Source of the DNA: a virus
IMG/VR virus record: IMGVR_UViG_3300027844_002282
DNA length: 64,000 nt
Strand: one strand, 5' to 3'
In this document: positions 1 to 64,000 of the stretch, piece by piece
How the letters are laid out: the number at the start of each line of letters is the position of its first letter
Numbering within the stretch: the stretch's first letter is position 1
Translations under genes and position numbers: made by a program
Notes under the pieces: generated by a model
What the model was told of the DNA's origin: nothing
Database searches by the model: none
Seen by the model: the letters and a program-made list of their open reading frames with translations, nothing else

Positions 1-523
1 TTGGTCATCTCTACAGTCGTTGGTATTTCTCCAACCATAACAACTGCGGGTGAAGAATCTGTTCCGTCAAGATCGCTGTAATTAATGTCACCAGGCTGTA
101 TGTCGCCATCCAATGGATTAACGTCGTCCTCAAGAATCTCTCTTACATTATCAGCAGTCAATTCTTTCGGTAGGATATTCTCGTCATTCAGATCCTTTGT
201 CTCTTCTTCAATCATTATAGTTAATGATTGAAGAGGGTCTTCTTTAATAACCTTAGCGTTCGATTCATCGTCGGCGACAACAATATTTTCCTTCTCGGAA
301 CTCTCTTCCTCTTCTTTCTGATCGAAAGATTCATTAATCCCGCACATTGAGACCAGACCATTATGGATACAACCCAAAAGGTCAGCACTTTTTTCCACAT
401 CGTCTTTATCATATAGCACGAACTCCGTATTTGATGGTCGGATTGTTAAACCCAAACTGTCAATATGTAAGATCGTTCCGCTATTATTTCTTAGTTTTAC
501 CAAAGGCATTTTCATCTCCTGAT

Positions 524-880
524 TTATTTATTTGCTTTCTCGAATTTTTCTTCCTCAACGGGATTGTTAGAAAGTCTCTGTTCCTCAAGTTTCGGAACGT
601 CTCCTTTCGTTTCAACACGGTGATTAGAAAACATACTTTTCTCATTATCTAATTTTGCTTCGGTCACCCCAGCTTCTGCTCCAGTGTGCCTACTATCTAA
701 TTGACCTTCCGTCAATTCTGAATCATTTTGCCACCTTCCGTCTTCTAAATTGGCTTCAAGTGTTTCCGTTTTTATTAAATCAGCATAATCTCCAGATACT
801 TCGTCCAGCATCTTCTCGATTGTTCTCGCTTCTGCGAGCACCTTTGTACGCGCTCTTTTTTCGCTTAAGTTGTAAGACAT
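524..880 (-). CDS. hypothetical acidic protein, possibly virion-associated
   Basis: 118-aa ORF with RBS (GGAG), downstream of terminase; AGG-N19-GTA motif at 976-1000. Confidence 0.6.
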   Translation of the reverse strand: MSYNLSEKRARTKVLAEARTIEKMLDEVSGDYADLIKTETLEANLEDGRWQNDSELTEGQLDSRHTGAEAGVTEAKLDNEKSMFSNHRVETKGDVPKLEEQRLSNNPVEEEKFEKANK

Positions 881-1000
881 GTTATAAACTCCATTTTTCC
901 AAATTCATTTGTTGTTATTCTTTATAAGAGCGTTTATAGTCTTTGGCGCGAACCTGCTCCAGACTATCCTTATTTTACACTCAAGGACTATGTAAATCCT

Positions 1001-2752
1001 TTATGTAAAGTGTATATTAGCAACAACTCCCTGCGGGAGAGGATTTTTAAGAACTCTACCGATAGCCATCCAGGCAGCACCAGCGACACAATCAAGAAGA
1101 TCATCCGTGGTTATATCAGCCTGTGGGTCAGGAAAAATCTGGACCCCCCTCTGTGTTGGTCTATACTTAATATTAAGCATTTCACCAACAACCAAATCGC
1201 TTCCATAAAGAACCAATTCTCTCCTGTCCATGAGATCGAATAGGTTTTTGTAGTAATTAGCCTTTGGACCTCTTCCAAATGGTAACTGCTTGGCGTAAAA
1301 CCCCTTATTACTCAGGTAGCTTATGGAATGAACACTATTCCACGTGTCATATGTTACTGATATAGGCTTAAATATTCTTGCTATTTCAAGAATTTCATCA
1401 TCCAACTTTACAATATCAAGACCGACACCTGGCTGTGGTTTCCAGACCGCGTGGAAGGCTAATACTATCTTAAACCTCTTTTCCCCAGACGATGTGACAT
1501 ATCTCACTCTTTTAACAACAGCACAAGCGTAAGTGTCGTGTTTTGAGGCCGGGTCAATATGCATAAAGTATTCACAGCCACGGTCTCTTTGGTCCTCCAT
1601 ACTAAGATTAGGGTCAACTGCACCCATAACCTTGTCTTCAGGGAAGTACTTATGTACAGAGCCCATTGTAGACCACATTGCGCCAAACTCAATATTGAAA
1701 GCCTCTGGGTCTTTACTTCTCAACATTGTCAAATAGTCGCCATCATATGGGAATTCATCATTAATATCCCATGTTGCAAGGTGAAACCCAAGAATTCTGT
1801 CAAATTGCTTATCAATACTCTGCCCCTGCTTATGTATTGAATGGAAAATTCCAGACGGAATACCAGTCGTGGATAACTCCACCAACTTTCCTCCACCATA
1901 TGTGTCAAACTTTGCCATGGACGGAATCAAAGCGTTATAGAAGTCTCTTCCTGAAACAACTGGGTGTTCAGTGTAGTACTGTAGCTCATCAAACAGGATA
2001 CAAATAGCTGAATAACCACGCAAACTGTCCGGGTTACTATGTCCGCATATCAAAACAATAGATCCCTCAACAGCGATATTCATATCTGGATCGTCTTTTT
2101 TTCTAAGATCGATATCTGTATACAATCTTATCTCAGATGACGAGTCTCCCTTTCCCTGAACTCTCCCCTTAAAAAATGGAGCATTTCTTATCCTCGCCTT
2201 AACTTGTGAAAACAATCTTCCACCCTGTTTCTGGGAGTTTGCCACATTCAATATTGCTATCTCTTCATCGTATGGGATGTTATAATGCTTATATGGATCG
2301 CCAAGCTTGATTAACTTGTACGACTCGTAAGCGCAAATAACTGATGCGAGAAGGGTCTTGCTCGCACGTCTACCGCAGGCGAGATTTAGTTCCATAAAAT
2401 TGAAATTGTGAGGTTCTCCGGGATTGACCCCATCAACTTTTCTTTTTAACTTTTCAATGGCCGAATCTTGGCTCTTGGCGTATAGCCAGTTCCATTCTTC
2501 ATCCGTAAACTCTGTTTTTTCATTACCAGGAGTTCCGTAATAGAATGATTTGAGAATAACTCTCTGACTTAAAAATAAAACAAGGTTGTTTTTAGGTAGG
2601 GCCATCATGTCGTCCCTTTCACAAAAAGATATAACATCTATTAGACCTTCTTCAGTCTCGCCTTCTTCTATAACAAGATTATTCTTTTTTCTTATTTCGG
2701 TGACAGCGTTAGATAAGAAATTAACGTTGTTCCCTTTATTTTTCTTTTCCAT
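1001..2752 (-). CDS. terminase large subunit
   Basis: Walker A-like CGRRASKT, Walker B ILFDE, coupling motif LSTT, RNase H-like nuclease HIDPA ... DDLLD. Confidence 0.92.
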   Translation of the reverse strand: MEKKNKGNNVNFLSNAVTEIRKKNNLVIEEGETEEGLIDVISFCERDDMMALPKNNLVLFLSQRVILKSFYYGTPGNEKTEFTDEEWNWLYAKSQDSAIEKLKRKVDGVNPGEPHNFNFMELNLACGRRASKTLLASVICAYESYKLIKLGDPYKHYNIPYDEEIAILNVANSQKQGGRLFSQVKARIRNAPFFKGRVQGKGDSSSEIRLYTDIDLRKKDDPDMNIAVEGSIVLICGHSNPDSLRGYSAICILFDELQYYTEHPVVSGRDFYNALIPSMAKFDTYGGGKLVELSTTGIPSGIFHSIHKQGQSIDKQFDRILGFHLATWDINDEFPYDGDYLTMLRSKDPEAFNIEFGAMWSTMGSVHKYFPEDKVMGAVDPNLSMEDQRDRGCEYFMHIDPASKHDTYACAVVKRVRYVTSSGEKRFKIVLAFHAVWKPQPGVGLDIVKLDDEILEIARIFKPISVTYDTWNSVHSISYLSNKGFYAKQLPFGRGPKANYYKNLFDLMDRRELVLYGSDLVVGEMLNIKYRPTQRGVQIFPDPQADITTDDLLDCVAGAAWMAIGRVLKNPLPQGVVANIHFT

Positions 2753-2754
2753 TT

Positions 2755-4071
2755 TTACACATATTTTTCTAAGATATAACTCGGTAAAACTATTATATTC
2801 TCAACTTCATTGTCATATGTCATCTTGAGTGGAACGTCAAAATATCCATTCCTCTCTACAATTCCACTATGTATAACCTCTCCAGCTATACCGTCATATT
2901 TAGTTCCCGAATCAATGCATGTCATCAGTTTTGATTCTTGCAATGTCATCCTGTCTTTTTCAAGTGATTGTCTTATGGAATCTTCCACACCAGTCTTTGC
3001 GAACGAGACAAATGAGCAAAGCTTGGTTTCAGACTCTCCACCTTTCAACATGACATATACCTTTGTTTTGGTTCCGTCTCTCTTGTCAAATGCTAAAAAT
3101 CTATCTTTTACATAGTCCCCATTCTCTTGTGTCCCAACACTTATGTCGCCATCATTTGGTGGTTCTGGGACTATGATTATATCATCGTTTACCTTGTAAC
3201 TCGATATGGCCTTGAATATCGGATACCATAAATTGTTATAGTATGTCTGAGACATTAATGGGAACTTTGAAATCATATCTCCAAGTGGCTGGACCTTTGT
3301 CATGATCAAGCCCTTATCAAATTCAATACAGAATGGACCCTCATCAGTCGAGAAGTATAAGATATACTCTCCAGTATGCTCTCTATCTATCCCGGAAAAA
3401 GAGGTCTTAAAAGGAAGCCTTTCAATCACATCGTCGCTCATCTCAGATAGGGCTCCAGATATCCATGGAACATCTTTATTGGCCATTACCTGCATCATAG
3501 CTCCAGAGACGTTTGCTTCGAGGAAATCTCCAAAATGAGTTCTGATTTCCTTATATATTTTCTTCAATTTTCTCTTTAACTTGATCGTGTCTTTAGAATA
3601 TGGGCTCTTAACGTCGTGGTATCCTATTTCTAATATATCGATACCCTCTTTTGCATCGTTAACTGACTCGTCCGCCTCAAATTCCGCAATTGTATTAGAC
3701 ATTATTTCGGCATAATTATCTATCATGGTCTTAAAATTGTTAATTTTTGTCTTTAGACTGCCAGATTTACTATCGCCCTTCATATTCTCAATCATATTTA
3801 GGAAAGTCGTCAAAGCCATATTGAATTTATTTATAACCCTTGTTCTGATCTCATCAGGGCTAACCTTGTCTTCATAATCGGCCATTCTCGTCAGTTTGTC
3901 AGAATTCTCCCAATAGAATAGGCTCGCCTTAGAGGTCGCTTCCTGCATAGTTGGATAAGAACCCTCATCACCTATAAAAGGAAGATAATCATCTGAGCAG
4001 AACAGTTCTGTATCTGCATAAATGATTGAAAAAACGTATCCAGCATTCTTTTTATATATTTTTAGATCCAT
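2755..4071 (-). CDS. hypothetical protein co-transcribed with terminase
   Basis: 438-aa ORF with RBS AGGTG; abuts the terminase start. Confidence 0.75.
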   Translation of the reverse strand: MDLKIYKKNAGYVFSIIYADTELFCSDDYLPFIGDEGSYPTMQEATSKASLFYWENSDKLTRMADYEDKVSPDEIRTRVINKFNMALTTFLNMIENMKGDSKSGSLKTKINNFKTMIDNYAEIMSNTIAEFEADESVNDAKEGIDILEIGYHDVKSPYSKDTIKLKRKLKKIYKEIRTHFGDFLEANVSGAMMQVMANKDVPWISGALSEMSDDVIERLPFKTSFSGIDREHTGEYILYFSTDEGPFCIEFDKGLIMTKVQPLGDMISKFPLMSQTYYNNLWYPIFKAISSYKVNDDIIIVPEPPNDGDISVGTQENGDYVKDRFLAFDKRDGTKTKVYVMLKGGESETKLCSFVSFAKTGVEDSIRQSLEKDRMTLQESKLMTCIDSGTKYDGIAGEVIHSGIVERNGYFDVPLKMTYDNEVENIIVLPSYILEKYV

Positions 4072-4134
4072 ATGACACCTATATTTATTACATATTGCTT
4101 CTATAAACGGGTATGTAAACCCTTTTCCTAAAAA

Positions 4135-4899
4135 TTAGATATGAGCTTCTACTATGGGTACTTCAATGACTTTTTCATGGAAGAATGAGTGCCCCCAGAG
4201 GCCATCCTCTCCCATACAATCCCCGTGGTCTGAACATAGAATAATATCTGTGTTTTTCATCTTCGGAGATTGAAGTAATCTTTCGATCATTTTATCAAGA
4301 TACTCTATACATCTGATCTGAGCAGATCGACACCGTTTATCACCCCAATTAATTGGCTCATCATTTTCTCGTATCCTATAACTGTGATGAGTTTCTCCAA
4401 AATTCATAAATAAGAAAAACTTCTTATCTGTAGGTAATTCTTCAAGAACATAGTCAATCTGTTTCTTTGCAACCGTGAACTCTCCAAAGAACCCGAACTT
4501 CTTAAAATCGTCAATTGCCGAAATGTGCGCTGGTTTATTTATATTGAACCATCCAACAGCACCAGTTCCAACAGTATCATACCCCTTCATATTGAATCCA
4601 TGAACAATATTTCTCCCGTCAAGTTGAACATGAGCATCTCCGGGGGACTCTGGGTTATTCAATCTCCACCACTGGCGACCATCTGTCTTCCTACCCGATC
4701 TCGCACAAGTATCGAAAGATCCACTACGTGTATGGGGTAATTTTCCAATGAAGAATGAGGTATGAGCCGGTAGAGTATATGTCCCATGTGTAAATGCCTT
4801 TTCAAATGGGAACGATTTTATTGTCGGCAAGTTAGCGTCTCTGAACGTGTCCCATCTTAAACTGTCAAAAACTATTAATGCTTGATTTCTCATTTCCAA
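4135..4899 (-). CDS. sulfatase / alkaline-phosphatase-superfamily hydrolase
   Basis: motifs DSLRWD, TLPAHTS, ETHHSY, SDHG, WGH...EVPI. Confidence 0.8.
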   Translation of the reverse strand: MEMRNQALIVFDSLRWDTFRDANLPTIKSFPFEKAFTHGTYTLPAHTSFFIGKLPHTRSGSFDTCARSGRKTDGRQWWRLNNPESPGDAHVQLDGRNIVHGFNMKGYDTVGTGAVGWFNINKPAHISAIDDFKKFGFFGEFTVAKKQIDYVLEELPTDKKFFLFMNFGETHHSYRIRENDEPINWGDKRCRSAQIRCIEYLDKMIERLLQSPKMKNTDIILCSDHGDCMGEDGLWGHSFFHEKVIEVPIVEAHI

Positions 4900-6125
4900 T
4901 TTATCTCGTGAATATCTCCATTAAAACCATGTGGCGTAACTCCAACAGGTAGATACCTCTTTAAAATCTGAATATCTTCATTTCCAAACTTCAAACCGCT
5001 CAAATCTACGGGTCTCTTCCTTACTATTACGCTTATATTATATCCATACTTTTTTACCCTCGCTAATGAACAGTCGAATCCAGCCAGGATGAGATGCATA
5101 AGGAGTAACCCAGCGTTCCACAAAGATACGTGTCCGCCAACGATCTCGTGTTTTAATGGAGGTACTGTTATGGCTAAGACCCCATCGTCGGTAAGGTCTC
5201 TGTGTATCTTCTTCAAAAATTCATTAGGACTTAATTGGTGTTCGAGAACATGAGAACACCATATACAATCGAACTTCTTGTCGAATTCATGATCACTATA
5301 GTCCCCAACTATATCGGCGTGTTTTCCATGGACATAATCTATAGAGGTAACGTCCTTTCTACACGACTTAAAAGCCGCCTTATGGTTCCCATGTCTACCG
5401 CATCCGATATCAAGTACTGATTTGAACTCGAAGTCGTTGACGAGCTTTGAAATGCATTCGTGAGAATGCATTTCAGTAAAAACAATCGGCTTTCTCTTCG
5501 TAATAATAGCTGCACTGTCAATATCTATTTTCATATCAAGAAACTTTGATATTGTATTCCATTCTTCTTTAGGGAAAGATGTGACATCTTCAAAATTAAC
5601 ATTTAGACAATCAATACCCTGATTGCTTACGTGTTCAACCATTTTATCTCTAAACCCGTTCCATTTTTCTATCCTACCCTTATAGTGCTTCGGGCTCAAC
5701 TTGTTCATCTTAGCCGAAGAAGCGGCTTGGTTGTCAATGTTTCTATGGAGAACGATGACTCTTACATCTACACCTGAATCTTTTAACTCTTTCAAGAATG
5801 GAAGGTCGTATGTTCTATATGATTTAGTCGCTACGACATCTTTGTTTTTATACTGGTTATTTAGGAATTTCTTATAGTCCTTAATATTCTCTTCACCCCT
5901 CTCTATAACACTCTCGATTGGTGGCGGGTTTTCGCAAACAAATAATTTCTTGTATATCTTCTTTATCTTATTTATGTGGGGCTCACTCTCAAAATATCCG
6001 CCTGGATTGAATTTGTCTTCAGTCTTCGTGTCCTTCACGAACGCTCCTGATTTCCTCAAAACCTTCATCATGTATGAAGACCCAATCCTCCCCATCCCAT
6101 ATGTTAATACAATCAATTTCTTCAT
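4890..6125 (-). CDS. sulfotransferase-like domain fused to class I SAM methyltransferase
   Basis: N-terminal GMGRIGSS PAPS-loop and NPGGYFE; C-terminal VLDIGCG, SHVLEH. Confidence 0.8.
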   Translation of the reverse strand: MKKLIVLTYGMGRIGSSYMMKVLRKSGAFVKDTKTEDKFNPGGYFESEPHINKIKKIYKKLFVCENPPPIESVIERGEENIKDYKKFLNNQYKNKDVVATKSYRTYDLPFLKELKDSGVDVRVIVLHRNIDNQAASSAKMNKLSPKHYKGRIEKWNGFRDKMVEHVSNQGIDCLNVNFEDVTSFPKEEWNTISKFLDMKIDIDSAAIITKRKPIVFTEMHSHECISKLVNDFEFKSVLDIGCGRHGNHKAAFKSCRKDVTSIDYVHGKHADIVGDYSDHEFDKKFDCIWCSHVLEHQLSPNEFLKKIHRDLTDDGVLAITVPPLKHEIVGGHVSLWNAGLLLMHLILAGFDCSLARVKKYGYNISVIVRKRPVDLSGLKFGNEDIQILKRYLPVGVTPHGFNGDIHEINWK

Positions 6126-7525
6126 ACCAATTTCTCCAAGAAAGAAGTTTTGTCGTCACTAATGATGATACTTATTTTACCCTTATATTTATCAAGTATG
6201 CTTCTGTACGCTTTTGTTACCCCAGGCCAAGCCTGATTTTTGTAATCGTCAATAGCGATCACTCCGCCCTTAACAACATACGGGAACATCATTCCAAAAT
6301 CAGAATTTACAGCCGCCTCGCTGTGTTCTCCATCTATATACACGAAATTAAATTTTCGCCCTTCTATTTCTTTCTTAAGCTCGCATGAGGGGATGAAAAA
6401 ATGTTTATGGTTGGATAGCTTGGAGATGTGCTCGCAAAATTTTTCTCTAAATTTACCAATATTATTAGCCCCGTCTGTATTTAATCCTCCAGAGGCGAAT
6501 TTATCATTCAGTGGATCACATGAATACAATTCCCAATTTGGGAAAAGTGACATCATCATGTTAGAGATAAAAACAGTCGTCTTCCCAGCCTTCACCCCAA
6601 TCTCACACATATCTCCAACGATGTCTTTTTTCTTAAGCGAGAAAAATATATCTGCCATATCACCCATGACTTGTTTCTGACTTTTTAGATCCTCAACCTT
6701 TTTTGCTTCCCCTATAGCATCCCTAATGATCTTATTTTTCAAAGGTTCTGGGTATACCTCGTTATAGACTTTTCCCTTCTGTCGCCGTTCATTAAGTCTC
6801 TTGAAATGGGGGACATCCATCCAGTTATCTGGCCAGACTTGTGTGGCAGTTTCAATCCTCTTGCAATTCTTAAAATGTAAGTAGCATCTTTTGTCAATTT
6901 TACTCTCAGAAGAAGAATAGTTATTTAAGACTTCGCAGAAATCACCCTGTATATAATAAGACTCCGGGCAAACCTTGAAAACCCTTGGCTCGAATGTCGC
7001 TACCAAGTCTGGACTAAAATGAGAGATGTGATCCCCACTAAGATTTATTCCATGGAAAAACGTCTTCCCAAACTTTTTGTAGTTAGAAAGATCGGCGACC
7101 ATATTTGGCGTGGCTATCATATCACCATCCCACTTACAAACAAAGGATCTACTCGTGAGGGATAAGGACCAATTATAATAGTACGCAAGATCATGTATGG
7201 AGTCTTCTGGAATATCTCTATGACCGGGGCCATTATGATGCATCTTGAAAGGATATTGATATATCTTTATTTTATCAGAGTTAATATTCCTTATAATATT
7301 TTCTGTATTATCTTCCGAGCCATTTAGTGTAACGATTATCTCATCGAAAAACCCAAGTACAGACTGAATACTTGGTAGTATAAACTCTTCTTCGTTCTTT
7401 ATCCTGATCATTGCGGAAATTCCATCTTTCCTATTCTCAAGCCAGTCTTTTTTTATAAAATACTTTTCTACCCCTTCTCTATTTTTAAGATGCATTTTAA
7501 CCTCTATAGAATGGTTCCGAACCAT
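6122..7525 (-). CDS. GT2-like glycosyltransferase fused to Methyltransf_24-type methyltransferase
   Basis: ISAMIRIKNEE, KWDGD (DxD); C-terminal EIGVKAG, YIDGEH, IAIDDY. Confidence 0.8.
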   Translation of the reverse strand: MVRNHSIEVKMHLKNREGVEKYFIKKDWLENRKDGISAMIRIKNEEEFILPSIQSVLGFFDEIIVTLNGSEDNTENIIRNINSDKIKIYQYPFKMHHNGPGHRDIPEDSIHDLAYYYNWSLSLTSRSFVCKWDGDMIATPNMVADLSNYKKFGKTFFHGINLSGDHISHFSPDLVATFEPRVFKVCPESYYIQGDFCEVLNNYSSSESKIDKRCYLHFKNCKRIETATQVWPDNWMDVPHFKRLNERRQKGKVYNEVYPEPLKNKIIRDAIGEAKKVEDLKSQKQVMGDMADIFFSLKKKDIVGDMCEIGVKAGKTTVFISNMMMSLFPNWELYSCDPLNDKFASGGLNTDGANNIGKFREKFCEHISKLSNHKHFFIPSCELKKEIEGRKFNFVYIDGEHSEAAVNSDFGMMFPYVVKGGVIAIDDYKNQAWPGVTKAYRSILDKYKGKISIIISDDKTSFLEKLV

Positions 7526-8325
7526 TTATCTAATTTATCAGACCCTACCGGGATCTGCTTATCAATAAGGGCAGCAAGTAATTTGTCAACCCTATCGGTG
7601 TGAGAATTAACATATCCTATCCCAAGAGATGTCGTGGGAGCGCCAAGCATTAAAGATTCAAGCAAGCATGTTGAATTTATCCCTATCACACGCTTAGAAT
7701 ATCTTGCTATATCTAAAAAATTTCCAGTGCTTGTCACTTTATTTTTGGCAGAACAGGTGACCTTTATTGAATTCGGGTCTAACGGGTGACCCTTGAAAAT
7801 TATTTTGTCTTCTGGATATATCCTTTCAACATAGTTAATCAACGCCTGCATCTTTTTGAAAGGGGAAAACTTCAAAATATTTGTGTCCCCCTCAAGCTGT
7901 AGCGGGCATAGTATATTCTCTCCACCGACCCAAGGTTTACCACCAATGTATTTTTTTTTGAAATCTTCTAAAGATTTAATATGTGCATCCGTTATCCATG
8001 ATAAGTCATCTGACATCAAAGATCCATGCCCATTTATACCCATAGTGTCAACAAAATAGTTCGATCTTTGCGGAAACCATCCAACCTCAACAATCCGATG
8101 CGGAATGTTCAATTTTCTACAAAGGTGTTTGATATGGCTTGTCGATTCCATTTCACCATTCCATATCATTACAAAATCATACCTCTTGCTTGTAAGCTCA
8201 GATTCTGTAATCCTCTTTCGACAAACATTTATTTCAACTATATGACCCTTGTTTTTGCAATACGATTCAAAGCCTTTAAGCCATGGACCAAAATGATCAT
8301 CGAAATAGTCATAAAACCCTACCAT
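7504..8325 (-). CDS. capsular polysaccharide (KpsS/KpsC-like) GT-B protein
   Basis: motifs IWNG, EVGWFP, PLQLEGD, KGHP, INSTCLLE. Confidence 0.7.
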   Translation of the reverse strand: MVGFYDYFDDHFGPWLKGFESYCKNKGHIVEINVCRKRITESELTSKRYDFVMIWNGEMESTSHIKHLCRKLNIPHRIVEVGWFPQRSNYFVDTMGINGHGSLMSDDLSWITDAHIKSLEDFKKKYIGGKPWVGGENILCPLQLEGDTNILKFSPFKKMQALINYVERIYPEDKIIFKGHPLDPNSIKVTCSAKNKVTSTGNFLDIARYSKRVIGINSTCLLESLMLGAPTTSLGIGYVNSHTDRVDKLLAALIDKQIPVGSDKLDKWFGTIL

Positions 8326-8337
8326 AATAATTAGTCC

Positions 8338-9051
8338 TCAAAATTTAATACCATGTTTTTTATGGAACAGATTCGAATTTCTCCCGTTGCTGCCACCCTT
8401 CTTAGCTAATTCAGAAACTTTATGATGTAGATGTCGTGTCGTCGAAAACTTATGACTTTTGCATAGTATCTTAATATTTGCTGCACGTTTAGAAAAATCG
8501 AGATCTTCGAAGCCCCAGGCTCCATCAAAGCCCTCGTCAAAACCACCAATTTTATTCCAGAGAGCCTTTGTGAAACAAACGTTACCACCATAAGCCTTGG
8601 ACCAATTGATACCAACCAATGGTTTTCCATCTTTGAAATCTTTCCTTCTCGGATCTTTTTGTTGTAGGAACTTTCCGTTCGAATTATATCGATCAGTCAT
8701 ACCAACGGAAATAACTCCTGGGTGGTGCCAGAAAACACGGTCATGACCCTCAAAGTATTTCTTTTCTGGAGCGCAATCCGCATCGAGTAAAACAATGTGC
8801 TCGTGTTTCGCGAGAGAAATACCAATATTTCTATTGCCATTCAATCTGTATTGACCAGATTGGCCACGCTGGTAGATATGGTTGAAAAAATTAGAATCTC
8901 TCGCCCAATCCATAGTTTCGTCTGTTGATTTGTCATCAACCAAAATTATCTCAAGGCATCTCTCGTTTTCACGGATTCGATCAAGGACTATCATTAAAGA
9001 TTCTAATTTATTATAGCTGCAAATAACAACGCTATACGGCAATGTGTGCAT
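8338..9051 (-). CDS. glycosyltransferase family 2
   Basis: SVVICSYN, VDDKSTD, LDADC, GGFDEGF...WGFED. Confidence 0.9.
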   Translation of the reverse strand: MHTLPYSVVICSYNKLESLMIVLDRIRENERCLEIILVDDKSTDETMDWARDSNFFNHIYQRGQSGQYRLNGNRNIGISLAKHEHIVLLDADCAPEKKYFEGHDRVFWHHPGVISVGMTDRYNSNGKFLQQKDPRRKDFKDGKPLVGINWSKAYGGNVCFTKALWNKIGGFDEGFDGAWGFEDLDFSKRAANIKILCKSHKFSTTRHLHHKVSELAKKGGSNGRNSNLFHKKHGIKF

Positions 9052-9842
9052 TACTTGGCCTCATCCGGTGGTTCATATTCAAACATACCAAGAAGTCTTT
9101 CTACGCCAATTGGAAAGTCGTCAAAGTTGTCTGGTTTTGGGAGTCCAACTTCTCCATCGTAACCTTCGCTCTGTCTTTTCTTGGCCTTGTCCGCTTGCTC
9201 TTGATACGCTGGCATTGAAGAATAAATTTTCGCATGACTAATACTTTTTTCGTCGCAATTTTTAGGGAAGACCCAGCCGAGATGATAAATTGGTTTTGGT
9301 GGCATGGTCGGCGCGACTACTGGGTCGATCCCCCCCTCAAAAGTCCAAGCGTCTCCCATGAGGGAAATGCTTGGTACGTTCCGAACCATCCGAATCGCGG
9401 CGCTGTATGCTGCGGCACCTTTTGGCAAGGGTGTCCACGATCCAATAAAGTGGTTAAACATGAATTTAACGGAGTTTACTTTCCCCTGCTTACCTTCAGA
9501 AATTCCTTTGATGAACTGCCAGTTGTCTTCGTGAATAATTTCGTCCGCCTGAAGATAGTAGACCCATTCGTGTGAACATCTTTTTAGCGCCTCTGAAGAT
9601 ACGGTAGCGATAACTTCACCGTGAGCACTCTTCTTCCAGTTAGTTCTAAAAAGTTTAACCTTTTCGGGGTGAAGGTATCTGAATTTTTCCATGTATACGT
9701 ATGTGTCGTCATCTGAGTGCCCCTCGCTGATTACGATTTCATCAGCGAAATCAAGACAAGAATTTAGAGATTCCCAAAACGGATAACCATTTCTCATCCC
9801 GTTTCTAATTACGAAACACACTGATATCCCAGGTTTTTTCAT
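9051..9842 (-). CDS. glycosyltransferase (GT-A fold)
   Basis: GYPFWES, DEIVISEGHSDD, LQADE, IYHLGWV. Confidence 0.85.
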   Translation of the reverse strand: MKKPGISVCFVIRNGMRNGYPFWESLNSCLDFADEIVISEGHSDDDTYVYMEKFRYLHPEKVKLFRTNWKKSAHGEVIATVSSEALKRCSHEWVYYLQADEIIHEDNWQFIKGISEGKQGKVNSVKFMFNHFIGSWTPLPKGAAAYSAAIRMVRNVPSISLMGDAWTFEGGIDPVVAPTMPPKPIYHLGWVFPKNCDEKSISHAKIYSSMPAYQEQADKAKKRQSEGYDGEVGLPKPDNFDDFPIGVERLLGMFEYEPPDEAK

Positions 9843-10930
9843 ATTTTTTCGATCCTTTCGAGTAACTGGTTATTAATTGTAAAAATAGCCTCGGCAGAAA
9901 CGTGCTTAGCCCAATCCTTATCGAGATCTTCCACCGTTCTCAACTGCTTCAACATATCTCCGATACATTCCTCGTTTCGAGACTCATTTGGGAAAAACAA
10001 ACTCTGCGTCAAAATCCTAATCAACTCCTTGCGCCAGGTTTTCTGACCGATCTTGCTTTTGACCGTCAAGTCGATCATCCGATCAATATCAAAACCGTGA
10101 ATTATTTTCGGGCTGTGCGTCGTAAAAACTATTTGACAATTTGGGAAACATTTTTCAATGCAGCCAACCAGAGCCATGTGACGACTCAACTCTACGTGCA
10201 TCTCTACGTCATCGATCAACACCACAGATGGCATTATTTCCTTGTTTAACAACGTTGTGAAGCACTTTATGATCTTTTTCTCCCCCTTACTACACTCTCG
10301 GTCAGAAATCGTCTCATTGGGCTTAGTTATCGTCAATCCTAAAACGTGTTCATCCATCTGTGCGGCGCGATTTTTTAAGTTTCCGTTGTTAAGATTAACT
10401 GTGAACGGAGACATCGGACACTCGACTTTATCCACCTTGTATCCTGTAACGGATTCGAAGAGTTCTTTGAATTCTTCCCATTGTTCAAGTCGAAGTTGAA
10501 AAGTATGTAGCTCTTCGTCATATCTCGTCCTGAAAGATTGACGCATGAGCGTCTCCGCAATCTCCTTCGGGTGGCCCTTTTCACGGAGGTATCCACTCTT
10601 GTCGATGGCGATACTATAATCTCCGAACTCGGAACTAATCTCCGCCTCAATCAAAAAGTTAGCCTTCTCCTGCTCTGGCACGGTCATCTGTTTGTAATTA
10701 CGAATGCATTTTCTCATTGACACCTCAATTCTATCAGAATCGTATGCGGCGAAGGTTGACATCGCGAGAGTTATAGCGTCTAAAATCGTAGTTTTACCAC
10801 TGCCGTTGGGACCGAACAGGCCGAACAGTAGATAGATACCCTCGTCATTTGAGAAGTTTAAGTGAAAATCTTCGTAACACTTAAAGTTTTTAAGAGTAAG
10901 ACTTTTGATCGCTAATCGGGGTTGAGACAT
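9839..10930 (-). CDS. ABC/SMC-like AAA ATPase
   Basis: LTLKNFK, Walker A GPNGSGKT, signature SKGEK, Walker B LIDDVE, TTHSP. Confidence 0.85.
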   Translation of the reverse strand: MSQPRLAIKSLTLKNFKCYEDFHLNFSNDEGIYLLFGLFGPNGSGKTTILDAITLAMSTFAAYDSDRIEVSMRKCIRNYKQMTVPEQEKANFLIEAEISSEFGDYSIAIDKSGYLREKGHPKEIAETLMRQSFRTRYDEELHTFQLRLEQWEEFKELFESVTGYKVDKVECPMSPFTVNLNNGNLKNRAAQMDEHVLGLTITKPNETISDRECSKGEKKIIKCFTTLLNKEIMPSVVLIDDVEMHVELSRHMALVGCIEKCFPNCQIVFTTHSPKIIHGFDIDRMIDLTVKSKIGQKTWRKELIRILTQSLFFPNESRNEECIGDMLKQLRTVEDLDKDWAKHVSAEAIFTINNQLLERIEKI

Positions 10931-10935
10931 GGTTT

Positions 10936-11346
10936 TTATCCTTCTTTTTGAAATATCATTTTTTCTATTAAAATATCATGGAGTAGACTGACGTGAAACG
11001 TGAGTACTACACCGGCCCCCGTTTCTTGCATGCTAAAATGAACATGACTGAACAGCGAAAACGTGCTGTTGTATTCTTGCGGAGTGATCTCCACAATTTT
11101 TTCGATAAATTTTGAGAGATGACTTCTTACAATTAACTCACCGATAGTATCGACGTGGAAGATTGATATTGAAGCGGGCTTCAGCTTTTTGAAAGTGGCG
11201 GTTAGACGAGAGTCGCCGCCGCATAAATAACTTATTGGAACAGTGAAATTCACTCGCCCCTCTTTTCTCACACGCACATGCTTGATGAAGTCTTGCTCAC
11301 CTGTTGCTTTTAATAATTTGGAGCATATTCTTTCGCCTAAATTCAT
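10936..11346 (-). CDS. hypothetical protein
   Basis: 136-aa ORF heading the minus-strand operon. Confidence 0.6.
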   Translation of the reverse strand: MNLGERICSKLLKATGEQDFIKHVRVRKEGRVNFTVPISYLCGGDSRLTATFKKLKPASISIFHVDTIGELIVRSHLSKFIEKIVEITPQEYNSTFSLFSHVHFSMQETGAGVVLTFHVSLLHDILIEKMIFQKEG

Positions 11347-11625
11347 AAAAATGGCCCTATAAAAATTAGTTAGTCACTTCGTAATTATACACCTATGCAA
11401 AATAACTTACCCACTAACGTTAGTATTTTCTTACTTCTTTGATCCCAACCTACTTCCTAACTCTTCCATATAAGATTTTCATAGTACGCCCCTAATTATT
11501 AAAATAGATGCGCCTCCATTTTTACTATAGGACCCCTCTGGGATAATTTATTATCCCTTTAAACTAGTCTATAAGGGCCTATTTTTATAACATGTACATA
11601 CCGTGATACCAAGGGGTTACGACAC

Positions 11626-11893
11626 AGTACTTTGGCCCTAAACAGTGTTGAGATTACACTGATTGGAGGCAAAGTTGTTTCTTTTCAACATTATTTACTC
11701 CGAAATCAGTGTAAATTTTACACCGATTGTCTGGAAAGATGTCGAAAATAGCCAAAACACTTTTTAGTCTTTGATTTACTCTGAAATCAGTGTAAAATTT
11801 ACATCGATTGAGCCAACGGATTTTTCAATCTCTTCTTTTCAATAATACTTTGCCCGCAAACAGTGTTGAGATTACACTGATTAGCGAGTAAGT
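11626..11893. repeat. four palindromic repeats (A-B-B-A order) sharing core AATCAGTGTAA
   Basis: aaacagtgttgagattacactgatt twice (~11640, ~11858) and tttactc[c/t]gaaatcagtgtaaa..ttaca[c/t]cgattg twice (~11694, ~11775). Confidence 0.85.
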
Positions 11894-12025
11894 GGTGTAA
11901 AATCGAAAAGTTCAGATCGAACAACAAAATTTAACATACCAGCTTGAAATGAGCGGTTTTTAAGGTATGTTACATCCATTAGAAAAGCACGAAAGAAATT
12001 AAAAAAACGAATCAGAGGTAGAACT

Positions 12026-13306
12026 ATGAGCTTTGAAAAGGGCGGAATGACATTTCGAGTACTAAAACCACAAGTGGCGAGAGCAAGCGAAACGGAACAG
12101 GATCTCTTGGATCTTTCCTATCTCGAAACACCCGGCGTTGGCGACTACACCACAGTGGATGTATGTAGAGGCGTAACATTGCATACTGGTGAAAAGCCAG
12201 AAGGCGAAGACTTTTTGAAATACGGTGAGAATGTCTATTTCGCCATGAGAACCAGAGAAAGGGTCATTGATAAAAAAGCAGTTAAGGAACTTGTCAATTA
12301 CTTGTTAGATAAATTCTATACCGAAAAGGGATATGTGGCCAAGGGCAAGAACGTCAAAGAAATCAAAGAGAATGCTGAAGCTATTCTCGCTGACAAGACC
12401 TTCGAGGACTGCTCTGGTATTCGCGCCGTACTCACTCGACCAAAGGCCAATCTTCTCGTGGAGGGAGCCTCTATCAAAAAGGTTGATTCTCTCTTAGACG
12501 GAATGGGCTTGGACACCGCAACCAATTATACGGTATTATCCCCCGACGAACTCTTTACATCCATCACCGGAAAATCGCCAGCAGAATATCTTCCGTATTC
12601 TATTAACGGAAAGTCAACCACAGCAGAAATAGGTAAAGACTTTCTCACGTGGCTCTGGATGGCCTCCGAGACCGATGGTAAGTTGCCTGGGAAGATCGTG
12701 ACCGCTCTTTGCGGAGATATTGTCATGAAGGGCGAAGGAAGAAGTTCTTTGACCACAAAGCTCAGTAAGGGTACGCCTTGGGCTGGGGAAGAGGTATGCG
12801 CCGCATTCAACGAACATAAGAAAGTGTCGTCAGCCAAGTTTCGCGTAATAACGAAGGATGACTACATTGTCGAATGTATGATTGACGAAGAGTTTGTCTT
12901 TTCTGGATTTAAGACCATCACTGAAATTGATGGAAAAGACCCTCAAGAAATCATGGACGAAAGGATAAGAATGGTTGAAAGCTTTCTTGAAACCATTGAG
13001 GCGCTCTTCGAACGATTTTTACAAGAAGTCGATCCTGAACAGGTCGTGACAGCTTGGGTCCACCGTAAACAGGCCGCTCAAATCCAGGTTCAAATAGATT
13101 CTGGAATGGCAGACGCGAGACCGGATGCGCCTCTTGCGGATGGCTCATTTCATATGGATGTAGAACCATGTCCTAAATGTGGGAAAAGTCATGACGCGCT
13201 TATTTTTACAAGCTTGACAGCGCCATTCCAAGACTACAGTCACTGGGGGATGTGTCCCGATAGTCATGATCCAATTATGATGAAAAAAAGAGAGGATGAC
13301 TCTTAA
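12026..13306 (+). CDS. RdgC-like recombination-associated protein with C-terminal Cys/His extension
   Basis: MRTRERVIDKKAVK, GKDFLTWLW resemble RdgC family; sigma70-like promoter TTGAAA..TATGTT at ~11944-11971. Confidence 0.6.
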   Translation: MSFEKGGMTFRVLKPQVARASETEQDLLDLSYLETPGVGDYTTVDVCRGVTLHTGEKPEGEDFLKYGENVYFAMRTRERVIDKKAVKELVNYLLDKFYTEKGYVAKGKNVKEIKENAEAILADKTFEDCSGIRAVLTRPKANLLVEGASIKKVDSLLDGMGLDTATNYTVLSPDELFTSITGKSPAEYLPYSINGKSTTAEIGKDFLTWLWMASETDGKLPGKIVTALCGDIVMKGEGRSSLTTKLSKGTPWAGEEVCAAFNEHKKVSSAKFRVITKDDYIVECMIDEEFVFSGFKTITEIDGKDPQEIMDERIRMVESFLETIEALFERFLQEVDPEQVVTAWVHRKQAAQIQVQIDSGMADARPDAPLADGSFHMDVEPCPKCGKSHDALIFTSLTAPFQDYSHWGMCPDSHDPIMMKKREDDS

Positions 13307-13377
13307 AAGCCACCCTCTCTTATATCAATATCCTATAATTGGGACAATACTATACTATAATTGGGATAATATTAAAA

Positions 13378-13815
13378 CTAAACTGTGTTCTCCAAACGTA
13401 CTCTTTCTTTCTCAGCGTCGGCGTTTTCCGCCGCCTGCTCAGAGGCCTTGTCTTGTGATATTTCATTCTCGGTTAACTCTATCTTCTTCTCAACATCAAA
13501 AAGACTTGTGGGTTTACCCTTAGCGACATCAGCTAAAGCCGTTATTACGGCCTTGATGTCGTTTGGAACGGCAACGGTTTCTGGGTCCATAACATTATTC
13601 GGGGCCAAAAGTCTTTTTAGATCAGAGTCATTAATAAATGTAGAAAGACCCATTTCTACAATATTTTGAATCATAGTAAGGCATTCTTCTTTAACAGTTT
13701 GACTGTCGTCCCACTGCGCTATTTTACCAATAGACTTCCATTCCTTCTTGCTAATTTGAAGAAGCTTCCGTGATTTGCCATTAGAGTTGGCTATTTTTGT
13801 TGTCACAATTCTCAT
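13378..13815 (-). CDS. hypothetical protein (N-terminal SKKEW motif)
   Basis: 145-aa ORF in operon; N-terminus resembles 31719..32210. Confidence 0.6.
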   Translation of the reverse strand: MRIVTTKIANSNGKSRKLLQISKKEWKSIGKIAQWDDSQTVKEECLTMIQNIVEMGLSTFINDSDLKRLLAPNNVMDPETVAVPNDIKAVITALADVAKGKPTSLFDVEKKIELTENEISQDKASEQAAENADAEKERVRLENTV

Positions 13816-14139
13816 TTATATCCCGACCCTTTGCAGTTGGTTGTGTAAATTTGTCACCAGGTCACCGATATCTGTGAGAGATCTCTTGAGACCCTCAACG
13901 GCTTCAACCCTATGCCCAATAGAGGAACTAAGCCTTGCAATTTTTGTTCTTGCCGATACAATCTCACTCAACATAGTATTTAAAGTATCATAAGGTGTGC
14001 TTTCGCCATCCTCTTCAGGCTCATGTATCTCAGCAGCCTTGACTTCTCTTTTTTCAACAACCGGGAAATCAAGCTTGAAACTATCTTTATACTCCAGCTT
14101 ACTTAGCTTTTCAAAAATATCTTTGTTTACATCTCTCAT
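13816..14139 (-). CDS. hypothetical coiled-coil protein
   Basis: 107-aa ORF with RBS AGGAG. Confidence 0.6.
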   Translation of the reverse strand: MRDVNKDIFEKLSKLEYKDSFKLDFPVVEKREVKAAEIHEPEEDGESTPYDTLNTMLSEIVSARTKIARLSSSIGHRVEAVEGLKRSLTDIGDLVTNLHNQLQRVGI

Positions 14140-14156
14140 AATTTTTCTCCTGACGC

Positions 14157-14597
14157 CTATGGGCCGTGAGGGCCACTTTGTGCATGTTTATATTCTACAT
14201 TAAAATCGGCCTGTTTTCCTTCCGCATCGTCATTTAGCGCTCCAGCATCAGCTGTTTTTATGTTTTCACCATCAAGTATGAATATATCAGCGCCGTCTTT
14301 ATTTTCGGAATCAACCTCTGAAGCTCTCTCTATTGCCGAGGGTGGAGCAGTATTTTTTTCGTCAAAAGATTGTTTGAGATAATTCATACCAAGGAAAACT
14401 ACAATTGTGCAAATTGCAGCGGCTGCGCCCCATAGCCCAGACTTTACTTTAAGCTGTGCGACATCTACAGTTAAAACCGTAACGTCGTTCCTGAGATCAC
14501 CGATGTTATCGTTTAGTCTTTTTAATTCGGCAAGAACGTGATTGGCCCATTGACCCCACTCTCCATTACCACCTGAATTTTTATCATCAGATCCCAT
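14157..14597 (-). CDS. membrane protein, holin-like
   Basis: short coiled coil followed by one hydrophobic segment (SGLWGAAAAICTIVVFLGM). Confidence 0.45.
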   Translation of the reverse strand: MGSDDKNSGGNGEWGQWANHVLAELKRLNDNIGDLRNDVTVLTVDVAQLKVKSGLWGAAAAICTIVVFLGMNYLKQSFDEKNTAPPSAIERASEVDSENKDGADIFILDGENIKTADAGALNDDAEGKQADFNVEYKHAQSGPHGP

Positions 14598-14622
14598 TTT
14601 TCACATTCCCATATTAAAGAAG

Positions 14623-15462
14623 TTATCTCTGGGTTTTTAATACATAAAGCTCGGATTGTTCTCCTTTAATATTTATACATAATGTCGTTATTTCTATGTC
14701 ACAACTTGGCCCTGAAATGGGACTTGTATTACAACTAAAAACTATCGTCTCGCCTCCCCAGGCAATTATTGGCTTAAAAAACACATCTATATCCATGCCA
14801 ACTAATTCGACATTCGACTTTGGACCTCTTAAGAAATCATATCCTGACTTGTTAGCATATTTGATAATTCCACAGTTTACCACTATAGCTGGACAGTAGA
14901 TCATATCAATAACTTGATCTACAACAAGGATTGTCCTATCCTTTTCATTAAACTCTTCTTCCACGTCCCTTATAGATACAATATATCCAGAGATCCCATT
15001 CTTTACTGGGGAAACAACAATGTCCGCATGAAAGCTTTTTCCCTTGTCTCCACAAACCTCATCCTGATAGGAGCACTTAACCCCCCCCGTTCTTTCAATA
15101 CCATTGCTCAAGGCCGTGCTAAACGGCTCTCTATCTTTCCCGTCTTCAGAAGGTATAAAAATGAATTTTGAGACATGGAGCCCCTTGACCTCATTAAATA
15201 TAATACCAAACATTTTTTCAGAAGCAGGGTTTATAAAAACAATATTCTCAGATTCATCAAGAACTAAGAAGCCATCGGCAGAGGTGGATAAAATAGAGTC
15301 GGTTATCTTATATAGAGCCTTCAATTCAAAATCCTGAGAAGATATATCATTGGCCATTTTGGACAAGTCATCCAGTCTTCCTTGATTTTTTTTATGTTCT
15401 ATTTCCATGCGCTTGCTTTTCTCAACAGCATCGCCGACAAATAACTTCACAACCCAGTTCAA
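14623..15462 (-). CDS. PAS-domain protein
   Basis: DGFLVLDESENIVFINPASEKMFG...VKGLHV...IVSIRDV is a typical PAS S-box; a second PAS-like segment follows. Confidence 0.75.
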   Translation of the reverse strand: MNWVVKLFVGDAVEKSKRMEIEHKKNQGRLDDLSKMANDISSQDFELKALYKITDSILSTSADGFLVLDESENIVFINPASEKMFGIIFNEVKGLHVSKFIFIPSEDGKDREPFSTALSNGIERTGGVKCSYQDEVCGDKGKSFHADIVVSPVKNGISGYIVSIRDVEEEFNEKDRTILVVDQVIDMIYCPAIVVNCGIIKYANKSGYDFLRGPKSNVELVGMDIDVFFKPIIAWGGETIVFSCNTSPISGPSCDIEITTLCINIKGEQSELYVLKTQR

Positions 15463-15562
15463 AATTATACCTCACTGATAAAAAGAGTTAGAAAAAACAT
15501 ATAACACTGTTGTATTAAGTGAGATTTGACACAATCCCTTTGTGTCCAATAATGGATACAAA

Positions 15563-16297
15563 CTAATCTAAGTCAACACCGGTCCCCTTTTGTCTCTCTT
15601 TTATGATCCTAGTCTGAACCTCCACCGGCATTTCCTCATTTTGAATATGAGAAGTCCTATCCAAGTGTTGAATATCCAGAGATCTTTTTTGTTGCCAGAA
15701 TCCGCTGGCCATATCTACCATAGCTGAACCAAGACTATTTATCAGTCTGGTAATAGGCTGTAAGAACGGAATGTTTTGAAAAGCCATCCCTATCATAGTG
15801 AAAGCCAATCCGAAGCCAAGAAGGTACAAAAGGATCAACATGACTCCACTCATTTTCCACTTCCCCTTAGACTTGTTAATCGCATATTCTGAAAAATCGG
15901 TAAACGCTTTAGCACCCGCTTCCTGATCTTTGGATATATCTTGAACCAGACGAGCATCCTCGATAATACCTGAGCTTTTACCTATAATAGCATCTGTATG
16001 CTCAGAGGTTTGGGCAACGATTCCAGGAGCGCCCTTACGAACGATTTTATCGACTTCCGCTGTACGTCCAAGGATCTCAGCCGCATCTTCCTCGATACGC
16101 TCGCCTATTATCCCAACCGCTTCAGCGTTTTCACGCGCCTGTTTCGCTACAATAGCGGCTTCCCCGGCCTCAATTGCCAACCCAACGTCCTCGCCCTGCC
16201 TACCAGAGCTAAAGAAGCTTCGGCCCCCACCAACACACCCCGACATCAACACTGTCAACACCAACGAGATGATTAACATTTTTGGGACGGTCATCAT
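15563..16297 (-). CDS. lipoprotein with C-terminal transmembrane helix (unimolecular-spanin-like topology)
   Basis: lipobox LMSG-C after hydrophobic signal; helical middle; TM segment near C-terminus. Confidence 0.5.
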   Translation of the reverse strand: MMTVPKMLIISLVLTVLMSGCVGGGRSFFSSGRQGEDVGLAIEAGEAAIVAKQARENAEAVGIIGERIEEDAAEILGRTAEVDKIVRKGAPGIVAQTSEHTDAIIGKSSGIIEDARLVQDISKDQEAGAKAFTDFSEYAINKSKGKWKMSGVMLILLYLLGFGLAFTMIGMAFQNIPFLQPITRLINSLGSAMVDMASGFWQQKRSLDIQHLDRTSHIQNEEMPVEVQTRIIKERQKGTGVDLD

Positions 16298-16388
16298 AAC
16301 TACCTCCGAACACGTGATTTAGAGGACTAAACGCTTAGGGCAATTGTATTTTTGCCGACCTCCAAACCATGAGCGTCTAACTATTATA

Positions 16389-16545
16389 TAGTATTCTAAT
16401 TAATGAAAAGGAAACCTTTATTTCCCACCAAAAGGAGGATTTTGTGAGAAGCTTTCTTAAAATGACTTGACATCGACCGTTTGTGGTGTATTATAAGCAC
16501 ATTGAAACAAACACATCGACATAAAAGTTTTTCGGAACGAAAGGA
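16389..16545 (+). repeat. 157-bp direct repeat copy 1, carrying sigma70-type promoter and RBS
   Basis: appears identical to 17287-17443; contains TTGACA-N17-TATTAT. Confidence 0.95.
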
Positions 16546-16560
16546 ACAGGATATTCAAAA

Positions 16561-16674
16561 ATGACTACAGCAATTACAACCAGAGTAAAAACGAATACAG
16601 TCGCTGCTATTATAGCAGCGTCCATCCGCCATGATAATGGTAGATGGAACGGGATTCGTTCCTCAGGGTTGTAG
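16561..16674 (+). CDS. putative attenuator leader peptide (37 aa, MTTAITTRVKTNTVAAIIAASIRHDNGRWNGIRSSGL)
   Basis: RBS AGGA; its 3' end (ttcctcagg) is complementary to the 5' arm of the downstream terminator. Confidence 0.65.
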   Translation: MTTAITTRVKTNTVAAIIAASIRHDNGRWNGIRSSGL

Positions 16675-16700
16675 CCTTGTAGTTAAGTACAAGCGTACAA

Positions 16701-16740
16701 AAAAAAGGCCTGAGGGAATCAAAAACCTCAGGCCTTTTTT
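16701..16740 (+). terminator. intrinsic terminator (attenuator) upstream of tRNA genes
   Basis: aaaaaaggcctgagg-loop-cctcaggcctttttt. Confidence 0.9.
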
Positions 16741-16866
16741 GTGTTCATACACAGACGATCTTTGAAAATAGAATAGAATAAAGAAAAAACAAAAGGGATG
16801 TTGTACTTCACGGTATAATAGACCTTTAACATACTCCTGTCTCTGCGTAACAAACAGAGGCAGATT

Positions 16867-16942
16867 GCGGACATCGTATAAAGGATAATTACCTTTGGCT
16901 TCCACCCAAATGATGTGAGTTCGAGTCTCACTGTTCGCTCCA
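16867..16942 (+). tRNA. tRNA-Gly(TCC)
   Basis: cloverleaf; anticodon arm tttgg-cttccac-ccaaa; TTCGAG; CCA. Confidence 0.9.
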
Positions 16943-16952
16943 ATTTTTTCTT

Positions 16953-17028
16953 GCGGGTATAGTTCAATTGGTAGAGCAATAGGTTTCCAACCTGTCTGTT
17001 GTCGGTTCGAATCCGACTACCCGCTCCA
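16953..17028 (+). tRNA. tRNA-Gly(TCC)
   Basis: cloverleaf; atagg-tttccaa-cctgt; CCA. Confidence 0.92.
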
Positions 17029-17029
17029 C

Positions 17030-17132
17030 TCTTGAAGGGGCTCCCGATTCTGAATATCAATGTAGGTGAGCCAAGTGGCGGATCGTGATTCAGCATGATC
17101 AAGTGGTGCCCAATCACCACCCTTCAAGACCA
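17030..17132 (+). ncRNA. CCA-ended structured RNA of unknown class
   Basis: closing stem tcttgaagg/ccttcaaga followed by CCA; three internal hairpins. Confidence 0.6.
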
Positions 17133-17286
17133 TTTTTAATCACAACTGTTAAAAGGTTATATTATGGTAACGAAATGTATAAAAATAGTGGTGTTGCATG
17201 TTTGCTCTGATCGATCTATCTAATCTAAAATTGCCAGACATATCGACATTTATGGAAATGCACTCGAATAAGATCGAGTCAACGTT

Positions 17287-17443
17287 TAGTATTCTAATTA
17301 ATGAAAAGGAAACCTTTATTTCCCACCAAAAGGAGGATTTTGTGAGAAGCTTTCTTAAAATGACTTGACATCGACCGTTTGTGGTGTATTATAAGCACAT
17401 TGAAACAAACACATCGACATAAAAGTTTTTCGGAACGAAAGGA
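17287..17443 (+). repeat. 157-bp direct repeat copy 2 (promoter of the 17459-19238 cassette)
   Basis: appears identical to 16389-16545. Confidence 0.95.
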
Positions 17444-17458
17444 GAACGATGAGAACAA

Positions 17459-18277
17459 ATGAAAACTTACTGCATAATCGGTGCCTACGAGTATAATGGC
17501 AGTGCTCGTGATGCGATAGTCGAATACTTTTGTATGCAGGGGGTCGATGGCTTGGTTGTCGTTGATCATAGAAGCCAAAGACCGGCTAGCGACGAGATAG
17601 GGAATGCCGATGCTTGGATGTATCTATGCAGTGCTGCCTGTTCTGCTGGGATGGAGGTGATTTTTCAGTATCACGAATTACCGCGAAGCATAGACCAAGG
17701 ACGAATCGAGAAGATCGTGTCTACTGGGTGCGGCAAGATAAGTATCGGGAGCGCAGAAACTACAGAATGGGTCGGCTCTCACGAGTTGGCGGAAGAAAAC
17801 ATTGAGATTGGCAAGCGCATGGGTTTCGAGTGGGTGTGCGGCATAACGCCGAGGACGATCCTAATGGATTTACTTACTCGTAAGCGGAGAGAAGTTCTCG
17901 TCAGGAATAATGTCTTGTGCCTTACCCTTTCTCCCTATATCCTGTGGGGGTATATGTTTGCTGACGAGCGATTCCCCCATCAATGGGAAACCACGCTGGC
18001 GGGAAAGAACCTTCATGTCGAGTACGGTCTCACGCCGGAAAGACTTGCTGACTACGTTGAGCCACTTGACATAATGGCGGGAGTGGGATCACAGGTGGGT
18101 CTTGATGCCGGTAGCGCAGTATATGCCAAGATGTTAAACTTCAAGGGTTTGGTGATCTCGCTGCCGTTCGATCTGACGGGTGTGTTCGACACCTCAGTAA
18201 GAATGTCGCCTCCGGGCAGCTACCCGACTATTTGTGGGAATTTTGAAGAGGGAGGATACAGGAATGCCTATGCGTGA
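17459..18277 (+). CDS. hypothetical protein
   Basis: 272-aa ORF right after the duplicated promoter/RBS; higher GC than flanks. Confidence 0.7.
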   Translation: MKTYCIIGAYEYNGSARDAIVEYFCMQGVDGLVVVDHRSQRPASDEIGNADAWMYLCSAACSAGMEVIFQYHELPRSIDQGRIEKIVSTGCGKISIGSAETTEWVGSHELAEENIEIGKRMGFEWVCGITPRTILMDLLTRKRREVLVRNNVLCLTLSPYILWGYMFADERFPHQWETTLAGKNLHVEYGLTPERLADYVEPLDIMAGVGSQVGLDAGSAVYAKMLNFKGLVISLPFDLTGVFDTSVRMSPPGSYPTICGNFEEGGYRNAYA

Positions 18278-19238
18278 CGGGATCGTGCTGAGATTTATTC
18301 CGGGGGTCACTTATTCTGTCGTCATTTTTCATATTGGTCACATGACCACGATGATGTGCAATTTTCTTTACGCGAAAAAGCATCATGGTATCTGCTATAT
18401 TGCGCCAGAGATAAGTACAATCGGGTTAAACGGAGCGGGGTTTATAAGACCGTACCTGTCGATAAGTGGCTATCGAACAGATACTTCTCTCAGGCTGTTT
18501 GGTAATCTGGGTATCCCGGAAGTACTGATAAGACCGATTCCAACATACTGGGGTGGCTTAGAGCTACGCCAAGAGATGAGTAAAAAACTTCATGCAGAAA
18601 CTGGAGCATCGATTAGCCAAATATTGGATGAATTCCCGAAGGCTGATATCAGTAGTTCGATAGTCGCTGTTTTTGATTTTCTCTTGGGGTCGAATGTCAT
18701 AATTCGCGGTGGTGATTGGAAGGGCATTGTAGATCCCCATATCCGTGCTTCGACTTATGTAGAGACCCATCGAGCGATCCTAAATTATTTAAGAGGGATA
18801 GTCGGTCAAGGTCCGATTACGGAACACTTCGCACCACTAGTTCTTTCGGACGGAGAGAAGATATCCAAGTCAGCCATTGCTGACATGGGAGAAGACCCCG
18901 TAGTAGTATTCCGAGAAGGGGGATGTTCGACGGAAAATGCCCCCGGAATTTCCCCTCTGGCGTATCTGGTATGGATGGCTGGAAAGGTTGGAGAGGATCT
19001 TAGGTCGATTGATGATTTTGTCAATTATTATCAGCTTTTCGACATCGAGGCTGTTCCGGAAGAGCTTGATTTTGTATTGGATGACCTGCTCAATGCCGAC
19101 GAGGTTGTCAAAAAAGCGTTCGGTCATACATCGAGTAGCGGCGATGACTTGGTGAAACACCTTGCTGTTTTCAGCGATGCTTTAGGGGTTAGTCGGGTCG
19201 ATGGCGTTTACGAGGATACTATAATTTGTAATTTTTGA
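18264..19238 (+). CDS. divergent class I aaRS catalytic domain (GluRS/GluQ-like)
   Basis: LRFIPG...FHIGH...CNFLYAKKHHG, IIRGGD, HFAPLVLSDGEKISKS (HIGH and KMSKS equivalents); RBS GGAGG before ATG 18264. Confidence 0.7.
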   Translation: MPMRDGIVLRFIPGVTYSVVIFHIGHMTTMMCNFLYAKKHHGICYIAPEISTIGLNGAGFIRPYLSISGYRTDTSLRLFGNLGIPEVLIRPIPTYWGGLELRQEMSKKLHAETGASISQILDEFPKADISSSIVAVFDFLLGSNVIIRGGDWKGIVDPHIRASTYVETHRAILNYLRGIVGQGPITEHFAPLVLSDGEKISKSAIADMGEDPVVVFREGGCSTENAPGISPLAYLVWMAGKVGEDLRSIDDFVNYYQLFDIEAVPEELDFVLDDLLNADEVVKKAFGHTSSSGDDLVKHLAVFSDALGVSRVDGVYEDTIICNF

Positions 19239-19454
19239 ACTTTTACAGAATGCATGGGATGAGCCTATTTCAAAGGTGGAAATAGAATTGTCCCCTGTGG
19301 AAAATAAGGATGCATCATCTATCCTGATTATAAAATATGCATAAATACTTTGAAAATGTTGGCGAAACCGGAAGTCATGACTCAGTGGAAACCCTCCGGT
19401 AACTCTCACCGACAGAAAACAAGAGAGCAATAGGCCTGGGCGGGAAAAATAGAT

Positions 19455-19532
19455 GCAGACTGTAGTGTTAGTAGCTCAGCACACTTGATTGTGGCTCAAG
19501 TAGGGGCGGTTCGAATCCGCTCAGCCTGCCCA
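19455..19532 (+). tRNA. tRNA-His(GTG)
   Basis: cttga-ttgtggc-tcaag; G-1:C73; CCA. Confidence 0.9.
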
Positions 19533-19549
19533 TCTTTTGCTGTATAATA

Positions 19550-19636
19550 TCCAGTGTAAACCGTAATGGCAGCGGAACGGACTGTTAATCCGTGACATTT
19601 TATGTCCTGTAAGTTCAAGTCTTACCTCTGGAGCCA
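19550..19636 (+). tRNA. tRNA-Asn(GTT), long variable arm
   Basis: acgga-ctgttaa-tccgt; extra hairpin gacat-ttt-atgtc; GCCA end. Confidence 0.88.
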
Positions 19637-19646
19637 ATTTTATAAT

Positions 19647-19721
19647 AGGTCTGTAGCTTAGTTGGAAGAGCTACTGTCTTCTAAGCAGTTGGTCCGGGCT
19701 CGAATCCTGGCAGGAGCGCCA
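19647..19721 (+). tRNA. tRNA-Arg(TCT), weak acceptor stem
   Basis: actgt-cttctaa-gcagt; CCA; acceptor stem has mismatches. Confidence 0.7.
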
Positions 19722-19827
19722 GTCGCTCTATACGTCTCGTACCAAGCCGAGTGCAAACGGTTGGGATGTACCCGCAAGGGAAATTTTGCAACCGGATGGT
19801 ACCCGGCTGGACGAGCGCATTTTATTT

Positions 19828-19904
19828 GCCCCCGTAGTTCAATTGGATAGAGCAATAGTTTTCTAAACTATCTTGTGTAGGTTCGAGTCCTACCGGGGGT
19901 ACCA
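19828..19904 (+). tRNA. tRNA-Arg(TCT)
   Basis: atagt-tttctaa-actat; canonical D and T arms; CCA. Confidence 0.92.
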
Positions 19905-19915
19905 TTTCTCAAAGA

Positions 19916-19989
19916 GGGTCCGAAGCATTAAGGTGAGGCAATGGGTTTTTACCCTATGGAACAGGGATCATTACCCTGCGGGCCTACCA
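19916..19989 (+). tRNA. tRNA-Lys(TTT), non-canonical T-loop
   Basis: atggg-tttttac-cctat; T arm caggg-atcatta-ccctg; CCA. Confidence 0.8.
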
Positions 19990-20003
19990 ATTTTCAAAAC
20001 AGC

Positions 20004-20032
20004 TTGACTTTTTTCAAAAGCAGGTTATAATA
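20004..20032 (+). promoter_or_regulatory. sigma70-type promoter within tRNA array
   Basis: TTGACT ... TATAAT. Confidence 0.75.
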
Positions 20033-20044
20033 CACTTAACAGAT

Positions 20045-20116
20045 GCCTACGTAGCTCAACTGGAAGAGCACTTCGCTACGAAGAGGTTGCAAGTTCAAAC
20101 CTTGCAGTGGGTACCA
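20045..20116 (+). tRNA. tRNA-Arg(ACG), anticodon stem shortened (possibly defective)
   Basis: cttcg-ctacgaa then 3' stem strand missing bases; CCA. Confidence 0.6.
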
Positions 20117-20120
20117 TTTT

Positions 20121-20265
20121 GATAATGTGGCGGAATTGGAATACGCGCCGCTGTAATAGCGGTAGAGAGCAATGGGTTCAACTCCCATTTAAGGTACGGT
20201 TACCGCTTGGCTGTAATAGCTAAGGCAATGTCTCCTTGTGGGTTCGAGACCCATCATTATCATCA
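20121..20265 (+). ncRNA. tRNA-framed RNA with expanded variable region
   Basis: acceptor gataatg/cattatc, Leu-like D arm, T arm gtggg-ttcgaga-cccat; ~75-nt insert. Confidence 0.7.
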
Positions 20266-20275
20266 AAATTTAGAT

Positions 20276-20365
20276 TGCGGGTAAATCGACTGGCGTAGCA
20301 GATAACTGGCTCATAACCAGGGAGGGGCAACCCTTAGGTCGGTTCAATTCCGACACCCGCTACCA
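20276..20365 (+). tRNA. tRNA-Met(CAT), long variable arm, 1:72 mismatch
   Basis: ctgg-ctcataa-ccag; extra hairpin aggg-gcaa-ccct; CCA. Confidence 0.8.
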
Positions 20366-20461
20366 TTTTAACTATGATAAAATATGAAATCAGATAGAGA
20401 TATGGATGTAGAGTATACAAAAACCCAACTCGTTATTTTTGGGATATATGAGATTTAATGT

Positions 20462-20557
20462 TGTGAGGATTGATTGAAAGTACTATGCTTTCATCAGGAA
20501 AACTGTAAAGTTCCATGGACTTAGCGGCTGGAGGTTCGACGCCTTCTCTCACAGCCA
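20462..20557 (+). tRNA. tRNA-Tyr(GTA)-like with hairpin inserted in D-loop
   Basis: acceptor tgtgagg/tctcaca; loop ctgtaaa; T arm ggagg-ttcgacg-ccttc; CCA. Confidence 0.6.
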
Positions 20558-20558
20558 T

Positions 20559-20638
20559 AGCGGAAGAGTGGATGTGGATACATAGACCATACCAGCCTCA
20601 TAAGTTGGAGATTGCAGGTTCGACTCCTGCTTCCGCTA
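20559..20638 (+). tRNA. tRNA-Met(CAT), no encoded CCA
   Basis: agcggaa/ttccgct; ccagc-ctcataa-gttgg; T arm gcagg-ttcgact-cctgc. Confidence 0.82.
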
Positions 20639-20837
20639 GATTAGTATAATGACAAGCCTCCACGTGGCACTAATCGGAAACGAACTAACCCTCGGCTAAT
20701 TTGTCATTAATAATATCCGTAATTATCATCAAATATTTCTTCGCCCCATCGGTCTTGAAATATCCAAAAGAGGAGGTGTCGATAATACACAAGGAAATTC
20801 CATGGTTAATACACGATCCCATTAATTTTCGAATAGG

Positions 20838-20955
20838 TTGTGACTAAGGCCCGGTAAAGCCGGGTGCCGATCACTTACTAAGGCCTCAGCCCGTAAGTGC
20901 CGGGCGGGAACACAGAGGCTCTACCCCCGAAGATAACCAAACTTTGAGTCACAAT
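20838..20955 (+). ncRNA. pseudoknotted structured RNA of unknown class
   Basis: closing stem ttgtgact/agtcacaa, GC hairpins, cacttac complementary to loop gtaagtg. Confidence 0.6.
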
Positions 20956-21121
20956 ACTTTTTCCTTGGAGATAATATGGAAGATAAAATACACCCGCTGG
21001 TTGGACAATCGTTCAAAGTTGAATGGTGGATTCGAATCCCACTTGGTCCACCAATTTATTACAGGGATTTCTTTCGAATAATTAGAAGTATTAGCTCAAC
21101 CCACAACAATAGGAGGGTAAT

Positions 21122-21409
21122 ATGAATAAGAACAAAATCATCGGGACACTAATGGTGGCTCCGTTACCGATTTATCTCGTCTATCTTCTTTTGGCAAAAG
21201 AGATTTTGCCGATTGTCATTTGTCTTGCGGCTGGAGTTGGATTATTCCACTTCGGACTCAAACTTTTGACAGGATCAACACTCGAAGAGGTCGGCGAAGA
21301 TGTTGTCAGACATCTCGACGAGGTTGAGGAAGAAGCAGAAGAAGCAGTTGATAAGATTAAGAAAAAGACAAGGAAGCCAAGGGCGAAGAAGGCTGTTAAA
21401 AAGAGTTGA
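21122..21409 (+). CDS. small membrane protein
   Basis: two hydrophobic helices, basic tail, RBS GGAGG; AGG-N19-GAA motif at 21063. Confidence 0.7.
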   Translation: MNKNKIIGTLMVAPLPIYLVYLLLAKEILPIVICLAAGVGLFHFGLKLLTGSTLEEVGEDVVRHLDEVEEEAEEAVDKIKKKTRKPRAKKAVKKS

Positions 21410-21532
21410 CGGATAGGGTATGTTAAAATGACCGACGACCATTCTTCCCCACGGGGAAGTAGCTATTACATACGTTGAGGGATTGGATACGAGACCAATA
21501 CGTGAGTTTCACAAGATGGCAAGTCAATTTTT

Positions 21533-21609
21533 GGATCGGTGGCGCAATTAGGTAGCACAGCAGACTTTTAATCTGTGGGTTGTGGGTTCGATTCCCACCC
21601 GATTCACCA
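21533..21609 (+). tRNA. tRNA-Lys(TTT)
   Basis: gcaga-cttttaa-tctgt; CCA. Confidence 0.92.
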
Positions 21610-21700
21610 GCTTGATTGACAGGGTCTCGCAGACCGTACCAATAACAAAAGCAAATATCTTAATCTATGCCACCTGACATTTTATTTTTACGAGGAGCCA

Positions 21701-22009
21701 ATGAATAATTTAACGGAAGAAAAAATATTTGACGAGTTAAGACCAATATTAGACCCTGATCTTGGAATAAGCATTGTAGATATGGGTTTGATATATAAAG
21801 CCAAGATAAATGGAGATCATGTTGATGTTGAAATGACATTAACATCTATTGGATGTCCATATGGTCCATATTTAATATCTGAAGTAACAGAAACAGTCAA
21901 AAATATTGATAGTATTAAAACGGTAAATGTAGAACTCGTTTGGGAACCACCTTGGTCGATTGAAAATTTGTCAGACGAAGTTAAATTAGATATTGGAATA
22001 GACATCTAA
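21701..22009 (+). CDS. DUF59/SufT-family metal-sulfur cluster assembly factor
   Basis: DPDLGISIVDMGLIY, MTLTSIGCP, VELVWEPPW. Confidence 0.92.
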   Translation: MNNLTEEKIFDELRPILDPDLGISIVDMGLIYKAKINGDHVDVEMTLTSIGCPYGPYLISEVTETVKNIDSIKTVNVELVWEPPWSIENLSDEVKLDIGIDI

Positions 22010-22069
22010 ACCGGTTGCAAGTTCGATTCTTGCCTGGAGAGATAATTTTCAACAAGGGTATTTTTATTT

Positions 22070-22148
22070 GGCCTTAGCTCATGTTGTGGCTTAGAGCGCC
22101 TGTTTTGCAAGCAGGAGGTAGTGGGTTCGATGCCCACAGGGGCCACCA
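22070..22148 (+). tRNA. tRNA-Ala(TGC)
   Basis: cctgt-tttgcaa-gcagg; CCA. Confidence 0.85.
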
Positions 22149-22156
22149 ATTTTTAC

Positions 22157-22561
22157 TTAAAGTCCAGCCAATCCCCTAAATAAACGCATGGCACCAATTC
22201 TATCACCCGCGAAATTACCCTTTTGGTCATCTGGGCCAACAAAAAACCAGTAATCTCTGAATCTGTCGGTTGCAATTTCACCGAGGATCTTCCTGATCTG
22301 GGTGTGAGAGATATCTTGAGAAAAGGTCGCCTCAAAATTTTCCGCGAAGAATGTCAACCTACACCAGCCACTTGCGATAGCATTATAGCCAAGGGTGAGA
22401 CTGTCAAAGGGCATTGGAAACGATTCAGAACCAATCTCGTCTTCAGAAAGGTATTCTGCTAAAGCTTTCTCATGTCCCTGGAAATCATTTACGGGGACTT
22501 CTCCACCATCAGGGTCTATCCATAACCCATAAGCCCCTTGAGATTTTTTGTACCAATTCAT
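22157..22561 (-). CDS. hypothetical protein with MNWYKK leader
   Basis: 134-aa ORF starting MNWYKKSQ. Confidence 0.7.
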   Translation of the reverse strand: MNWYKKSQGAYGLWIDPDGGEVPVNDFQGHEKALAEYLSEDEIGSESFPMPFDSLTLGYNAIASGWCRLTFFAENFEATFSQDISHTQIRKILGEIATDRFRDYWFFVGPDDQKGNFAGDRIGAMRLFRGLAGL

Positions 22562-23303
22562 ATTTTGTCCATATCAAAATTTCTATGCTCAGTTGGGGAA
22601 ACGCCGGAGCGCGTAACTCCGCCCCTCTGGGCTCCTTTTCAACGAAGAGTAAGCATTAAAGAGGTACTGTCACAATTAGATGTACAATAAACTCAGTCCA
22701 CATCCCTCTCATATAACAATGACAGCATCGAGGTAAATATATGAAAAACTATGAAGAAATGAGCTGCGAAGAGCTTCGCCAAAACAGGAAAAAATAGTAT
22801 GGGGCTACTTAGCGCTATTTGTAAAGGTTGCAAGAAAAATATTGAACATTTTAGTTTCGACAATGACATCACCTGTAGAGGATGCGGAATTATAAATGCT
22901 TCAAGTGAAATTCAGCTTTCGACCTTAAGCTACGGAAAGGGACGTGAAGACGGAAAAGACTCATCATCCAGATGGCTTAAATCTTGGATGAACAATAGAG
23001 AAAAACATAATTCATTAGAAGATTGGTATAATGCACTATATAGTATTGTTTACAAAACCAAAAAGTCGCCGCCAAAATTCAAAACTAAAATATCCCTACA
23101 CGCATCAAACCTTCTTTTAAATATGGCAAGGCTTAAGAAAGAGGGGATGGGCGACGAGAAACACGACTATATGTGCGAAAAGATTTGCGATGTTATAATA
23201 GACGCAGAAGATTGGGAAAAAGAACATGATATAGAATCATAGTGGGAATAAATGGTGACAACATGACAAAAAGAATCGTAGTAACGAACAAGAGATAATC
23301 ATA

Positions 23304-24030
23304 ATGCAATGGGACTCAGTATACATGCCAAACTCAGCTTATCCCCCGCACGTTGGACATGCGGCAATGATCTTACACGCAAGAGCGAGCTTTCTCTACA
23401 CAAAATTTTATTTAGAATCTTATAACACGCCTGGAATCGATCTTAGATGGGGGGTCGTTCATGATGTTCGCTCAACACCAGAGTTTGAAAAAATGCAGGT
23501 TGATCTTATGAATTGGATGGGATACCCACCGGAATTTGAATTGCGACTAAATGAATATGGGAATTTTCAAGCCGACGTGATGTGCATGTTGTTAAAGATG
23601 GAAATTCGAGAGGCCGATTTCAAAAGCCTTGAAATTGGGAAGTTTATGGTTCTAAACTCAGTAAGAACTCACATAAGGGGGGTGGGACCTTGTTCCGTTA
23701 GAAAAAGTAGAGAGGCCATTGGCGGGCGCTTTTGGATTCGGCTACCCAACAATAAGATACGCCCCATTATTATTAGACAATAATGGCGAAAAGATATGCT
23801 CTAGTAAAAGCGAGCATAAAAAGTTTCAACTAACTCAAGTAACTATGGATTCAAATGGGCCAGACAGTCTGATTGAAAAGCTATTAAAATGCCACTGCCC
23901 TGACGCGGAACATGTGAGAGGCGAAGACCCTGACGAAATAGCGATCAGATGGTGTAGAAAACTATGGACGCATTACCATGGATTAGCTTGTCTTGGACAG
24001 CCAATGACGCCAATAAAATTTAACTTATAA
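23304..24030 (+). pseudogene. second divergent GluRS/GluQ-like domain, split by a frameshift
   Basis: PHVGH and HIRG in 23304..23783; YAPLLLDNNGEKICSSK in overlapping frame 23719..24030. Confidence 0.55.
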
Positions 24031-24033
24031 AAT

Positions 24034-24110
24034 GCCGATGAAACATTTATATGGATGATGTCCTGTCTTGTAAGCAGGTTAACTCGGATCGTTACCGAGC
24101 TTCGGCTCCA
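24034..24110 (+). tRNA. tRNA-Thr(TGT)
   Basis: cctgt-cttgtaa-gcagg; T arm ctcgg-atcgtta-ccgag; CCA. Confidence 0.85.
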
Positions 24111-24111
24111 A

Positions 24112-24603
24112 TTACGTCTTCAAACCGCCAGGAGCGTTTTGTTGATCAAAGTATTGAGTGACAGCACCCTGGTCAAAGTACCCCAGTTCCCCAAGATACT
24201 TCTCAACATCCAGGGAAGGGGCGAATACGCTTTTGAAATAAGTGCGTAGTTTTGGAATCACCTCACTTGGCATAAAGAGCCCGCTTCTGTTCATATCAAC
24301 AATGTGTATTTGAACCTGTTTGGTCCCTCTCGGATACAACGCTTCCCCTGCGTATGGGATAAGCCACATCTGAAGATACCCCAGACGAACATTCGTAGGG
24401 GCGAAAACCTGGATTTCAACAAGACTCCTGTCAGATCTATTTTCGACCCTTGATTTCACCTCAAGACCAAAAAACTCTTGAACTATATTAACAGCCCCGG
24501 CCTCTGCGGCCTGAACGTCTGCATCGTCCAAAGCCAATTTCTTGTCCAAAACAGATCTTACTTTCTGTTGAAGGGCATCATTATCGTCTGCATAAATTCT
24601 CAT
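24112..24603 (-). CDS. hypothetical protein
   Basis: 163-aa ORF preceded by AGG-N19-GTA motif (24644-24668). Confidence 0.65.
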   Translation of the reverse strand: MRIYADDNDALQQKVRSVLDKKLALDDADVQAAEAGAVNIVQEFFGLEVKSRVENRSDRSLVEIQVFAPTNVRLGYLQMWLIPYAGEALYPRGTKQVQIHIVDMNRSGLFMPSEVIPKLRTYFKSVFAPSLDVEKYLGELGYFDQGAVTQYFDQQNAPGGLKT

Positions 24604-24679
24604 GAAAATAACCTAATATGTAAAATTAACTTGTTTTTTCATATACGCGGTTACATTGCAGATATCCTTTTTCAATCTA

Positions 24680-24744
24680 TACATTGGTGGCGCAACAGGC
24701 TCTTAATCTGAAGGTTGCGGGTTCGATTACCGCCCGATGCACCA
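24680..24744 (+). pseudogene. tRNA-Lys(CTT) with deleted D arm
   Basis: cagg-ctcttaa-tctg, T arm and CCA intact; D arm truncated. Confidence 0.65.
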
Positions 24745-25056
24745 ATTACTCAAGGCCGAGCATCTCTTTTGCTCTCTCGTCAGTGATCAAGCCTGATTCA
24801 AAAGACTTAAAGATTTGCTCGAAAGAGAAACCGTCTTTGTAAATACGGCCAATCTCGTAAGCCTCGTTCCCATGCGGAACGGTAATTACAGCAGTGGCAG
24901 CCTGGGCGGCACCTAATTGCTTTTCGACTCTGGCCTTTTCTGACTCAAGGTCTTGGACGGAAGCGGGTGAATTTTGAGAGCCAACAGTAACGACAAATAA
25001 TCTTTTACTCATAATCAAACTCCTGTGGTTAGGTTAAAATATATTATACATCACAT

Positions 25057-25136
25057 GGACGCATAGCTTAGTCTGGCTAAAGCGCTTGTATGACACATGC
25101 AAGAGATCGTTGGTTCGAATCCAACTGTGTTCACCA
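25057..25136 (+). tRNA. tRNA-Val(GAC)-like with 9-nt anticodon loop
   Basis: cttgt-atgacacat-gcaag; canonical D and T arms; CCA. Confidence 0.7.
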
Positions 25137-25713
25137 AACTTAAAAATATTAATAGAAGGTCATATTATGGGTAAACATCACGAATGTAAAATTACAAAAC
25201 TAAAAGACCAGGAATTTTTCAAGAAAGATAATCCACACTATGGAAGGTCTCGCAGAATTTATAAGCAAGAATTCCACAGCCTTTGACCCAGATGATAAGA
25301 AAAAGCTAAAGCTATGGGCGGAAGAAGAGTTCGCGAGGCAAGAAAGGGCGTTAACAACTTGATATCAATAAGTAGTTAAAAGGATCTTAGTTAAAATCTA
25401 AAGAAATAGCCTATGGAGGCTATAAAATGGATGCTGACGAAAAAGATTTACAGAAAAGTCTTGGGATTGAAAACATAGATGAAGAAGATGAACTTCAGGA
25501 CGTGATAGGGAGAGAGGGGAAGATCGTTGAGGCGGACTTCCTGATTACGCAAATAATAATGCTACAATCCATCCTTAGAAGGGACTACTCTATCGACGAA
25601 AGAGAAATTAGGAAAAGGTCTTCCGTACTATGTAGAAGGTCCAATTTCGAATATTTATCAGATATTGTTAGAGAAATTGAATCCTTAAGAATAAGACATG
25701 ACAAGAAAAATAC

Positions 25714-25781
25714 GGCGGGATAGCTCAACTGGAAGAGCACTTGTTTCATACGCAAGAGGTTGGGGGGCGGTTCCGCCACCA
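25714..25781 (+). pseudogene. degenerate tRNA(CAT)
   Basis: D arm and cttgt-ttcatac-gcaag intact; T arm collapsed; CCA. Confidence 0.6.
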
Positions 25782-27272
25782 ATTTCCCACAACGACTTGA
25801 AAACAACGATAACAGTGCTATGTTATCTCATAACCTGCTTAAGGAAAAATCATGAATCATTACATCGAAGTGTTGATCAAACAAGAGATTGGGAAATTTG
25901 TCGAGGAAGAATTGAGAGGTAGATATAGAGATTACGTCTCAGACATCTTCTTGACTTCAATCTTATTGAATCGTATGAATGACAGCCATCATCATGGCGG
26001 CATATCAAGAGGTTAGTACTTTTTCGAGGACGACCACAACGCCACCGTTTTTTTACGAAGCATCTTGCTGTATCTTTGAATCGATCTTATAGTATGGTTG
26101 CAAAGTTGGCGGGAATGGCCATCACGTTGCCCAGAACTTTTATTCATACATGAAGATAAGATTGCATGGAGTGACAAGGGAAATCGCTATTAAAAAGGGC
26201 GAGACTATAGAAAGGGGTTATAATTAGCGCTCTTGAAGGAGAACTTAGTAAAAATCTCATAGAAGCCCGTGTCCCCCATTTGGCTGCGGCGATAAGAGAC
26301 ATGGAAGGTTGCCCTAATGGAGATCTAAAGTGTTCAAGGTGCAAAGCTGAAGGTGCGTCAAACAACAGACAACGCACCGCATATGCAAATCCAGACAATA
26401 TGGCAATTTATTGCCCATCATGTCAAGAAGAAGCGGACGCTTATTGGAAAGAGCAATGGGATGAATATTACGGTGCAATATTATAACTCGTAACCAGGAA
26501 GACATTATGACAATTTATAGAAGAACAATGGAAATTTCTAACAAAGAGTTGAGCAATGGCCAATGGGAAATTTTTAACAAAAAGAATATTGAATTTATTG
26601 CTCTGGCGCTAAGGAGCGACAAGTGGACATCAATTGATAATTTATCAAAAGACATTGGGCTCTATAGAAAAGCTCATAAAGAGCCAGAAATAACTCAAGA
26701 AGAGATCATCGTAGCGTTAGAAAGTTTAATATTGCACGACATGGCGGAGTGCAAAGAGTCCGAATAATACAACGAGAGGGAAGTATGGAAGATATGAAAT
26801 GGGAAATTGAGCCTCACAAACTAAGTCCGTGTCCTGGAGACTATGGTGAAATAATAGGGAACGTTAACCAAATGGAATATAATGGTAAAGAAATCCCATG
26901 GATACAGGATGTTCATTTATTGGTTGGCCAGCTACCCACATTTGAAAAAGAGATGAAATACGCGGTATTTCATGATTGCGTAGTAAAGTTAGACCGGAAC
27001 ACGTGCAAAAGTAAGCTAATGCCAGTTTATGAGGTGATCTCCAAAAGAAGGCCCATAGACACAAACGGTGAGGGAAACGAGTCTACTTACAAAGAGATGG
27101 AGATATTTCTTATGTCATGTCATCTTGACGCAAGAAGGACCTTGGCCTGCAATGTTCTCAAAGAGCTTGGTTGTGATTATGTAACTATGATTAGAAGGTT
27201 GGGTCCAACAATGATCGGCCCGCCAAACGGCTTTATTTATGAAGAATTAGCAATCGTTGGTCAATAATATAT

Positions 27273-27346
27273 GCTCTTGTGGTGAAAAGGAATCATTTCT
27301 CTTTCCTAAAGAGATGTTGCGGGTTCAAGTCCTGCCGGGAGTACCA
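27273..27346 (+). tRNA. tRNA-Arg(CCT)
   Basis: tctct-ttcctaa-agaga; CCA. Confidence 0.9.
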
Positions 27347-28781
27347 ATATAGTCCAAATATGATCCTCTCACCAATCTTGTTTATCAAAGATTATTTTGA
27401 AGGAATCGCATACGGACCTCCGAGAAAGTATAAAGCGAACATGAAATTAGTTTGTAATGACATCTATAGTTTAATAGGGGCCAGAGCATTTTCAATTTTA
27501 TAGAACAGGTAAAAAGAACAAACAGCAGGTATAGGTATGAATATCGAAAAAAATTTTTATATAACGATGTCCAATTCGGCGTAGAGGTCTTAGTACCAAG
27601 TTACCATACCATAGATAAAAACGCCATAAATAACGCGATAATAAAACTTGTAATGACTGGAGTGAAAAACATCAGTGTTGTAAAGTCTGGAGGCCAGGTC
27701 GGAATCATGGGATCAGAAAAAGAAATAACACCATGGTCTATATTTGGGGGAAGGGAATGAAAAAGAGTTCATTAATCCTGTTTATACTAATGACCATGGA
27801 GGCATTCTCATTTGAACCAAGGATGCAGGCCGAAGTCAGAACATACACTCCAGAGCACCTGGTTCCAAAAAAAGCAACAATTGAGCTTCTCGATGGCACT
27901 AAGATAATCGGAACTATAGAAGACAAAGATGGGAAATACATTATCAAATCCGAATCTGCCGGTGAAATAATCATAGAAAAAGACGAGGCGAAAATTATTG
28001 AATATAAGGAACGGGTTGTAAAGAAGAAAAGCGAGGGGAAAAAAACAATCAGTGATCTACAACAAATGATGCTTTCAGACCCAGACTTGATCAATGAAAT
28101 CATTCTTAGGTTCGCCACTGATAAAGATTTTCTTGATGTTATATCAGACCCAGAAGTAATAAAACATATCCAAGATTTTAATCTATTGGAGCTTCTTACA
28201 AATCCGAAAATACAGGCTCTTACCGAAAAGGAAAGCATTAAAGATTTTACCAAAAAAGTCACTGAATAATTATGGTCGAAGATGAAAAAGAATTACAAGG
28301 AATGATTGGACCTAACGGCGGGCCAGATATCCTATTTATAAGAAAATCTGAGACTCTTGATAGCATAGTCACAGAATACGAGTGGCCAAACGGATCTTCT
28401 TTCAGACTGGGATTCTCAGAACAGGGAGTCCGTGGGGATATTTATTGCGCGGACAGAAGTGGCGGTGTTAAAATGGGAATAGTAGACGACTCAGGAGGGT
28501 TTACTGTCCCAACATACTATTGTCATAAAATAAATATGCCAGTAATAATTAACGAATTGGCTATGCGTAGCTGTCGTAATATTTACATACTTAGAAAGGG
28601 CTCAGAACTTGGCGTGTTTGGCGGAAACATAGAACTTGATCTTTCTAAACCAGACAGGGGCTAAAGACTAATGCTAAGTAGAGAGTTCCTGTTAGATTTA
28701 GAAAAATGTTGTGGCAGCGGATGCTTTAACTGCCCATATGACCCAAGGCACACGAGAGGGTCAGAAAAAATTTCAAAAGAC

Positions 28782-28857
28782 GCCCCTGTAGTTCAATCGG
28801 AAGAACAGTTGCCTTCGAAGCAATCGCGTCCGGGTTCGAATCCTGGCAGGGGTACCA
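28782..28857 (+). tRNA. tRNA-Arg(TCG)
   Basis: gttgc-cttcgaa-gcaat; CCA. Confidence 0.92.
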
Positions 28858-28977
28858 ATAACGATTAATCTGGATTAGGGAGCCAGTTGAATGCCAACTT
28901 CCCAAGGACGGGCGTTGAGGAATCCTCAATAGCTCTTACGAGAGCGAATCCTTGTTAAAAACACGTCGCCATTTTAC

Positions 28978-29242
28978 GTCGATGTAGGCGAGAGGAATAG
29001 CCATCGTAAACACGGAAATGAAGTCCCTAACGGGAGTATGAGAAGATATATCTCGGTAATATAGCTGCGTTGTGGCGTTCCCGGTATACGTCTTTTGGTA
29101 TAAAGGTTGTAAATGAGCTTCTAAGGCGACCTGGAAAAGCGAAGAGTGGAACCAGGTGGGTATAAGTAACCTGCCTTATTGATGCCCGTGACCTAACAGT
29201 ACCGTTCATACCACGTCGATTCAAGTCCGACCATCGACACCA
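28978..29242 (+). ncRNA. 265-nt tRNA-framed RNA with ~190-nt insertion
   Basis: acceptor gtcgatg/catcgac-A-CCA; D arm taggcgagaggaatagcca; T arm gtcga-ttcaagt-ccgac. Confidence 0.75.
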
Positions 29243-29272
29243 ATTATGTAGAACCAAAAACGTAGAGAATTT

Positions 29273-29359
29273 GCATCGGTGACCGAATTGGCTGAAGGTA
29301 TCAGACTTTTAATCTGAAGAGCTAAGGCTCCACTGGGGGTTCGAATCCCTCCCGATGTA
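29273..29359 (+). tRNA. tRNA-Lys(TTT), long variable arm, no encoded CCA
   Basis: tcaga-cttttaa-tctga; extra hairpin gagc-taag-gctc. Confidence 0.88.
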
Positions 29360-29911
29360 AATGTGAAACCATAACCAATAAAGAACAACTAATAGATAAC
29401 AATAAATAGAATAACATAATCATAACTCAAAAAAAGGGGGGCGCATGAGTTGGTGGAAATTTTGGTCTAAGACCAAAAATTATAGGGTGTCGGGAGCGGA
29501 AGTGATTGAAGAAAAATGGCCAAGTGACAGGCTAATAATTATAAGAAAAAACAAGGGCGAATCAGTGATCTATTTGAAAGACACTAAGACCCCAGTAATA
29601 GCAAGAAACGATGATAATGATTACATTTTAATACCAAAATTTGAAGTGGGTAAACCATATCTAAAACTGAAAGATCTCGCATACAAAATAGCAAAATTCG
29701 GAATCTATACACACATACACATTTTCAACATAGACGGGAGTACGGTAGCGGTGGTGGGAACCGTTAGAAAAATCGGGTTAGCTAAGGAGTTTTATAGCAT
29801 AAGAGATAGCTCAAGCGCACATAATATTAACAAATATGTATAAAAGGGCTTGACTTTTCCCAATACCGAGCATATATTATCAACCAACGTACAATCAACA
29901 AGAGGTGAACC

Positions 29912-30439
29912 ATGAAGCTCCCGGTGTTATTAGTATTTTCAGCGTTCTTATCTGGATGTGCAACTTTACCAGTGGGGAAACAGTCTGCACCACCAATATA
30001 CACCTGTGAAACAATGCTCCCACCACTTCTTGAGGATTTTTACAGAATTTATCGAGAACCATACGTGGAAAACTTGTACGATTGTTCAAATAAATCTGCA
30101 AAATACACCCTCAAGTTGAGAGAAAATGGATTTGAGGCAAACACGATCCTTATTGAACAAGTCGGCTATGTTGTTGGCGACTTTATACACGCGGTTGTTA
30201 TTATAAAGATAGGGGACGATTGTGAGTTTTTCTGTGATATTACAAATGGGACTTGGACTACCGATTTACCCACACTCGGAATTCCTTTAGCCTACGTCAA
30301 CAGTATAGACTTGTTGACGAATTATGAATATGTTAACAATTTGCATTTGATCCCGTTTTTGGGAGAAGTGATAAAAGTGAGAGCTAATGGGGTCTTATAC
30401 ATAGACATAGCCGTTCCCGTTGTACTTGCACCAAAGTAG
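29912..30439 (+). CDS. lipoprotein, transglutaminase/papain-like Cys-His-Asp fold
   Basis: lipobox LSG-C; YDCSNK...HAVV...FCD. Confidence 0.55.
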   Translation: MKLPVLLVFSAFLSGCATLPVGKQSAPPIYTCETMLPPLLEDFYRIYREPYVENLYDCSNKSAKYTLKLRENGFEANTILIEQVGYVVGDFIHAVVIIKIGDDCEFFCDITNGTWTTDLPTLGIPLAYVNSIDLLTNYEYVNNLHLIPFLGEVIKVRANGVLYIDIAVPVVLAPK

Positions 30440-31294
30440 AGATGGGAGTATAGCTCAGATAGGGTTTTTACAGTTAGTTGTTCTCAATTAAAGAAGGATG
30501 TTTCAGGAAAAATGCGTGTTCGTATGTGAAACCTGCGGAACAAAACATCGAAAAGAAAAGACGGCCAAAGGGTGCTCGATACTTGACAAAAGGGAAGCTA
30601 TCATTAAGAAGTGCAAAAATTACACTGTAATGTTTGACTCGGCGATCCATAGACATAATCCAAATGCAGATACAGCAGATAGGTTTTTGGCTGGATTTAT
30701 CATAGACCAAGCCATTAACGATCCAGATTGGGAATGACATGAAAAATATTACCATATATGATGAAGAATGGAGATATTACCAAAAAGAAAATGGGGACAC
30801 GATTTTATACTCCCCTCTATATCAGATATATGAAATCGGATTCGCCCACTGTAACAAGTTGATGCATACAGGATTCACCATAATAGATCCTGTAAAATTG
30901 AGTGAGTACATAAAGAGGTATATTTTGGAGACTAATCATGGGTCTAAGTAACCATTGGAAATCTGACAAGGGAGTAAAATTCGATCACGAGTTAAGACTA
31001 ATAAACAATGGAATAGGTGAAGGCGAAATGGTCTTCTTTGGTGGAAAATGCTATCACGACATGGTATTTGGAATCACCAATATATCATTAGGGCGAGATG
31101 AGATCAGCAATGAGGCAATAATCAGAATATCCGAAGTTCTTGATGAGACTTCATACAAAGCGGCGAAAGAACATGCAGATCCGCAATGGGAGATGCAAGA
31201 TTTTGAATATGATGATTTTAGACTCATGTTCAGGAAATACGCAGAGGCAGGAGCAACGTTAACTGGATCGTGGTAGATTCGAGGAATACAAACA

Positions 31295-31738
31295 ATGATA
31301 TCAACAGAAAATCCGAAAGGAACAATCGTAATCACAAGCGGATATTTTGACCCTCTACATGTAGGACATATAGAGTATCTTGAGTTAGCAAAACACTGGG
31401 GCGACTATTTAATAGCGATAGTCAACAACAACAATCAAGCTCTCCTTAAAAGCGGCGGATTTTTAATGGATCAGTTCGATAGGTTGAAAATTGTTGGCTC
31501 ATTGGGAATAGTTGATTCCGCACACCTTTCCATTGATAAGGGGCAATCAGTGAAGGACACAGTCGCTTACTTGCGACAGCAGTACCCAGACAACAAAATG
31601 ATCTTCGCCAATGGCGGAGACAGGCCCTCTGAGGGGCTCGAAGAGACCCAAGTGTGTGCTGATGGCGGAATCGAGTTAATAGACGGCCTCGGTGATAAGA
31701 TCAGATCTTCATCAGATTTTAGGAATTATTCTGTGTAG
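31295..31738 (+). CDS. cytidylyl/adenylyltransferase (RfaE domain II / TagD-like)
   Basis: SGYFDPLHVGH, FANGGDR, KIRSSS. Confidence 0.88.
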   Translation: MISTENPKGTIVITSGYFDPLHVGHIEYLELAKHWGDYLIAIVNNNNQALLKSGGFLMDQFDRLKIVGSLGIVDSAHLSIDKGQSVKDTVAYLRQQYPDNKMIFANGGDRPSEGLEETQVCADGGIELIDGLGDKIRSSSDFRNYSV

Positions 31739-32210
31739 ATTGTAGCTCGTCCTTATACGATTGCAGCGCCGGGTTGTCAGCATCCCTTTGACGAACCCTC
31801 TTTTGAAAACCAGGATCGTCTTTCAACCAACCCTTTGCATCCCCCATCATGGTACTGATTCCAATACTTTTTGATTTTTCCTTAAGATATCTGTCCCAGG
31901 CACTAATCGTGTCATCTATTCCTGAGTCCATGCCTTTGACCAAGTCAAAAAACTTTCTCACCGCAAGATAGGCGGCATTTTTCTTTTCGTCATTACTATC
32001 GAGATTCAACACCGACAATATAGCGTGAGCTTCATTATAAGCATTTTCAATCTGTAGCCTCTTCCTTGGATACATGACTTGAAGCCGATCCCTTACTGGC
32101 ACATCGCCCGGCCCAGCTGTTATAGTCCAACCTCGACTCTTAGCCGTAGAAACCCAATCCTTTTTGCTTGTTTCGAGCACCTTGTTGCCATTTTTAGTTT
32201 TTATTATCAT
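31719..32210 (-). CDS. hypothetical protein (N-terminal SKKDW motif)
   Basis: 163-aa ORF; N-terminus resembles 13378..13815. Confidence 0.6.
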   Translation of the reverse strand: MIIKTKNGNKVLETSKKDWVSTAKSRGWTITAGPGDVPVRDRLQVMYPRKRLQIENAYNEAHAILSVLNLDSNDEKKNAAYLAVRKFFDLVKGMDSGIDDTISAWDRYLKEKSKSIGISTMMGDAKGWLKDDPGFQKRVRQRDADNPALQSYKDELQSTQNNS

Positions 32211-32450
32211 TACGCCCTCTTATGATTGGGTTGTGTTTTGTTATGTTGTGATTATGTTACTTATTTTTAGTAATACTCCTTCATAGAGCTTGCAAAACCA
32301 GTAATTAACGGTATAATATCACTGTTATGAACGCCATCCAGCCCGGAACGGCTGAGATGATAGGAAAAGCCCCGGACTGAACACTGGGGCATTTTCTATT
32401 TTAGGGCTTGACAAATGGGAAACACGAACTATTGTTATGTATTAACAATT

Positions 32451-32646
32451 TCTTTTAGGCCGACTCGTCGCTGGTTAAACCAGAGGAAAGTCAGGACTAC
32501 ACTTCTTAAGGTAGGACGGAAAACCGGATAGCACTACCGAGGTAGCAACGCAAACAGGCTGAGTGTGTGAGAAGCACTGTGAAGCCGGGTAGCGGCAAAG
32601 ATTAATGACGAGGTTGAAACAAAATCCTGCTTACGAGCCTAAAAGA
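32451..32646 (+). ncRNA. rnpB: RNase P RNA, minimal (~196 nt)
   Basis: P1 tcttttaggc/gcctaaaaga; P2 ctcgtcg/tgacgag; CR-I GAGGAAAGTC; CR-V ACAAAATCCTGCTTA; P4 pairing cagga/tcctg; upstream TTGACA promoter. Confidence 0.85.
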
Positions 32647-32959
32647 TTAATTATTGGTTAAAAAATGGAATGTCTAAATCAAAATAAAACTCACAAACGA
32701 GGTGAAGAATTGGAGAAACCAAGCAAAGTGAAGATGGTCATACGTTTCTTGATATTTTTTGCTATATCATTCCTTTTAATCGAAGGAATAGAGCATATTC
32801 TTCATGAGGTCTTCGATATACACATGCACGGCTGGTTTTCTTGGGGCGGACTTGGGGTTATCATCTTATTTGGATTTAAATTTCACATGATTTGTTGCGT
32901 CATTCCCTCAATCATCGCGGCAATCCTCTGCATTAAGAAGCGCCACAAACATTGCGACC

Positions 32960-33418
32960 ATGATCATTGCAAGAATGGGGCCCAGGATGAAAAACAGCCA
33001 TAAGACTGCGAAATCGAGAGATAAGGCCTCTGCCCCCGCACGATGGCTCAATAGAAAGTATTTATTAGTTGATAGATGCTTAGACTATGGGTGCGGTGCG
33101 GTAAGGGCACAGACGCTGATGAATTGTCAATGCACCGATATGATCCACATTTTTTCCCGACCTCACCAGAAGGTTTATATGACACGATTACATGCACTTA
33201 TGTATTAAATGCAGTTAGCGAGGAAGAGGGGGGCGGAAATCATCATCAAAATAAGAGGGCTCCTTAAGGATAGCGGTGTAGCATATATAACTGTCAGGAG
33301 AGACGTAAAAGAAGATGGTTGGACAAGAAGGAGTACATTTCAGAGGAATGTCATTTTGGATGAAGAATCATTAATTGACAATTCCAGTTTCTGCATTTAC
33401 AAAATAAATAAGGAGTAG
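32960..33418 (+). pseudogene. class I SAM methyltransferase, frameshifted
   Basis: LDYGCG, YDPHF, YDTITCTYVLN and AYITVRRD spread over three frames. Confidence 0.7.
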
Positions 33419-33420
33419 AC

Positions 33421-34407
33421 ATGAACGGTGAACCTCTCGTATTTTCTGGGCGTTCCAACGAAAAGTTGGCAAAAAGCGTTGCGCGGTATTTATCGATTCC
33501 ACTTGGCAACAGATTTATCAAGCTTTTTGAAAGCAATAGCAACCGGGGGGAAATACATGTCGAATATAACTGTAACCTCCGAAAACGAGACATTGTCATA
33601 ATCCAAACCATCTTCGATCCAGTGAACGATGACTTAATGGAATTGCTCGTCATGATCGATTGTGCTAAGAGGGCAAAGGCAAAAAATATCACCGTAATTA
33701 TTCCTTATATGGGATACTCAAGACAGGATCGCAAAGATAAGCCAAGAGTTCCCATCACATCAAAGTTGGTGGCTGGACTTATTGGGTATGCGGGGGCAGA
33801 CGACGCTCTTCTCATAAACTTACATGCTCCACAAATCGAGGGGTTCTTCGATATTGGTGTCGATCACATTTCATGCACCAAGATTATGGTGGAAGAACTT
33901 CTTAAGACGATTGGCAAATGCCCCACAGAAGACATTGTAATGGTCGCTCCAGACGAAGGCGCTGGAAAGATTGCCAAAGAGTACAGAAAGTTCGTTCCAG
34001 GATCAAGATTGGCTGTAATATCAAAAACCAGACATAGCGGAACAAACACGACATCTGACTTCATCATGGGAGAGGTTGACGGTAAGGTCTGTGTTCTTGT
34101 AGACGACTTGACCTCGACTGGTGGCACCTTGATCAATGGGGCGGAGTTGCTTATGAAAAAGGGGGCAACAAAAGTTTATGTTGCTGTCGCTCATGGCTGC
34201 TTTATCAACAATGGAAAAATCAAGAGCTATGAAAATATTGAAAATAGTTGTATCGAAAAAGTTTTGGTGACAAACTCTATTGACGTAAAGAAAAGTCCAA
34301 AAATTAAAATCGTAAACCTTGGAAAATTAATCGGAGAGTGTGTCCTTAGAGCTAACGACGGAAGGTCGATTTCGGATCTCTTTTCTTCACCGGAGGACGA
34401 CGAATGA
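33421..34407 (+). CDS. prs: ribose-phosphate pyrophosphokinase
   Basis: PYMGYSRQDRK, LHAPQIEGFF, VAPDEGA, VDDLTSTGGT. Confidence 0.93.
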   Translation: MNGEPLVFSGRSNEKLAKSVARYLSIPLGNRFIKLFESNSNRGEIHVEYNCNLRKRDIVIIQTIFDPVNDDLMELLVMIDCAKRAKAKNITVIIPYMGYSRQDRKDKPRVPITSKLVAGLIGYAGADDALLINLHAPQIEGFFDIGVDHISCTKIMVEELLKTIGKCPTEDIVMVAPDEGAGKIAKEYRKFVPGSRLAVISKTRHSGTNTTSDFIMGEVDGKVCVLVDDLTSTGGTLINGAELLMKKGATKVYVAVAHGCFINNGKIKSYENIENSCIEKVLVTNSIDVKKSPKIKIVNLGKLIGECVLRANDGRSISDLFSSPEDDE

Positions 34408-34832
34408 GCCTTAAAAGAAGTATACAGATAGCATACGAAAACAAGCTCGCTCGCGGGTGGGACAGAACTTATTGGGCTATCGACTTGCATGGAACAATAT
34501 GCCCTGGGGGATATTATTTAAACGATTTGGAGAACCAATCATTTTATCCTATGGCAGAAGAGGCGTTGAAAACGTTGACAGCAGATCCCGAATTGATTTT
34601 AATCTTATGGACTTGCTCACACGAGCCTTACATAGAAGGGTATTTGAAATGGTTTAAGAAACATGGAATCAAGTTTGATTTCATAAATTCTAATTTAGAA
34701 TGTCTCCCAAATGAATTTCAAGATTTTAGCAAGAAGTTTTATTGCAATGTTATTCTTGATGATAAAGCCGGATTTAATCCGTTATCTGATTGGCAGACTG
34801 TTCTTGAAGGGTATATACAATACAAAGAATAA
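34404..34832 (+). CDS. HAD-superfamily phosphatase-like phage protein
   Basis: AIDLHGTI, ILWTCS, ILDDKAGF. Confidence 0.75.
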   Translation: MSLKRSIQIAYENKLARGWDRTYWAIDLHGTICPGGYYLNDLENQSFYPMAEEALKTLTADPELILILWTCSHEPYIEGYLKWFKKHGIKFDFINSNLECLPNEFQDFSKKFYCNVILDDKAGFNPLSDWQTVLEGYIQYKE

Positions 34833-35290
34833 TGGGTAATTGGTACAAAACAGCTAAGAATAAATCCGCTAAAATGCCAGAAAATTTTTAAGTTGTTGAG
34901 AAGGGTCCCGACAATGGTTATTCATTAGACTGGAAACTATGGGCAGGCGCAAATGACTGGGAGGCCGGAATCACTCTAATGGCAGTCCTATTTGGACGTG
35001 ATACACCTGGTCAGAATAGAATCTGGGTTGAGATAGATAATAGCCAATTCCCAGATGGAAACAATAACGATAAAAAAGATGACGTTATTAATGAAATCAG
35101 AGAGTGGGGAGATCTCGCTATTAAGACTTGGATCGATGAAATGAAAGTCTCCGAGAAAGAAAAGGGCAAAGACTGGGAGAACCTACCACTTGACAATTTC
35201 ATGGGTGCTTTAGATTCAGATAAAATGAAACCATTTATATCTGAATGGGGATTTGATTCCTTATTATGGAAACCTACTGGTAAAAATTAA
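34832..35290 (+). pseudogene. MGNWYK-leader protein interrupted by an in-frame TAA
   Basis: ATG 34832 is in frame with ORF 34979..35290, with a single TAA at codon 20. Confidence 0.5.
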
Positions 35291-35386
35291 AGACGATCCT
35301 AATTTAACTTTAGCCCCTCATCACCTATTAGACTTTCAAATAGTTCCCACCAAGTGCCTTGAGAACGTTGTGGTACAGAACGGTTA

Positions 35387-35995
35387 TCAAGCGTAAGCTT
35401 TGGTCTTCTCTTCTGACGCATGAATGTAATCGATTGAAACTTTCGGCACCAACTTGGTGTAATCGAAAAATATCCATCTCTTCATGTCCTCAACCACTTC
35501 GTCTTCATTAACATGTCTGAGGTATTCATTTATTTCATCCCAGGTGCTAAACATGTGCTCATCCGGGATCATACCAAACATCCAGTCGGGAATTTCGCTC
35601 TTCCCCTGTTTGCAGTGTATGAGGACGGGGTTCTTCATCCTGTTGGCCCAACTAATCTCTTCATGGGTTCCACAAGTTGGTATTGAGGTATCGAGATTAA
35701 CAATTAAGAAGTCGGCCATATCGACCATTCTAAGATCAACGATTCTCACCTTTTTCATTTCACTGGCAATCGTTTTGTAATCCCCATCTTCTTTTAATTT
35801 AGTCCTATACTGAAGACACTCTATATCCAACCCGTCCTCAAGGTCAATGGGCTTGTCGCATGGGTTAAGAACAACAATCCCCATCTTTTCGAGTATATCA
35901 CCTTCCCACACCCGCCATTCCGCGCCCTGATCGGGGGCCTTGTCCATCGCACCCGACAAGTAGCATCTCATTCCCCATAACCTGTGATTTTTCAT
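35387..35995 (-). CDS. nucleoside 2-deoxyribosyltransferase-like (NDT superfamily) protein
   Basis: YLSGAM, VLNPC, DLRMVDMAD, GTHEE. Confidence 0.7.
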   Translation of the reverse strand: MKNHRLWGMRCYLSGAMDKAPDQGAEWRVWEGDILEKMGIVVLNPCDKPIDLEDGLDIECLQYRTKLKEDGDYKTIASEMKKVRIVDLRMVDMADFLIVNLDTSIPTCGTHEEISWANRMKNPVLIHCKQGKSEIPDWMFGMIPDEHMFSTWDEINEYLRHVNEDEVVEDMKRWIFFDYTKLVPKVSIDYIHASEEKTKAYA

Positions 35996-36593
35996 ATTAA
36001 CTCCAGTGTTGTGTTAAATAACATACTATACTCAAAATTTCTCGTAATACAAGCAGGAAGGAGCCAGATCGGTGAGCCAAGTAATAATAATAATAATGGA
36101 AGTTGATAGTCAAATCATTAGTTTATTTTTGATTGTCCATCTTTTCGATGGATGGGGTGGCAGCGAGTTAGTCGTTGATAAAGCAACAACGCTATCTCAT
36201 GGGTTTGCAAAAACACAAGTATTCACCCTCAATCAAAAATCTAAAATCGGAATCGGCACTGTTACTATTTCGGAATTTGGAGAATATGATGGCGTAGTTA
36301 AAGGCAAAGTTGTTTTATGTATGCGGTCTATACTTGAACTCTTCTATAAAGAACACGATAAAAAATGTTTCTGAAGGAGGCGCACGAAGAGTTCTCCTAC
36401 CAATGGATTGTGTTGTTATAAGCCAAGACGAAACATTGAAATATTATTTTGAAAGGAGATTCCACAATGACGAAGAAAAACTTGTTGAATACCTAAACAA
36501 AAATATAGGGCCTGAAATTGACAGAAGACATGTAATGGTCGTGTCAGGCGGATACATTGCCATAGAATTTTATTAACGATGTAGAATGATAGT

Positions 36594-37106
36594 ATGAGGA
36601 AAAATATAACAATTTGGTTTACCGGAATCCCGTGCAGTGGGAAAACAACCTTGGCATTGTCTTTCAAGAGAGAGTTAGAGACTCTTGGCCACAAGATTGT
36701 CCATTTAGATGGAGATAAATTAAGAGAGGGTTTATGCAAGGGCCTGGGGTTTTCTAACGAAGGGAGAAAAGAAAATTTGAAAAGGGTAGCTCACGTTGCA
36801 GAGTTACTGAACCAGGAAAATATTATTGTATTAGCAAGCTATGTTTCCCCAACTGAGGAAATGAGAGATGTGGTTAGAGAGATCGTTTCAGATCTAAACC
36901 TAATCCATGTCGATTGTTCACCAGAAGAATGCGCCAATAGAGACGTTAAAGGGATGTGGAAGAAGGCTAAAGATGGAGAAATCAAAGGATTCACTGGATA
37001 CGATGCCCCGTTTGAGCAGCCAGTTGATGCCGAGTTAACAATAAATACAAACGACTTGACATTAACGGAATCTATCGGTATATTATTAAACCATTTTAAC
37101 TCATGA
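36594..37106 (+). CDS. cysC: adenylyl-sulfate (APS) kinase
   Basis: WFTGIPCSGKTT, LDGDKLR, RDVKG, FTGYDAPFE. Confidence 0.95.
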   Translation: MRKNITIWFTGIPCSGKTTLALSFKRELETLGHKIVHLDGDKLREGLCKGLGFSNEGRKENLKRVAHVAELLNQENIIVLASYVSPTEEMRDVVREIVSDLNLIHVDCSPEECANRDVKGMWKKAKDGEIKGFTGYDAPFEQPVDAELTINTNDLTLTESIGILLNHFNS

Positions 37107-38159
37107 AGGGAGGGGAATTATGACAGAAATCACAGAAAAACAAGAAAACACCACATAATCACAACACTTTAGCGGACCAAACAGAAGATTGGAAAGCTCA
37201 AATAATATATATTACAAAACAATGAGTTTGATTCTCCAGAAGAAGCGGCAGAATATATCGAACAATATGTCAAAGATGTTAAGGAGTTGAATCATTTGAC
37301 GAAGAAGTTCAATATTCTCGGATATTCTCACGAAAGTGAAATGAGCGTGGGGCAACAAAAGGGTTTTGTAGGAAGTTTTGGCCCACTAATGGAGCAGTTG
37401 GCGGATATTGGCAGAAGAGAGTTGGAAAAGAAAGGAAGGAATAGCACCCCTATTTATTGAAAATATAACTATGTCTAATATGGCATAATTCAATAGGGGG
37501 GATAAAGTTATGGCAACCAAAGCCACGAATTCCAGGAAAAAGACTCCAACAAAATCGCGTACTCCAGCCAAGAAGCCCGCCGTGTCTGTAAAAGAAGACC
37601 CCAAGGTAAAAAAGACTGGTGTGTTTAGAGAGTCAAGGGTGATTATTTCATTTTGCATCGTTGCAATCATGTTTATTATCATTGTTTTGCAAGGCAAAGA
37701 AATCAGTGGTATAAAAAACTCCACTGATATTAATAGAACGCTAATTGCCCAAACGGATGACAAAGTCGCCGCAAACGTTAGTAAAATCCTAACGATATCA
37801 AGTGATATCGAGAAATTAAAGAAAAGATCCGCCTTCGCGGTAAAAAAAAAAGAGTGAGGTAGTCACATCAGAATCTGTCCCAATACCGACCATAGACCCC
37901 AATGTGACATTAAAGGTATTCGAAGATGTCGAAAGCCTCGAAGAGTTCACGCTTGATGTCACGACAGTGGAGCCCGCCCCTCCGGTAGAGACATGGTACG
38001 TAGAAGATAAGCCAGCCCTACTGAAGCCACGTTCGTGGAGGTGTAAAGCCCCATGGAAATGGAAGATTTGGTAGAAAAGATGTAGAATCTTTGTGTAAGA
38101 GCTTGACATTGCCCTTTTGAGAGGCTATGTTGTATCTCAGTTTGAAAATAGAATAGTTT

Positions 38160-38286
38160 GTGGTTTCCAGTTTCCGTAAAAACTGGTGGTGGAGGGTATA
38201 GCGATTCAAACCGTTTTTGCCCCTGGCTACAAGGAGTCGTTTTATTGGGTTAAGCACCTTGTCAATGCTAACCCAGATTTTCCACA
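38160..38286 (+). ncRNA. structured RNA immediately upstream of tmRNA
   Basis: tgtgg/ccaca closing stem; hairpins ccagttt/aaactgg and gggtta/taaccc; caagg-ccttg possible pseudoknot. Confidence 0.45.
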
Positions 38287-38292
38287 TTTTGT

Positions 38293-38997
38293 GGGGACGT
38301 AACAGGTATTCGACTAGAATGGTAGAATATCAATTGCATGTCGAGGATGACTGTTGGCCTCGTTAAACATCAGTTAAAAAACATAAAAGCGAACAACGAA
38401 GAAATCCTTCAGTTCCCTGGTCTTGATGCAGGTTTTGCAGCACCAGTAGAGGCTCCGGCCTTTGCAATCGCTGCCTAATTAGTTGACAGACTAACTCGGC
38501 CTTAATTGAGCCGAGCGCTTAACGGATGGACCCTTGATAAATCCGTAAGCGACAAAAATCGAGGAAAGCGCTTGATACTGACTCACCTGAGTTGAGAGTG
38601 AAAGTTTTAGGTGATCGTCATACTGCCAGTTGGTGTTAATACCTGCGAATGTAATACGGCACAGACTAAAAGATAGCAAAATTAACTATACATGTAGACG
38701 TTGATATAAAGTTGTTTTAGGACGCGGGTTCGATCAAATTGGTCGCCATGAGAAGTGATTCTCATTGGAAACTGAGAGCTTTCACGGTGAAAGCTAAGTT
38801 GAGTAATCAATATGCCAACGCCGTATGGTGAATCTGAAAAGAGGAAGCCATCTAGAGACTTATAGAGTCCTAAGGTATTTATACTATGGATCACTAGGAT
38901 GGGTAAAACCATAACACGCTCTCCCCTGACTTGTCAGGTGAAGAAATAGTCCTTGCCAGGTGAAAGTCTGGGTGTACAAGCCCCGCCGTCTCCACCA
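38293..38997 (+). ncRNA. ssrA: tmRNA (intron-containing); tag ANNEEILQFPGLDAGFAAPVEAPAFAIAA at 38389-38478
   Basis: GGGGAC...TCGAC 5' end; G3:U acceptor with gtctccACCA 3' end; tag ends IAA; T arm split. Confidence 0.93.
38735..38980 (+). mobile_element. group I intron in tmRNA T-loop
   Basis: 5' exon ends in U with P1 cgat/gtcg (U-G pair); R element AGAGACT, S element AAGAAATAGTCC; terminal G; splicing restores gcggg-ttcgatc-cccgc. Confidence 0.88.
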
Positions 38998-39002
38998 ATA
39001 TG

Positions 39003-39040
39003 AAAAAGGCTGAGTGCCTATAAAGCACTCAGTCTTTTTT
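39003..39040 (+). terminator. intrinsic terminator after tmRNA
   Basis: aaaaaggctgagtgc-loop-gcactcagtctttttt. Confidence 0.85.
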
Positions 39041-39114
39041 GTTTTCGAAGGGAATTGTTTTAATAAGAAGGCCCTTCGCCTCCACCTGTAGTATAATATG
39101 TTAGAGGTGATAAG

Positions 39115-39690
39115 ATGGCAAAAGAGAAAATAAAATGCGCTAACCCAGCATGTGAAAAAATTTTTGAAAAAGAAAGGAAAGAAATAAATAGAAGCGAGAG
39201 ACTTGGGAGGCTTCAATATTGTTGCTCTTCTTGTTATGGGAACCACAGGGGGAAGAACGCCTTGAAGTTCGTGTCGGAAGAAAATATTAAAAGGAATCAA
39301 ATAAATATTAAAAACTATTGTGGAAACAATAGAGATGGGTTTACAAGGTTTAGATATTTTCTAAAAAATTATAGAACAAGGGGCAAAGAAAGGCCTCAGA
39401 AAAAAGGGGATATAGACCTGGAATTCTTAAAATCACTATGGGAGTCTCAGAAAGGCATTTGCCCTATTACTGGATGGAATATGGTTTTGCCAAACTCTAT
39501 TGCCGGATGGGAAGACAAAGGTATGATGAGAGCGAGTCTTGATAGAATCAACTCTAATTTTGGGTACTTTAAAAATAACGTCAGATTCGTTTGTTTTATT
39601 GCAAACATTGCCAAAAACAATTTTTCAGATAATGATTTATTAAAATTTTGCGAGGCCGCGACAAAATTTAACAAAAAGTCAGATTTATAA
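39115..39690 (+). CDS. HNH-type (homing) endonuclease with N-terminal Zn-binding Cys motifs
   Basis: CANPAC...YCCSSC; CPITG...SLDRINSNFGY...NVRFVC...N. Confidence 0.75.
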   Translation: MAKEKIKCANPACEKIFEKERKEINRSERLGRLQYCCSSCYGNHRGKNALKFVSEENIKRNQINIKNYCGNNRDGFTRFRYFLKNYRTRGKERPQKKGDIDLEFLKSLWESQKGICPITGWNMVLPNSIAGWEDKGMMRASLDRINSNFGYFKNNVRFVCFIANIAKNNFSDNDLLKFCEAATKFNKKSDL

Positions 39691-39713
39691 ATGTCTATCT
39701 TTTTGTTTCCACA

Positions 39714-40541
39714 ATGTATAATCATATCAAATCTAAGGAGAGACCTATGCTATTAAGTAAAGATGGAAAGAGAAATATTATAGACAGAGTCACTGTTACT
39801 GGTGCAGATGACAATACAGACATTGACAATATGGTAGAGGTCTACGATGAATACCCCTTTGTTGAATGGGGTATTTTGCTATCACGCGAACAAATTGATG
39901 GAAACAGATTCCCCAGCTTTGATTGGATGAGAGATCTTTATAACATTTCTTCGCAAGAAGACCGATTCTTTAACATCGGTGGGTGGACTTGTAAAAAGCA
40001 ATTCCCCCTGTCTGGGCACATTTGCGGAAGCTGGGTTGACCAGATCCAAAAAGTTGGGTGGAAAAATTTCTTCAACTCCTTAGATAGAAATATGAAAAAT
40101 ATATTTGCGATGTTTTCAAGGCTCCAAATAAATCTTCATGGGGAAACCCCAAAAGTTACGGACGAGTTCTACAATGGGTTTTACGACCCGTCATTTGTAG
40201 GGAAACAAATAATCATACAAGAGAGCGGTGAAAGTAAAGACATTGTTGAAAGGCTTAGGCTTCGGGGAGTTAACGCGACATTGCTATTTGATAACTCCCA
40301 CGGTGCCGGAGTGTTACCTGGTGGTTGGCCAGACAGGAATGTTCCAGGATATATTGGATATGCTGGTGGCCTCGGACCAAAAAATGTCGCAGAAGAAATT
40401 CCAAAAATAGAAAAGTCATCGGGCGATGAGAAAATATGGATTGATGCTGAAACAAAGGTAAGGGATGGCGTTGGAGATCTTGACATGAATTTGACAAGGG
40501 AATTATTAAAGAAATCAGAACCGTTTATTATAGGACGATAA
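39714..40541 (+). CDS. TIM-barrel protein, phosphoribosylanthranilate isomerase-like
   Basis: TGADD, LFDNSHGAG, GYAGGLGP, WIDAETKVR. Confidence 0.7.
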   Translation: MYNHIKSKERPMLLSKDGKRNIIDRVTVTGADDNTDIDNMVEVYDEYPFVEWGILLSREQIDGNRFPSFDWMRDLYNISSQEDRFFNIGGWTCKKQFPLSGHICGSWVDQIQKVGWKNFFNSLDRNMKNIFAMFSRLQINLHGETPKVTDEFYNGFYDPSFVGKQIIIQESGESKDIVERLRLRGVNATLLFDNSHGAGVLPGGWPDRNVPGYIGYAGGLGPKNVAEEIPKIEKSSGDEKIWIDAETKVRDGVGDLDMNLTRELLKKSEPFIIGR

Positions 40542-40543
40542 AT

Positions 40544-41563
40544 ATGTACGAGCATTTTAAGGGCAGATTTGCCAACACAAGAATTCTTGTGATTGGAGAT
40601 CTAATGCTGGACAAATATATTGTTGGAGATGCAGTTCGGCTTTCTCCAGAGGCTCCAGTTCCGATTGTAATAATAAAATCTGAAAGATCAGTTCCAGGTG
40701 GAGCGGCTAACGTTGCAGCAAATCTTGCGACATTAGGATGCAAAGTTACGGCAATGGGAATTGTTGGATCAGATAACGATGGGACTGAACTATTCAATCT
40801 AATGCAAAAAATTGGTATTGAAACGAGCCGATCCTTAATAGCGTCTGGCTCCGAAGAGTATCGAGAGACAACTGTTAAGACAAGAGTTATTGCCAATGAC
40901 CATCAAATCGTTAGGTACGATAAAGAAGAAGCGAAAAAAATATGCGAAAGGATGGAAACCCTTCTAATAGGCCTTCTCACTGAGGATCTCTCAAAAGGCC
41001 TGTACGACGCAATAATAATTGAAGACTATGCGAAGGGCGTAATCACTCAAAGAATCGTCACAGAGGTCATTTCTGCTTGTAAAAAGGCTAAAATACCAGT
41101 TGCCATTGATCCATGTATAAAAAACAAACTCGAAATGGCTGGGGTGACCATAATGACCCCAAATAGGCAAGAGGCATTTGAATTGGTTGGGATGCGGGAT
41201 TATCACGAATGGGAAAACCCATTGGAGGATGAACAACTTGAACTTGTGGCGAATTCTATCTTTAGTATTTTTAAGCCCGTCTTATTATTAATAACTCTCG
41301 GATCAGACGGGATGCTTTTGGTAGAAGGTAGAGGAGATTTCAAGCATATTCCCACCAAGGCAATAGAAGTTTTTGATGTATCAGGCGCTGGCGACACCGT
41401 AATAGCCTCATTAACAGCCAGTTATGCTGTTTGTGGAGACGCAGTTGAAGCGTCTTCATTCTCAAATAACGCAGCTGGGGTGGTGGTAGGTAAGCACGGT
41501 GCTGCAACAATAACTATTGATGAAATAGAAAGACATCAAAAAGAAACAGAACTTATAATATAA
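40544..41563 (+). CDS. rfaE1: heptose-7-phosphate kinase (RfaE/HldE domain I, PfkB family)
   Basis: GDLMLDKY, RLSPEAPVP, GGAANVA, DYAKG, DVSGAGDT. Confidence 0.92.
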   Translation: MYEHFKGRFANTRILVIGDLMLDKYIVGDAVRLSPEAPVPIVIIKSERSVPGGAANVAANLATLGCKVTAMGIVGSDNDGTELFNLMQKIGIETSRSLIASGSEEYRETTVKTRVIANDHQIVRYDKEEAKKICERMETLLIGLLTEDLSKGLYDAIIIEDYAKGVITQRIVTEVISACKKAKIPVAIDPCIKNKLEMAGVTIMTPNRQEAFELVGMRDYHEWENPLEDEQLELVANSIFSIFKPVLLLITLGSDGMLLVEGRGDFKHIPTKAIEVFDVSGAGDTVIASLTASYAVCGDAVEASSFSNNAAGVVVGKHGAATITIDEIERHQKETELII

Positions 41564-42630
41564 TCTAAACAAAAAGAGGGTTTTTACAATGACAGAAGAA
41601 AATATTGATATAGAAGATAGTGAAGCAACCGAGTTGCCACCAGAGTATTACACATCAGAAGAGTATTTTGACAAAAACTCTGGGAAGCAAATTAAGGTTC
41701 TTTCGGAAATCACCCTATTGAGTGGTAATGAGGTGAGTAAAACTGGAAAAAAGATCTTGATTGGATCGGCTATGGGGTACAATCAGACAGGGGAGCCGGT
41801 TCCTTTTACATTCCCATTCTCAGACGGGACGGATCTAAAAAGCGCTTTCGAATCCTTTGAAGAGGTAGCCAACGCAGCAATCGAATTGAGTAGAAATGAA
41901 GCGGAGAGCCAAATCTTAGTTCCCGGAAAAGACTTTAACGTATAAACAGTAGCGAGTCATGAAAATAACATTAGATTTTATAGACGAGAACGAGGTTCCA
42001 AATTACCTTTTTGAGCAACATGCGACAGTCGGTAATTTAGAGTCTGGAAGAGCGTCAATGCCAACGATCAGTGGAGAGTTTTTTGAAGCTCCACTATATG
42101 AGGTCACAGATAAGGCATTAATAGCTCTCGGAGAACTGGTTAGGTCTAAGAGAAACTCTATTAAAGAGGCGGTCCTTGTCATTCAAAGCGCCTCAGTTGA
42201 GGATGGAGATGAGGACGACGATGAAGACGTTTTCGTTTTTGAAGACGAGGGCGAAGAATTCGATGAAGACGATTACGAATTTGAAGACGAAGAAGAAGAC
42301 GAAGACAATGCCGATCAGCAAACTGGTGGTAAAATAGGGATAGTTTTTTATAAATAGGTGAATTATGATAAAAATTAGCAGACAACTTAAAGCAATAAAG
42401 ACGAGCGAAAACGAAGAAGACCCTGATGACGGTGAGGGTGTTAAATTTTCCCCTCAGGATGTTAAGGATTGCGAGATTATTTCACAGGCAGTAGAATCTG
42501 CATTGAGAGCGTACATAATTGGTGAAAACAAAAGAGTGAGAGAAGGGTTTAATGTCAATCTGAACATTAAGGGCTCAAAATCTGGCGAAATTTCTTTATC
42601 ACTGTCTTAAATCAAACCAAGGAGAGAGCC

Positions 42631-43494
42631 ATGCCGACTAAAAAGGAAGTCCCAGACATCAAGAAGATGCATGAAGAGATGCTTTACACATCTGTAAGAA
42701 TAAGAGCCGATCAGGCCGGGGGGTCTGGAACGATATTATTCTCCAAGCCAGAATCTGCAAAAAAGAAGTTCTCAAAAACATTCGTTTTGACAAATCACCA
42801 TGTTGTTGAAGATTTAATTTGTGTTTCTGAAGAATGGGACCCAAAGCTTGGGAGAAAGATTAAAAAAGAAAATAGGTCCATTGCCCAGGTTGAGTTGTTC
42901 AAGTACAACGATCTATCAAGAAACGTTGGGCAAACGTCTTTAGACGCGGATATTGTAGCCTATGACGCTCAATTAGATTTGGCCCTACTTCAAGTTAGAG
43001 ATACGACAAAAGCCGAACATGTAGCATTAATCATCCCCGAAGGCAGCACGGAAGATATTCATATTTATGATGAAATAATCGCAATTGGAGCACAGCTTGG
43101 CGTCCCACCGATTAGTACTTCTGGAAATGTGGTCTATATGGATGCGGATATAAACAATGCCAGATATAATATGGGAACCTACAACTCTATTTATGGATCG
43201 TCTGGAGGATCGGTCTTTAGATACAGTTATGAGAGGGCTCAATATGAATTTGTTGGAGTCCCGGCCAGAGTTACGGTTAGACCAATGATGTTTGATGTCG
43301 AAACGATCACTCATATGAGCTATTTCATTCCAATCGAGAGTGTTATGGGATTTCTTGACGAATGGAGTTATGAATTCATCTACGATCAAAGTAAGACCAT
43401 CGCCGAATGTGACGACAAGAGAGAAGAAAAACAATCGGCTGCAAGGAAGAATTTGGAAAGAATGTACGGAATGATAGAACCAGAAGGTGAATAA
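42631..43494 (+). CDS. trypsin-like serine protease
   Basis: GSG, LTNHHVV (His), DLALL (Asp), GSSGG (Ser). Confidence 0.85.
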   Translation: MPTKKEVPDIKKMHEEMLYTSVRIRADQAGGSGTILFSKPESAKKKFSKTFVLTNHHVVEDLICVSEEWDPKLGRKIKKENRSIAQVELFKYNDLSRNVGQTSLDADIVAYDAQLDLALLQVRDTTKAEHVALIIPEGSTEDIHIYDEIIAIGAQLGVPPISTSGNVVYMDADINNARYNMGTYNSIYGSSGGSVFRYSYERAQYEFVGVPARVTVRPMMFDVETITHMSYFIPIESVMGFLDEWSYEFIYDQSKTIAECDDKREEKQSAARKNLERMYGMIEPEGE

Positions 43495-43701
43495 CTCTCA
43501 CTGAAGGGTATTACGTGGATCATTATAAAAAATTAGTAAGCGTAGGGGAAAATGACGACAATGGTGGGAAATGCACATATGACGGGCTAAAAACTTTAGC
43601 AAACGACCAAGACGACTTGCATTTCGAATTAGGCACGTTATATATAAGGGAACACTGCGATCCCGAATTTGAAAAACAACTAAGAGAGCAAATAAAATAC
43701 T

Positions 43702-44328
43702 ATGAATGAATCATTGAATGACGGGCAGAAAATTGCTGACCCACCTGAATTTTCTATCATAACGTTTCAACAAACCCCTAAAGTGACTCATTTAGACCCC
43801 GCCGACACACCCGATTGGATCAAGGGGAACTACGACCTTGTTGACCGCTTTGTAAAGTTCTCGAACTCCATAGAAAACGCCCTTGGATTAGCAGCCAACC
43901 AAGTTGCCAGAAAAGGCAAGAGATTGGATTGTCCATTTTTCATCTGGAGAAACGAGATGAATGCGACATGCCCTATCAATATTGCGATCAACCCTACCAT
44001 AAACGAAAAATTTGGGAATCCAGTCAGTGAGATAGAGGGCTGTCTTAGTTGGCCAGGATTTAGAGTTCACGCCCAAAGACATCTCAGGGTAAATGTGTCA
44101 TACTGGAATTTGAACGGGGACCACATAGAAAATCAAGACTTGGGAAGATTCCCATCACAAGTCTGGCAACATGAGATGGACCATCTTCTTGGTGTCGAAG
44201 AGATAATCAAGCAAGCAAAAGAAGCATTCGTTAGAGTTGAAAAGAAAGTCCAAAGAAATGACCCATGCCCCTGCGGCAAGGCGATAGATGGAAAACCGAA
44301 AAAGTATAAAAAATGCTGTGGTAGATAA
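43702..44328 (+). CDS. def: peptide deformylase with C-terminal SEC-C motif
   Basis: GLAANQ, EGCLS, QHEMDHLLG; RNDPCPCG...KKYKKCCG. Confidence 0.92.
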   Translation: MNESLNDGQKIADPPEFSIITFQQTPKVTHLDPADTPDWIKGNYDLVDRFVKFSNSIENALGLAANQVARKGKRLDCPFFIWRNEMNATCPINIAINPTINEKFGNPVSEIEGCLSWPGFRVHAQRHLRVNVSYWNLNGDHIENQDLGRFPSQVWQHEMDHLLGVEEIIKQAKEAFVRVEKKVQRNDPCPCGKAIDGKPKKYKKCCGR

Positions 44329-44348
44329 CACAAATCAAGGAGTGCAGA

Positions 44349-44954
44349 TTGAATAAATTTCCAGAAATTCAAGAATGGGGTGATATGGCGATAACCGAAA
44401 AGGAGCGCCAAAGAATTACAACCCCAAAGTTTTACAACTACTACAAAGAGAAGTTCGACTTTTGCACTGACGCGACCCTGCCAGACATTCCCCGAATTGT
44501 TGAGATTGGAGTCCGCTACGGATATTCAGCTTTCAGTTTTTTGAGAGCGCGACCAAACGCTACCTATCTTGGCATTGATATGATCAATGGTGGGCATGGC
44601 GGCGCAAAGAATGAAGACACTTTCCCAATTGTCAGAGAAATGCTCGATAGGAATTTTCCCGATGCAGATATTACATTGATGCATCAGAATACTTTTAAGT
44701 TAGATGAAATCCCAGGTGAATTTGACTTTTGCCACGTCGATGGAAACCACAGAAGAGCGAATTGCTTGCATGATCTTAAGATATGTTTTGAAGCATGTTC
44801 ATCCGGCGGAACCATTCTCATTGACGATTACACATATATAGAAAGTGTAAAGTTGGGCGTCAATGATTTTATTGAAGAGTTTGGCCCAAGATTAAAGAAT
44901 GTTGACATTCGAGAGAGTGGTCTTCGGGGAAATGTAATATTAACGAAGGCATAA
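44349..44954 (+). CDS. class I SAM methyltransferase (Methyltransf_24-like)
   Basis: VEIGVRYG, HVDGNH, ILIDDY. Confidence 0.8.
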   Translation: MNKFPEIQEWGDMAITEKERQRITTPKFYNYYKEKFDFCTDATLPDIPRIVEIGVRYGYSAFSFLRARPNATYLGIDMINGGHGGAKNEDTFPIVREMLDRNFPDADITLMHQNTFKLDEIPGEFDFCHVDGNHRRANCLHDLKICFEACSSGGTILIDDYTYIESVKLGVNDFIEEFGPRLKNVDIRESGLRGNVILTKA

Positions 44955-44955
44955 T

Positions 44956-45642
44956 ATGTCAAAGAATATTTACATCGTGTGGTCATTAAAAAGAAGTGGC
45001 GCTCATGGTTTTGAAGAGTGGCTATTCCCGCACTTCTCAAATTACGGCTTTGTCAATAATACCAACATAAGACAACCACTTAGCGGTGGCGCGTCCGCTG
45101 CCGACAAAGACAATATTATATTTGGCTTTGAAGACATAAAATTAGATGTCATACCTGGATTTAATAATGGCACCGATGGTATAATAAAACAGAATATCAG
45201 TGATTTCGATACCATTACAAATATTTTGTTTATCAGAGATCCATATAACTTGTTCGCAAGTCGTCTTAGAAAAAATCAAGATGATAAAAGAATGTTTATG
45301 GATGAGTCCACAGTCCGCTTGTGGAAAGGCTACGCAAAAGAAGCGATAGGGGAAACCTCTTATTTGAGCAACAAGGTTGTTGTGAATTTTGGTAGGTGGT
45401 ATACGATAAGAGAATACCGAAATCAAATATCTGAAAAATTAGGATTGGAATTCACCGATGAGGGAATAAAAAAAGTTGGAATTAGAGGTAGTTCGTTTGA
45501 TGGGAAGAAAATAAAGAACTCAAGAAATCTTGGCGTTCTTGAAAGGTGGACGGAATTCATAGGAAATGAGGAATACAATGATCTTATTAATGATGAAGAG
45601 TTAGCGTCTCTTTACAGACAAGTAAATGAAATAGGTATTTAA
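44956..45642 (+). CDS. sulfotransferase-like protein
   Basis: LKRSGAH, RDPYNLFAS; paralog of 49262..49969. Confidence 0.7.
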   Translation: MSKNIYIVWSLKRSGAHGFEEWLFPHFSNYGFVNNTNIRQPLSGGASAADKDNIIFGFEDIKLDVIPGFNNGTDGIIKQNISDFDTITNILFIRDPYNLFASRLRKNQDDKRMFMDESTVRLWKGYAKEAIGETSYLSNKVVVNFGRWYTIREYRNQISEKLGLEFTDEGIKKVGIRGSSFDGKKIKNSRNLGVLERWTEFIGNEEYNDLINDEELASLYRQVNEIGI

Positions 45643-46473
45643 ATGAAGAAACTACTATATGGATGGTTCGGAGAGTTCGGGTGGGAGATAATGACAGCCA
45701 TACCCGAAGTAAACGAGCTACAAAAACATTTTGATGTCACCGTATTGAGCTTTCCCTCTGTAGAGGGAATGTACTCAGACATGAATGTTAAATTCATATC
45801 CCACGGACTTGAAATGAGGGCGAGTGGGCTTGGGAAAGATTTCAAAAACTGCAACTTCAAAAATGCCGATTTAGAAAAGTACTCTTATGACCAATTGAAA
45901 ATACATTATCATCCTCAGTCAATCCGAGGAATGGGAAAAAGACCCAAGGAAATAAGAACAGATATCCCCAGAACAGTCAACAAGAAATTAATCCTTGTCC
46001 ACGCCAGAGAGTTCCCCAGAACAAAGACGGGCAGAAACTGGCGAGACCAATATAACGCTCTTCTCGACTACTTAATTGACCGTGGATTTGAAATAGGATT
46101 CATTGGACTCCCCATGCATTCCGCATACGTTAAAGGAAAAGGGGCGGATTGGCGATCAGACGACATTAATGTCGCCATAACTAAAATAAAACAAGCGGCG
46201 CTTGTTCTTGGTCCGTCATCAGGAACCATGGTGTTGTCCCTTTGGTGTAAGACCCCAATATTTTCATGGAGTTGTGGAGACCAAAGATTGTTCCACGACA
46301 GAAAGAAAGGAAAAGCATGGAACCCATTCAAGATTTGTCATTATCACCCGTGGTCCAACAGAGAGACACCGGAATTAATGAAACTCTACACCACATCCTC
46401 ATACAAGCCCCCTCTTGCTGATTTGATAAGAGGGGTCGAGGTGGCTATTTCTTCAGAAAAGCTTGAATCCTAA
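45643..46473 (+). CDS. GT9-like (heptosyltransferase-like) glycosyltransferase
   Basis: GEFGWE, RNW, LVLGPSSGTMVL. Confidence 0.55.
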   Translation: MKKLLYGWFGEFGWEIMTAIPEVNELQKHFDVTVLSFPSVEGMYSDMNVKFISHGLEMRASGLGKDFKNCNFKNADLEKYSYDQLKIHYHPQSIRGMGKRPKEIRTDIPRTVNKKLILVHAREFPRTKTGRNWRDQYNALLDYLIDRGFEIGFIGLPMHSAYVKGKGADWRSDDINVAITKIKQAALVLGPSSGTMVLSLWCKTPIFSWSCGDQRLFHDRKKGKAWNPFKICHYHPWSNRETPELMKLYTTSSYKPPLADLIRGVEVAISSEKLES

Positions 46474-46526
46474 GAACCCTGTGCTACATTTCCTCATAAC
46501 TAATCAACAAAGTGCGAGGTTAAGTA

Positions 46527-47240
46527 ATGAGAGTTCTTCTTGGAGTGTCATCCAGCATATCTGTCTACAAAACCCCAAGCATAGTCAGCGGGCTCAATAG
46601 CACTGGCCATGAAGTCAAGGTCGTAATGACCGACAACGCCGCTTTCTTCGTTGGTAAATTGTGTTTCCAAGCAGAGTGCTTCGATGGTCAGTTTAATAAC
46701 CCCTTGGAATCTTCCGTCGCCATTAAACACATCGATCTTGCAGATTGGGCAGAGATATTTCTTATAGCCCCCGGAACAGCCAACATTATTGTGAAATTTG
46801 CAAATTGGATAGCAGACGATTTGTTGTCTACGGTAAACTTGGCAATGAATAATGATGCTGCTAAAGTCATGTATCCCGCGATGAATCCAAGGATGTTTGA
46901 ATCATCCAGCGACACAGCGTAATCTTGAAACCTTAGAAAAAGATGGCTGGCGCATCAAAGGCACACAATCTGGGACACGAACACGTTCCTTGTTAGCTTA
47001 AAGTTTGAAGTCGATGCTGGGAATGAAGGATTGAAAGTGGCGGTTACAGCATCAAGGAACGCAGCCGATGGGGATCTCGTGATAGCGAATGATAAGTGGG
47101 AGATGAACAGAGAAAAAGAACACATTGCATACCTCTACTTCAAAGACGAGGAAAAGTTCGCTTCAGTGTACCATAAGGTTCACGGAAAAAATAGATAGCC
47201 AGAGCAATCGCATCAGCTATATTCCTCAACGAAGAAGAAG
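46527..47240 (+). pseudogene. CoaBC/Dfp-like flavoprotein, frameshifted or truncated
   Basis: VLLGVSSSISVYK, HIDLADWA, PAMNPRM; QRNLETL and KFEV...IAND continue in other frames. Confidence 0.7.
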
Positions 47241-47326
47241 AATTGAAAATAGTTAGAACTTGGTTGACAACCATACGTTCACATACTATGTTATTGGTGT
47301 TTTAGTAAGTAGTAGATAGTGTCAGA

Positions 47327-48247
47327 TTGACACAAGCGGTAACAACCAAACGAAAGGGTAACATTATGTCCAAAATCGAAGGTCTCTGCATCGATCCCCA
47401 GTGGGATTTCTGCCACCCCGGTATGCCAGGGTATGACCCAACAAATCCAAACACGTGTGAATTCACAGCGGAAATAGAGAAGCCCGGCGCGCTCTACGTC
47501 CCCGGCGCTGAGAAAGGGTGCTACAACATCGCGAACATGATCACCAAGAGCAAGAAGAAGTTTGATGGCCTCAGCGTCAGCTTGGACTCCCACAGATCTG
47601 TCCATGTTGCACATGCCGACTACTACCGCGACAACGACGGAAACATGCCCAACCCATTTGACATCATCACGCTCGACGACTTCACGGGGCCGAATGCCAA
47701 ATGGAAGACGTACTGTCCGAAGTCCCAAGACTGGATTGAGAAAAGCTATCTTCCAGGTCTCCGAGATAGGAACAGAAACCCGCTTTGTATTTGGCCAAAG
47801 CATTGCATCATCGGAGAAAATGGTTGGCGCGTCTACCCTCCCGTTTCGAGAGCAATCCGGGAATGGTGCGAAGGCAACTGGTCCGCCATCAACTGGAAGT
47901 TGAAGGGGCAGAACACTCGTACTGAGTGGTACTCGGCAGTAGGGGCTGATTTTGAAGACCCGGCAGACCGCCAGACCTGGATTGACACCGACTTCATTGC
48001 AAGATTCGACAAGGCCGATCTCTTCGTCCTCTTCGGATTCGCAAGAACACACTGCCTCCGTTGGACCTTCTCCGATATCATCAACCACTTCGGGGACAAG
48101 TTCCTCAAGAAGACTTTGTTGGTGGAAGACTGCACGGCAGACGTTCCGATCCCCGAAGTCGTTACCGCGACCGATGAGTTCTTTGCGGAATGCAAGCGAA
48201 ACGGTATGCAGACCTGCACAGCCGAACAGTTCGTCTCTGACGTTTAA
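47327..48247 (+). CDS. nicotinamidase/isochorismatase-family cysteine hydrolase (likely start 47366)
   Basis: IDPQWDF, LDSH, WPKHC, KG, ARTHCL, EDCT; own TTGACA promoter. Confidence 0.85.
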   Translation: MTQAVTTKRKGNIMSKIEGLCIDPQWDFCHPGMPGYDPTNPNTCEFTAEIEKPGALYVPGAEKGCYNIANMITKSKKKFDGLSVSLDSHRSVHVAHADYYRDNDGNMPNPFDIITLDDFTGPNAKWKTYCPKSQDWIEKSYLPGLRDRNRNPLCIWPKHCIIGENGWRVYPPVSRAIREWCEGNWSAINWKLKGQNTRTEWYSAVGADFEDPADRQTWIDTDFIARFDKADLFVLFGFARTHCLRWTFSDIINHFGDKFLKKTLLVEDCTADVPIPEVVTATDEFFAECKRNGMQTCTAEQFVSDV

Positions 48248-48570
48248 TCATCAAGTAACCATATAACAAAACGGAGAATTACACATGTCAGATCCAATTA
48301 ACCCAGATCCAACCCCTTAAAACAAGGGGCTCAAAAGTTGCAAGCAAGGAATAGTCATCAAATTCTTGGAAAAGATATTCAGACGCCATCATCATTCGTT
48401 ATTTACTGGTCGCCAGGAATGGGTGGTACGGAACAGGCTTTTGAGGATTTCCGACGACAAGAAAATTATAGTCATCAACCTTGAAAACCTTCCAGATGGT
48501 GTTACAATACTCTCTGTGTTAAGTAAAATACAGGGAGTTATGCCTAATAACGCACCGAGGTTCTGGAAAA

Positions 48571-49230
48571 ATGGAATACCCACACCCCCCCCACTTGACG
48601 TGGTCTCCCAACCGGAAGAGTGACAAGGAAGACAGAATCCTTGAAACTGAAGATTGTTTCATTGGCAAGGAAGTTGTTTATCTTGAGAAACTCGACGGCG
48701 AGAATACCGTTATGTCTCTTGACCGAGTTCACGCAAGATCGGTAGACAGTCCCAGTACGAAATGGAGAACCCTTGTTTCCACAATGTATGGCATGATCAA
48801 GCATTCGATCCCCAGATCCATGTATATTTACGGCGAGAACATGTATGCTACGCATTCTATCGAGTATGGAGGGTTACCGAGTGCGTTTTTCGTCTTCGCC
48901 GTTTTATATGACAAAGAATGGTTTTCCTGGGGAGACACGGTTGAGGTCGCCAAGCACTTTGGGTTTGACACAGTTCCGACTATTTATAAAAATAGTAAAA
49001 AATTGGAGAAGCACCCGATCCCAATCGAATCCGAATTCGGAGGGGCTTGCGAAGGATACGTTGTCAGAAACAAAGAGGCTTTCTCAAACAAGTTCTTCAG
49101 TGATAACATAGCAAAGTGCGTTCGACATGACCATGTCCAAACAGATGAGATATGGTATAAAAGCTGGACCAAAGCCAACTTCACTGATGATCCCATAGAG
49201 AGAGTGTGCAGGATACAAAGTGAAGAATGA
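48571..49230 (+). CDS. ATP-dependent RNA ligase family protein
   Basis: YPHPPHLTWSP, EKLDGEN, GENM, EGYVVR, AKCVR. Confidence 0.85.
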   Translation: MEYPHPPHLTWSPNRKSDKEDRILETEDCFIGKEVVYLEKLDGENTVMSLDRVHARSVDSPSTKWRTLVSTMYGMIKHSIPRSMYIYGENMYATHSIEYGGLPSAFFVFAVLYDKEWFSWGDTVEVAKHFGFDTVPTIYKNSKKLEKHPIPIESEFGGACEGYVVRNKEAFSNKFFSDNIAKCVRHDHVQTDEIWYKSWTKANFTDDPIERVCRIQSEE

Positions 49231-49261
49231 AGAATTATTATAAACCACCGGAGTATTAAAC

Positions 49262-49969
49262 GTGAAAAAAAGATTCATTTTGCAATGGACAATGAAAAGG
49301 GCGGGATCTCACGCAATAGTTGAATGGATAAAAGGGCACATAAAACCGGGTCCATTTTGTTTTTTCAATCAAAGGCAGATAAATTGCCTAGTTGGACCCA
49401 AGCGGAATCATTTGATATCGGAAGATCATGAAATTTTTATGTTTAATCTTGAAGACGGGAAGATAGTAGAGAATAAAGTTGTAGATCAAAGAATTAAAGA
49501 TTTAGGTCTATCAAATCAAATTGAAAAAAGAATAAACATAATACTTCTAAGAGACCCATTTAACATTTTCGCGAGCAGAATGAGAGGGTGGAGTTTAAAA
49601 TTCGCAGAAAACAGCGTTAAATTATGGAAAGAGTACGCGAAAGAGTTTCTCAGAGAAACTCAAAAGCTTGACAATGTCCTACCATTAAATTTTAACTCAT
49701 GGTTTTCAAATGAAGATTACAGAAAACAGTTATCTATCGACCTGGACTTAGAGTTTTCAGACTCTGGAAAAAACAATCTTGGATATTGGGGAAGTTCTTT
49801 CGATGGTAAAGAGTATAAATCCAATGCAAATGAGATGGACGTTATAAATAGATGGCGAAATTATGTTGACGATGAAAACTATATTAATCTTTTTGACGAA
49901 GAAATAATTAGCTTATCAAAAAGGATTTTTAATTTTTGTCCAGAAGAAATAATAAAACAAATAAAGTAA
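49262..49969 (+). CDS. sulfotransferase-like protein
   Basis: MKRAGSHA, RDPFNIFAS, GSSFDG. Confidence 0.7.
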   Translation: MKKRFILQWTMKRAGSHAIVEWIKGHIKPGPFCFFNQRQINCLVGPKRNHLISEDHEIFMFNLEDGKIVENKVVDQRIKDLGLSNQIEKRINIILLRDPFNIFASRMRGWSLKFAENSVKLWKEYAKEFLRETQKLDNVLPLNFNSWFSNEDYRKQLSIDLDLEFSDSGKNNLGYWGSSFDGKEYKSNANEMDVINRWRNYVDDENYINLFDEEIISLSKRIFNFCPEEIIKQIK

Positions 49970-49981
49970 GAGACTTCTATT

Positions 49982-50251
49982 ATGAGTTGGTATCAAATAT
50001 CTTCATTTAACAAAAAGGACCTGTCGGACCAGGATTTGATGAAAATCCTCGACGGTCTCCCTAATGACTTGGGTAAATTAGCTGAAGAAATAGGTCTATC
50101 AGAAACTCCAAATAAAGACTCTGAAGAATTCGAAACATGGAGAGACAGAGCCATGGATTTCGTAAATATGATCTCAGAGACCGAAACAAAAACCGCAAAT
50201 GATCATGAAACCCCTGAGTACTGGGGCGTTAAGCAAGATCTATTGGAGTAA
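49982..50251 (+). CDS. hypothetical protein with MSWYQ leader
   Basis: 89-aa ORF. Confidence 0.55.
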   Translation: MSWYQISSFNKKDLSDQDLMKILDGLPNDLGKLAEEIGLSETPNKDSEEFETWRDRAMDFVNMISETETKTANDHETPEYWGVKQDLLE

Positions 50252-50841
50252 ACCCCTCCAACATCGTTCTAATATCCTTTGATACGGAAACCATCTCTCT
50301 GGCAATCGCCTCGACCTCTTCCAAAAAAGAAAACATGGTTTCGTCAACATCAAATGGATTTGACCTGCCAGCCTCTCTCTTATTGAATTTTTCAATCCAC
50401 TTTTTATGATCGCTCGATAGATATTGTAAATATTCAAGACGCTCCTTCAATGGCTTGACCTTATTAATTCCTTTGGGGATTTTCTTTTGACAATTGGCGC
50501 AATATCCTAAAACAAGAAGCATTGATGAAACAATACCGTCCGCATCGTCGTCGTTGGTATCCATACTGAATGAATCGCTGGGGCCAATTGTCAATGGATA
50601 CAAACCATTATTGACTAATCCTATCTTTCTTATTTCATTTATGTCAACATTGCTTTCGCTTACAAACGTGACACCAGTCTTATAGTCTATACCTTTGACC
50701 CCTTCATCATCGATAGAGTTGAAAAACCTTTTTTGCTCTGTCGGATTATCATAATTTAGAACTGCTACATATCTCATATTCAAACACCTTTGTGTAATTG
50801 GTTACTTAACACAGTACAATATATCGGCATTCTGTCATTTT

Positions 50842-51303
50842 TCAAGTGGGTAAATTAAACATTTTATTTCGCGTAAGAACATTGTCCCCAAGAACTTCGC
50901 AATCATTTGATATTCTTATTATGTTTTCCCGCTCTTTTTTATCTGTTATCATATAACTGTTTTCAACTCTGTAGGAATCCTCATCAAAATGCTCTGTTGA
51001 CACCTCAATTATTTTCGAAGACTCATCCAATCCTGTAAAACGGTGTTTAGTGTCGGTAGGGATGGTCACTGTTCCACCAGGGATCATTCTAAACATGTGG
51101 TCTTCTATTTCCATCATAATGTGACCAGATAATAAGAAAAACGTCTCTGTTTTTTTCTTATGAAAATGAATACTACATCGACCACTGCCTACAACTTCTA
51201 AAATCTTTCCACAATAAAGAGACGTGTTAGCCATCCAGTACTCTCTTCCCCAGACTTTGTCGTAAACTTTAGTGTGAGAAACCAAGCCATGAAAATTTTC
51301 CAT
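50842..51303 (-). CDS. cupin-fold sugar isomerase-like protein
   Basis: KVWGRE, SIHFHKKKTETF, HRF, EVST...DSYR. Confidence 0.8.
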   Translation of the reverse strand: MENFHGLVSHTKVYDKVWGREYWMANTSLYCGKILEVVGSGRCSIHFHKKKTETFFLLSGHIMMEIEDHMFRMIPGGTVTIPTDTKHRFTGLDESSKIIEVSTEHFDEDSYRVENSYMITDKKERENIIRISNDCEVLGDNVLTRNKMFNLPT

Positions 51304-52916
51304 AAACCCCTCCGATTGTTTGTAACGTCTATTGTATAATACATCTAAGATACCGATGTATAATTTAAAAACCGATTAATATTAAGAGAGGACTCTATGA
51401 GCAGAAACATAATTCGGATAAATAGTGACATAAAGCCAGAAAGTGGTCTATTATGCCATAGTGGAAAAGTATATTACGGAAAAGAAGAGGTGGCATTAGA
51501 AGAAGAGCCATCGGTATACCTTCAACAATGGCCGAGCATGAAGCTGATGAAGGTCAACAGAGACTGTAACTATTTCATGATCCCATTCACTGAGTTGTTG
51601 ACTGAAACCGCATTACCTTTTGAAGAAGTAGAGAAAATGTGTGAGTATTTGGGATGGTCCAGCGAAGACGTTCTATCTCATATGGTCAATGTTGGGCAGC
51701 TAAATATGTATGAGAAGATGAAGAAAATAGAGTCGAGTTTTCCAGAAAACTGTACGATTGTAGAGCTTTTCACCCTCAAAAACTCCATATGCACCCAAAG
51801 CGAAGAAGAAAAGGCGGTTTCCGACAAAGAAAAAATTTACAAGAGAAATTTGGCTACAAGGGTTGCAATATTCACAATCGGTAGTCCATTGACCCCTGTT
51901 GTAGATGAATCAACGATTAAAAACAGCGCCGAACAAACAGAAGAGGGCATCGAACATGAGCGATCCGAAAAAGAGTCAGCCAAAGGACTCAATCCTTTGG
52001 GGGTGGAAGAATGAAAAAGTTCCTGACAGCGGCTTTGTTGTCAACGGCATTGATACCACTCACTTTGAGCTTTTTGATTGTAAGTCGAAAGAGAAAGCGT
52101 CGTTTGTGCGTCCCATGTCGAAAACGTCCGCTCACTTTAAGGGACTTTCAGAAATTAAGGAAGTTCTTATAGAGCTTCTCGCCAAAAGGCTCGTCCATGA
52201 TTTATACGCTGTTAATGGATTACTTCAATCCGCTGGTCTCGGAGACGGATTAATCCCGTCAGACATTCTCGAAATAATCAAAATCGCCGAGGACGAAGAG
52301 GCGGATGAAGATTACGATAAAGAAACTCATGATTTGATGTCAACTTTAACAATCGTTGAGGATAATCTCAATGAAGATGGTGAAACGACAGATTCCCCAC
52401 CAGACGATGTGGCTTAGATAGCGGGCTCAGCAAAGGAATTTTGCCAGTCCTTAATTATGCTAAGTCTTGCATAATATCTTTTTGTGGATTCTGAATTTAT
52501 AACTGAGAACCCAATCTGCAACTTGAGGGGACTATCAGAATTATAGATTGACCACTTGTTAGCCCTGGCATGATCATAATGTGACCTCAACTCGCCAATA
52601 TTATCGACTTCAATTTCTTCATCAACCGATCCGAATACAGGGACCTCCAATAAAAAATCCCTGTCAGAATTCCCATTCTCAAATATCACAAATCCCATAT
52701 TTCCAGAGACACTATCCCACGCTGGTAACACTTCAGGATTGATCCCGCTTTTAACGAAAACATCAATGATGTTTTTTAACTTCTCCGCCGATGCGATTCC
52801 CTCAGTTTGCTGACCACCCTCATAGTCTCCCCTTTTTATGAACTCATCAAAAGTTACCGTTCTACCTATTTGTTTCACTATTCTTACTCCGACTTGAATT
52901 TTAGTTATACCATGGT

Positions 52917-53790
52917 ATGGTACACCTTAACGAAGAGAATTATATGAATGTGACCTGGGCAATAGAGGAAGAGATATGGAATGACAACAGTGTCGCCCTC
53001 TTGAGCGATGCTCTTGACGGGTTAGGAATACCATACTTCAAAGTTTCACAACAGGCACACTGGGATCACGTTTCCGGGAAACCATTCCTTCCAGAATACG
53101 ACAAAGAAGATTGCATAATTTTCTACGGGTCACTTCAAGTGGCAAAGGATATTATGAAAACGAAACCTTGGATACCGGGGGCTTCTATACCCCGGAGAAC
53201 TATAGATGTTCAAAATATTATCCAAAACTTGGATCGACTCTCACCAACTCAGAATATATAATGTTGCCAATTGGAGAGTTGAACAGGAGAAAAGAATTTC
53301 TCTTGAAGACACTCGGTAAAGAAAACACATTGTTCATCAGACCTGACGACGAGGCAAAATTATTCACGGGACAAACCATTGAGTTGGAAAGGTGGGACAA
53401 GGACTTCGTCAAATTACAGCATATGGAGTTGACGATAGTGAGATCGTAATTGTTGCGCCACCAAAAAATATAGAGAAAGAATGGCGATTCATAGTTTGTG
53501 AAGGGAAGGTTTTAACAGGGAGCCTTTATAAAAGTGGGGGGGGGTAAATCCGTTAGAATAGAAGGCGCTCCTAAAGAATCTTATGATTTGGCACAGTCAA
53601 CAGCTGATAGATATTGTCCTGACAGAGTTTGGGTTTGTGACATCTGTCAAACCAGGTTAAAAATATTATTATGTTTTAGAGATCGGATGTTTTAGTTGTG
53701 CTGGATTATATGCAGCAGACATGGACATCGTCGCTAAAGAAGTTTCGAATGCAGCGTATAATGAATACAAAGAAATAATGGAGATATAAA
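52917..53790 (+). pseudogene. ATP-grasp (R2K/DUF4343-like) protein, multiply frameshifted
   Basis: FYGSL, FIRP...KLFTG and EWRF in successive frames; one break at a G homopolymer (~53535). Confidence 0.6.
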
Positions 53791-54387
53791 ATGAGGGCTT
53801 GGTTCACAGCAGACTGGCATCTTGGACAGAAAAATCCAGAGATCATGCATCGTCCATTCGAGGGGCCGGATGAGATGGCAGATTTCATGTCAAATAGACA
53901 CAATACCTTTGTAAATGAAGATGATACGGTATATGTCGTCGGCGACGTGTGCCACTCAACTTCCCCAGAGGCGCTCCCTCAAGTGGCCAAGTTCAACGGG
54001 AGGAAAGTCCTTATCAGAGGAAATCACGACAGAGTTTTCTCAGATGATGAGTTGAGACCGTATTTTGATGTCATTGTCGCAGAGGGTGAGGGTGTAGAAA
54101 TGGGTATCAACGGATTACCATGTTATGTCACTCACTACCCAACTTGTGGCGTTGCAAACAGATTCAATATAGTAGGCCATGTTCATAGTGTTTGGCGTCT
54201 CCAACTTAATATGATAAATATTGGAGTTGACGCCAATCATTTTACGCCGACAAGTGCTGACAATATACCTAAAGAGTTGGACTCAATTAGAACTTTCTAT
54301 GATGATGACGCCTGGGTTGCATACAATGAAACAAATTCAATGTTTTACGGAAAGAGGGGGTTGCAGGAAACACGGTTTCCTGAATAA
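53791..54387 (+). CDS. calcineurin-like metallophosphoesterase
   Basis: DWHLG, VGD, GNHD, THYP, GHVH. Confidence 0.9.
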   Translation: MRAWFTADWHLGQKNPEIMHRPFEGPDEMADFMSNRHNTFVNEDDTVYVVGDVCHSTSPEALPQVAKFNGRKVLIRGNHDRVFSDDELRPYFDVIVAEGEGVEMGINGLPCYVTHYPTCGVANRFNIVGHVHSVWRLQLNMINIGVDANHFTPTSADNIPKELDSIRTFYDDDAWVAYNETNSMFYGKRGLQETRFPE

Positions 54388-54389
54388 TT

Positions 54390-54928
54390 ATGAACACAAC
54401 AGTTGTTAATTTTTTTCGGTGGTCCAGGTTCAAGGAAGAGCACGATATCAACAAATTTATTTGCAGAATTGAAGGCTAAATGTGAATTGCGAGTTGGTAT
54501 CTGAATACGCAAAAGACCTTGTTTGGGAGGGCTCCATGGGAGTCTTAGACGATCAAGTACACATGTTCGGAGAACAGTACCATAGATTGTTCAGGGTGCT
54601 CGGCAAGGTCGAGTTAGTGATCTCAGACTCTCCAATAATATTGCCGGTGTTGTATGACAAGACCAAATCCCCATCTTTGGCAGCATTAGGTTTGGAAAAG
54701 CATTTGGAATTAGATAACATCAACTTCTTTGTCAACAGAATAGAGCGATACGACGGGTCCGGTAGATATCAAGATGAGCGAGGCGCTGATGAAATGACGA
54801 AGAAAATAAAGACCTTCTTAAATGATTCTGGAATCAAATACGTCGATATTAACGGTGATCGAGCGGCTGTAATATACACCCTTCAATACCTTTTGGCAGA
54901 GAAAGAAGGACTCTTTCAAGGGAAATAG
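54390..54928 (+). pseudogene. NadR-type P-loop kinase/ATPase, frameshifted near the 5' end
   Basis: GGPGSRKST P-loop upstream in another frame after a T-run; EYAKDLVWE, DSP, GRYQ. Confidence 0.65.
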
Positions 54929-55331
54929 CCCACTCTTGCGGTAAACTATAATAACATACAGAGTGGTTTATTATGGGAAAATTTAAGATAATTGGACATG
55001 AAGAATACAATTATAAAGGAAGAAAGTATATTGTATTTTACAGACAAGACGAAAATGGTGTTCAAATAAAACAGATGTCTAAAAATCCAGTCATGAGCTA
55101 CGATCCAAATGATATTATAGGATTGTTCTCAAGACTTTTTAAAAAGAAAGAGATAGTTATTCTTTCAAAGACGGATGCGTATCAGATCGCGGACAAATAC
55201 GAAGACAGTCTTAATGTGATCATAGAAAATAAACGTCAGGAAGATTTGGAAAGAGAGCCGCCAGCGACAACTGAGCAGGTTGAAGAGATTCTCAATCGTA
55301 TGAGAGAGAGATTCGCATCACAATCGTATTA

Positions 55332-55360
55332 GCCCTGCGCCAGATAACTGGCGCAGGGTC
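55332..55360. terminator. hairpin between convergent genes
   Basis: ccctgcgccag-ataa-ctggcgcaggg. Confidence 0.75.
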
Positions 55361-56536
55361 AACACTTAATCTTTATTCTTCAAATCCATAAGCAAACAAC
55401 TGCTCAAGGCTTAACTTGCACGTTCTCCCGGCGCTTATGTTGTTCCCCACGATACTAAGACATCTCCTTTCGTTCTCAAGTCTCTCAATCTTTTCTTGAT
55501 CTCTTGAAATGTGATTTTGTACATGGATATCTTTCTGGCCATATCATTATGAAGATTTCTCCAGTTAAATTTGGACCTGACATCATCAGATTCAAAATTT
55601 TCCCACATCTGCATCGAAGCATAATCCAATCCGTTAGTGGTGGTCACATGATAAGCAGAGGCTGTCTTAGCCGCCTTTCTCCCATCACTTGAACACGATG
55701 AAGATGAATGCCCCATCACTCTACTGGATGAAGATGAAGACGGCTTACTTTCTACGACGGGAAGCTCCCATTCGTCAGATATGTCAATATTCGCCTTCTC
55801 AATAACTTCAATGATATCATCCCACCCGTCATTAAAATTCTTGAATGGTTTTGCAAAGAACTTATTCGATTGCTCGTTGAATACATCAACAGAATCATCT
55901 TTGTCGCCATCAAGATCATCTACCTTCTTAAGCAGGGCCTTTCTCTTTTTTACTAATGGGGAGAGATTTACCTTAAGCTCTTTTTCCTTACCGCGCTGAA
56001 GCTCTTTGATACTCTCAAGTTCAGCATCCTTTGACTCAAGGAAACCTTTGATGGGGGTTATCATGGCTACGAGGGTGTCTATTTCCCCGTTAATGTTTGC
56101 TATTTTACTTCCGATAGCATCGCGAATTTCAGATCCAGTTTTTTCAAATAGAATTCCAACTACGGTTCCATCAAGCGATGAAGCTGAAAAATTGGGTTCT
56201 TTGGATCTACAATAATTTTGTGTGAATAAATAATATTCCCCTGTTGGCATTTAATTATATTATGGATGCCAATATTTTCTGTGTCTATCCACATTGTCAT
56301 TATAATTTAAGAATACAGGAATCACAATAACTGGTTAGGAAAGCTATAGTGTTATAATAAACTTCAAGAGGGCGAGGGAATGACCAATTATAGTACTATT
56401 TATAGACGACCCAAAACAGGCTTTCGTTTTATTGTATTATCTGGGTTTGTCTCAATGGTTAGATCAAACAAGGTGCCATTAATAGAAAAAGAAAATCTTC
56501 CTAAGTATATTGCAGACTTATTAAACATAGAATACA

Positions 56537-57217
56537 ATGAATTGGTATAAAAAAGCAACAAGAGACCGAAACTCTAAAATACTATATTATGTGGGACCTG
56601 GCCCTGCACAGCCAAACCCACCAAAACATGGTGGATGGAGTAGACGAGATAAGGAGTACGGAAAACAAGAGAAGGTATTCTTCTTAACCCCAGACTATTG
56701 CACCGTATGGACAAACCATGGAAGAAGGGGAAACGTTTACATATATGAAGTCCCCAATTGGGTTATAAAGGAAAGTGGAGGCGTTCAACGATATGATAAT
56801 GCTGCCGAAGTTATAATTCCAGCGTCTCTTTTTGTAGAGGTAAAAATGATTGGGAGTATTGATGAGCAAAAGGTCAATGACAAATGCCGACACAGATTGA
56901 ATAACTACGTAAAAAGGATGGATCTATTTGATAAAAGCGAGCCAGAAGAAAAAGTAGATGTTGGGTCATTTGTACATTGGATGAATGCATCTGAAAAGGG
57001 GATGCCAAAAGAAACCATATTTAAAGTTGACAATATAAAAGGAGGAATGATTGAAATATCAGTCGTTGGGGCGCTTCAGTTCTCTTATAGATATGATGAC
57101 AATGGAAGAATGATGAGGAAATGGAACATACAGAAAGGCGAAGGGAAATACACCTCTAAGCAACAATCAGTATACCCTATAAGCAAAAAAACCCAGTCTC
57201 AACTGGCGGAAGTATAG
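56537..57217 (+). CDS. MNWYKK-leader protein, possible ADP-ribosyltransferase-like fold
   Basis: LYYVG...VFFLT...VYIYEV...EVIIP spacing resembles an ART core. Confidence 0.5.
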   Translation: MNWYKKATRDRNSKILYYVGPGPAQPNPPKHGGWSRRDKEYGKQEKVFFLTPDYCTVWTNHGRRGNVYIYEVPNWVIKESGGVQRYDNAAEVIIPASLFVEVKMIGSIDEQKVNDKCRHRLNNYVKRMDLFDKSEPEEKVDVGSFVHWMNASEKGMPKETIFKVDNIKGGMIEISVVGALQFSYRYDDNGRMMRKWNIQKGEGKYTSKQQSVYPISKKTQSQLAEV

Positions 57218-57594
57218 ACTAAGTTCTTACCACTTGCTCTTCTGTCAATTGCAATCTTCCTGGGTTTGCCACAATACCTACCAAATTCTCATACTTTAAA
57301 ATGTACCCAAAAGACCCCTCTTCAGACATCTCTTCTATTTGCTCAAGATATGGTGACAAGTGATCATCAGTTACGACGCCATCCGTTGTCCTTGCTGATA
57401 ATACGGTAGCGCCACTCTCTTTTCTGAAGGTAAAAAATGGGACGACGACAGTTACGCCATCTTCCATTCTCATTTTTGCCCCAAGCGGAATTCCACCCTG
57501 TTTTATAATATATGCATCGTTTACAATGTTTATAGTTTCAAAATCCATTATTCTCTCCAATAGTTTAATGATCCACTTGGATTAGACACTATTT

Positions 57595-58287
57595 TTAAAT
57601 ACTTGGTATCTCACCGCGAACTATATCTTTCAATCGGTACTCGTATAGCTCTATAATCTTGCTATAACTTTCATGGATTGTCATGCCATTTCTAAGAACG
57701 TGGTCATCGCCAAAATAAATCTCTATAGCAATTTCACTCATGTTTGGGAAGAAAAACCATTTAACCGTCTCTCTAACTAAATCATTGGCATCACGACCAG
57801 ACTTCTTCGCCTTCATCAACAAACCCCTTAAAAAAGCATCCGTTTCATGATTTTGTAGCATATATTTGGTATAATCGTTTACGCGGGATCTTATATTGGA
57901 ATGCTGTTTGTAGTTATCAATCATTTTGGGCGCGTAAACGACTGGTTTAATTTGATCTGAATGTTCAATCTCATGCCTTATAATCTCTATTAAATCCATA
58001 TACATATCATTCCAATGGTGACTGTTATATAGATTGCTATAATCAAACTTGATATTAATATGGTTTTCTTCTGCAAATCCAGAAAGAAGATATGGGCTTT
58101 GCATAACTTTTGATTGGATATCAACCGTAAGATATTCAATTCCCTGCTCAATTATAGCCGGGAATGGCTTCAGAGAAATGTTCAACACCCTATCACCCAA
58201 GTCTAAAGACCTAAGCCTGGCACTGATTATTTCAGCGATTTGATTTGATAGCGTGTCTAATTTGTTTCTAAATGATTGTTTATCCAT
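57595..58287 (-). CDS. putative zinc metallopeptidase-like protein
   Basis: HEIEH (HExxH) with downstream ETDA. Confidence 0.55.
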   Translation of the reverse strand: MDKQSFRNKLDTLSNQIAEIISARLRSLDLGDRVLNISLKPFPAIIEQGIEYLTVDIQSKVMQSPYLLSGFAEENHINIKFDYSNLYNSHHWNDMYMDLIEIIRHEIEHSDQIKPVVYAPKMIDNYKQHSNIRSRVNDYTKYMLQNHETDAFLRGLLMKAKKSGRDANDLVRETVKWFFFPNMSEIAIEIYFGDDHVLRNGMTIHESYSKIIELYEYRLKDIVRGEIPSI

Positions 58288-58373
58288 AATGCACCTCTAT
58301 ATGATTATACAAAATAGGAGCAATTAATCCCTATCCAAGAGGACATAAGCTATAAAAAACTGAAATAATGGTT

Positions 58374-58676
58374 ATGAACTGGTACAAAATATCCGCAATA
58401 GAGAGATACTCACTAAACGGGGCTGTTTTTTCAATAAAAACATCTCATGGGGAATTTATTGTCTCAATCACCAAGCCAGCAGTTTTAATATCTGGAGAAA
58501 GCATCCTTACTAAAACAAAGAAGCTAACAGATAAGACATCAAACACAAGGGCAGAAGCGATATCTATCCTTAAAGAGCATGGATATGACGGGATAATCCA
58601 ACTCGGAGAAGAAAAGCCGTCAATAGAGCCGTTCTTCAAGAATCAAGTTAAAAGAATTTCTATTCGAAATCTATAA
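58374..58676 (+). CDS. MNWYK-leader protein
   Basis: starts MNWYKISA; GYDGII motif. Confidence 0.6.
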   Translation: MNWYKISAIERYSLNGAVFSIKTSHGEFIVSITKPAVLISGESILTKTKKLTDKTSNTRAEAISILKEHGYDGIIQLGEEKPSIEPFFKNQVKRISIRNL

Positions 58677-58808
58677 CGTGTAAGGCGGCTTCTTATTAGG
58701 GAATATTTGAGTGTCTAACTTCCCACTTGGTGGAATCTTCGGCTGCTTTTTCTTCTTTTTCTTCTTTTTCTTCTTCCCAGCTTCAATGTATTTTTTGTAC
58801 CAATCCAT
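58671..58808 (-). CDS. 45-aa poly-lysine protein with MDWYKK leader
   Basis: MDWYKKYIEAG-K10-QPKIPP...; RBS AGGAGG; absent from ORF track because <60 aa. Confidence 0.7.
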   Translation of the reverse strand: MDWYKKYIEAGKKKKKKKKKKQPKIPPSGKLDTQIFPNKKPPYTL

Positions 58809-58855
58809 AAGGCCTCCTATATAGACTCTTTCAACAGAGGATGGCACCATTCCTG

Positions 58856-59545
58856 TTAGTCCGCAAACATTGAGGCGAAAATATCGTCGTCATCATCAGC
58901 GTCATTTACTACAGTTTCTTCGACACTTATAAGATAACCCTTGCCGTTCTTATCAATAACCCCAGAGATGTATTTTGGGTCAATGAAATCCGTTAACCAA
59001 ACATCATTATCCGCCAAGAATAAGTTAACACCGTCATCCCGCATCGCTTTCGTATCTATTCGCAATATAACAGGTGTGCCATGGCGCTGCCCGACACTCG
59101 TTGCTGTTGGGATATCCGCAGATATGTGAACATACTGACGCTTCCCCTTGCTTACACCAGAACCCATAATTGGAAACAACACCTCAAGGCTTGTCCCATG
59201 GAATAATTCATCTGGCGGAGCAGTTGGTGACAAATTGAGATCGACATCTATTGAATGTCCCTGGTTCGCCCTAACTCTTTGACCATCGTCACTGACCGCA
59301 AATCTCTTCTTATTGTTAGTGTCAACAACGTTGTCGAATTGGGCTCTCGTAACATCGGTTGCCCCGGCTTTCTTAACCTGATTGATTCTATTGATAAGAT
59401 AATCAATACTTGTCCAGCCTTCTCCATCAAGTTTGATCCCCATCGCTTCCGGCTTGTGTCTCAAGACCAAGCTCAATATTTTACTCAAATTGTAATCTTT
59501 CATAGTAGTTTCATTTTTAGTATTTACGAAGACAATATAGCACAC
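58856..59545 (-). CDS. kptA: RNA 2'-phosphotransferase (Tpt1/KptA)
   Basis: SKILSLVLRHKP, KKRF, RANQGHS, HGT, RQYVHIS, VWL. Confidence 0.95.
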   Translation of the reverse strand: MCYIVFVNTKNETTMKDYNLSKILSLVLRHKPEAMGIKLDGEGWTSIDYLINRINQVKKAGATDVTRAQFDNVVDTNNKKRFAVSDDGQRVRANQGHSIDVDLNLSPTAPPDELFHGTSLEVLFPIMGSGVSKGKRQYVHISADIPTATSVGQRHGTPVILRIDTKAMRDDGVNLFLADNDVWLTDFIDPKYISGVIDKNGKGYLISVEETVVNDADDDDDIFASMFAD

Positions 59546-59647
59546 GTAATGGCCATTACAAGCGGGTTGGCGGGATTTGTCAAATAGTATACTATAATGG
59601 CCATTATCCCGCCATTATGGCGGGAAAAATGGCACTTTAGTGACTTA

Positions 59648-61246
59648 TTACACTTGTGAGCTAACAAGTGACTGCACAACTTCCTGGAATCTCGGATCTG
59701 CCTCTAAGGCTGATCGTACATTCGCTTTCGTGACTTCAAGATCTTCATCGATCAAAGACGGATTATCAAGAATAATGTCTTCCTGAACTTCTTTGATGAT
59801 TCCAATATGACGCCCCGGCTTGATATCAGGAACTCTGGCTCTCAACATATTCATGATCTCATGCCCATCAATAATGTCCTTCCCCTTTTCAGGGAGCTTC
59901 TCCATCATTAACTCAGGCATCCTGTTCTTTATCAACGCACTATTGTTCTTCAGCTCACCTTCTGCGGGAATTGAAGAGACTTCATCCGCGACGAGAAGAG
60001 CAAGAACGTCATCAAAAGCATCGTCCATATCTCTGTAATAGCGTCTAAAGGCCTTGTCACCCCATTCTCCGGCGCTGTGTCCTCTCATATGATTATCAAC
60101 AAGCTTAACAGTTTTATCGACAACGTCATTGGGATACTTCAAAGCCTTCATTCTCTCTTTAATCATATCTCCAGAATGCTTCTCGTGCTTGTAGAAATGG
60201 ATTCTATCATCGACCCTCTCTTGAGTGACTGCCTTCCCCCAATCGTGAGAGATAGCCGCCCAAGTAAGATGGATTCCAGCATCGGGGTTCTCATTTTCCA
60301 AAGCCTCAATAACTTTCAAGGTATGGACGTATGCATCCCCTTCACTGTGATGGACAGTATCCTGTTCAACTCCAATCAAAGCATGCATCTCAGGGAGAAT
60401 GGGCTCAAGGAGATCAAGCTCTTCCATCAACGGAATAGCTTCATGCATCTTACCGTACCCAGCAATTTTGTCAATTTCACCACGAAATCTTTCTGCTGAA
60501 GTATTGGAGAGATTGTGAATATTATTCCTGATCGCCTCTTTCACTTCGTCAGTCATAGTCCATCCATGCTTAACAGCAAATCTGACACCCCTAAGCATTC
60601 TAAGAGCATCGTCCTCAAAGATCGGATTGGGATCGCTCGGAGTCCTGATAATTCCATCTTCAATATCCTTCAAGCCCATTCCGGTCAAATCCACAATGTC
60701 GCCATTAGATATTTTTTCTGCAAGAACATCGGGGGAAATAACAGGTCCAGCCTCCATCTTCTTCAAAAGAGAGTTAACAGTAAAATCCCGTCTCATAACA
60801 TCATCTTGAAGAGTCCCAAAGGCAACCTCCGGTTTACGACTTCCGGTCCTGTACTGCTCCTTTCTGGTTTGAACGGCTTCGATCTCAATGCCATCGACAT
60901 TGTATGTCTGTCCTTTGTATATCAAATCTTTCAATATGACAGCGTAAACACCGTATCCCTTATCAATAGGGGGCTTCAAGCCAAGAATCGATGTGACGTA
61001 ATCGCCAAACACCAAGCCACCATCGGGATATTCGATTACAGCATCGATATCCTTGGGGATAATTCCAAGCATCTCATCTCTGACAGTTCCGCCAACGATG
61101 TAAGACTTTCCTTTGAGAACATGCCCATTGGGAATGTTCTTTGCCACTTCCGACAAAAGAATCTGCGCCTGAACAAAAGGGGCGTCGGAATTATCCGCAT
61201 CAGCAGTCAAGTATTTTTCTAAATAAGTTTTTTTGTACCAGTCCAT
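59648..61246 (-). CDS. cca: CCA tRNA nucleotidyltransferase with HD domain and MDWYKK leader
   Basis: VGGTVRD, DID, RRDFTVN, EDDALRMLR, ERF; HD domain HTL...HDWGK. Confidence 0.92.
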   Translation of the reverse strand: MDWYKKTYLEKYLTADADNSDAPFVQAQILLSEVAKNIPNGHVLKGKSYIVGGTVRDEMLGIIPKDIDAVIEYPDGGLVFGDYVTSILGLKPPIDKGYGVYAVILKDLIYKGQTYNVDGIEIEAVQTRKEQYRTGSRKPEVAFGTLQDDVMRRDFTVNSLLKKMEAGPVISPDVLAEKISNGDIVDLTGMGLKDIEDGIIRTPSDPNPIFEDDALRMLRGVRFAVKHGWTMTDEVKEAIRNNIHNLSNTSAERFRGEIDKIAGYGKMHEAIPLMEELDLLEPILPEMHALIGVEQDTVHHSEGDAYVHTLKVIEALENENPDAGIHLTWAAISHDWGKAVTQERVDDRIHFYKHEKHSGDMIKERMKALKYPNDVVDKTVKLVDNHMRGHSAGEWGDKAFRRYYRDMDDAFDDVLALLVADEVSSIPAEGELKNNSALIKNRMPELMMEKLPEKGKDIIDGHEIMNMLRARVPDIKPGRHIGIIKEVQEDIILDNPSLIDEDLEVTKANVRSALEADPRFQEVVQSLVSSQV

Positions 61247-61295
61247 AATTAACCAAGTTTCAAGTAATTATACAAATTCGCTCAAGGACCCACCT

Positions 61296-61784
61296 TCAAC
61301 AATATCCCTTGTGGAGCAAAATATCACTTCTGGAAGATCGTTTATTGGGAAGAACTTCCATTCTTCGTACTTGTCCTTTTCCATTATCTTTGGGGGCCTG
61401 TCTCGTGTCCCATTTAGCGATGAAGAACAATGTTACATAATGCAATCCCTCGTCCTCCATTATATTATTTGTGAAACGAACTTGTTCCACACTATCTATT
61501 GTAACACCAGACTCTTCTTTAACTTATCGTTCGCAACATTCAAAGAACCCCTCTCCAATATCTATATGACCGCCGTCACAAAGAGCTTGAAAGACAACAG
61601 AGACGCTGCTTTCACCCATAAAGTCAATAAACTTTTTTTCACCATCAAGAATTATTCTCATATGCTCGAAAAAATGTTCGGGACATGAGATCAACCCAAG
61701 TATTGCGTTGGTCGCCTTCATATTATCAATAAAGTTGCAAAGATAACCACGGCTTCTTCCAATATAAGAAGATAAATTTTTCAA
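61296..61784 (-). pseudogene. Nudix hydrolase (NUDT15/MutT-like), interrupted
   Basis: Nudix box GGHIDIGEGFFECCER*VKEESG with in-frame TAA; FTNNIMEDEGLHYVTLF; later frameshift. Confidence 0.7.
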
Positions 61785-62418
61785 TGCATAATCATCAATC
61801 TCCGAAAAGATGATTATGCGTCAACATTGAATTCGTTCCATTAACAATAATATTGACTGATTCCTTGCTCATTTCTTTTTCCTCTTTGGTTTTTCGTCTT
61901 TATTTAATTGTTTGTAATCAGCGAAATCTACGTCAGGGAGATCGAAGCTCATCTCTTTCTCATCAAGAGATTGGAGAGCTTCTATCAACTCCTTAGGATA
62001 AAAATGTGTCAAGTGAAGCTCACCTTTGTTGAGATCCTTGAGTATGTATAAGCTAAAACTATTTCGAGGTGCTTTGTGAGAGTGGTTTTTGATTAAGACC
62101 CAATACTCTCGTGGATTTTTGGCGCTCGAAACTATTTTTATTACTGTGCCGTAATAGAGGCGCTGACCTTCAGTTATCATCTTTTTCTACAACACTTATC
62201 CAGTGCCCTACGGAGTATGCAGAAAAGATCTTTCCACGGGTGTCAAAAAAATCCAAGACTCCAGCGCGGATTTCAAAACGATCCGCAGATATCGTTGCAG
62301 AGGAACGATCCGTGTGGTGCCCTCCTGGCATACCAGGGCTCAATGTTCCTACTATGTATGTCATATAACGCCTCATAAGTTAAGTTATTTTTGTTAGCTG
62401 GTGAGGTACTATAGCTCG

Positions 62419-62823
62419 CTAATCCAGGATATCAACAGTATGCGCCCGTTTTTTTCTATGTTTTCTCCAGGCACACCAGCCACCGGCCCTGCACCCGAAC
62501 CACATTAGGAGTCTCAGGTAGGTTTTGGTCCCCGAAGATTTCATAGCGCGACGAAAAATACCGTCAGCATCTTTTCTCGACACAATTCCTGTAGCGTATA
62601 GGTAATCGTGAAGAACCGCAGCGGCGGCATAAGTCCCCGTTGGTGGAATGAGATTCCAGAAAATTCTTGGAATAGAAGCAAAATCTGTAATTGTCCCCTT
62701 AGGAACCGTAAATGTTTCACGATTACCTTTGTAGCGAAGAATGTTTTCGGTCTTCCAATATCTACTGTTATGTTGTCGTACAACTACATCATCTAAAAAA
62801 TTATTACCCACTTGATACCTCAA
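62419..62823 (-). CDS. DUF1353 family protein
   Basis: VPKGTITDFASIP, AAVLHDYLY, ADGIF. Confidence 0.85.
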   Translation of the reverse strand: MRYQVGNNFLDDVVVRQHNSRYWKTENILRYKGNRETFTVPKGTITDFASIPRIFWNLIPPTGTYAAAAVLHDYLYATGIVSRKDADGIFRRAMKSSGTKTYLRLLMWFGCRAGGWCAWRKHRKKRAHTVDILD

Positions 62824-62826
62824 GGT

Positions 62827-63582
62827 TTAATAGGAGTCGCCAGAAACCCAATTGGGATCTGGAGTCCAAGGATCAGGTTTGATAACCGTCACACACTCCG
62901 AGGGGATCATCCCAAAGAAAACCAAAGTATCATCCGAAAGCATATCACCATCTATTTGTTCATCGTAATAATTTTCAACCCCTATCATATGGGCAAGGGC
63001 TTCTTTTTTATGGTACCCTTCGAGCGGATCTTCGCCGCCGACCTCTGGCACGGCACCCATCGATTTCATTTTCCCAACATCGATTTCTACAATAGCATCA
63101 TAGTCTCTGTCGGCAGTTTCGTAATCTGGAGAGGTGAAGACCCCACTTGGAGTCCATTTATTACTGAGCCCCCTACTTTCACTTCTTGGCTCTATCCCCT
63201 CATGGACGAGAGAATTTAATCGGTCAGAAGTAGTCCCGTGGTAGACTTTGTAATTATCGCCGACAGTGTCCCAAAACGGATCTTCTTCAGGGCTTGCTAT
63301 ATAACTATATATCTCCAGATCTGAAATATCACTAAGCCATTCATTTGTGTCCTTTATTGAAACACCAAATCCCTGTAGGCTACCATCCTTATTGAAGTCG
63401 TCAATTAACTGATCGTTGTCAAATACCAGAACAGGAGATGCTTCATGGAATTTAACTATTTCAAAAGTCTTCCCATAGTGATTCAAGATATTGATAATCC
63501 TTTGAGTACTTTCCGACTCTTCAATATCATCGTCAAAATATCCAGAAAAAGTCTCTTCTTGTGCTGATTTATACCAATCCAT
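62827..63582 (-). CDS. MDWYK-leader protein with ART-like domain
   Basis: likely start ATG 63582 (MDWYKSAQ); VYHGT...GIEP...GVFTS. Confidence 0.6.
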   Translation of the reverse strand: MDWYKSAQEETFSGYFDDDIEESESTQRIINILNHYGKTFEIVKFHEASPVLVFDNDQLIDDFNKDGSLQGFGVSIKDTNEWLSDISDLEIYSYIASPEEDPFWDTVGDNYKVYHGTTSDRLNSLVHEGIEPRSESRGLSNKWTPSGVFTSPDYETADRDYDAIVEIDVGKMKSMGAVPEVGGEDPLEGYHKKEALAHMIGVENYYDEQIDGDMLSDDTLVFFGMIPSECVTVIKPDPWTPDPNWVSGDSY

Positions 63583-63583
63583 A

Positions 63584-63838
63584 TTAATAACTCTCAATAG
63601 ATATTGACCACTCAGTCTCAATAGATTCGATTTCTGAGATAGTCTTGTCGATATTTTCCGGCGGCATTTCGCTGGGGTTGAAAAAAACAATAGCGGACTT
63701 ATTCATCTTGTTAAAATGAGGAAACCCATCTCCGCCAAATCTTCGAAAAGAAGACACGATTGAATTCAATTGTAGAGTTAGATTGTCTTTGGAATCATTT
63801 TCCTGAATACTCTTCGCCTTTTTATACCAATCCATCAT
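63584..63838 (-). CDS. MDWYKK-leader hypothetical protein
   Basis: RBS AGGGG before MMDWYKKAK; AGG-N19-GTA motif at 63862-63886. Confidence 0.6.
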   Translation of the reverse strand: MMDWYKKAKSIQENDSKDNLTLQLNSIVSSFRRFGGDGFPHFNKMNKSAIVFFNPSEMPPENIDKTISEIESIETEWSISIESY

Positions 63839-64000
63839 GTAACCCCTTGTATTGTTATAAATACAAAACAAGACTTAAAAGACCCTTCAAGATGGCCATG
63901 GCCAGTTCCTCAATCCCTTTCTGTTGGCGATAGTGATGTGGAATTTCTTGAATCTGTCAAAATGGGCCGTGAGGCCCAACTCGGCGCGAATAGCCATAAT

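Follow-up and report, generated by a model that had tools for sequence, protein, structure and literature searches.

A phage tmRNA gene with a spliced group I intron in the T-loop, next to a nuclease gene of a family that probably homes to tmRNA 3' ends

tmRNA is carried by only about 2.3% of phage genomes (PMC9004378), and in a large marine phage the gene appears to be split by a group I intron and followed by a gene for a nuclease. This raises the question whether the intron is removed from the RNA, and whether intron and nuclease belong together. We analyzed the surrounding 64,000-nt stretch of virus record IMGVR_UViG_3300027844_002282, here called the window. A reading made from the letters alone had proposed a collaborative homing pair. 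Our preferred explanation for the whole locus, to which we assign a probability of roughly 0.75, is a spliced phage tmRNA with a T-loop intron and a separate nuclease that homes to tmRNA 3' ends.

The tmRNA gene (38293-38997) and its predicted control and tag regions are organized as follows:

38103..38131, + strand: putative sigma-70-like promoter upstream of the tmRNA leader (10/12 consensus letters; called from the consensus match only)
38293..38734, + strand: tmRNA exon 1 (5' acceptor strand, tag template, pseudoknot region, 5' half of the T-arm, T-loop bases 1-6)
38389..38478, + strand: tag reading frame (resume codon GCG at 38389, 29 codons to AIAA, TAA at 38476)
38735..38980, + strand: ORF-less group I intron of 246 nt (from Rfam, MFE fold with manual helix placement, and excision in RNA)
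38981..38997, + strand: tmRNA exon 2 (T-loop base 7, 3' T-stem strand, 3' acceptor strand, ACCA; from the sequence and an RNA contig)

The Rfam covariance model RF00023 matches positions 38303-38736 with 91.9 bits (E 1.8e-34, threshold 47), the intron-displaced 3' end notwithstanding. The alignment of the genomic sequence lacks the 3' T-stem and acceptor strands of the model, and both were found at 38981-38997, a segment that pairs with the 5' acceptor strand (38293-38299), G3:U pair included. The tRNA-Ala-like domain, with its 7-bp acceptor stem, G3:U, T-arm and 3' ACCA, is complete only when 38734 is joined to 38981. ARAGORN reported no tmRNA in the genomic sequence; upon in silico removal of 38735-38980 it calls a 459-nt tmRNA with 5' and 3' tRNA domains. 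This confirms a tmRNA gene that is split in the T-loop and whose T arm is restored on excision, as had been read from the sequence. For annotation, standard tools such as ARAGORN, or Rfam at gathering thresholds, miss or truncate this gene. The position of the resume codon was derived from the Rfam consensus alignment. The resulting tag of 29 aa is unusually long, and ARAGORN proposes a shorter one, APAFAIAA, in the same frame. Contigs from RNA libraries start at 38101 and 38179.

The intron is inserted between T-loop bases 6 and 7 and contains no ORF of at least 40 aa on its own strand. Its 5' splice site is preceded by U38734, wobble-paired to G38742 in a P1 of 4-5 bp, and it ends with the terminal G at G38980. 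The other helices were placed on the + strand as follows:

38746-54/38759-68: P2
38774-79/38918-23: P3
38784-89/38819-24: P4
38798-802/38807-11: P5
38825-29/38847-51: P6
38857-60/38948-51: P7
within 38868-38912: P7.1 and P7.2
38925-29/38934-38: P8
38956-61/38966-71: P9

All helices from P2 to P9 could be placed in this single sequence, including the P3/P7 pseudoknot and a guanosine-binding pair in P7 beside a bulged A. J8/7 agrees with the Rfam consensus, and the P7.1 and P7.2 helices make the intron IA-like by its sequence. The Rfam model Intron_gpI (RF00028) gives 22.9 bits (E 0.0019 in a 901-nt search) and the gathering score of 50 is not reached; a survey of bacterial tRNA introns used a 20-bit cut-off with Intron_gpI, as no seed sequence is bacterial (bioRxiv 10.1101/2020.01.27.920355). 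The z-score of the fold is modest (-2.3). Among 76 viral contigs that share the 15-mer of J8/7-P7, none resembles the rest of the intron, and because no homologous intron was found, covariation support is absent.

Intron-form tmRNA genes are known from bacteria, where 883 sequences from 21 phyla have been collected, the first in Clostridium botulinum, and T-loop position 7 is their commonest insertion site (PMC11915505). The window has its intron in the same gene and at the same subsite (T-loop internucleotide position 7), and shares with the bacterial examples the U before the 5' splice site that pairs to G in P1, the terminal G, the P7.1 region and the lack of an ORF, which applies to most of them. 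It differs in being carried by a large marine phage, in length (246 nt versus a mean of 293) and in having a gene for a predicted tmRNA-homing nuclease directly downstream. The text supplementary files of the bacterial survey do not mention phage (PMC11915505), and a phage host for an intron-form tmRNA may be new.

Direct evidence for excision comes from a seawater metatranscriptome. In run X15, a 447-nt contig (depth 20.7) corresponds to 38303-38735, and its next 14 letters are exactly those of 38982-38995, so that the ligated junction reads GGTTCGAT joined to CCCCGCC. This is exactly the product that the sequence-only reading had expected from RT-PCR across the junction. An intron-containing contig from the same run has a depth of 3.8. 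The exact ligated junction indicates that splicing occurs in nature, and public metatranscriptomes thus offer direct natural evidence for splicing of a phage-borne intron-form tmRNA. The spliced form is represented by one contig from one run, with 14 letters past the junction.

One could argue that the 246-nt insert lacks ribozyme activity and that the spliced contig reflects an intron-less DNA allele or an assembly artefact, given the short stretch beyond the junction, the Intron_gpI score below threshold, the modest z-score and the fact that DNA can be present in RNA libraries. We consider this extremely unlikely. The junction falls exactly at the U/G boundaries predicted from the structure and the 14 letters are a perfect match to exon 2, while the core helices are all there, the G-binding P7 among them. 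Moreover, nine DNA runs contain 97-100% of the sampled words, intron included, and none of the 47 metagenome contigs with the ligated 25-mer is related to this phage. Contigs of DNA run X10 break within the region, and holes in contig cover carry no weight either way. The 246-nt ORF-less group I intron with its U-G pair in P1 and terminal G is thereby borne out by the sequence, the core helices and the RNA junction.

Downstream of the tmRNA lie a predicted nuclease gene and two hairpins:

39003..39041, + strand: terminator-like hairpin flanked by A and T runs (stem 39010-39032; from the fold)
39083..39109, + strand: hairpin predicted to pair the Shine-Dalgarno sequence of the nuclease gene, with a TATAAT -10-like box (39092-39097) in its upper part (from the fold)
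39115..39690, + strand: predicted free-standing nuclease gene, 191 aa, with an N-terminal zinc ribbon and a C-terminal PacI-like His-Me-finger (from PHROG, family alignment, profile and structure)

The nuclease gene starts 118 nt past the CCA end of the tmRNA, and a free-standing nuclease of HNH type about 120 nt after the tmRNA had indeed been suggested. Its product matches PHROG 3322 ("endonuclease", 5.9e-19) as well as PHROGs 3118 and 1035, and has no match in Pfam or NCBIfam with E up to 0.1. The zinc ribbon, with cysteines C8, C13, C36 and C40, is similar to ribosomal L24e and FCS-type fingers in profile and structure searches. In the His-Me-finger, D143, R144, Y151 and N155 are invariant in a family alignment of 22 sequences and N164 nearly so; the D/R/Y/N residues align with the DR..GY..N pattern of PacI. 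The PacI group has a tyrosine in place of the catalytic histidine (PMC5714182). PacI was the only nuclease found by profile search (E 0.011) and also ranks first in the structural comparison (Z 6.7 over 112 residues), ahead of many HNH domains at Z 3-4.6. In the AlphaFold2 model (pLDDT 86.5) strands at 139-144 and 156-160 are followed by a helix, and the Foldseek matches are HNH domains without exception, though weak (E 0.1-1). Together, modeling and alignment support a His-Me finger fold closest to PacI. The protein resembles PacI (PDB 3ldy, 3m7k; His-Me finger group 20) in its DR..GY..N..N pattern without the catalytic His. It differs in overall sequence (about 14% identity); the N-terminal domain of PacI, a restriction enzyme of bacteria, is HTH-like, whereas the family described here is phage-borne and carries a zinc ribbon.

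The -10-like box inside the Shine-Dalgarno hairpin suggests that the nuclease gene has a promoter of its own. A layout of hairpin and internal promoter recurs in about 22 of 27 related loci and matches the scheme of the homing endonuclease genes of T4 (PMC2988022). A CTCCAC-like motif in the spacer was considered as a decayed tmRNA 3' end and rejected, as it is the anti-Shine-Dalgarno arm of this hairpin. The AGG-N19-GTA motif that had been attributed to the nuclease gene stays at chance level, with 22 occurrences in the window versus 18.6 expected.

The 191-aa protein occurs identically on 13 contigs and has about 290 relatives in viral contigs. In the best 80 of these about 290 family members, the T-arm/CCA end of a tmRNA adjoins the nuclease gene at 71 loci (45 of 49 clusters at 90% identity). 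A standard tmRNA lies upstream in 58, a convergent one downstream in 5, a permuted two-piece tmRNA downstream with the acceptor piece first in 7, and a mini-tmRNA is found in 1; orientation varies, yet the part that adjoins the nuclease gene is always the tmRNA 3' end. Seven of the 80 loci are without tmRNA (L022/27, L053/58, L049 and L051/52), L051/52 adjoining tRNA-Arg genes, and two more (L061 and L064) either lie outside the Rfam-scanned set or are truncated where the locus ends. Family members in crAss-like phages lie among other structured RNAs and not beside tmRNA, and the one in crAss-like phage cr6_1 is flush against a group I intron. Conversely, the family is missing from all of 118 generic tmRNA loci, and 185,579 genomes of prokaryotic species yielded just 3 family loci.

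Several loci suggest how the nuclease gene arrived. Its presence at one site is sporadic among syntenic relatives of L003: L177, L150 and L125 are syntenic with it on both sides and lack a cassette of roughly 635 nt. Behind the nuclease gene of L003 lies what is left of the old 3' end, and the T-arm differs by compensatory changes. At L011, L012 and L013 the tmRNA 3' end is repeated without mismatch directly after the stop codon, over 16 nt in all three (17 nt read in L012), a feature seen in 0/200 control windows. The cassette junctions are located 2-6 bases away from the intron site, in either the T-loop or the 3' strand of the T-stem. In the window itself no displaced copy of the tmRNA 3' end follows the nuclease gene (best match 9/16, not significant). 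Close relatives of the phage were found neither by blastn of 38200-39750 against GenBank phages nor by IMG/VR scans with single proteins (the nuclease and a downstream 275-aa protein).

From the adjacency, the absence in syntenic phages, the displaced 3' ends of two lineages and the hairpin-promoter regulation, the nuclease is most plausibly a free-standing homing endonuclease that targets tmRNA 3' ends, in a family that appears phage-borne. The "HNH next door" would thus be a member of a large PacI-like phage family homing to tmRNA 3' ends. In our literature searches, neither a relevant link between phage tmRNA genes and HNH or homing endonucleases nor a description of the family came up. Counted against the homing reading is that tmRNAs bearing the nuclease gene often keep a canonical T-arm, so that the avoidance of self-cleavage lacks an explanation in most lineages.

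The close and frequent association with tmRNA genes, three forms of which are involved, together with the zinc ribbon like that of L24e and FCS-type fingers, could also be expected of a working partner of tmRNA, that is a processing, binding or SmpB-like factor and no selfish nuclease. We regard this as very improbable, since there are syntenic phages with a tmRNA and without the nuclease gene, the gene is missing from all 118 other tmRNA loci, and its orientation varies with the tmRNA 3' end always adjoining. The displaced 3'-end copies that mark insertion events, a regulation of homing-endonuclease type and invariant residues of DNA-nuclease catalytic type argue in the same direction.

The enzyme could also attack the host chromosome, for example at ssrA, while the phage tmRNA replaces trans-translation of the host, which would make it a restriction-like weapon. 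Marine bacterial ssrA genes have an identical 25-bp T-arm/acceptor sequence across the insertion point, from which no cleavage can be deduced, PacI itself serves in restriction, and a host-degrading role has been suggested for PacI-like proteins of viruses (PMC5714182). Nevertheless, presence and absence and target duplications in phage tmRNA genes point to spread from phage to phage, and bacterial genomes contain hardly any family members, so that nothing hints at an invasion of host ssrA. We therefore hold a role against the host to be improbable.

Is the intron tied to the nuclease? Under a dedicated pair, the nuclease would cut intron-less tmRNA genes at the insertion site, the intron would protect, and both would spread as co-adapted elements. 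In favor of this are the few bases between the family junctions and the intron site, a distance between intron and nuclease gene of about 135-380 bp, within reach of a co-conversion tract, and the cr6_1 family member that is likewise flush against a group I intron. There is also a proven precedent, F-CphI and the psbA intron of cyanophage S-PM2, in which the intron blocks self-cleavage and the nuclease mobilises the intron (Zeng, Bonocora & Shub 2009; PMC6083498). However, an intron was found in 0/71 of the tmRNA genes that adjoin the family, which indicates that the family is independent of introns. Furthermore, T-loop position 7 is a common tmRNA intron site in bacteria without this nuclease (PMC11915505), so that the intron has a history of its own, and the 76 viral contigs with the J8/7-P7 15-mer yielded no second example of it. 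Overall, a dedicated pair seems unlikely to us. From these sequence comparisons, the pairing in the window is a single co-occurrence and not a conserved two-part system, and of the proposed collaborative homing the part that stands is a homing-like nuclease aimed at the tmRNA 3' end; its tie to the intron does not.

That the nuclease mobilises this particular intron is possible on sequence grounds, and immunity and co-conversion are plausible because the cassette junctions lie so close to the intron site. More specifically, the intron might be an immunity device and passenger of a nuclease that recognises about 25 bp, from the T-loop to the CCA end, and be co-converted into intron-less tmRNA genes, an idea that we consider less likely than not. 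If true, other phages would rescue the RNA by a spare 3' end and this phage by an intron that splits the site, two alternative rescue strategies at one target. Collaborative homing would then be known from two natural systems, of which this one would be the first to involve a non-coding RNA gene.

The preferred reading, a spliced tmRNA with a separate homing nuclease, would work as follows. A large marine phage carries its own tmRNA, and the intron would be removed in infected cells to give the 459-nt tmRNA with a tag ending in AIAA. The nuclease gene would lie behind a terminator and be expressed from its own promoter, within a hairpin that masks the ribosome-binding site. The enzyme would cut cassette-free tmRNA genes within or close to the DNA of the T-arm and 3' acceptor, and the nuclease gene would be copied across during repair from the cassette-bearing allele; some lineages would in addition obtain a replacement 3' end for the RNA from the cassette. 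The intron may split the site of the nuclease, conferring immunity, and be co-converted with it. Most likely, intron and nuclease are here two selfish elements, each of which arrived independently at one stretch of roughly 25 bp. Their presence on the same few bases makes the locus a clean test system for target sharing by selfish elements, for self-cleavage avoidance of the host gene and for the spread of phage tmRNA genes by homing.

Known systems resemble this arrangement in part. As with F-CphI, a marine phage has a free-standing nuclease gene whose neighbor is interrupted by a group I intron lacking an ORF. Kinship with F-CphI was rejected on motif grounds: F-CphI has an Endo VII motif, Cys clusters and DHDH, whereas the present protein is PacI-like with Tyr for His. 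In addition, the presumed target here is a non-coding RNA gene, and the family mostly accompanies intron-less genes. In T4-like phages, SegB is found in a tRNA cluster and MobE drives trans-homing of the defunct I-TevIII intron (PMC2988022, PMC2790892). As with these two, an intergenic, apparently selfish nuclease gene lies beside its presumed target and a promoter-containing hairpin is predicted to sequester the ribosome-binding site, and as with SegB that target is a tRNA-gene region. Unlike the nuclease described here, SegB and MobE belong to the GIY-YIG and classical HNH families, and their genes neither insert inside an RNA gene nor supply a replacement end.

A mobile endonuclease ORF that carries a replacement gene terminus is known from the mitochondrial atp6 gene of Allomyces (mORF). 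There the gene is protein-coding and mitochondrial, and in the window, where a displaced end is not visible, rescue would be by the intron. As in the atp6 mORF, the cassettes of L003 and L011-13 give the tmRNA a new 3' end, with the old end pushed downstream.

The window comes from a large phage that also carries a gene for a CCA-adding enzyme, and the stretch occurs in seawater metagenomes from many studies. Its relevant features (coordinates 5′ to 3′) are:

1001–2752, large-terminase gene
between 16.8 and 29.4 kb, tRNA array
38103–38131, promoter-like site upstream of the tmRNA
38293, start of the 5′ acceptor strand of the tmRNA
38735–38980, group I intron
38981–38997, 3′ tmRNA piece, completing the 7-bp acceptor stem with a G3:U pair and ending in ACCA
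39083–39109, regulatory hairpin, with a TATAAT-like box at 39092–39097
39115–39690, nuclease ORF (191 aa)

The tmRNA was identified at 38303–38736 (Rfam, 91.9 bits), but the last 15 positions of the model, corresponding to the 3′ T-stem strand and the acceptor strand, are without a partner there. ARAGORN did not call a tmRNA in the genomic sequence, and called one of 459 nt after in-silico removal of 38735–38980. The Rfam alignment places the resume codon (GCG) at 38389, followed by a tag frame of 29 residues (38389–38478; ANNEE… to …AIAA) that ends with TAA at 38476; the tag proposed by ARAGORN is shorter and in the same frame. If the aligned resume codon is correct, the 29-codon template is unusually long compared to the usual 10 or so.

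A group I intron in the T-loop had been proposed in the sequence-only reading, and this is borne out by a 246-nt insert after T-loop base 6, the placement of the core helices and the junction found in RNA. In the tmRNA database numbering, the insertion site corresponds to "position 7," where the intron lies in most of the 883 intron-form tmRNA genes known (PMC11915505). P1 is short, with a possible wobble pair between U38734 and G38742, and the last base of the intron is G38980. Using a minimum free energy fold and manual placement, we positioned P2 (GUGA loop), P3, P4, P5 (GUAA loop), P6, P7 (with G38857-C38951 beside the bulged A38856), P7.1, P7.2, P8 and P9 (GAAA loop). The presence of P7.1 and P7.2 in this model suggests an IA-like subgroup. 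The J8/7-P7 stretch agrees with the Rfam consensus. Against Intron_gpI the score is 22.9 bits, below the gathering score of 50 (E 0.0019 in a 901-nt search), and the z-score of the fold is modest (-2.3). No homologous intron was found among viral contigs sharing the J8/7-P7 15-mer, and the helix model therefore derives from a single sequence. As anticipated, the intron is ORF-less, with no ORFs of at least 40 aa on its strand.

Part of the stretch is present in eight seawater metatranscriptome runs, and we compared contigs from three of these (X13, X14, and X15) and from one DNA run over 38100–39800. A 447-nt contig from X15 (word depth 20.7) matches 38303–38735 and continues for 14 letters identical to 38982–38995, ending 2 nt before the CCA end. 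Because base 38735 is the same as base 38981, this contig joins exon 1 to exon 2 exactly at the junction predicted from the sequence. A second X15 contig crosses the intron (38708–38993, depth 3.8), and an unspliced contig from X13 stops at 38982, where a branch point in the assembly would be expected to end it. An intron-less DNA allele could produce the same joined sequence. However, nine DNA runs contain 97–100% of the sampled words, including those of the intron, and a scan of metagenome contigs with the ligated 25-mer gave 47 matches, all to unrelated bacterial-type ssrA genes and none resembling the phage flanks. RNA splicing therefore accounts for the joined form better than an intron-less allele does.

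RNA-library contigs begin at approximately 38101 and 38179, downstream of the promoter-like site, and run into the tmRNA, so that a leader of approximately 130–160 nt (38101–38292) is covered by the same contigs as the tmRNA. Marine bacterial-type ssrA genes on metagenome contigs (L281–L327), with tags such as ANDENYALAA and ANDNNYAIAA, have a 25-nt T-arm/acceptor end identical to that of the spliced phage tmRNA, a sequence identity that hints at a possible source of the phage tmRNA or at its host group. No nuclease family member was found on these contigs.

The gene following the tmRNA had been read as an HNH-type nuclease, which holds in the wide sense; the protein is predicted to belong to the PacI-like branch. 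It has no match in Pfam or NCBIfam, and matches PHROGs 3322 ("endonuclease," 5.9e-19), 3118 ("HNH endonuclease") and 1035 ("endonuclease VII"). Aligning 22 homologues revealed a Cys4 finger at the N-terminus and, toward the C-terminus, a block in which S-L-D-R-I, Y151, and N155 are invariant. In a profile search of solved structures, the N-terminus matches a MYM/L24e-type zinc finger and the C-terminus the restriction enzyme PacI (E 0.011), with the invariant residues aligning to the DR..GY..N..N pattern of PacI. PacI is also the best structural match to the AlphaFold2 model (pLDDT 86.5; Z 6.7 over 112 residues), with many HNH domains ranking after it. PacI-like His-Me fingers have no catalytic histidine, its place being taken by an omega-loop tyrosine (PMC5714182). 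The protein does not belong with F-CphI in the Endo VII-motif family.

A profile scan identified 290 relatives in IMG/VR, and the neighbors of 80 of these were scanned with ARAGORN and Rfam. In 71 of the 80 loci, and in 45 of 49 protein clusters at 90% identity, the nuclease gene has a tmRNA gene as its immediate neighbor; approximately 2.3% of phage genomes contain any tmRNA (PMC9004378). A standard tmRNA is located upstream on the same strand (58 loci) or downstream and convergent (5 loci), a permuted two-piece tmRNA directly downstream (7 loci), and in one locus (L045, 4521–4589) a 69-nt mini-tmRNA, with the tRNA-like domain only (Rfam, 57.7 bits), directly follows the family member, recalling the coding-less tmRNA of mycobacteriophage DS6A (PMC11915505). 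In all four arrangements the T-arm/CCA end is the part that borders the nuclease gene; for the permuted genes this is the acceptor piece, approximately 20 nt past the nuclease stop codon. None of the 71 tmRNA genes is interrupted by an intron.

Among the nine loci without a called tmRNA, L049 and L064 are truncated by the locus boundary, L061 was left out of the Rfam scan, and no tmRNA was seen in L022/27 and L053/58. In place of a tmRNA, L051 and L052 (4363–4529) have two convergent tRNA-Arg genes whose 3′ ends adjoin the nuclease stop codon, suggesting that insertion at the 3′ ends of ordinary tRNA genes is also possible for the family. Full-length members in crAss-like phages (L081, cr56_1; L082; L083, cr6_1) are not beside a tmRNA, and lie among RAGATH-9, RAGATH-20, and RAGATH-7-associated RNAs, a Hatchet ribozyme and a group I intron. 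In cr6_1, the 3′ end of the nuclease gene convergently overlaps a group I intron (L083, 3003–3262, minus strand; Rfam, 96.7 bits). A distant member (L216, 6990–7640; E 3.6e-5) ends approximately 120 nt before a match to the J8/7-P7 15-mer, and may represent another nuclease-intron neighborhood. Among 185,579 prokaryotic species genomes only three family loci were found, all on MAG contigs.

The family is optional among relatives and has left insertion footprints. No member was present at 118 tmRNA loci from a generic tmRNA 3′-end scan of viral contigs, several of which are syntenic relatives of family-bearing phages. In an alignment of related loci (A2), L177, L150, and L125 match L003 on both flanks and lack approximately 635 nt. 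This segment of L003 starts within the 3′ T-stem strand, provides the functional 3′ end and includes the nuclease gene; a 12-nt remnant of the original tmRNA 3′ end follows it, and the T-arm shows compensatory changes compared to the relatives. L011, L012, and L013 each show, 3 nt past the stop codon, a perfect second copy of the tmRNA terminus starting from the T-loop. The copy scores over 16 nt in each of these loci and can be read over 17 nt in L012, where the repeat length is approximately 608 nt; a match this good was seen in 0 of 200 control windows. In these four loci the junctions fall 2–6 bases away from the position that the intron occupies in the window. The working 3′ end (3920–3945) supplied by the L012 cassette (nuclease gene plus accompanying inserted DNA) has no encoded CCA, and the displaced original (4529–4550) does; such a cassette-bearing gene would thus depend on a CCA-adding enzyme. 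L043 (2703–4351) contains a truncated member (residues 79–187 only) approximately 745 nt downstream of a tmRNA, possibly a decaying cassette.

We infer that the enzyme would cut cassette-free tmRNA genes within the T-arm/acceptor DNA and spread through repair. By analogy with F-CphI and psbA, it is plausible, though speculative, that in the window the intron splits the nuclease site, shields the tmRNA gene it occupies and moves together with the nuclease gene. Two findings weaken this reading: the other family-linked tmRNA genes lack an intron, and tmRNA introns are generally located at position 7. Intron-form tmRNA genes and free-standing homing endonucleases beside intron-bearing genes are already known; our literature search turned up no description of a nuclease family associated with phage tmRNA genes. 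New are the co-occurrence of an intron and a tmRNA-linked nuclease at one site, and the RNA evidence of splicing.

The promoter motif previously suggested for the nuclease gene (AGG-N19-GTA) occurs at chance level. The spacer before the start codon folds into a hairpin in which the Shine-Dalgarno sequence is paired, often together with the AUG, and a TATAAT-like box lies within or close to the loop; this layout is found in approximately 22 of 27 loci (z-scores down to -7.4). In the window, a further hairpin (39048–39080; 7 pairs, 19-nt loop) is located between the terminator and the regulatory hairpin of the nuclease gene.
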